DNA from: an uncultured Erysipelotrichaceae bacterium
GTDB lineage: Bacteria > Bacillota_I > Bacilli_A > Erysipelotrichales > Erysipelotrichaceae
Direction of reading: 5' to 3'
DNA: 32,619 nucleotides
Assembly (NCBI GenBank): GCA_937902945.1
Contig: CALEMD010000361.1
Location: 1-32,619, forward strand
Part shown: positions 1-32,619 of the stretch, one piece after another
Position numbering within the stretch: position 1 is the stretch's first letter
Layout of the letters: every line of letters starts with the position of its first letter
The notes under the pieces: generated by a model
Seen by the model: the letters and a program-made list of their open reading frames with translations, nothing else
What the model was told of the DNA's origin: nothing
Database searches by the model: none
Position numbers and translations under genes: made by a program

Positions 1-588
1 ACCCGAACAGTATCCATCTGTTGGCCATGCTGTAATCTGATAGACCGTATCATCTGCTGAAGTATTTGTTCCAGCAGTCGGAGCAGAGGTAGAACCGGTA
101 TCTGACCAGTTTGGAAATTTTTCTTCCGTTTCCATCTCAGCAATTGTTTCCGACGTTGATGAAGATGCTGCTGCATTGGCTGAAGAGGATCCGTGATGCT
201 GCAGCTGAATTGTCAGGATGATGACTAGTATCAGCAGGACAATGATAATGAGCTGAAGTACTCGATATGGTACAGAATCAATTGTCTGTATTATTTTTTT
301 GGTGTCAATTTTGATCTCGTTCTTTGGCTTTGCGGCTTTTCCAACTGGACTGCCGCATTTTGGACAGAACTGCGTTTCCGCTGACAGCGGGGCGCCGCAT
401 TTGCTGCAGAATTTGGTTTCTTCATGCGGACCGTTGGATTTCTCTGCTTCAGCAGCTTTTGGCTTTGCTTCTTCCGCAGTTGCGGCCGGTTTTTCTTCTG
501 GCTTGGTTTCGACATAGGCGGCTCCGCAATTGCTGCAGAACTGCTCACTGTCTTCCATTTCAGCATGACACTTAGGACATTTCTTCAT
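1..588 (-). CDS. Double zinc-ribbon, single-pass membrane protein (runs off the left edge)
   Basis: Not in the ORF track; translated by hand from ATG 588 (GGAGG at 597-601): MKKCPKCHAEMEDSEQFCSNCG...KFCSKCGAPLSAETQFCPKCGSPV...TM VLQLIIIVLLILVIILTI, then a Ser/Thr-rich linker; open to position 1. Confidence 0.85.
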   Translation of the reverse strand, partial: MKKCPKCHAEMEDSEQFCSNCGAAYVETKPEEKPAATAEEAKPKAAEAEKSNGPHEETKFCSKCGAPLSAETQFCPKCGSPVGKAAKPKNEIKIDTKKIIQTIDSVPYRVLQLIIIVLLILVIILTIQLQHHGSSSANAAASSSTSETIAEMETEEKFPNWSDTGSTSAPTAGTNTSADDTVYQITAWPTDGYCSG

Positions 589-692
589 AATGAAGTCCTC
601 CTTAATACAAGAAGTGTAGAACAGGTCAGGTATTCTCTTACAGGTGTGCAATCTGCCAACTGTTCATCATGAGGGGTCAGTTTTCTGACTTT

Positions 693-770
693 TGGCAGAT
701 AATGGCAGAAAAATGAACCCCTATGGCAATGATTGACAGATTTATGGCCTTTTTATGAAAGACATTGCCT
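693..770. repeat. Helically phased TGRCA-like motif array in the divergent intergenic region
   Basis: TGGCA 693, TGGCA 703, TGAAC 714, TGGCA 724, TGACA 734, TGGCC 745, TGAAA 756, TGCCT 766; spacing 10-11 bp. Confidence 0.45.
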
Positions 771-809
771 GTCATGATTCAGACAGAGGAATTTAAGGAG
801 GGACCACTT

Positions 810-1700
810 ATGAATGTTAGGTTCTATCATGGTGTTTCGGCCGCAGTATTGGCAATGTCACTTGTTCTGTCTGGTTGTTCATCAGGGCCTAGTGCTGAAG
901 CAAAGACAAATGCAAAAAAAGAAATCAAAGAGATTCAGGCCGCTATGAGTCAATCAGAAACCGTGACGGATTTCATGCTGCAGTATATTGACTGGCAGGT
1001 TTCTACCAGTGAAGCAGAAATGACAAAGCAGCATGAAGCAATTGATGCAGGAATTGCATATGTGCCAATAGTAGATCCGCAGACGCAGTATGATCAGGTG
1101 AAAACAATTGCAGATGAACTGGCGGGATATGGCAATAACCTGCAGGGATTATTGGATCAGATGAAGCTATATGAAGACACAGGCATTGAACAGGTTGATG
1201 CAACTAGAGATGCAGGAATTGAGTATCTGACAAGGATGACTTCCGCAATCAAGGATCTGTTATCAATCAGTGATTTCTACATGGCAGAATTCAATGCCTT
1301 TGCGCCAATCCGCGCTATTGATATCAATACATATACGGATCGAACCGTATATGCAAGCGATATGACAGACGCATTTGGGATGGTCTATGAAGCCAGTCAG
1401 AAAATCGACTGTCCGGAATATATGAGTCAGCCATGGCAGCAGTACATGAAACAGATTGCCAACTATGAGATTCTTTGGCGTTCAATGTATGTAGGCTGGT
1501 ATCTTGATGATCCGCTTAGGCAGGCGGCGAATATCTACATGTCACAGCGGGTAGATAAACTTTTGGTGAAATATGGAGATAAGCTGACAGTTGATTTCAA
1601 TCTGCAGTTTACACAGGTTGGCAGCCGTTTGAACACAGAAATTGCGACACTGAAAAAAGAACTGAATGATGCCTGCGCAAAGCTTGCATCATCACTCTAG
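810..1700 (+). CDS. Putative lipoprotein, mostly helical, function unknown
   Basis: AAGGAGG RBS before ATG 810; signal peptide with lipobox LSG-C (MNVRFYHGVSAAVLAMSLVLSGCSSG). Confidence 0.8.
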   Translation: MNVRFYHGVSAAVLAMSLVLSGCSSGPSAEAKTNAKKEIKEIQAAMSQSETVTDFMLQYIDWQVSTSEAEMTKQHEAIDAGIAYVPIVDPQTQYDQVKTIADELAGYGNNLQGLLDQMKLYEDTGIEQVDATRDAGIEYLTRMTSAIKDLLSISDFYMAEFNAFAPIRAIDINTYTDRTVYASDMTDAFGMVYEASQKIDCPEYMSQPWQQYMKQIANYEILWRSMYVGWYLDDPLRQAANIYMSQRVDKLLVKYGDKLTVDFNLQFTQVGSRLNTEIATLKKELNDACAKLASSL

Positions 1701-1711
1701 GAGGCAGAGAT

Positions 1712-3124
1712 ATGAAATACTGTACAGTATGCGGCAATAGTCTCAAGGACAATGCAAAGTTCTGCCCAGTCTGCGGCAGCAAAGTAAAAATCAAAGAACA
1801 GGCAGCTGCTGAAAAAGATGAAGAAAATACAGAAATACCAATTAAGGAAGAACAGGCATCGGTTCACGAGGAAATCATTGAGACTGTCAATGAAGACAAT
1901 AAAAAAACAGCTATACCCGAACCGACAGAGGTGAAAGAAATACAGGAGCCAAAGACAGAACTAAAGAAAGAAAAGCCAAAAGTAGATTTGCTGAAGAAGT
2001 CTTCAATTCTGCAGAAGAAAATATTCTGGATTATGACAGCCGCTGTGCTGACTGTTGCAATTGTCATTGGATTTCTGTTTGGAAAAGGAAGAGACATTCC
2101 TTCTGTGAAATACAGCTACCTTTCTGAAGAAAAGACACCGACTATTACGTATGAAATTATAGATAAGATCTGGCCGTCGCTATATAAACAGTATGACTCA
2201 ATTGTGAACTTCACTGCTAACTGCAGCGGAGGCGATATGAAAGTTCTAGTCAGCGTAGAAGTGCCGGGCTACTCTCAAGTATATGAGCAGCAGTACACAC
2301 TGACAGATCAGATTACTGAGGCATATATCAAGCCGCCGATGCTGACCGGAGAACTGGATCTGAATTCCGAGAAGGATTCACAGATTGTTTTCTCTGTAAC
2401 AGATCAGGAAACTGGCAATGTATTAGTCAAGGAAACAAAGCCAATTAAGATAGAGAGTGAATATGACTTTCTGCAGGTGTCTGGGGATATTTACGGTGAT
2501 TATGCGTACACAGATAAGACGGATACGCTTGCCTGGGTAACTCCGGAAGATGAGTCGATTCTGCAGGTGAAAAGGGCCGCAATAGATTGGCTGTCACTGC
2601 AGACAGATGGACAGCTTCAGAGTTTTGTGGGATATCAGGATACAGGATTTTTTGAAGATGTACAGATGAACACATACGTCCAGGCTTTGGCCATTCAAGG
2701 GGCAATGAGTGATCTTGGTGTTCGCTATAATGCGACTAGCTTCTCGCTGACAGAAACAACCGGTGCTATACAGAGAATGCAGAAACCGGCAATGACATTG
2801 GAACAAAAGAGCGGACTGTGCATTGAGACAAGCTTCGTCATGGCAAGTGCTCTTGAATCTGCGGGAATGCATTGCTTTCTGATTATGCCGCCGGGACATT
2901 GCCAAGTAGCTGTTGAATCATGGTCCTATTCGGGTGAATACTTTCTGATTGAAACAACAATCCTGCCGTTAACCGATGAGAATGCTGGAAATATTGTTAC
3001 TTATATGACCCATGAACAATGGGCTTCATACATTCAGGATCCATGGGGCAATGGTTCTGGACAGTGCACGGTTGTAGATTGCGAAACAGGCAAGGAAATG
3101 GGAATTGTTCCGATTTCCAATTGA
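1712..3124 (+). CDS. Zinc-ribbon + TM + transglutaminase-like (papain-fold) domain protein
   Basis: N-terminal CTVC...FCPVCG, charged linker, TM IFWIMTAAVLTVAIVIGFLF, C-terminal motifs GLCIETS / PGHCQV / YFLIETT; AGGAGG RBS. Confidence 0.75.
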   Translation: MKYCTVCGNSLKDNAKFCPVCGSKVKIKEQAAAEKDEENTEIPIKEEQASVHEEIIETVNEDNKKTAIPEPTEVKEIQEPKTELKKEKPKVDLLKKSSILQKKIFWIMTAAVLTVAIVIGFLFGKGRDIPSVKYSYLSEEKTPTITYEIIDKIWPSLYKQYDSIVNFTANCSGGDMKVLVSVEVPGYSQVYEQQYTLTDQITEAYIKPPMLTGELDLNSEKDSQIVFSVTDQETGNVLVKETKPIKIESEYDFLQVSGDIYGDYAYTDKTDTLAWVTPEDESILQVKRAAIDWLSLQTDGQLQSFVGYQDTGFFEDVQMNTYVQALAIQGAMSDLGVRYNATSFSLTETTGAIQRMQKPAMTLEQKSGLCIETSFVMASALESAGMHCFLIMPPGHCQVAVESWSYSGEYFLIETTILPLTDENAGNIVTYMTHEQWASYIQDPWGNGSGQCTVVDCETGKEMGIVPISN

Positions 3125-3153
3125 GTATATGTAAAAAGGAAAAACACACTGGG

Positions 3154-3205
3154 ATGATCCGTATTGCAAAGCAGATAAATGCTTGCGGTGCGGATCATTT
3201 TCTCT
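3154..3205 (+). terminator. Intrinsic terminator after the lipoprotein/zinc-ribbon operon
   Basis: Stem ATGATCCGTATTGCA...TGCGGTGCGGATCAT with G-U pairs that work only on the + strand, followed by TTTCTCT. Confidence 0.6.
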
Positions 3206-3258
3206 GCGGAGGTACTGTTTGGTCAAAGAACAGAAACAATGCTGCAGCGTAAAAATGT

Positions 3259-3288
3259 TTGACAGGAAGTAAAGAGTCATGGTAAATT
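3259..3288 (+). promoter_or_regulatory. Sigma-A promoter of feo operon 1
   Basis: TTGACA (3259-3264), 18 bp spacer, extended -10 TGgTAAATT (3280-3288). Confidence 0.6.
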
Positions 3289-3295
3289 AAATTGC

Positions 3296-3347
3296 AAGTT
3301 AGCGAAAGCTAACTTATATTTAGCGAATATAGTTAGTCAAAGCTAAC
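3296..3347. promoter_or_regulatory. Two palindromic operators (GTTAG-N6-CTAAC), probably for a DtxR/MntR-family metal repressor
   Basis: AAGTTAGC-GAAA-GCTAACTT (3296-3315) and GTTAGTCAAAGCTAAC (3332-3347) lie between promoter and feoA RBS; the same motif occurs at 8014. Confidence 0.7.
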
Positions 3348-3366
3348 ACAAGAGCAGGAGGACAGA

Positions 3367-3579
3367 ATGATGCCGCTGACTATGGCTGGAATTGGCGAAA
3401 CAGTAACAATTGCAAAAGTGACTGGAAAGGAAGAGGTGTGCCAGCATCTTGCAGAACTGGGGTTTGTGCCGGCAGCTGATGTAACGATCGTATCAAAGAT
3501 TTCCGGGAATCTGATTATCCGTGTAAAGGGAAGCAGAATTGCTTTGGACAAGACAATGGCAAATCGCATTCTGTACTAG
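3367..3579 (+). CDS. feoA: Ferrous iron transport protein A
   Basis: 70 aa FeoA-like sequence (HLAELGF...IIRVKGSRIALD); AGGAGG RBS; upstream of feoB. Confidence 0.9.
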   Translation: MMPLTMAGIGETVTIAKVTGKEEVCQHLAELGFVPAADVTIVSKISGNLIIRVKGSRIALDKTMANRILY

Positions 3580-3593
3580 AGAGGAAAAAGACG

Positions 3594-3815
3594 ATGAGAA
3601 CACTGAAGGATATTAAAGTGAAAGATACCTGCAAGGTATTGAAACTGCATGGAGAAGGGGCAGTGAAGCGCAGAATAATGGATATGGGAATAACCAAAGG
3701 CGTGGAAATCTACGTGAGGAAGGTGGCTCCGCTCGGTGATCCTATGGAACTGAATGTACGAGGATATGAGCTGTCAATTCGCAGGAACGATGCAAAAATG
3801 ATTGAAGTTGAATAA
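3594..3815 (+). CDS. feoA: Ferrous iron transport protein A
   Basis: RRIMDMGIT...KVAPLGDPMELNVRGYELSIR signature. Confidence 0.95.
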   Translation: MRTLKDIKVKDTCKVLKLHGEGAVKRRIMDMGITKGVEIYVRKVAPLGDPMELNVRGYELSIRRNDAKMIEVE

Positions 3816-3844
3816 ATAAGAGAAACATACAGGAGGATAGAAAC

Positions 3845-6055
3845 ATGGACATCAGAATCGCCCTTGCGGGGAATCCAAACTGCGGGAAAACAACGCTCTT
3901 CAACAGCTTAACAGGATCAAGTCAGTATGTAGGCAACTGGCCGGGAGTAACAGTGGAAAAGAAAGAAGGCAGACTGAAAGGGCACAAGGATGTCATCATT
4001 CAGGATCTGCCGGGCATCTACTCACTGTCTCCTTATACGTTAGAAGAGGTCGTCACAAGAAAATATCTGGTAAATGAAAAACCGGATGCAATACTCAACA
4101 TCATTGATGGAACCAATATTGAGCGCAATCTATACCTGACTACACAGCTGATAGAATTGGGAATTCCTGTGGTTGTGGCAGTGAATATGATGGATGCTGT
4201 AGACAGAAGCGGAGACAGGATTGATCTTGTTAAGCTGGGCAGATCTTTAGGATGCGAGACAATAGGCATCAGTGCCCTGAAGAATGAAGGCAGCATGGAT
4301 GCCGCAGAGAAAGCAATTGCTGCAGCCCATGAGGGAATGATGGCAGAACTGCCGCATGTGTTTACGGGAAGTGTCGAACATGCTATAGCTCATATAGAAG
4401 AGTCAATTCAAAGAAGTGTACCGGAGAATTTTCTTCGCTGGTATGCGATCAAGCTGTTTGAACGAGATGAGAAGGTACAGGAAGAACTGCAGCTGGATGA
4501 TGCATTGAAAGCACATATTGGAAAACACATCGCTGATTGTGAAAAGGAAATGGATGATACTGCTGAGAGCATCATCACCAATCAGCGCTATGAATACATC
4601 AATCATGCAGTGCAGCATACCGTTGTTAAGAAGAATGTTAAGCACGGCATGACTGTATCCGATAGGATAGACAGTATTGTGACAAATCGGTTTCTGGCAC
4701 TTCCGATATTTGCCTTGGCAATGTTCCTTGTCTATTACATTTCTATTGGGACGGTTGGCGATTTTGTCACTGTATGGACCAATGATGTTCTGTTTGGAGA
4801 ATGGATTGTACCAGGCGTAACAGCAATGCTGGAAGGAATGAATGTCGCCGGCTGGCTGGTAAGTCTGATTGCGGATGGGATCATTGGCGGTGTAGGTGCA
4901 GTGCTTGGATTTGTGCCGCAGATGCTGATACTGTTTACTTTGCTGGCAATATTGGAAGATGTTGGATATATGGCTCGCATAGCATTTATTATGGATCGGA
5001 TTTTCAGAAAAGTCGGATTGTCTGGCAAGAGCTTCATCCCGATGCTGGTTTCTTCAGGATGCGGAGTTCCCGGTGTAATGGCCAGTCGGACAATTGAACA
5101 GGATCGTGATCGCAAGATGACGATTATGACAACCTGCTTTATACCCTGCGGCGCTAAGATGCCGATTGTAGGACTGATAGCCGGAGCACTGTTCAACGGC
5201 AGTGCGCTGGTATCGACATCTGCTTATTTCATTGGTGTATCAGCGGTAATCATTTCTGGAATCATGCTGAAGAAGACAAAGGCATTTGCTGGAGACCCGG
5301 CACCGTTTGTTATGGAACTGCCAGCATATCATATGCCGGTTGCAGCAAATATTCTGCGGGCAACGTGGGAAAGAGGATCCAGTTTTATTAAGCGCGCCGG
5401 CAGTGTGATCGTAGTGGCCTGTGTTGCTATATGGCTGCTGAATTCACTGACATTTACAGGTGGATTGCACTATATAGGTGATGGCAATGAGATGTCTATT
5501 CTGAATGCACTTGGCGAAGGAATTGCATTTATCTTTATTCCCCTTGGCTTTGGCAGATGGCAGGCAGCGGTGGCGACAATTCTTGGACTTGTGGCCAAAG
5601 AAGAAGTGGTTGGGGTATTCGGCTCGTTATCCAGCATGTTTGCGGCTGCAAATCCGGAGGCGGCAGTGGATCTTCTTGGTGCGATGGAAGGCAATGTCAG
5701 CAATCTGAATCTGATCGGACAGGAATTCTTTGGAGGCAGTGCATTGGCTGCATATTCATTCCTGATATTCAATTTATTATGTGCTCCATGCTTCGCAGCA
5801 ATGGGTGCTATAAAAAGAGAAATGAACAGCGCAAAATGGACATGGGCTGCAATTGGCTATATGAGCGGATTTGCATACGCAGTTTCACTCATTGTGTATC
5901 AATTGGGAATGCTGTTTACAGAGTCTGTCTTCACAATATGGACAGCAATAGCGATAGCTGTTCTTATGTTCCTTGTATATATGCTCTTCCGCAAGAACCC
6001 TTATGATGAGAATCATCTTCATATCAAAGCGATTGAGGCGGTGAAAGAAGTATGA
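3845..6055 (+). CDS. feoB: Ferrous iron transport protein B
   Basis: G1 GNPNCGKT, VGNWPGVTVE, DLPG, NMMD, multi-pass membrane domain with gate Cys motifs (GCGVP, PCGAK, PCFAA). Confidence 0.97.
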   Translation: MDIRIALAGNPNCGKTTLFNSLTGSSQYVGNWPGVTVEKKEGRLKGHKDVIIQDLPGIYSLSPYTLEEVVTRKYLVNEKPDAILNIIDGTNIERNLYLTTQLIELGIPVVVAVNMMDAVDRSGDRIDLVKLGRSLGCETIGISALKNEGSMDAAEKAIAAAHEGMMAELPHVFTGSVEHAIAHIEESIQRSVPENFLRWYAIKLFERDEKVQEELQLDDALKAHIGKHIADCEKEMDDTAESIITNQRYEYINHAVQHTVVKKNVKHGMTVSDRIDSIVTNRFLALPIFALAMFLVYYISIGTVGDFVTVWTNDVLFGEWIVPGVTAMLEGMNVAGWLVSLIADGIIGGVGAVLGFVPQMLILFTLLAILEDVGYMARIAFIMDRIFRKVGLSGKSFIPMLVSSGCGVPGVMASRTIEQDRDRKMTIMTTCFIPCGAKMPIVGLIAGALFNGSALVSTSAYFIGVSAVIISGIMLKKTKAFAGDPAPFVMELPAYHMPVAANILRATWERGSSFIKRAGSVIVVACVAIWLLNSLTFTGGLHYIGDGNEMSILNALGEGIAFIFIPLGFGRWQAAVATILGLVAKEEVVGVFGSLSSMFAAANPEAAVDLLGAMEGNVSNLNLIGQEFFGGSALAAYSFLIFNLLCAPCFAAMGAIKREMNSAKWTWAAIGYMSGFAYAVSLIVYQLGMLFTESVFTIWTAIAIAVLMFLVYMLFRKNPYDENHLHIKAIEAVKEV

Positions 6056-6195
6056 ACATATCATCTTGGATCGTACTAGGCATCATTCTGCTGGTTGTAT
6101 TTGTCATAATCATACGCATCGCAAAAAACAGAAAGAATGGCAAATCATCATGTTCCTGCGGCAGCTGTGATAGCGGCTGTACCTGTCATAAGTAA
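6052..6195 (+). CDS. FeoB-associated Cys-rich membrane peptide (47 aa)
   Basis: Below the ORF-track cutoff; ATGA overlap with the feoB stop; MNISSWIVLGIILLVVFVIIIRIAKNRKNGKSSCSCGSCDSGCTCHK. Confidence 0.88.
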   Translation: MNISSWIVLGIILLVVFVIIIRIAKNRKNGKSSCSCGSCDSGCTCHK

Positions 6196-6267
6196 AAGGC
6201 TCTGAAGTTTTCGGTGCTGAGAAACTGCAATCGAACTATAATGCAGGTAACATAGGAGGTGGCCATA

Positions 6268-6489
6268 ATGGATATCAAAGAAGCCGCACAGAAAGTTATC
6301 AGGGCAGTTAAAAGCAATCCGCAGATGCTTCAGAAACTAAGTACGAATGCAGAATCAGCTGTTAAGGAAGTCCTGAAAGATGGAAAACTGACAGCCGATG
6401 AAATCAAGAAGATTGCTGAAGAAGCAGTAAAGCAGCTAGGCATCAGCGGATCGGATGGTCTCGATAAGATCAAAGGTCTGTTCAAGTAA
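6268..6489 (+). CDS. Small helical hypothetical protein (73 aa)
   Basis: TATAAT at 6238-6243, AGGAGG RBS 8 nt before ATG 6268, terminator right after the stop. Confidence 0.8.
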   Translation: MDIKEAAQKVIRAVKSNPQMLQKLSTNAESAVKEVLKDGKLTADEIKKIAEEAVKQLGISGSDGLDKIKGLFK

Positions 6490-6494
6490 TCGAT

Positions 6495-6530
6495 GCAAAA
6501 GAAAAGATGGATCTCCATCTTTTCTTTTGC
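6495..6530. terminator. Bidirectional intrinsic terminator
   Basis: Perfect 16-bp inverted repeat GCAAAAGAAAAGATGG-atct-CCATCTTTTCTTTTGC between convergent genes. Confidence 0.85.
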
Positions 6531-7502
6531 TCAGCGATATTTACTTGCCCCCTTTTTTAAAGTGTCTTTCAGTTCGTTCCTGAAATCCGCAGGCTCTAGG
6601 ATTTCCATGTGATCAAGATACTGCAGTGCAAAGAATTTCAAGCCTTGGCGTGATGCTTTGATGCGGGTGGTAAAATGTGCACTGTCAGCAGGTACGACAG
6701 GTATGTCTTTTCCGAATCTGTCTATCAGATCATCAAGTGTTTCTAGATCGCATTTCATTACAGCATTGACCATTTCGCCGCCATACATATATACCTTGTT
6801 CTTGGAATATACATAAGGATCTTCTTTCTTCAAAGGTTTTTTATAAGGTATGCCGTCAATGATATCAACGTCTTTGATTTTATCTATCCGGAAATGTGTC
6901 AGACCATCATGATGAATGCTTTTAGCTATCAAGTATGTTTTTCCATCGGCTGAAACCATGCTGTATGGACTGACAAGATAGGGCTCTGTTCTTTTCAGTA
7001 CAACTTTTTTCTTTAGATTGTATTGCGTATAGTGAAAGGAAATCACTTTTTCTTCCTGAATTGCCTGGGCAATGACTTCGATATTCAGAAAGAACTGTGA
7101 ATTATCTTTTTTGTTCAGATTGCTTATGTAAACTGTGTTGCGGAAATTCTGAATGCTGTAGCGGCTCTGTGTCTTCAGCAGTTTGTTTATAAGACGTTTA
7201 GAAGCATTGTTGGGGACATAGTTGGAAGCATGAATTGCATTGCATAGAAGCAGTACTTCTGATTCCTCAAACTGTCTTTCCTGCAGGAAGTATCCTTTTT
7301 TGTTTTCGGAGTATACAGAAATGTCATATCCGAAATCGATCAGCATGTTGATATTGCTGTAAAGAGTACGACGATCAAGATTCAATCCATAGCGTTCACT
7401 CAATAAGGTAATCATGTCATTCTGGGAAAGGATGTGTTCTGCATCACTGTCATTCTGAAGGATTTCCAGTGTTGCCAATATGCTTGTTTTTTTCTCTTCC
7501 AT
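6531..7502 (-). CDS. wHTH-WYL-WCX transcriptional regulator
   Basis: N-terminal HTH (LDRRTLYSNINMLIDFGYDI), WYL core (VSPYSMVSADGKTYLIA...HFRIDKI), C-terminal WCX-like region (EILEPADFRNE). Confidence 0.9.
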   Translation of the reverse strand: MEEKKTSILATLEILQNDSDAEHILSQNDMITLLSERYGLNLDRRTLYSNINMLIDFGYDISVYSENKKGYFLQERQFEESEVLLLCNAIHASNYVPNNASKRLINKLLKTQSRYSIQNFRNTVYISNLNKKDNSQFFLNIEVIAQAIQEEKVISFHYTQYNLKKKVVLKRTEPYLVSPYSMVSADGKTYLIAKSIHHDGLTHFRIDKIKDVDIIDGIPYKKPLKKEDPYVYSKNKVYMYGGEMVNAVMKCDLETLDDLIDRFGKDIPVVPADSAHFTTRIKASRQGLKFFALQYLDHMEILEPADFRNELKDTLKKGASKYR

Positions 7503-7591
7503 ATTTGCCTCCAGAAAGAATCATAATACTTGATCGGTTTTTTGTACAGGCAGCTTTCTATACTGTGTACATAGAGCAGGAGGGACAGATT

Positions 7592-7912
7592 ATGTTCATC
7601 ACAATCGTTGGCGCACAGTATTATCTTGGAATGGATGTGTTTCACATCAGTCAGAAGCTTGAGCTGAGAAAAGACAAAGAGAACAATGCCGATACAGAAG
7701 CCATTAAAGCAGTCAGTGACTCAGGCACAACATATGGATATGTTTCCAATTCTGTAGGTACAAGAGCAAAGGGATGCAATTCAGCGGGTTTCATCTATGA
7801 TACGTTTGTTGATTCTGTATCATGCATTGTTCGCTTTATTGTAGACGGAAAAGTTATTGCAGAAGTATTATACCCGGCAGATAAAACTGTAAATAAAGCT
7901 ATGAAAAAGTGA
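7592..7912 (+). CDS. Stand-alone HIRAN domain protein
   Basis: AGGAGG RBS, ATG 7592; ITIVGAQYY...LRKDKENNADTEAIKA...GYVSN matches the HIRAN pattern (L.+E..N..D..AI.V....GYV). Confidence 0.8.
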   Translation: MFITIVGAQYYLGMDVFHISQKLELRKDKENNADTEAIKAVSDSGTTYGYVSNSVGTRAKGCNSAGFIYDTFVDSVSCIVRFIVDGKVIAEVLYPADKTVNKAMKK

Positions 7913-7961
7913 ATGCATAGTCAATTCATAACGCATTGAATCCTAAAATCGTGTGGGAGGG

Positions 7962-7996
7962 GGAAGCATTTCAGCAATGAAAGGGCTTCCTTTTTC
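7962..7996 (+). terminator. Intrinsic terminator after the HIRAN gene
   Basis: GGAAGCATTTCA-GCAA-TGAAAGGGCTTCC followed by TTTTTC. Confidence 0.6.
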
Positions 7997-8013
7997 ATTT
8001 TATGCAGCATTAT

Positions 8014-8042
8014 GTTAGATATAACTAACTTTGTGCTACAAT
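8014..8042 (+). promoter_or_regulatory. GTTAG-N6-CTAAC operator plus extended -10 of feo operon 2
   Basis: GTTAGATATAACTAAC (8014-8029) covers the -35 position of TGcTACAAT (8034-8042). Confidence 0.7.
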
Positions 8043-8058
8043 AAGTGCGGGAGAAAAT

Positions 8059-8286
8059 ATGAAACTAGTTGACTGCAGGGTACATCAGAAGGTAAAGGTT
8101 CTCGATATTGCCGGGGAAAAGGCTATACGGAAAAGACTGATCGATATGGGCATTACTACCGGTACAGTCATTTTTATTCGAAAAATGGCTCCTATGGGAG
8201 ATCCAATGGAGATCAATCTGCGCGGATATGAATTGAGTCTGAGAAAAGAAGAGGCAGAGAAGATAGAAGTGGAGCCCCTGAAATGA
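8059..8286 (+). CDS. feoA: Ferrous iron transport protein A
   Basis: RLIDMGIT...APMGDPMEINLRGYELSLR. Confidence 0.95.
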   Translation: MKLVDCRVHQKVKVLDIAGEKAIRKRLIDMGITTGTVIFIRKMAPMGDPMEINLRGYELSLRKEEAEKIEVEPLK

Positions 8287-10280
8287 AAAAACAGATCGTT
8301 GCATTGATAGGCAATCCGAACAGCGGCAAGACAACTCTGTTCAATCGTCTGACTGGAAGCAAGCAGCATGTCGGCAACTGGCCGGGCGTTACAATTGAGA
8401 AAAAAGAAGGCGTGTTTCAGTACCAGGAACACGAGATAACACTGGTAGATCTGCCAGGAATCTACAGCCTTTCTACATACAGCCTTGAAGAAGTTGTTTC
8501 TAGAGACTACATCATGCAGGAACATCCGGATCTGATTATTGATATTATTGATGGATCAAATCTGGAAAGAAATCTGTACCTTTGTCTGCAGCTGAAAGAA
8601 CTAGGCTTGCCGATGGTTGTGGCCATCAATATGCTGGATGAACTTGAATCAAAGGGAATCAGACTGGATATAGAAAAGCTGTCTAAGAAGATCAATACAC
8701 CGGTAGTAGCCATCTCAGCAAAGAATGGTGAAGGCGTGCAGAAGCTTGTGCATGATCTGATTCACAGTACGTTTGCGTCAACATATACATATGATGCAGA
8801 TACAGAAAACAGTCTTGCGGAAGTGCATGAACTGATTAAGGATTTGCCGCATGACGCAACACATGAGAAATTCTATGATTCAAAGCTTCTTGAAAACGAT
8901 GAACTGTTTGTCAGAGAGATGAAGCTTGATGATAAGCGCTCTGCAGAACTTGAATCTATTCAGAAGCGATTCTGTGAAAAGAAACATCAGACGGATATCG
9001 ACATGGCAGTGGCAGATACACGCTACAGCCATATAGATGCAATCATGAAGGAATGCGTAACCAATCCGCATAGATCTGACATCTCTGTGTCCGATAGAAT
9101 TGATATGCTTTTGACAAACAAATATCTTGGAATTCCGATGTTCTTTGTAATTCTCCTGATTATGTTCATGGTCACATTCGGCTCTTTTGGAACGTGGCTG
9201 CAGGAACTTGTGACAGGCGGAATCGGCACGCTGTCTGATTCTGTTCAGCATCTGATGACTGTTTCTGCAGTTCATCCGATTCTGATTGACCTTGTCAGTA
9301 CAGTGTTTACAGGTGTGGGCAGTGTTCTGTCTTTTATGCCGCAGATCATGCTGCTGTTTCTGTTTCTTTCAGTCATGGAAGATTCAGGGTATATGTCAAG
9401 AGCCGCATTCTTAATGGACAGCATGCTGCAGAAGATCGGCTTGAATGGGAAAGCATTCATTCCAATGCTGATGGGGTTTGGCTGTTCTGTGCCTGGCATC
9501 ATGGCATCCCGTGTGATGGAAAAGCCGGAAGATAGAAAGATGGCAATGATTCTGATTCCGTTCATGAGCTGCGGAGCAAGACTGCCGGTGTATGTCATGT
9601 TTGCGTCTGTGTTCTTCCCAGCACATAAGGGACTCGTTATATTCAGCATGTATATTCTGGGAATTGCTGTCGCAATACTCGCCGGACTTCTGCTGAAGAA
9701 TACAGCATTCAAAAACAGCGGTTCAACATTCATACTTGAACTGCCGCCATATCGTTTGCCTTCCTTTCGCAACACCATGGCACATATGTGGGAGAAGGCA
9801 AAGGGATTTCTCATCAAGGCTGGAACAACCATTCTTCTATGTACAGTTATTCTGTGGTTTGTGACAAGCTTCAGCTTCACACTGCAGTATGTAAGTGATG
9901 CATCACAGTCAATGATAGCAATTGCCGGTCAGTATATTTCGTGGATATTCATTCCGTTAGGATTTGGCACGTGGCAGGCATTTATTTCTCTAGTGTCAGG
10001 ATTCATTGCCAAAGAGAACATCATATCAACGATGGCAATTCTGTACTCATCCGGAAGCATTGCGGCTTTGCCGGCAGCCTTAGCTAAGGTATTTACACCG
10101 GTATCTGCAGTTGCGTTTATGAGCTTTACACTGCTGTACGTTCCGTGTGTTGCAACAGTCGCAACGATCCGCAAAGAAAGCAACTCGCCAATGTTTGCGT
10201 TTAAAACCATGCTGTTTCAGACAGGTGTTGCTTATATAACTGCATTGATTATCAGCGTGATTGGAAACCTTATATTCTAA
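8283..10280 (+). CDS. feoB: Ferrous iron transport protein B (second paralog)
   Basis: GNPNSGKT, VGNWPGVT, DLPG, NMLD, GCSVP, SCGARLP, PCVAT; ATGA overlap with feoA. Confidence 0.96.
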   Translation: MKKQIVALIGNPNSGKTTLFNRLTGSKQHVGNWPGVTIEKKEGVFQYQEHEITLVDLPGIYSLSTYSLEEVVSRDYIMQEHPDLIIDIIDGSNLERNLYLCLQLKELGLPMVVAINMLDELESKGIRLDIEKLSKKINTPVVAISAKNGEGVQKLVHDLIHSTFASTYTYDADTENSLAEVHELIKDLPHDATHEKFYDSKLLENDELFVREMKLDDKRSAELESIQKRFCEKKHQTDIDMAVADTRYSHIDAIMKECVTNPHRSDISVSDRIDMLLTNKYLGIPMFFVILLIMFMVTFGSFGTWLQELVTGGIGTLSDSVQHLMTVSAVHPILIDLVSTVFTGVGSVLSFMPQIMLLFLFLSVMEDSGYMSRAAFLMDSMLQKIGLNGKAFIPMLMGFGCSVPGIMASRVMEKPEDRKMAMILIPFMSCGARLPVYVMFASVFFPAHKGLVIFSMYILGIAVAILAGLLLKNTAFKNSGSTFILELPPYRLPSFRNTMAHMWEKAKGFLIKAGTTILLCTVILWFVTSFSFTLQYVSDASQSMIAIAGQYISWIFIPLGFGTWQAFISLVSGFIAKENIISTMAILYSSGSIAALPAALAKVFTPVSAVAFMSFTLLYVPCVATVATIRKESNSPMFAFKTMLFQTGVAYITALIISVIGNLIF

Positions 10281-10332
10281 ACAGATGATATGATGGCAGT
10301 AGCAGATAATAAAGCACAGGGAGAATTGCCAT

Positions 10333-10971
10333 ATGGAAAAAATACAGACAGGACAGTATTCTGTTCTTAGAACAGAGGGAAACGGCATTGCCGTGTACAC
10401 TGCTGAAGAAGAGTCTGTTCTGGAAGTATTTGAGAAGGCTTATCCGCAGTGCTTTTTTGTTTCTCTGCAGGCCATGGATTGGGAAAGAGATTTCTCACCA
10501 TGGCCTTCAGAGAAAGTGTTTCGCTCTGGCAGAAGCTTCCAAGGCGGAGCGGATGCGTTTATCGAGACATTGAAAACGGAAATCATGCCAATGGCTGAAA
10601 TGAATAGACAGGTTGATAAAAGGTTGTTCATCGGTTATTCGCTTGCCGGTTTGTTTGGTCTGTATCTAGGCACGAAAACAGAACTGTTCTCAGGAATAGC
10701 CTCTGTATCGGGATCGCTTTGGTATCCGGGATTCGTTGATTATCTGAGAAACAATCCAATACACGCTGAAGATATCTATCTTTCTCTTGGTGATCAGGAG
10801 CATCTATCGAAGTCGCCTGTACTGCAGAAAGTAGATGACTGCACAAAACAAACTGAAGAAATATTAAAAACGAAACAGCAGGTTGTATTCGAAAAGAATC
10901 CGGGCGGACATTTCAATGATCCATCTGGAAGAGAAATGAAAGCAATTAATTGGCTTCTGCAGAAACATTGA
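10333..10971 (+). CDS. Alpha/beta hydrolase (putative esterase family)
   Basis: Nucleophile elbow GYSLAG, SVSGSLW, C-terminal GGHF. Confidence 0.85.
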   Translation: MEKIQTGQYSVLRTEGNGIAVYTAEEESVLEVFEKAYPQCFFVSLQAMDWERDFSPWPSEKVFRSGRSFQGGADAFIETLKTEIMPMAEMNRQVDKRLFIGYSLAGLFGLYLGTKTELFSGIASVSGSLWYPGFVDYLRNNPIHAEDIYLSLGDQEHLSKSPVLQKVDDCTKQTEEILKTKQQVVFEKNPGGHFNDPSGREMKAINWLLQKH

Positions 10972-11045
10972 AAAGTGTATAATTCTGTGCAATAATAATA
11001 TTGAAATGTGTGCTATATAAGCTACAAAATATATTGAAAAATGTA
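10967..11045 (+). repeat. Three direct repeats (ATTGAAAwrTGT) at an exact 33-bp period
   Basis: ATTGAAAAGTGTA 10967, ATTGAAATGTGTG 11000, ATTGAAAAATGTA 11033. Confidence 0.7.
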
Positions 11046-11075
11046 GTTAATAGCTCGCCTGTACAGGAGGTAATC

Positions 11076-12392
11076 ATGCTATACAGAAAGATTGATGCCT
11101 TTATTGAAGGATACTTACAGACTGATTCGGGCAAAATTCTGATCATTGATGGCGCAAGACAAGTAGGGAAAACATATAGTATAAGTCATGCTGGCAGAAA
11201 GTTATTTTCTAATTATATTGAAATCAATTGCGTTGAGGATGCTGTTGGGCAGAGACTGTTTGCAGATATAAGAACGATCGAGGACTTCTACTTTCAGGTA
11301 AGCATGGTGGCAGGCGACAGAATGCATGAAAAAGAAAACACTTTGATTTTTCTTGATGAAATTCAAGAATATCCGCAGCTGCTCACTTTATTAAAATTTC
11401 TGAAGAAAGATGACCGATTTACATACATAGCAAGTGGATCACTGCTCGGAGTAACACTGGCACAGACAACTTCAATTCCTATTGGAAGCATTGAAGTCAA
11501 AAGGATGTACCCGCTTGATTTCGAAGAATGGCTATATGCAAATGGTTTAGGCAGACAGACGATTGATATTATGCGGCAGAAATTTCATGAACATGAGAGC
11601 TTAGATGAGACAGCTCATTTAAGAATGATGGACCTATTTAAAAAGTATTTGCTGGTCGGAGGTCTTCCTGATGCAGTCAATTCATATCTAGCTGAGAAAA
11701 ACATTGTTGCTGTACGGACTATTCAAAGCCAGATACATGAATACTATGCGGCTGATGCATCAAAATATGAGGCGGCTCGCAAACTGAAAATACGCAGAGT
11801 TTACGATATGATCCCATCCATGCTTGAAAATAAGAAAAAAAGAATTGTTGCACAGGAAATAGAGAATAAGCATGGGAAACGTTTCAGTGATTATACAGAT
11901 GAGTTTGATTATCTGATCAGTGCTGGGATTGCACTTGATGTAAAGGCAATAGCCAATCCAAGTTTTCCCCTTATTGAATCAGAAAGCAAGAATCTTCTGA
12001 AGCTATATCTGAATGATGTTGGAATTCTGACTGGAATACTTTATCAGAATAATATCAGAGCTGTTCTTGATGATGTTAGAAGCATCAATCTTGGGTCTGT
12101 ATATGAATCAGCAGTTGCGTGTGAACTTGCAGCACATGGTCATAAGCTGTTTTACTATGACAATCGAAAGAAAGGTGAAGTTGATTATCTGATAGATGAT
12201 TATGATTCACTTTCTGCTGTGCCATTGGAAGTGAAGTCAGGGAAAGATTATACCGTTCATTGTGCTTTGAACAATTTCACAGAGAATGAAGACTATCATA
12301 TTAATAAAGCATATGTTCTTTCTAACGAGAGAGAAATTTCTCAAAAAGGCAGAATTATATATATCCCAGTATATGACGTTATGTTCTTCTGA
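11076..12392 (+). CDS. AAA_14 ATPase with DUF4143 / PD-(D/E)xK-like C-terminus
   Basis: AGGAGG RBS; Walker A GARQVGKT, Walker B IFLDEIQ, ASGS, MYPLDFEE, VGGLP, KLYLNDVG, EVDYL...PLEVKSG. Confidence 0.9.
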   Translation: MLYRKIDAFIEGYLQTDSGKILIIDGARQVGKTYSISHAGRKLFSNYIEINCVEDAVGQRLFADIRTIEDFYFQVSMVAGDRMHEKENTLIFLDEIQEYPQLLTLLKFLKKDDRFTYIASGSLLGVTLAQTTSIPIGSIEVKRMYPLDFEEWLYANGLGRQTIDIMRQKFHEHESLDETAHLRMMDLFKKYLLVGGLPDAVNSYLAEKNIVAVRTIQSQIHEYYAADASKYEAARKLKIRRVYDMIPSMLENKKKRIVAQEIENKHGKRFSDYTDEFDYLISAGIALDVKAIANPSFPLIESESKNLLKLYLNDVGILTGILYQNNIRAVLDDVRSINLGSVYESAVACELAAHGHKLFYYDNRKKGEVDYLIDDYDSLSAVPLEVKSGKDYTVHCALNNFTENEDYHINKAYVLSNEREISQKGRIIYIPVYDVMFF

Positions 12393-12423
12393 TCGTCTGA
12401 CTGCTTGTCACTAAGCGGTATGT

Positions 12424-12453
12424 TTTACAAACATTCAATAAAACTGTTACTAT
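12424..12453 (+). promoter_or_regulatory. Sigma-A-like promoter
   Basis: TTTACA, 18 bp spacer, TGtTACTAT upstream of an AGGAGG RBS. Confidence 0.5.
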
Positions 12454-12469
12454 GTGAGAGGAGGAAGAT

Positions 12470-13174
12470 ATGGAACTGATAGATAGAGTGTTCAGTGATT
12501 ATTATCATCAGTATATTGTCATTGAAGCAGATGATCTGACAGAGAATTTTAAAGATCAGATTGCTGTGCATAATGATGATTGTTTTGCGTTGTGCTCTTC
12601 CTTTATTGATTCAGAAGGTGCATTGAAGTTCAATGTTCTTGGAATAGGCAGTTCATGGCAAAGATGCACAAGAGGTCTGCGCCGAAGAAAAATGCTGGGA
12701 ATACTGAATGCAGATGAAGTCGCAGATAAGGATTCACGTCTGATTACTCCGGATATGAGAATGCTTCGCAAGAATACGGAGTGGATACTGGAACAGGAAA
12801 AGTATGCAGATACAGATCTGATTGCGACAAGAAATGACAGCCGTCTTGATAATGTAAGAGATTATGATTATCCGGATATTGTAGAAGTAGGTATTCTTCA
12901 TAAAGATAGAATACGAGAATATGGAATGCTGGTGACTGGATTCAACGGTCCGTTTCTAGAGGGCACACTTGCAGAAGAACCAATGCCAGCTATAGGGATT
13001 CATCAGAATACATTGATCAGAGCACTGCCTTATCAGGTAGAGGATACCTTCAGACTTCTTGCCATCTTTACCGGAGATCATCTCAGCCGTAAAGATCAGA
13101 AAGCCATGCAGGAATTGATTAAGGAAGGTACTGCATCAGGATTTGGCTTCAGCGACGGAATCATGAAAAGTTAG
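12470..13174 (+). CDS. Hypothetical protein
   Basis: 234 aa ORF with strong RBS; no motif recognised; 7 bp from the next gene. Confidence 0.75.
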   Translation: MELIDRVFSDYYHQYIVIEADDLTENFKDQIAVHNDDCFALCSSFIDSEGALKFNVLGIGSSWQRCTRGLRRRKMLGILNADEVADKDSRLITPDMRMLRKNTEWILEQEKYADTDLIATRNDSRLDNVRDYDYPDIVEVGILHKDRIREYGMLVTGFNGPFLEGTLAEEPMPAIGIHQNTLIRALPYQVEDTFRLLAIFTGDHLSRKDQKAMQELIKEGTASGFGFSDGIMKS

Positions 13175-13181
13175 GTAGAAT

Positions 13182-13817
13182 ATGAGTGAAATAAAATATA
13201 CATGCCCTTACTGCGGTAAGGAGTTTGACATTACAACATATGACAGCGTACATGCAGATGATGATCCGGATCTCAGGGAAAGATGCATCAGCGGTGATCT
13301 TTTCAGATATTCATGCCCGCACTGCAAGAAAGATTTTATGATCCAGTATCCGCTGGTATATTCCGACCGTGAGCATCAGTTTGTTCTGTGGCTGAGTACA
13401 CAGGAAGTCAAAGATACATTGAAGAAACAGGCTATTCCTCTGATTGCTCAAGGCTATAGACTTCGCAGGGTTGCGACTATACAGCAGTTGGCAGAGAAGA
13501 TCCAGATTTTTGAAGATGGTGTATCTGATGTTGCGGTTGAACTGGCAAAGTTTGACAGTTTCATTGATTTCACAGAAAACCGCAATGGCAAAAAAGAAGA
13601 TATAACTGCAATTGAGTATCAAAGAACAAAAGATGATGTGATGAAGATCAACATCAGAACCGATGATAAGGGAATGTCTTTTCTGATACCGGCAGGTTCC
13701 CTGCAGGAAGAACTGGATCAGCATAAAGACAGATATGCTGTAGATGATTCTGAATTTCCTCTGATTGACAGTCAATGGATGACTGAACTGTTTCAAGAGA
13801 GTGCTGGCAAAGCCTAA
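13182..13817 (+). CDS. CpXC domain-containing (zinc-binding) protein
   Basis: CPYCG...DPDLRERCISGDLFRYSCPHC...YPLVYSD; LAEKIQIFEDG. Confidence 0.8.
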   Translation: MSEIKYTCPYCGKEFDITTYDSVHADDDPDLRERCISGDLFRYSCPHCKKDFMIQYPLVYSDREHQFVLWLSTQEVKDTLKKQAIPLIAQGYRLRRVATIQQLAEKIQIFEDGVSDVAVELAKFDSFIDFTENRNGKKEDITAIEYQRTKDDVMKINIRTDDKGMSFLIPAGSLQEELDQHKDRYAVDDSEFPLIDSQWMTELFQESAGKA

Positions 13818-13897
13818 ATCCAATCAGAAAGAGTATTCTTTCTGAATGTTTTTATAAATATGGCGAAATCTTTTTTCGTATGCGAAAGGAGAGTATC

Positions 13898-14632
13898 ATG
13901 CTATACTAAGAGTATTTTGGCAACATCCAGCAGCTTTTAAACCAAGCATTGGAAACACAGGGACCAGCGATTGAAAAAGCATCAAGAACAATTGCAGACA
14001 GTATTAAGAATGGCGGAGTTCTGCATATGTTCGGATGCGGACATTCGCAGATGTTCGGAATGGAGATGTTCTATCGGGCAGGAGGTTTGGTGCCGGTAAA
14101 CTGCATTCTGTCACCGCAGGTGTCATTGTATCCTCATGCACATTGGAGCACTTTCAGTGAACGCATGACAGGACTTGCAGAAGAAATTCTTTCTGAAGAG
14201 AAGATCAAACCCGGAGACATTATGCTGATCACATCCATTGCCGGGCGCAATGCATTGCCTTATGAGATTGCACTTGGTGCAAAGAACAGAGGCTGCACAT
14301 TGATCGGATTGTATTCAAAAGCATTTTCCAGCAGTGTAACACCGCGTCATCCAAGCGGTCACTTCTATCATGAACTCTGTGACATTCTTCTCGATGTAGG
14401 ATGCGAACCTGGAGATGCAAGCATGTTTATTGAAGGACTTGACAGCAAGTTTGCACCAACGTCTTCAGTAATCGGCTTTACGATTCTTGAGTCAATCGAA
14501 GCACAGGTTATAGAAGATTTAGTACATGATGGATATACACCGCCGCTCTTTGTCAGCGGAAACCTTGATAAGGGTGATGAAATAATCAAGAAGTATGTAG
14601 CACAGTATAAGGATAGAATTCCAGGCCTGTAA
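13898..14632 (+). pseudogene. SIS-domain phosphosugar isomerase with a TAA at codon 4
   Basis: AAAGGAG RBS, then ATG CTA TAC TAA GAG TAT TTT..., in frame with the 13949 ORF (FGCGHS, YRAGGL, SIAGRN, PTSS, PLFVSGN). Confidence 0.7.
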
Positions 14633-14776
14633 TGGATTGAGTCTTTGATGAGGAAGTGTGAGAAAGTCGTATATTTCGATCAAATATGTGCATTATTCGG
14701 TATGCCATTCTAAAATCTCACACAATTTTACATAATTTCGACATTATTCTGCGACATGGTATTGCTATTATACTAA

Positions 14777-14894
14777 TGCAGATCAAAGAGATCTGCACTG
14801 ATTGAATGCTCCCCCTTAGCAGACAGTCAGCGATTCTATCCCCTTATATAATAATTTAAAAAAGAGAGAAAGCCCGCAGGGCTTTTTCTCTTTT
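14777..14894 (+). ncRNA. Candidate trans-acting sRNA with C-rich anti-SD motifs
   Basis: -10 elements at 14763-14774, two hairpins, UCCCC(C)UU motifs at 14810 and 14839, strong terminator 14860-14894; the next gene has its own TATAAT (14909). Confidence 0.6.
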
Positions 14895-14932
14895 CTGTCT
14901 TCATGAAGTATAATGCAGTCAGGGAGAAAGAT

Positions 14933-15793
14933 ATGAAATATATATTCTGTGATATTGATGGTACATTATACAGTCCAAAGCTTGATGACATTCCATCCAG
15001 CGCTAAAAAGGCAATGAAAATTGCCAGAGAGAACGGCAATCGAATATACCTATGTACAGGAAGAGGATTGGCGGAGTGCCAGAAATATCTAGGCTATGAT
15101 GTGGACGGATTCATCTTTGCGGCAGGGGCTTTGATCTATGACAGCAAGAAGCGGATTTTTGATCATCCGTTTTTAAAGAGTGATGTGGTTAAGCTGAAGA
15201 GTATGCTGCACGAAAGAAATATTGGCTATGTATGTGAGGCAATGGCAGGCGCATATGCAGATGAGAAGGGAATGACAGCTATCATGAACTACTTCTGCGA
15301 TCCTTCTGTTTCATATGAGAAAAAGTATGCCAATGCAATGTCGAATGGATTCTATCCTGAAGAGTATGCACATGAAGATGATCCTATCTATAAGATATGC
15401 TGCTACAGCAATGATCTGAATCAGTTTACTAAACTAGCATCTGTATTGCCAGATCCTTACATCCTGACACTGACTGTCAGAGATCCGATTTATCAGAATC
15501 ATTGTTCGGAGATAACGAATTCATACTGCACAAAATCTACAGGCATCAAAGAAGTGCTGAAAAGACATGATGCAGGTTTCAAGGATGCAATTGCAATTGG
15601 AGACAGTGCCAATGATATACCTATGATCAGAGACTGCGGACTTGGCATTGCCATGGGAAATGCATTTGATGATGTGAAAGAAATTGCAGATTTTGTAACT
15701 ACAGATATTCTGGATAATGGAATATGGAATGCATTCAGAAAGGCAGGAGTATTAGGCAATGATAGCAACCTTGACACTGAATCCGGCGATTGA
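14933..15793 (+). CDS. Cof-type HAD-IIB hydrolase
   Basis: DIDGTL, CTGR, K motif (TKSTG), GDSAND..M, AMGNA. Confidence 0.92.
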   Translation: MKYIFCDIDGTLYSPKLDDIPSSAKKAMKIARENGNRIYLCTGRGLAECQKYLGYDVDGFIFAAGALIYDSKKRIFDHPFLKSDVVKLKSMLHERNIGYVCEAMAGAYADEKGMTAIMNYFCDPSVSYEKKYANAMSNGFYPEEYAHEDDPIYKICCYSNDLNQFTKLASVLPDPYILTLTVRDPIYQNHCSEITNSYCTKSTGIKEVLKRHDAGFKDAIAIGDSANDIPMIRDCGLGIAMGNAFDDVKEIADFVTTDILDNGIWNAFRKAGVLGNDSNLDTESGD

Positions 15794-16679
15794 TAAGATC
15801 GCCCATGTTAAGAAACTGATTGTCGGTGATCTGAACAGATTGAATGATGTTCGAATGTCAGTTGGCGGCAAAGGAATCAATGTAGCTAGAACACTGCGGG
15901 CATTGAATGAGAGAACTGAAGTGTTTACAATTACCGCCGGCACTGCAGGCATGCTTGTAGAACAGTATCTCAGAAGCAATTACTATATGGCTCACATTGT
16001 TAAAGCGGAAGGCAACACGCGTACAAATATCAAGATCATAGAAGAAGATGGCAGTCTGACAGAGATCAATGATGCAGGTCCTGTAGTAACAAAAGAAATT
16101 CTGAATCTGCTGACGATCAAGATGGTGCGCTCTTTGAAGAAGGGAGACACAATTGTACTTAGCGGAAGTATACCGGATTCTGTTCCGACAGCCATATACA
16201 AAGATCTGATTTTAAAAGCTAAGGATGCGGGGATACATACAATCTTAGATGCAGATGGAGAACCGTTCAGAGAAGGTGTAACTGCATTGCCGGATATAGT
16301 AAAGCCGAATGTCAGAGAACTGCGTGGATATTTTGGTGTTACTGAACAGATTGACGAAAAAGAAACCTGTTTATTGGCACAGAAACTTGCAAAGCAGGGA
16401 ATCGGTTTGGTGGCTGCATCAATGGGGCATCAAGGTGCTGTCTTTGCGAGTGCTGATCATGCATACTATGCAAAAGCAGTGAATGTACATACGGATTCAA
16501 CAGTGGGTGCTGGTGATGCCATGGTAGGTGCCATAGCATTTGCAAGACATGCCGGCTATGATGATGAGAAATTGATACGCATATCCATGGCTGCCAGTGC
16601 TGCGGCTTGCATGAGTCATGGAGTAAATATGGCCATCGTAGAAAAGCTGATGGATGAAGTGGAAATAGTCAGCTTATAA
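15759..16679 (+). CDS. 1-phosphofructokinase-family (PfkB) hexose kinase
   Basis: TLNPAID, GGKGINVA, SGSIP, KPNVREL, STVGAGD. Confidence 0.92.
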   Translation: MIATLTLNPAIDKIAHVKKLIVGDLNRLNDVRMSVGGKGINVARTLRALNERTEVFTITAGTAGMLVEQYLRSNYYMAHIVKAEGNTRTNIKIIEEDGSLTEINDAGPVVTKEILNLLTIKMVRSLKKGDTIVLSGSIPDSVPTAIYKDLILKAKDAGIHTILDADGEPFREGVTALPDIVKPNVRELRGYFGVTEQIDEKETCLLAQKLAKQGIGLVAASMGHQGAVFASADHAYYAKAVNVHTDSTVGAGDAMVGAIAFARHAGYDDEKLIRISMAASAAACMSHGVNMAIVEKLMDEVEIVSL

Positions 16680-16785
16680 TGGAGCCTAATTGTAATTTTG
16701 GTTCTGATTTAACAGTATTTCACTTAGATTCCAGAACTTTACTTCTTAGGGAAATCATTTTATTGTTAATGCATTGACCACAGAT

Positions 16786-18191
16786 ATGAAGATATATATA
16801 CAGCGAAGAGTTCTACTGAAAAAACTGATTGCAGCAACATTATCTGCCGCAATGCTGCTGATGACTGCAGCAACTTCTGTTTATGCAGAAGGAGAAGACT
16901 ATTCCGATGGGGATTACTGGAACAACTTATGCACTGGCGATGCAGTTATTTCAGCAGATCAGAAAACACAGTGTTCGGCTTACATTCAATACATCTCAAA
17001 TCAGTCTGCAGATCTTAAAACACAGCTGACGAAAATAGAAAGTCAAAGAGCTGAAATAGCCGATAATATTGCTGAGTATGCTGTTAAAATACAGGACTAT
17101 CAAGCTCAGGCTGATGAACTGAATGATGACATTGCGCTCTCAATGGAGAGATATCTGTTACAGAAGCACAGATTTCTAAGATACAGTCCAAGGTGGATGA
17201 GACACAGGCAGAAATTGATACTATTGAAAGTAAAATCAAAATAAGAATTGTCAATCAGCAATCCACAATGCGGACAAACTCTTATCTTGATATTCTTATG
17301 GGCGTAAGATCTTTCAATGATCTGATTCGTATTATCAATGGTTTAAGCGATATAACCAATTATGATCAGCAGACATCTATCACACTGTCGATACTGATTG
17401 ATCAGCTGAACAGCGATAAAACAGAACTGGAAACAGCAAAGGCTGAATTGGATGAAGATAAACAGACGATCGTTGATAAGCAGAACTCAATTCTGGCATT
17501 GAAGTATGAAGCAGAAGTCATTGAGCAGGAATTTCAGAAACAGGAATCCGATCTTGAAGCTGAGGGCAATAAAATTGCCGGTGACATAGAAGACATTCAG
17601 GCAAAAATGAAAGAAATCTCTTCTGCTATCAGTTCAATTGCGACTACAGCCGGCTGGACGTATCCTGTTCCTGGGGCTGTTATCAGTGCACATACCTGGT
17701 ACTACAACAGCGGAGGAATCCATATAGGCGAAGATTTTGCCGCAAAGCTTGGGAGCAATGTGTATGCGGCTGGCAACGGAGTTATTTTAAAAAGCACAGA
17801 TGGCTGTGAATATGGGTATCTTACAAACAAATGCGGATATCCAGGGGTTACAGGCGGAGGCAATCAGGTATATCTGCTTGCTAGCATCAATGGCGGTCTT
17901 TATGCAATCAAATATCTTCATCTGCTGAAAGGCACCACAATTGCACAGGGAACAGTTGTAAATGCTGGAGACATAATCGGCCAAGTTGGATCATCAGGGA
18001 ATTCCAGCGGTCCGCACTGCCATATTGAAGTTTATTATCTTGGAGATGACAGTGAGATGTCTACGTTTGCACAGAACTGGAATGGCGATATGACCTTTGG
18101 GTGTCAATATGGGCAGCCAGCATTGAATCATAAGTGCGAAGACAACTTCACAGCACCTTGCAGATTGCGTCCGGAAAGTGTATTTGGTTAG
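16786..18191 (+). pseudogene. Secreted coiled-coil + M23 peptidase (peptidoglycan hydrolase), split by a frameshift near 17135
   Basis: Signal peptide (..AATSVYA-EG); coiled coil continues in the -1 frame (DDIA/ALNGEISVTEAQISKIQSKVDETQ); M23 motifs HIGED, YLHL, GPHCHIE. Confidence 0.8.
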
Positions 18192-18196
18192 AAACT

Positions 18197-18251
18197 AGGG
18201 AATGTAAAGAAACCTAAAGAGCAGCAATCGGTTTCGATAGTTCCCTTTTTT
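18197..18251 (+). terminator. Probable intrinsic terminator
   Basis: Interrupted stem AGGGAA..GAAACC / GGTTTC..TTCCCT followed by a T-tract. Confidence 0.5.
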
Positions 18252-18323
18252 GATTTTAAAATAATGAACCAAAAGTGTTCTTTCAATATCTTTATACTGT
18301 AGAGAAAATGAGGTGTGGGACTC

Positions 18324-19949
18324 ATGAAAGATAAAGAGTTGAACATTGTTTTTACTGCGCAAAAACAGCAGGAAAATCTATTGCAGGAAACACTGCAGGC
18401 ATATAATAAGGCCGGAAATTTGATCTCAGAATATGTTTTTGAGCAAAAAACAATTCATTTAAAAGATCTGCATTACTATGTTCATACATTGAAGCAGGAA
18501 ACTGGATTGTCCCTGCAGATGCTGCACTCTGCTTCAGCTGAAGTTTTAGAAAAATACAATAAAGATGGTTTTGGCAGTAAAGCATATGCTTTTAATGCCA
18601 ACTCATTAAGTCTTGCAAAACAGGACTTCAATATACTGAAAAGCGGCAAGCTTTCAATAAGAACAGTCAAGGGCCGTGTCTATATTGATGGACAGTATCA
18701 GGCATATAAGGAAATACCTTATACAAATCTATATCTCTGGAATTCTTCGACAGCAGGGAAATCGAGTTTTACAATTTCTTCTAACGATAACAATAAATCG
18801 GCAGAGATTGAAGAGACTCCAAAAGTAAGAATTGTTTCTGTTCCTGCAAACAAAGTATCCGCTTATTCAGGTGCTCCTCATAAGAGAGTGGTCATGGCGG
18901 CAGCTGTTTTGGGAATAGTGATTGAACTTGTATCAATGACTGTCAATCACAGGTCAGATGATAGATTGTATGCTGAATCAATACAGGCATCTGATTCGCA
19001 GATTCAGGCTGTCAATCTGTCAGAACTGATGCTGAATGCAAACAATACAGATTCACAGGATGCGGCAAACCGGATTGAAGTTTTCTCAAGAGATAATGCT
19101 GAAGTGTCAGTAAAATTCATGAACTATCAAGACTTCAATGAAGCTGTTGTGTATGGATCAGAAGCAGAAGCTCCTGCAGATCCGACGATTGAAGGATATG
19201 ATTTTTCAGGCTGGTTTGCAGATGAATCATTGACACGTGAATATGACTTTAATTCTGCTGTGACAAAAGATATGACACTGTTTCCAAAATTCACGGAACA
19301 TGTGTATCAGCATTACGATCTCAGGGAACTGCCGACATATACGTTTGTGTCACAAGTCAGACCGACCGTTGTGCGTATGGGATGTGAATCGGCAGCTTTA
19401 TTGATGGCTCTGAAAACATCTGGACATGCATTGGGTGAATCATATGGTCAGTTCCTGTCAGAACTGCCTATGACATCCACAGATAACCCATATCTTGGTT
19501 TTGCCGGTATTCTATATGGAAATTCTGCTATGACGGATGCAGTTATGCCGAATGTCATTGCTGATTGGGCTCTAGACTATGGCAATGCCCGTGATATTTC
19601 GAAACAAGGTGAGCAGGTTCTGAAAGATGCATTGGCTGCGGGACATCCCGTTGTAGTCTGGACATCAATCCATTTCAGGTCTTCCTCTGCAATCTGGTAT
19701 GATTCTGCATTGCCAGATGATTATAAGGATCCTAAGACAGGCTATTCCGTTAATTGGAATGGCAGTACCGGATCAAATTGGGAGTACAAGACAAGCAATC
19801 ATGTAATGACTCTTCTTGGGTATGATGAGAAACAAGACAGCTGGCTTATCGGAGATCCTGCAGAATGGCTGGGTCCGACTTATTGGGTCAGCAATGATAT
19901 GTTTATGAATTCATGGAACTGCTATCAGGGGGCTGTAGAAGTCTGGTAG
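18324..19949 (+). CDS. Fusion protein: TnpB-like N-terminal lobe + TM + InlB B-repeat (Listeria-Bacteroides repeat) + C39-like cysteine peptidase
   Basis: TATACT 18293, GAGGTG RBS, ATG 18324; TM VVMAAAVLGIVIELVSMTV; B-repeat PTIEGYDFSGWF..YDF...VTKDMTLFPKF; peptidase Q..GCESAALLMAL, GHPVVVW, HVMTLLGYD, IGDP. Confidence 0.8.
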   Translation: MKDKELNIVFTAQKQQENLLQETLQAYNKAGNLISEYVFEQKTIHLKDLHYYVHTLKQETGLSLQMLHSASAEVLEKYNKDGFGSKAYAFNANSLSLAKQDFNILKSGKLSIRTVKGRVYIDGQYQAYKEIPYTNLYLWNSSTAGKSSFTISSNDNNKSAEIEETPKVRIVSVPANKVSAYSGAPHKRVVMAAAVLGIVIELVSMTVNHRSDDRLYAESIQASDSQIQAVNLSELMLNANNTDSQDAANRIEVFSRDNAEVSVKFMNYQDFNEAVVYGSEAEAPADPTIEGYDFSGWFADESLTREYDFNSAVTKDMTLFPKFTEHVYQHYDLRELPTYTFVSQVRPTVVRMGCESAALLMALKTSGHALGESYGQFLSELPMTSTDNPYLGFAGILYGNSAMTDAVMPNVIADWALDYGNARDISKQGEQVLKDALAAGHPVVVWTSIHFRSSSAIWYDSALPDDYKDPKTGYSVNWNGSTGSNWEYKTSNHVMTLLGYDEKQDSWLIGDPAEWLGPTYWVSNDMFMNSWNCYQGAVEVW

Positions 19950-19988
19950 GCTGCTCGCAATAATCAATTTTTGAGGCAAACATTGATA

Positions 19989-20029
19989 GGGACCTGACTG
20001 TTTCAACTGCAGCCAGGTCCCGTTTTCTT
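19989..20029 (+). terminator. Intrinsic terminator between convergent genes
   Basis: GGGACCTGACTG...CAGCCAGGTCCC followed by GTTTTCTT. Confidence 0.7.
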
Positions 20030-20052
20030 ATATAGGCAATGAGGAAAAAGCA

Positions 20053-23000
20053 TTACTTCTTTTTCATAAAATCTTTATAGAAGGCAAAGTTATCCTTGCC
20101 TTGCCGTTTGATGGAATACAGGGCAATATCCGCTCTTTTATAAAGAGACGCAAACGAATCTTTATGATCGGAGCCGATCGTGCATCCGATACTGCAATGC
20201 AGCATCTCTTCATTATGTTCGCCGATTGGACAGCTGGATACCTCCTGAATCAATGAAGCGAAGGAATCGTGTATTGCTTCACTTGCTTCAGAATAGGATA
20301 TCTCAGGCAGGAAGATAATGAATTCATCTCCGCCGGCTCTTCCGAGCAGATCACTCCTGCGGAAGTGCTTTTTCAGAACATGGGCAATAGAACGGATAGC
20401 CCGATCGCCTTGGGCATGTCCCATAGTATCATTGATGCGTTTCAGATTATCAAGATCAAGCAGAGCGAAGATACAGTCTTTTTCACTTGCTTCACTGAGT
20501 GCGGCACGGATCATATGCTCAATGGTACTGCGGTTGTACAGTCCGGTCATGCCATCATTCTCGGCGGCTTTCTGGACCTGCATATAGGCTTCTTTCTTCT
20601 GTGTGCAGTCGCTCAGTGTTACGAACATCTTGATATGCTTTGAATATGGATCTTCAACAAGCTGAATAACTGTATTTACCCATCGGATTTCCTTATGTTC
20701 TGTCAATGCAACAGGGAAATCCTGCTCTATTTCACGGCGGCCATCTGTATACAGAGTTAAGAGATGCTCACGGCTGAAGAAGTCGCGTACCATTTTGCGC
20801 TGCGGAGAGCGGATTGAATAATTAACCATCTTATTAAGAATTTCGGTATGCGTGGCATCGGAGGCAAACGAGAACCGTTTAGGCATCATATCACCGCCGT
20901 ATCTTTCAACAGAATCAGCACTTAAATCACTTTCGAAGTAGAGAATACTGCCCAGCTTGCTAGCGTTGATAGACTGCTGATAGCGGCTGTATACGACTTC
21001 TCTTTCATGCTGAGAAGAGATATCAAGCAAAGAGAATACAGTGCCGTACAGAGCGTGATTCTCCCCATTATCAAGAATAGAAGAGAACTGCATATCAAAC
21101 CATTTTTCTTTGTTCTCGTTATCGAGAATATGAAGTCTCATCTGACCGGATGGCGCATTCTTATCCATCTGTTCGAAGAAATTAAACAGTTCTTCACGGC
21201 AGTCATCATAGACAGTTCCGATTGCGACATTATCTGCATGAAGATTGGTATAGGAATCGCTCAATCCATTCTGAAAGCTCTTTTCACTGTCCAGGGATAC
21301 GGCAGAATGGGTTGAGGCATCATAAAAGTAAATAACACGGTTAGAGTGAGATGCGGCTAGGTTCAGTACTTTTCTGTCTCGGCTCAGCTGTTCAGTGAGC
21401 ATATGCTGTTCACTGCTGTCGAGGTAGATATGCACATATCCTATGCCTCGTTCAGGATCCTGAATCTGATAGGCGGTGTCAGAAAGCCATGTGCTCCGTT
21501 CTTCCTGATGATTGGATAATCAAGAGAATACTTCTTCGGTTGATGGACCATGACATCATTCAGCTTAGCTCTGACCCAATCTCTATCTTTCTCATTTACG
21601 AGAGAACCTGTTTCACTGCGTGTGATTTCCAGCAGTTCTTCGCTGGTGTAGCCAAGCGAAGCTGGCAGGTTGCCAACCATGTATGGTTCATTTTTCTGAT
21701 CCAGATAGGATACTGCGATTAACGCAGGTGCGGTCGCATCAATCAGGTTGCTGAAATACAGACGTTCCTTAAGCTGCTTTGCTGTTTTCTCAAGAGAATC
21801 TTTCAAAGCGGCTTCTTCATTCATCTGATCATCTACGGTACGGGAAAGAGAAATGACAAGCACATCTTCATCATACGGATTGTCAATATGCAGAAGAGTC
21901 GTTTCAACCCAATGCAGCTGATGCTTTTCATCATATTCTTGATAAACCAGTGTCTTGGCTGAATGGCTGTTTTTCCAGAACTGCATCAGAGCTTCTTTGT
22001 TCATGAAAGATAGGTAACGTTCATGCTGTTCTTCAGGAATAGCAGACAGAATCAATGAAACATGATTGTCAAACGATCCCTGCAATGGCTGGCATTGATT
22101 GATAAAGCCATTATTGCGAATCATGTATCCTGTTTCCTTAGTCAGGTTGATTCCCTGTACAAGAGGATAGATTGTAGAGAGAGCCTTCATCATGCTGCTG
22201 TTATGCATGACGTGTTCTTTTCTGTGGTTGAAGACTTCTGTGAAATCGTAATACGTGATAATAGCCCCTTCTGGTTTGGAAAAAGTATCATTGATGGCTG
22301 AGAAGGTGACACTGTACCAGCGTTTTCTTCCGCTCTTCTGACACATATGGATATTCGCATAGCCGTTCTTATAGCCGATATCTATCTGATGGAAGAACTG
22401 CCGCCATTCTGAGATGCTTTCCGGTTCAATTGATCCGTTTGCAATCATCGTCTCAGGCATGTTTTCACACCAGTATGGCATATTGAAATAAGCAGGATCA
22501 CTGCCGCCTTCAGCAACGTGATTCTGAATGTGATAGCGGTAATAGTTGACAGACTCATCAGACAGATAAGTGATTGTGTCCGCTTCACTGTCAGGCAGAT
22601 ACTGTTCAAGATGTTTTTGATTTGTATTATTGGAGTACAGACCAAAGTAGTAAAGTGTTCCATCATCCATAATAAAAGGATGCGCATTCAGGTTGATCCA
22701 GCAGATGATGCCGCTTTTAAGAAGAATTCTTGCATCAATGCTGAAATCAACACGTTCACTGATGCACTTAGACATAATCTTTTCAATGCCGCGGCGGTCA
22801 TCTGAATGCACTCTTGCAAGAAGATCGACCATTCTGTCTGGGACGGTTTCAGAATCAGAATAGCCAAGACACCTTCTAGCCCCGTACTTATGTATTCACG
22901 GATCATATCATTCTTTTCAATTCTGAAGGATGTGAATCCGACTGGTATATTGGATATGATGTTGTTTATATACTGCTGAGAGCGATATGCTTCACTGTTG

Positions 23001-26000
23001 TCTACAATATAGACAAGAACTGCGTTTCTTCCATTCCATTCGATTCTGCTGAAAATGGAACGATAGTGTTTTCCTTCAGAGATGAAATCATTGTATGCAT
23101 TGTCTTTGAAGTCTTCAGAAAGAAGAGGACATTGATCACAAGGCTTGTCATTGTGCATGATGAATTTATAACAGAGGCTGCCGCAGGCTTTCTGTGCAGG
23201 ATCAGTGGAGAACTTCTCACAGGCCGCATTGGCAAAAAGAATCTCATGTGTATCACTGTCGAGAACAGCAAATTTCTGATCGGTTTTGCGGAGTATGGAG
23301 TGATAAATATCATCTTCTGCAGAAAGACTGTAATAGACAGCTTTGAACAGCTGCTTGCCATCCTGACTATCAGATGCTTTTCCGTGCATAGCGATCCAAG
23401 CATATCCGCCATCTTTCTTCCTGATACGCACATTTTCTCTGACTACAGAAGAATTGCTTATTGATTCTTGGACGGTTTTCAGAAGCCGTTCATAATCAGT
23501 CGGCATAAACAGAGACTCTGTTTCATTCTTTGCATAAAATGCGTAGAGTTCCTGCCGCGTATATCCTGATAGAGAGGAAGAATCCTGCGAGAGATAGATC
23601 AGTTTCAATCTGTCCGGCAGTATTTCAAAGGAAGCAGTTCCGCCGGATACAGAATTCAGTATATTCTGCATTTCGTCTGTATTCTGCTTGAGTTTCTGCT
23701 CCATTTTTTTCTGATCATCAATATCTTCCAAAATGGCTGTTATATCTGTCTGTCCATCTGCTGTTTTTGAAGCGGCTCCAGTCATGGACATCCATTTCAA
23801 TTGTTTATTTTTACATTGAATTCTGAATGTACAGGAAATCTTTTTAGTACTCTTATCTAATGCAGCCAATACTCTGCTGCGGTCTTCATGCCAGACGAGT
23901 TCAGAAAAGTGTCTGCTGAATGCATGGCTGAACTCATATTCTGAATAGCCTAATGTCTGCATAAGGGATGGGCTGACATAGGAAAACAGATCTGTATTCA
24001 GAATGAAACGGATTGAATCACCAGGGATGGCACCATTGAGAGCACTCAGACTGTTTTTTAGAAGAACGGTTTCACTGACATCGGTTAGGGTCATATACAG
24101 ATAGATAGAGCCGTCAGTCTCTTTCTACAGGTTGATGATTGTTTTCAGCCAGAACCAGCTTCCGTCTTTTCTTTTGACATGCATAAATGGGATGCTGGAG
24201 GAAGAACTCTCCACAGAGGCATTCATTGCAGAATCACTTGCGGTAGGCATAAGTCCATAGGTCTGCCCATTTTTTACAGCTTGGAAGAATTCTTCCTTGC
24301 TGGCATTGAACAGCTTGCAGCAGGCATCGCTGACATACTGCAAAGAGATGCTTTGATCACTGTCCATCTTATAGACAGCAACGCCAGCAGGAACATTCAT
24401 GAAAATGCTTTTATATAGGCTGTCGCTTAAAGCGGCAGTTTTCTGCTTGGTGATATTTTCAATTGACAGGAACAGCAGATGACCTTCTGCCTTTTTTGAA
24501 AGGTAGCGCATTCTGCACGCCAGCCAGCTGTCTTCGCTGCCATCATTGAAAGGAAGTGTACGTATTTCGCAGTATGATTCTTCCTGAGTATCTATGGCTT
24601 TCTGCAGTGCATCCTGCATGATCGGCCTGCAGCGCGGAGTAATTCTCTGCATCATATCATACAGATATGGATCATAGGTTTCGCGGCTGACTCCTATTAT
24701 TTTAAAGAACATATCATTCAGCCGAAGACCGGATAGAGTATTCTTGGTATATTCAACAATTCCAGCACCGCCTATAAAAGTGTTGAACAGCAATGTGGAT
24801 TGAGGAGTCGCTTCAAGAAAATCAATTGTATCCATTTTCCCGATACGTTCTTTCAAGGCATCGGCATCTGACAGTTCTTTATCAGCAATAAAAGCAAGCA
24901 ATTCAGTCTCAGGCAGAGGCTTAGAAAAGTAATAGCCCTGCATCAGATAGCAGCCAATGCTCTTCAGGTATTCTGCTTCAAATTCTGTTTCTACACCTTC
25001 TGCGACAATCGGCAATCCGATATCATGAACCATTCGCACAACAGAACTGAGTATTTTTCCGCCTTTGTGATTCTCTGCTTTGGTGCCTGTATTGTCGTTG
25101 ATGAAATTCATATCCAGTTTTACAGAGTCTACAGGCATATTCTTCAAAGTGTTCAAAGAAGAATATCCGCTTCCGAAGTCGTCCATCTCAATTCGAAAAC
25201 CGGAGCTGCGCAGTTTTTGAATCACTTCTGACAGCTGTGAAGGATCATCCATATATGCAGATTCTGTAACTTCCAGATTGAGACAGGAAGGGTCTAGATT
25301 ATATTCCTTTATCAGATCGGACAGATACTCTTGGATATCCTGATGATAAAAGTCTTTGCGTGAAATGTTTACAGATATACTAGGTACATTCAGCCCTGCA
25401 TCTTTCCAGCGGCGTATTGCCTGACATACATTCTTCCAAACATATTTATCAAGTTCATAAATGAAGCCGCTCTTTTCAAACACAGGTATGAATACCCCTG
25501 GCGGAATAAGACTGCCAGAAGAGGTTTTCCAGCGCACAAGAGCTTCTGCTTTGACGATAGTATGGGAAGAATAGTTTACGATAGGCTGGTAGTAGATGAC
25601 ATATTCATGATTGTCCAGTGCCGGTTTCATAGCATTGATCAGTTCATGCTCATTGACAAGATCCTTGCGCATGCCTTCGTCATACCAGGCATAAGCGTGC
25701 TGATAGTTCTGCTTCAGTGACTGCAGAGCCATATCGGCTCTGTCACACATTAAACTGACATCTACAGAAGGATCATCGATTGCATAGAGTCCTATGCGTA
25801 CAGAAAAATCAAATTCAGGATCAATCTCATGAAGCAGATTATTGACAGTAGACAGCACTGTATCTGGATTGAACAGTGCTGCTTTTCTAAGAGAGACAAA
25901 GTGTTCAGCATCATATCTGCCAAAGATAACTAAGTCTTTGCTGTCGTCTGCGTTGTTCAAATAGAAAATACCGACTTTGCGCAGATATTCATCACCCGCT

Positions 26001-26593
26001 TTAACGCCGTTAATATCGTTGTACACTTTGAAATTATCAATATCCCAGCGCATCAGAATGAATTTTTCATCAGGATGCTCCTGCAGGTACTGTCTTGTAT
26101 AACGGACAAATGCGTTTCGTGTATACAAGCCTGATTTCTCATCTGTATCGGCAATTTTCAGTTCTCGGCGAACCTGGCGTATGCTTTCGAGTGTCCGAAG
26201 GTCAGAAGAACGTGTCAGAATACTGTCAGCCTTGCATTTCATAACTGCAAGATTGAGAGGTTTGACAAGAACATCGACAGCACCTTACTGCAAAGCCTGT
26301 ATTGTAACCGAGCTTTCAAGACTTGAAGTCATTGCCGCAAGCGGAATAGCCCGCAGTGTACTGTCTTGCTGCATCTGCTGCATAAGCGCAAAGCCACCGC
26401 TGTCAGGCAAAGCAAGATCTATGATAACAAGTGAAATATCATCATGATCATGCAGGATCTGAAGAGTATCCTTAATGTTTGCGGCATCATAAATGATGTA
26501 ATCATCCTGCAGATATTTGCGGATGCTCTGCCGATAATAAAGAGAGTCATCTGCTATCAAAATGGATTTCTTTTTTGTGCTTGATTCTGTCAT
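20053..26593 (-). pseudogene. Giant c-di-GMP enzyme REC-GGDEF(degenerate)-EAL-multiple PAS-GGDEF (~2180 codons), broken into five ORFs
   Basis: REC (ILIADDS, IIDLALP, KP), GRYDAEHF, EALVRW/DDFGSGYSSL/AEGVE/QGY, several PAS folds, RRSD-LLGRA-GGDEF. Lesions: TAA 26285-26287, TAG 24125-24127, frameshifts near 22869 and 21493. Confidence 0.85.
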
Positions 26594-26681
26594 GGCGCCT
26601 CCGCGGAACGTGCGCTTATATTGTAATTCAAATCATATCCTGTTTCTACAGGATACTGAAAAGATACCGTATTCGGTATCT

Positions 26682-26990
26682 TCAGAGTTTTTTAAATTGT
26701 TCTACATCCAGTACAAATATGACTGCGCCGCCTACCGTTACTTCTTTTGTCTTTGACTCTGCCTCACTCTCGGATGGGACTTTCCGCACATGACTGTGGC
26801 TATGGGCCTTAATGATATCAAGGCATTCATCTATCTTTGTGTCTTCAGTGGCAGTTAGGAAAGTAATGTTTCCAGAGTTGAGAAAACCTCCGGTTGTAGC
26901 TAGCTTTGTGACCGCAAAGTCAGCATTGGTCAATGCGTTCTGTACGCCTGGCGCATCTTCTATGGAAAGAACGGAAAGAATCATTTTCAT
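26682..26990 (-). CDS. darA: PII-like cyclic-di-AMP receptor (DarA/PstA)
   Basis: TKLATTGGFL..GN.TF, EVTVGGAVIFVLDVEQF signature. Confidence 0.9.
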   Translation of the reverse strand: MKMILSVLSIEDAPGVQNALTNADFAVTKLATTGGFLNSGNITFLTATEDTKIDECLDIIKAHSHSHVRKVPSESEAESKTKEVTVGGAVIFVLDVEQFKKL

Positions 26991-27003
26991 ATGTATAAGC
27001 TCC

Positions 27004-27573
27004 TTATTGCTTGCTTTCTCTTTTTTGCTTTTTCAATTCTTTGTATTTCTGTTTATCGAGTTTGCGCTGTTTATCTGCTTCTGCCATTCTGATTTCATCA
27101 AGCTTGCGCTTTTCCTTATTCGGAATGATCTTGTACAGAGCTTTATAAACCTTACTTCCGGAAAGAATGGATTCGGCTATGATCTGATCATCGTCAGAGA
27201 TAATATGCAGAGTATCTCCCGATTGATTGCTGCTGGAGATCTGCCACATGGCAATGCGATCATAAGGAATCATCCGGCAGGTTGCAGGATCCTTGTCAAA
27301 TATAACTAAATAGGAACTGTGCAAGGCAAACTGGATTCGATCTTTGTATAGGATAAGAGCTAGAAGAGAAATAATGTCAGTGAACAGTCCCAGCCAGAAA
27401 AGATGCTTAGAAATGATCATGGCGACGCCTATTGCCATCATGACATAGATAATCGTATATGGTTTTGAATGAATCAGCGTTACTGAAGAGCTGTCTTCAG
27501 GCAGTTCGCTTACTGGAATTCTGAAAGGTGTTTCTGATGCGGCAGTTTCTGTGGGTTTGATGTTTTCGCTCAT
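27004..27573 (-). CDS. Hypothetical membrane protein (two TM helices, basic tail)
   Basis: AAAGGA RBS before ATG 27573; hydrophobic IIYVMMAIGVAMII and LFWLGLFTDIISLLALILY. Confidence 0.75.
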   Translation of the reverse strand: MSENIKPTETAASETPFRIPVSELPEDSSSVTLIHSKPYTIIYVMMAIGVAMIISKHLFWLGLFTDIISLLALILYKDRIQFALHSSYLVIFDKDPATCRMIPYDRIAMWQISSSNQSGDTLHIISDDDQIIAESILSGSKVYKALYKIIPNKEKRKLDEIRMAEADKQRKLDKQKYKELKKQKRESKQ

Positions 27574-27604
27574 TTTGGTTTCCTTTGCTTTCCTGCCTAT
27601 TCTA

Positions 27605-28501
27605 TCATTTTGCAGCTTTCCTGACGAATCCATCTGCATTTTTCAGAAGAGTTTCTGCCTCTGTCCTGCTGCAGTTCTTCAATTTCATGACAATGGCAGT
27701 TTTCACGTGACCATTGGCTTCAATTCGCAAGTGCTCAGCTTCCTCTTTTGTGCAGTCAGTCGCAGAAGAGATAATGCTTTCTGCTCTTCTAACAAGCTTT
27801 TCGTTGGTTGGCTTTACATCTACCATCAGATTTTCGTAGACTTTGCCGCATTGAATCATTGCCGAAGTGGAAATCATATTCAGAACCATTTTCTGTGCAG
27901 TTCCGGATTTGAGTCTGGTAGATCCGGTCAGTACTTCCGGTCCGCAGACCGGTTCAATGGCAACATCTGCATGCTGACCGACTAGCGAACCGCTGTTGCA
28001 GGCAACAGCAGCTGTAGCTGCACCGACAGAAGAAGCATAATCAAGGGCACCGATGACATAAGGGGTGCGTCCGCTTGCCGCAAGACCGATAACCATATCA
28101 TTTGCATTGCAGCTGATATTCTGAAGATCTTCTTTTCCAAATTCTGCATGATCTTCAGCGTCTTCTTTTGCTTTAGCCATGGACCCTGCTCCGCCAGCCA
28201 TCAGCCCAACGACCGTATCATTGCTGACGCCAAATGTCGGTGGACATTCTACGGCATCCAGTACACCTAAGCGTCCGCTTGTGCCAGCTCCGCAGTAGAT
28301 CAGCCTTCCGCCTTTTTTCAGGCATTCCGCAGCCATTGCAGAAGCCTTGGCAATAGATGGAAGCTGGTCATGAACAGCTTTGATAATCTGGCTGTCCTGT
28401 TCATTCATCAAAGTACAGATTTCAAGAGGTGTCATTTCGTCTAGATGCATGGAATCGGGGTTTCTTTGTTCAGTGGTCAGTTTTGTTATATCTGTGTTCA
28501 T
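27605..28501 (-). CDS. murQ: N-acetylmuramic acid 6-phosphate etherase
   Basis: TTEQRNP, GAGTSGRLGVLDAVECPPTF, AASGRTPYV, GPEVLTGSTRLKSGTAQKMVLN, NLMVD..TNEKL. Confidence 0.97.
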   Translation of the reverse strand: MNTDITKLTTEQRNPDSMHLDEMTPLEICTLMNEQDSQIIKAVHDQLPSIAKASAMAAECLKKGGRLIYCGAGTSGRLGVLDAVECPPTFGVSNDTVVGLMAGGAGSMAKAKEDAEDHAEFGKEDLQNISCNANDMVIGLAASGRTPYVIGALDYASSVGAATAAVACNSGSLVGQHADVAIEPVCGPEVLTGSTRLKSGTAQKMVLNMISTSAMIQCGKVYENLMVDVKPTNEKLVRRAESIISSATDCTKEEAEHLRIEANGHVKTAIVMKLKNCSRTEAETLLKNADGFVRKAAK

Positions 28502-29670
28502 AGCATTTCCTTTCGGCTGGAGAGGTTTGCCAGCATATCAATCAAGCGCTGCTTGGTATCTTTTGAAAAGGTATCCGTAAACAGTTCATATGTAATTGCG
28601 CTGAAGCCTGGTTCTGTTACATAAGGCGCATATCCGCAGCTGTAGCATACAAGTACTGCCTCATTGTCTTTCAGACAGCTTTGGTACCAGCTGAACAGTT
28701 CACAAGGACAGAATACAAACTTCATACCGCCGATATCCGCACCGGCTAGCAGTATGGCATTCGGCATTGTCTCTTTCTGTTCTTCGAGTTTCTGCCGCAT
28801 GATTTCTCCAGTATGAATTTCAGTTATTTCACGCGGACTGAGATCATCTGGAATATCAGAAAGATCTATCGGCGCAAAGACATGCTTTAGGGATAAGGAC
28901 TCTTCAGCAGCATGAATGAAAGAAAGCGGATGCTTATCTGCAGGCGCATCCATCAGTCGGCTTATTTCCGCATTGAGCAGTGAAGCCATTTCCTCCATGG
29001 CTTCATGATCCTGTGCCTTTCTGGTGAAGCGGGTACTGATATCTCCGGCAGCACCTTGTGCAAAGACAAAGAACTCAGAAGGATACTGAGTCTTAAGCAG
29101 GCTGATCAGAACCCCTGGATATTCACTGCTGAAATAGGGTGTATCAAAACGCAGGATCGTCGGATGACAGTTGTATATGATCACTGTCGCCAATCGAGTG
29201 TCTGCATCATATATGGAGAACAGACTCAGACGTACATCAGCATGGTGATGGCTGATGCGTGATGTGCCAACCTTGTCAAAAGGCTCCTGCGCAAATGACC
29301 AAGACAAAGAATCGTATGTATTGAAAGTCATCTTCTGCATAGCAGCAGTCAGCTGAACGTACAGCTGGTCCATGTACTGCACGTCTTTTGCGTCAGGGGC
29401 AAAGTGCGTATGCGTACAGGAAACAATGACAGCCGCATCTTTGCCGGCTAGCTCTGAAGCCCATTGCTGAAGATGCATCTGCAAAGAGGAAGGAACACCT
29501 AAACTGTCTAAAAAAATCAGGAAAGTGATGCAATCCTCTGTATCAAATGCAAGTATATGCGCATATAGAGGATCTTTCACTTCACATAGAGCAGAAGTCT
29601 GCTGCAGGAAACCTGCAGGACATACAGGCTGCAATGGTGAAATGCAGCATTGTGCAGTTGAAAATCTCAT
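28498..29670 (-). CDS. Neutral/alkaline ceramidase-like metallohydrolase
   Basis: DPLYAH, SCTHTHFAP, YNCHPT, SSEYPG, QGAAGDIS, PCELF; ATGA overlap with murQ. Confidence 0.7.
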   Translation of the reverse strand: MRFSTAQCCISPLQPVCPAGFLQQTSALCEVKDPLYAHILAFDTEDCITFLIFLDSLGVPSSLQMHLQQWASELAGKDAAVIVSCTHTHFAPDAKDVQYMDQLYVQLTAAMQKMTFNTYDSLSWSFAQEPFDKVGTSRISHHHADVRLSLFSIYDADTRLATVIIYNCHPTILRFDTPYFSSEYPGVLISLLKTQYPSEFFVFAQGAAGDISTRFTRKAQDHEAMEEMASLLNAEISRLMDAPADKHPLSFIHAAEESLSLKHVFAPIDLSDIPDDLSPREITEIHTGEIMRQKLEEQKETMPNAILLAGADIGGMKFVFCPCELFSWYQSCLKDNEAVLVCYSCGYAPYVTEPGFSAITYELFTDTFSKDTKQRLIDMLANLSSRKEML

Positions 29671-29691
29671 TCTGGAGTACCTCGCGAATGC

Positions 29692-29720
29692 ATTATATCC
29701 TGTGCCTTAGAAGGATACAA
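29692..29720 (-). promoter_or_regulatory. Sigma-A promoter of the murQ operon
   Basis: Minus strand TTGTAT-N17-TATAAT, then GAGGT RBS before ATG 29670. Confidence 0.65.
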
Positions 29721-30172
29721 GAAACGCAGGACATCATGAAAATGATAAACAGCTGTTCATACTGATTTTCAGCAAGCGATTATGTGCAAACAGACAAATA
29801 CTGATGTTTGATTCAATATGATATCTGCTTATATTTTACGTGCTCGTAAAATTGATTTGGACGATACCATAAAAATTCTTTCTGCAAATGCAAGAACGGG
29901 TGTGGCAATTCACCTTTCTTTTCAGCATGACACACCCAAATAACATAATTTACATACATAATGCGACACAGAACAACATAATTAGCATATAAATTTGCTA
30001 TTATAACAACATTTTTATCAAAGGCTGCTGCCAATATCTGAACAAGCTGACGTAAATTGTTTACGCTGGCCGAATTCAAATTCGATTGAAATGAACAGCA
30101 TTAAGGTATGTATGATGTGATAACATTGATTTAGTGATTATTTGACTTGCGCTACTATCGGAGGAAATGGCA

Positions 30173-32619
30173 ATGAATAAACAGCAGCTAGCATCCAAAA
30201 TATGGGAATCAGCCAACAAAATGCGTTCAAAGATAGAGGCAAATGAGTATAAAGATTACATTTTAGGGTTTATTTTCTATAAGTTCCTTTCAGATAAAGA
30301 AGTGAAATATTTAAAAGATAATGATTGGACAGATGAATATCTGACGGAACTGAATGAAGAGGATAAAGACACAGTCGTAAGCATACAGAAGAACATTGGA
30401 TATTTTATTTCTTATGACAATCTGTTCTCGACATGGATTGATAAAGGCAGTGATTTTGATGCCAGCAATGTTACGGATGCCTTACAGGCATTTACTCGTC
30501 TTATCAGTGCAACCCATAGAAAAGTATTTGATGGTGTATTCAAAACGCTGGAAACAGGGCTTTCGAAACTTGGTGAAACTTCCAATGCAAGAACGAAAGC
30601 TATACGTGATCTTCTATATCTGATCAAAGATATTCCGATGGATGGAAAACAAGATTACGATGTTTTGGGCTTTATATATGAATACCTAATTAGCAATTTC
30701 GCTGCCAATGCAGGAAAAAAAGCAGGTGAATTTTATACACCTCACGAAGTATCTTTGCTTATGTCAGAAATAGTTGCTGATCACCTGAAAGATCGCACTG
30801 AGATAAAAATATATGATCCGACAAGCGGTTCTGGATCCCTGCTGATCAACATCGGCAAATGTGTATCAAGATATATGGGTACAAGTGATAAAATTATGTA
30901 CTATGCACAGGAACTGAAAGAAAATACATATAATCTTACTCGCATGAATCTGGTTATGCGCGGCATACTGCCGGATAATATAGTTACCCGTAACGGAGAC
31001 ACATTAGAAGAAGACTGGCCGTATTTTGATGAGAACGATCCGGTCAATACATATAATCCTCTGTATGTTGATGCAGTTGTGTCGAATCCTCCTTATTCTC
31101 AAGCTTGGAATTCAACGGATAAGGAGACAGATCCTAGATATGCACGTTTTGGTCTTGCGCCAAAAGGCAAGGCAGATTATGCATTTCTTCTGCATGATTT
31201 ATTCCATTTGAAGAGTGATGGCATTATGACTATTGTCTTGCCTCATGGGGTTTTATTCCGTGGTGGAGAAGAAGGAACTATCCGAAAGAATCTGATTGAG
31301 CAGAATCATATTGATGCAATTATCGGATTGCCAGCTAACATATTCTTTGGTACTGGAATTCCAACAATCATTATGGTGCTCAAACAGAAGCGAACTAACA
31401 CAGATATCTTAATTATTGATGCTTCCAAAGGCTTTGAAAAGGTCGGTAAAAATAACAAACTGCGCGCATGTGACATTAAGAAAGTTGTTGATGTATATAC
31501 AGCACGCGCTTCAACGGAGAAGTTTTCTAAGGTTGTGTCGCGCGATGAAATCCGCACGAATGACTATAATCTCAACATACCGCGGTATGTGGATTCATCT
31601 GATAAAGCGCAGAGTTGGGATATCTATTCTTCCATGTTTGGTGGCATTCCTGAAAGTGAACTCAATGAACTTCAGGAATATTGGAATGCTTTCCCTACGC
31701 TTAAAAATACCTTGTTTAAGAAAGAGAATGATTCATACTGCAGCCTTAATACCAGTAATTTGAAAGAGACTGTTCAGCAGCATCCAGAAATTAAGAAATT
31801 TCTTAATTCCTATAAGGATTCATTCTCTACATTTGAAGAATTCTTAGACGATGAATTGATCAAAAAGATGAATGAAATCAATCCATCTAAAGAAGAGACA
31901 AGACTTAGCGCTGAAGTGTTTGCCCGCCTTTCTTCTATTCCGTTGATTGACAGGTACAAGGCATATCAGCTTTTAGATGAAGACTGGAACAAAATAGCAA
32001 TTGATCTTGAAGTCATACAGACAGAAGGTTTTGCATCAGTTAAGCAGGTTGATCCAAACATGGTGCTGAAAAAGAAAGATAGTAAAGACCAAGAAGTGCA
32101 AGAAGGCTGGATTGGTCATGTCATTCCTTTTGAGCTTGTGCAGGAAACGAGACTTTCGGATGACCTTTCATCATTGAATGCAAAGAACGATAGACTTGCC
32201 GAAATCACCTCTGAATTTGAAAGTCTGCTGGAAGAATTGCCTGAAGAAGAAAAGAATAAAGATTTTGTTAATGATGCACAGGATGCTTTTGCTGCGGCAG
32301 AAGTGAAGAAAGCTCTTAAAGCAAAGGATGAAGAGCCAGAAGTCCTGAATATTCTTAAAAAAGTTGATTTGCTGATGACAGAAGAAAAGACAGTTAAGAA
32401 AGAAGTTAAGAATGATTTTGCTCAATTGCAGAATAAAACAAAAGCAACTATTGAATCACTATCTGATGCAGAAGCAACCGAATTGATGAAGAAAAAATGG
32501 ATAACACCACTGATACAGAGCATGGATAAACTGCCACAGACAATTATCGATGAGCTTGTTTCATTGTTGGATGAACTGAGCAGGAAATACGAGAATACAT
32601 TTGCGGACGTTGAAAAAGA
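30173..32619 (+). CDS. hsdM: Type I restriction-modification methyltransferase subunit, long form (runs off the right edge)
   Basis: Not in the ORF track; GGAGG RBS; MNKQQLASKIWESANKMR, GEFYTP, YDPTSGSGSLL, VVSNPPYS, LPHGVLFRG, YNLNIPRYV; frame still open at the window end. Confidence 0.95.
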   Translation, partial: MNKQQLASKIWESANKMRSKIEANEYKDYILGFIFYKFLSDKEVKYLKDNDWTDEYLTELNEEDKDTVVSIQKNIGYFISYDNLFSTWIDKGSDFDASNVTDALQAFTRLISATHRKVFDGVFKTLETGLSKLGETSNARTKAIRDLLYLIKDIPMDGKQDYDVLGFIYEYLISNFAANAGKKAGEFYTPHEVSLLMSEIVADHLKDRTEIKIYDPTSGSGSLLINIGKCVSRYMGTSDKIMYYAQELKENTYNLTRMNLVMRGILPDNIVTRNGDTLEEDWPYFDENDPVNTYNPLYVDAVVSNPPYSQAWNSTDKETDPRYARFGLAPKGKADYAFLLHDLFHLKSDGIMTIVLPHGVLFRGGEEGTIRKNLIEQNHIDAIIGLPANIFFGTGIPTIIMVLKQKRTNTDILIIDASKGFEKVGKNNKLRACDIKKVVDVYTARASTEKFSKVVSRDEIRTNDYNLNIPRYVDSSDKAQSWDIYSSMFGGIPESELNELQEYWNAFPTLKNTLFKKENDSYCSLNTSNLKETVQQHPEIKKFLNSYKDSFSTFEEFLDDELIKKMNEINPSKEETRLSAEVFARLSSIPLIDRYKAYQLLDEDWNKIAIDLEVIQTEGFASVKQVDPNMVLKKKDSKDQEVQEGWIGHVIPFELVQETRLSDDLSSLNAKNDRLAEITSEFESLLEELPEEEKNKDFVNDAQDAFAAAEVKKALKAKDEEPEVLNILKKVDLLMTEEKTVKKEVKNDFAQLQNKTKATIESLSDAEATELMKKKWITPLIQSMDKLPQTIIDELVSLLDELSRKYENTFADVEK

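Follow-up and report, generated by a model that had tools for sequence, protein, structure and literature searches.

Among the closest described systems are TnpB derivatives that were immobilised, are nuclease-dead and are attached to a host function, i.e., TldR and the other exapted TnpBs (Sigma-, SpoIIE-, flagellin-, DppD- and RHH-TnpB). According to the accessible parts of the reports, these proteins are encoded by separate genes, retain the RuvC fold at least in part and, in the cases tested, still have a guide RNA (10.1101/2023.11.30.569447; PMC10691335; 10.64898/2026.09.22.753285). The PNAS census of TnpBs was, as stated in its accessible part, filtered on RuvC-like domains (PMC10691335), and because published censuses filter in this way, derivatives consisting of the recognition lobe only would be missed by design.

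The window analysed here, i.e., the whole stretch of 32,619 nucleotides of contig CALEMD010000361.1 from an uncultured Erysipelotrichaceae bacterium, contains at 18324-19949 on the forward strand an uninterrupted open reading frame of 541 amino acids, in whose translation the peptides quoted by a first-pass annotation are present. In contrast to TldR and the other exapted TnpBs, as far as these are described in the accessible texts, the TnpB remnant in this gene is fused to another protein, is predicted to be membrane-bound and lacks the whole C-terminal lobe. A RuvC fold with a mutated DED site, which is the trait of TldR, was not found; RuvC is wholly absent from the protein and the surrounding frames. 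Because RuvC is absent, the gene does not belong to TnpB, TldR or Cas12f; it encodes a C39_2 peptidase preceded by a TnpB-derived part. The first-pass annotation had suspected that this architecture may be undescribed, and no description of a RuvC-less TnpB lobe fused to a membrane peptidase was found in the literature searched, which consisted mostly of openly accessible articles; the exapted TnpBs in the accessible parts of the cited papers retain at least part of RuvC.

The features of the locus are as follows:

18197..18246, + strand: stem-loop and T-run 3' of the upstream M23 gene, likely the M23 terminator (z -2.2; 7 of 200 shuffles fold equally well)
18293..18298, + strand: candidate -10-like hexamer TATACT, with no recognisable -35 and absent from the promoter-scan predictions
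18310..18315, + strand: Shine-Dalgarno sequence GAGGTG serving the ATG at 18324 (-9.4 kcal/mol)
18324..18698, + strand: residues 1-125, TnpB-derived WED/REC lobe without RuvC, predicted to be cytoplasmic
18699..18881, + strand: residues 126-186, degraded WED end and/or recruited linker, with low model confidence and weak coding signal
18747..18775, + strand: sigma70-like site within the region of residues 126-186, where the number of such sites is at chance level
18882..18944, + strand: residues 187-207, single hydrophobic helix preceded by KR
18894, + strand: in-frame ATG (M191) inside the helix, with a weaker RBS than the ATG at 18324
19101..19298, + strand: residues 260-325, Listeria-Bacteroides (B) repeat (Pfam match)
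19299..19949, + strand: residues 326-541, C39-like (papain-fold) cysteine peptidase with Q344, C354, H493 and D511 intact
19989..20021, + strand: GC-rich hairpin followed by GTTTTCTT, likely the terminator of the fusion gene (z -3.2 for a 91-nt stretch)

The stem-loop at 18197..18246, likely the M23 terminator, would separate the fusion gene from the upstream M23 gene. The RBS of the ATG at 18324 is the strongest among the in-frame starts of the first 260 codons (the runner-up reaches -5.2 kcal/mol). The gene had been credited with its own -10, RBS and terminator: the RBS is strong and the hairpin is a likely terminator, whereas the -10 sequence is there but has no -35 and is not predicted by the scan. 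Both neighbours are damaged as had been noted, the upstream M23 gene by a frameshift near 17137 that is common to the DNA runs covering this site and the downstream GGDEF/EAL gene by being split into five open reading frames.

The TnpB-derived lobe

Sequence, profile and structure agree that residues 8-125 correspond to the WED/REC lobe of IS200/IS605 TnpB, as the first-pass annotation had proposed from the residue pattern. In Erysipelotrichales genomes, the closest TnpB (L091) shares 33% identity over residues 20-119 (E 5e-12). Residues 10-122 match multi-copy open reading frames of about 387 codons (379-387 amino acids) in five of 60 relatives, and the four that were opened are TnpBs; a tnpA-like open reading frame adjoins the TnpB in three of the four related-genome loci opened, and PF01385 and PF07282 are present in all three related TnpBs scanned. 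Among 1.84 billion representatives, 13 proteins match at E 0.001, i.e., ten TnpBs or TnpB fragments (TnpB status confirmed by Pfam for five of them), two broken alleles of the fusion gene and one unrelated repeat protein; no intact TnpB parent above approximately 39% identity is found in this set. With a profile of 20 TnpB N-lobes, residues 8-130 score 81 bits vs. 11.7 for the best of 2000 shuffles, a profile that is partly circular since its members had been selected for resembling the query. The signature databases register little of this: within the first 159 residues, Pfam reports no significant match and no TnpB family, NCBIfam gives a weak match to TIGR01765 (transposase N-terminal) at residues 12-51 (E 0.006), and PHROGs gives no match for the lobe.

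The ESM Atlas's own model, which is independent of the alignment used in this analysis, aligns with residues 1-154 to TnpB clusters at a TM of 0.77-0.81. The AlphaFold model of the lobe is confident over residues 11-120 and of low confidence over residues 126-162; it leans towards the TnpB fold because TnpB rows were used in its input, and in a full-length model without these rows residues 61-244 remain under pLDDT 50. The AlphaFold and Foldseek check that had been proposed for the N-terminus places TnpB/Cas12f structures on top: the ten best solved structures for the lobe model are Cas12f, dCas12f and ISDra2 TnpB (TMq 0.50-0.66), and a VIA structural comparison yields Z values of up to 12.4. 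The best fold matches are the Cas12f N-terminal domains (AsCas12f1 7WJU/8J3R/8DZJ, SpCas12f1 9I8Y, dCas12f 9N9C), and ISDra2 TnpB (8H1J/8EXA/8BF8) resembles the lobe model at Z 10.9-11.7.

Compared to the TnpBs of Erysipelotrichales, L091 being the closest, the fusion gene differs in that searches for RuvC, a zinc finger, tnpA and a guide region gave nothing, and the membrane helix and the peptidase fusion are features of the gene studied here. The sequence similarity to TnpB fades at about residue 122-130. The match ends some 50 residues ahead of the expected position of RuvC-I and not about there, as had been described. PF01385 and PF07282 are absent from the protein, no RuvC half is present in any frame of 18600-19300, and no tnpA-like open reading frame adjoins the gene, in line with the absence of RuvC, zinc finger and tnpA noted before. 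A TnpB continuing in another reading frame is thereby rejected. The last WED strands and RuvC-I have no counterpart in residues 136-215, and a decayed RuvC-I as the origin of the helix is likewise rejected (-0.8 bits, a score reached by 240 of 1000 shuffles).

These absences bear on a split RNA-guided system, in which a RuvC half and an omega RNA, both encoded elsewhere, would join the lobe in an RNA-guided complex tethered at the membrane. Stand-alone omega RNAs are described in the accessible part of the census to act in trans (PMC10691335), and the assembly (364 contigs, 91% complete) encodes one TnpB, of another clade. However, the full-length clade profile run on the six-frame translated genome matches this lobe alone, which is single copy in the assembly, and no guide region was detected: at the gathering score Rfam yields no match, and the 3' region of the closest TnpB has no counterpart in the DNA, in searches that a diverged RNA would escape, and the hairpin at 19989..20021 likewise has neither an Rfam match at the gathering score nor similarity to this 3' (guide) region. 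Moreover, the TldR guide binds across RuvC and WED, as given in the accessible part of the report (10.64898/2026.09.22.753285), whereas the WED end is degraded here, making RNA guidance unlikely. Overall, a split system is highly improbable.

Membrane helix and peptidase

C-terminal to the linker, Pfam identifies a B-repeat at residues 271-320 (E 1.6e-12) and Peptidase_C39_2 (PF13529) at residues 351-513 (E 6e-16; 59.7 bits vs. a cut-off of 24). Q344, C354, H493 and D511 are shared by all 23 homologues, bearing out the B-repeat and the C39-like peptidase with intact Cys, His and Asp that had been read from the sequence. The peptidase model, with pLDDT mostly above 85, matches the C39-like structure 3ERV (Foldseek E 5e-9). 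The 22 other peptidase relatives (P0008-P0029, named records being mostly from Solobacterium and Erysipelotrichaceae) carry the same catalytic residues and share 37-59% identity with the C-terminal part. All of them are 338-396 amino acids in length, start with a signal-like or lipoprotein peptide and have no lobe, whereas the fusion protein carries 186 extra residues in front. A profile search adds no longer peptidase-bearing form (20 matches among 7996 scored candidates), and the lobe profile finds no lobe in the loci of the peptidase relatives examined. None of the ten window genes tested is shared by the neighbours of the 23 peptidase loci; the best M23 matches opened in the relatives lie in an ftsX-M23-ctpA-like context and represent a different M23 copy.

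For the single TM helix predicted after the linker, hydropathy and model place one hydrophobic segment at residues 187-207 (Kyte-Doolittle 2.4; helix in the model) with KR just before. E201 falls within this helix. A signal-peptide profile built from the N-termini of the relatives fits the helix weakly and slightly better than RuvC-I (12 and 41 of 1000 shuffles are as good), and the helix is likely the ancestral signal peptide, which now would serve as signal-anchor. From hydropathy, the preceding KR and the analogy to the exported relatives, the protein is likely a single-pass membrane protein with the lobe inside and the peptidase outside. The working part would be an outward-facing, predicted cysteine peptidase, and as a guess a cell-envelope peptide might be its substrate.

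Occurrence of the fusion and broken alleles

The in-frame fusion, as it had been read from the open frame, is found again in other samples. Single contigs bridge the lobe and the helix in three of six DNA runs (X9, X12 and X16), so the join is not an assembly artefact. The 90% cluster of the fusion has seven members, six of which are 99-100% identical and one of which is broken after residue 308; the lobe and the whole peptidase are present in six of the seven, five of seven are called from a TTG at codon 20, and two carry Q21H. A chimeric assembly or a chance resemblance might have been suspected from the 364 contigs and the missing or weak TnpB signatures in Pfam and NCBIfam (TIGR01765), but the bridging contigs, the whole cluster members and the concordance of sequence, profile and structure refute this reading, which retains a practically negligible probability. 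The stretch or part of it is present in 19 of 23 listed metagenome runs from 11 studies, covering wastewater, sludge, compost, soil and bioreactor samples; two sequencing runs guessed as RNA are probably DNA.

The fusion was seen in one species only. Searches of 115 other genomes of the genus and 400 of the family, and a profile search of 400 other genomes of the order, revealed no orthologue. Searches of 61 relatives, 401 family and 116 genus genomes returned only TnpB-sized open reading frames or fragments. The lobe profile has matches in 31 of 401 order genomes, and the 12 lower-scoring open reading frames translated are TnpBs or fragments, with six short or unfetched matches outside that reading. 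When the lobe alone was compared to 90% clusters of 297-947 amino acids, the one match among 289 candidates is the cluster of the fusion gene itself. No fusion was found by searches of genome contigs and metagenome contigs with the protein or the lobe, a viral-contig search gave one match of 30 residues, and an ESM Atlas search in which TnpB families were skipped gave no credible fused cluster. In phage and plasmid tblastn searches, the C-terminal part alone matched among the matches examined (15 of 160 for plasmids). Within the genus, recA matches reach 80% at best, so that a close sister species is missing from the sampling, and therefore the restriction to one species neither dates the fusion nor shows that it is young. 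The outcome that the first-pass annotation had named as refuting its proposal is thereby half observed: the fusion is known from a single species, and each of the 22 other peptidase relatives begins at its signal or lipoprotein peptide. The match to TnpB is not refuted.

Broken alleles circulate as well. The absence of lesions reported for the gene holds for this assembly but not for other strains, in which a frameshift or insertions occur. In run X9, a one-base deletion at 18373 shifts the frame at codon 17, and the frame ends after 32 residues; the start is intact in four of the five DNA runs covering it. Further, insertion-like breaks inside the lobe are marked by loose ends at positions 18436 and 18450 as well as by the tails of P0030 and P0031. 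Another break, in the B-repeat, is seen from P0005 and from a loose end at position 19242; the P0005 tail matches contig-end sequence of this genome, as would be expected for a multi-copy element. The lesions show that the gene can be lost and do not single out the lobe.

Conservation of the lobe and origin of the fusion

In 11 reference TnpBs, which were found mostly via RuvC or a mixed profile, 22 columns are invariant, and the lobe keeps 14 of them while showing 10% identity in the variable columns; for five intact or long TnpBs held out from this set, the number is 12-18. In a query-biased set of nine TnpBs that were selected for resembling the query, the lobe keeps 21 of the 24 conserved columns, whereas simulated decay without amino-acid constraint, starting from four TnpBs and run to equal distance, retains 5-6 on average and 13 at maximum (300 runs each). 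Thus, the lobe did not simply rot from a sampled TnpB. The neutral evolution of the lobe that was named as an outcome against the earlier proposal does not reproduce this conservation when started from a sampled TnpB. The lobe forms the longest terminal branch of 18 rows (4.26 vs. a median of 0.6), with unresolved placement in the tree. The substitutions over six DNA runs, eight in the gene (one synonymous in the lobe; five non-synonymous and two synonymous elsewhere), are too few for dN/dS. The selection may have acted after the fusion or before it, the latter either in a TnpB from outside the sampling or in a gene encoding the lobe alone.

Three positions fixed in 16 of 16 intact TnpBs are changed: the lobe has His instead of Tyr in column 54, Leu instead of Ser/Ala in column 64 and Ala-Glu where Lys/Arg is present at 72 or 73. 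By an approximate mapping over a weak profile stretch of 4.2 bits, these columns correspond to Y76, S88 and K96/R97 of AsCas12f1. In the accessible part of the structural report, Y76 and K96 are PAM base contacts and S88 is a PAM backbone contact (10.1101/2023.07.03.547593). H50 and K57 are kept, being the equivalents of H72 and K80 of AsCas12f1 by the same approximate mapping, as are Q65, T114 and R118, among which Q65 and R118 are family-invariant. The lobe further differs from Cas12f in having no C-terminal lobe and, as far as seen, no CRISPR array or tracrRNA, and among 17 rows it has the fewest Lys and Arg residues. The losses hence appear not to be random in kind, with the core kept and the putative TAM contacts and positive charge lost, and this residue pattern argues against canonical TAM binding. 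Some nucleic-acid contact is possible because H50, K57, Q65 and R118 are kept. The proposed role as membrane-tethered nucleic-acid binder or one-component signalling protein is unsupported, the columns equivalent to Y76, S88 and K96/R97 being changed relative to all 16 TnpBs. What stands of the exaptation reading is the TnpB origin, the RuvC-less in-frame fusion and a conservation that neutral decay from a sampled TnpB does not reproduce.

The gene is a real in-frame chimera, in which a RuvC-stripped WED/REC lobe precedes a B-repeat/C39 peptidase of the signal-peptide type. The explanation that we tentatively place first, with slightly less than even confidence, is that the lobe is a trapped, folded domain serving as leader and tether and likely not RNA-guided. 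Besides the conservation pattern and the long branch, this is favoured by the strongest RBS being that of the lobe's ATG, by codons 1-125, which are host-like (33rd percentile), by the gene being open next to two damaged neighbours and by the 22 relatives without a lobe, whereas the frameshift at codon 17, the insertion-like breaks in the lobe and the retention of H50, K57, Q65 and R118 speak against it. A tnpB element would have landed upstream of the peptidase gene, the RuvC half of tnpB would have been deleted, and production of the peptidase would have become dependent on the start codon and RBS of tnpB, with the signal peptide turning into an uncleaved anchor. As the peptidase would depend on the tnpB start, the core of the lobe would have stayed under selection: mutations unfolding the lobe would cost the whole protein, while residues contacting DNA would be free to drift, and this may be why the core was kept and the TAM contacts and positive charge were lost. 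The lobe would then act mainly as leader and tether, and the peptidase would be the working part.

A passive and recent fusion, i.e., a tnpB remnant or a stand-alone lobe gene of an unsampled lineage that ran into the peptidase gene by stop-codon loss or deletion, is unlikely but has to be weighed. All conservation would then predate the fusion and the peptidase may use its own internal start. This possibility is favoured by codons 126-210, which are weakly coding (3.6th percentile of in-frame pieces, in a region chosen after inspection), by the sigma70-like site at 18747-18775 together with M191 and its moderate RBS near the helix, by the confinement to one 90% cluster of seven sequences with five called from the TTG at codon 20, and by the tolerated frameshift and insertions. 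Moreover, the ESM Atlas lists short lobe-like clusters (PF27142 Aq_aa04, PF27234 MJ0013, PF27229 SSO2105_N and an unnamed 180-aa viral cluster; feature score 0.94-0.96 vs. residues 1-155), which are lobe-sized (165-196 amino acids), have no peptidase fusion and could be genes or split or truncated tnpB, so that the conservation could predate the fusion, contrary to the trapped-lobe explanation. However, no close parent was found among the 1.84 billion representatives, the Atlas, the related genomes and the viral contigs, the promoter-like sites in the linker region are at chance (5 found, 5.9 expected in the promoter scan), a start at M191 would lose the KR ahead of the helix, and with recA at best 80% to any relative in the genus the restriction to one species is no sign of youth.

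True domestication, in which the lobe has a selected job in the cell, is unlikely as well; the lobe might be a nucleic-acid binder of altered specificity or a protein-interaction or dimerisation module linking the peptidase on the outside with the cytoplasm in one-component signalling, perhaps with release by intramembrane cleavage. ToxR/CadC-type regulators consist of a cytoplasmic domain, a single membrane helix and an outside domain, a layout that the fusion protein would resemble by analogy. The selected-looking conservation combined with the long branch, the retention of H50, K57, Q65, T114 and R118, and the closest folds being Cas12f N-terminal domains, which dimerise through REC according to the accessible part of the structural report (10.1101/2023.07.03.547593), point in the same direction. 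Domestication has to be reconciled, however, with a gene known from one species, three altered TAM-contact columns and low positive charge, broken alleles in circulation, and no associated regulon, repeat or RNA seen. Its more specific form is quite unlikely: the lobe would have been domesticated as cytoplasmic effector of a membrane-spanning peptidase, so that a proteolytic or binding event on the outside would be passed on to a transposon-derived domain whose specificity for DNA, RNA or a partner is new.

As a summary, the gene shows a recognition lobe of TnpB surviving, apparently folded, on a predicted membrane protein, with a weight that is limited by the fusion being known from one species. 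If the lobe is a trapped, folded passenger only, the gene would be a clean example of how a domain from a transposon becomes part of a host protein at a stage when it has no function yet. If the lobe does have a job of its own, reuse of the TnpB scaffold would not need RNA guidance, representing a new route of domestication, and if the effector reading were true, RuvC-less TnpB halves would form a wider class, invisible to RuvC-based censuses, with this gene as its first member among surface proteins.

Breaks and substitutions in the fusion gene

In several strains the fusion gene is broken at window positions 18436, 18450 and 19242 by an element with related end sequences. The same element is present at three contig ends of the source genome (L075–L077), and no match to it was found in plasmids or in 60 relatives. 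The substitution N492Y (window 19797) is read in two metagenome runs (X12 and X13) at a depth of 2–4, affecting a nearly invariant position that adjoins the catalytic His493.

Genes flanking the fusion gene

The fusion gene lies between two interrupted genes:

16774–18191, + strand: M23 peptidase/coiled-coil gene, with a frameshift near 17137 relative to its paralogue on contig C222
20053–26593, − strand: response-regulator/GGDEF/EAL/PAS/GGDEF gene, split into five consecutive ORFs

The runs spanning the site near 17137 show no indel, and the break in the M23 gene therefore seems to be common to the strains sampled, as judged from these reads. The response-regulator gene is probably a decaying pseudogene. 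Elsewhere in the window, two convergent FeoB-like genes (3845–6055, + strand; 8283–10280, − strand), read by eye from the translation, enclose a WYL-domain gene (6531–7502).

Relatives of the TnpB lobe

The source genome carries a TnpB copy of its own:

L052:1468–2990, − strand: intact IS605 element (tnpA and a 367-aa tnpB)

This tnpB belongs to another clade and was rejected as parent of the lobe. For the closest TnpB (L091:251–1590), no tnpA is found within the 250 bases up to the contig start; it is followed by an untranslated 3′ stretch of roughly 190 bases, which could hold its guide RNA. The genome G120 encodes two near-identical tnpB copies (L123:1420–2397 and L133:1001–1978), both carrying the same frameshift after RuvC-I, resulting in 326-codon frames. 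Finally, the ESM Atlas contains large clusters of 165–196-aa proteins similar to the TnpB lobe alone, one of them wholly viral (244 members), and these lobe-sized clusters may represent genuine stand-alone genes.
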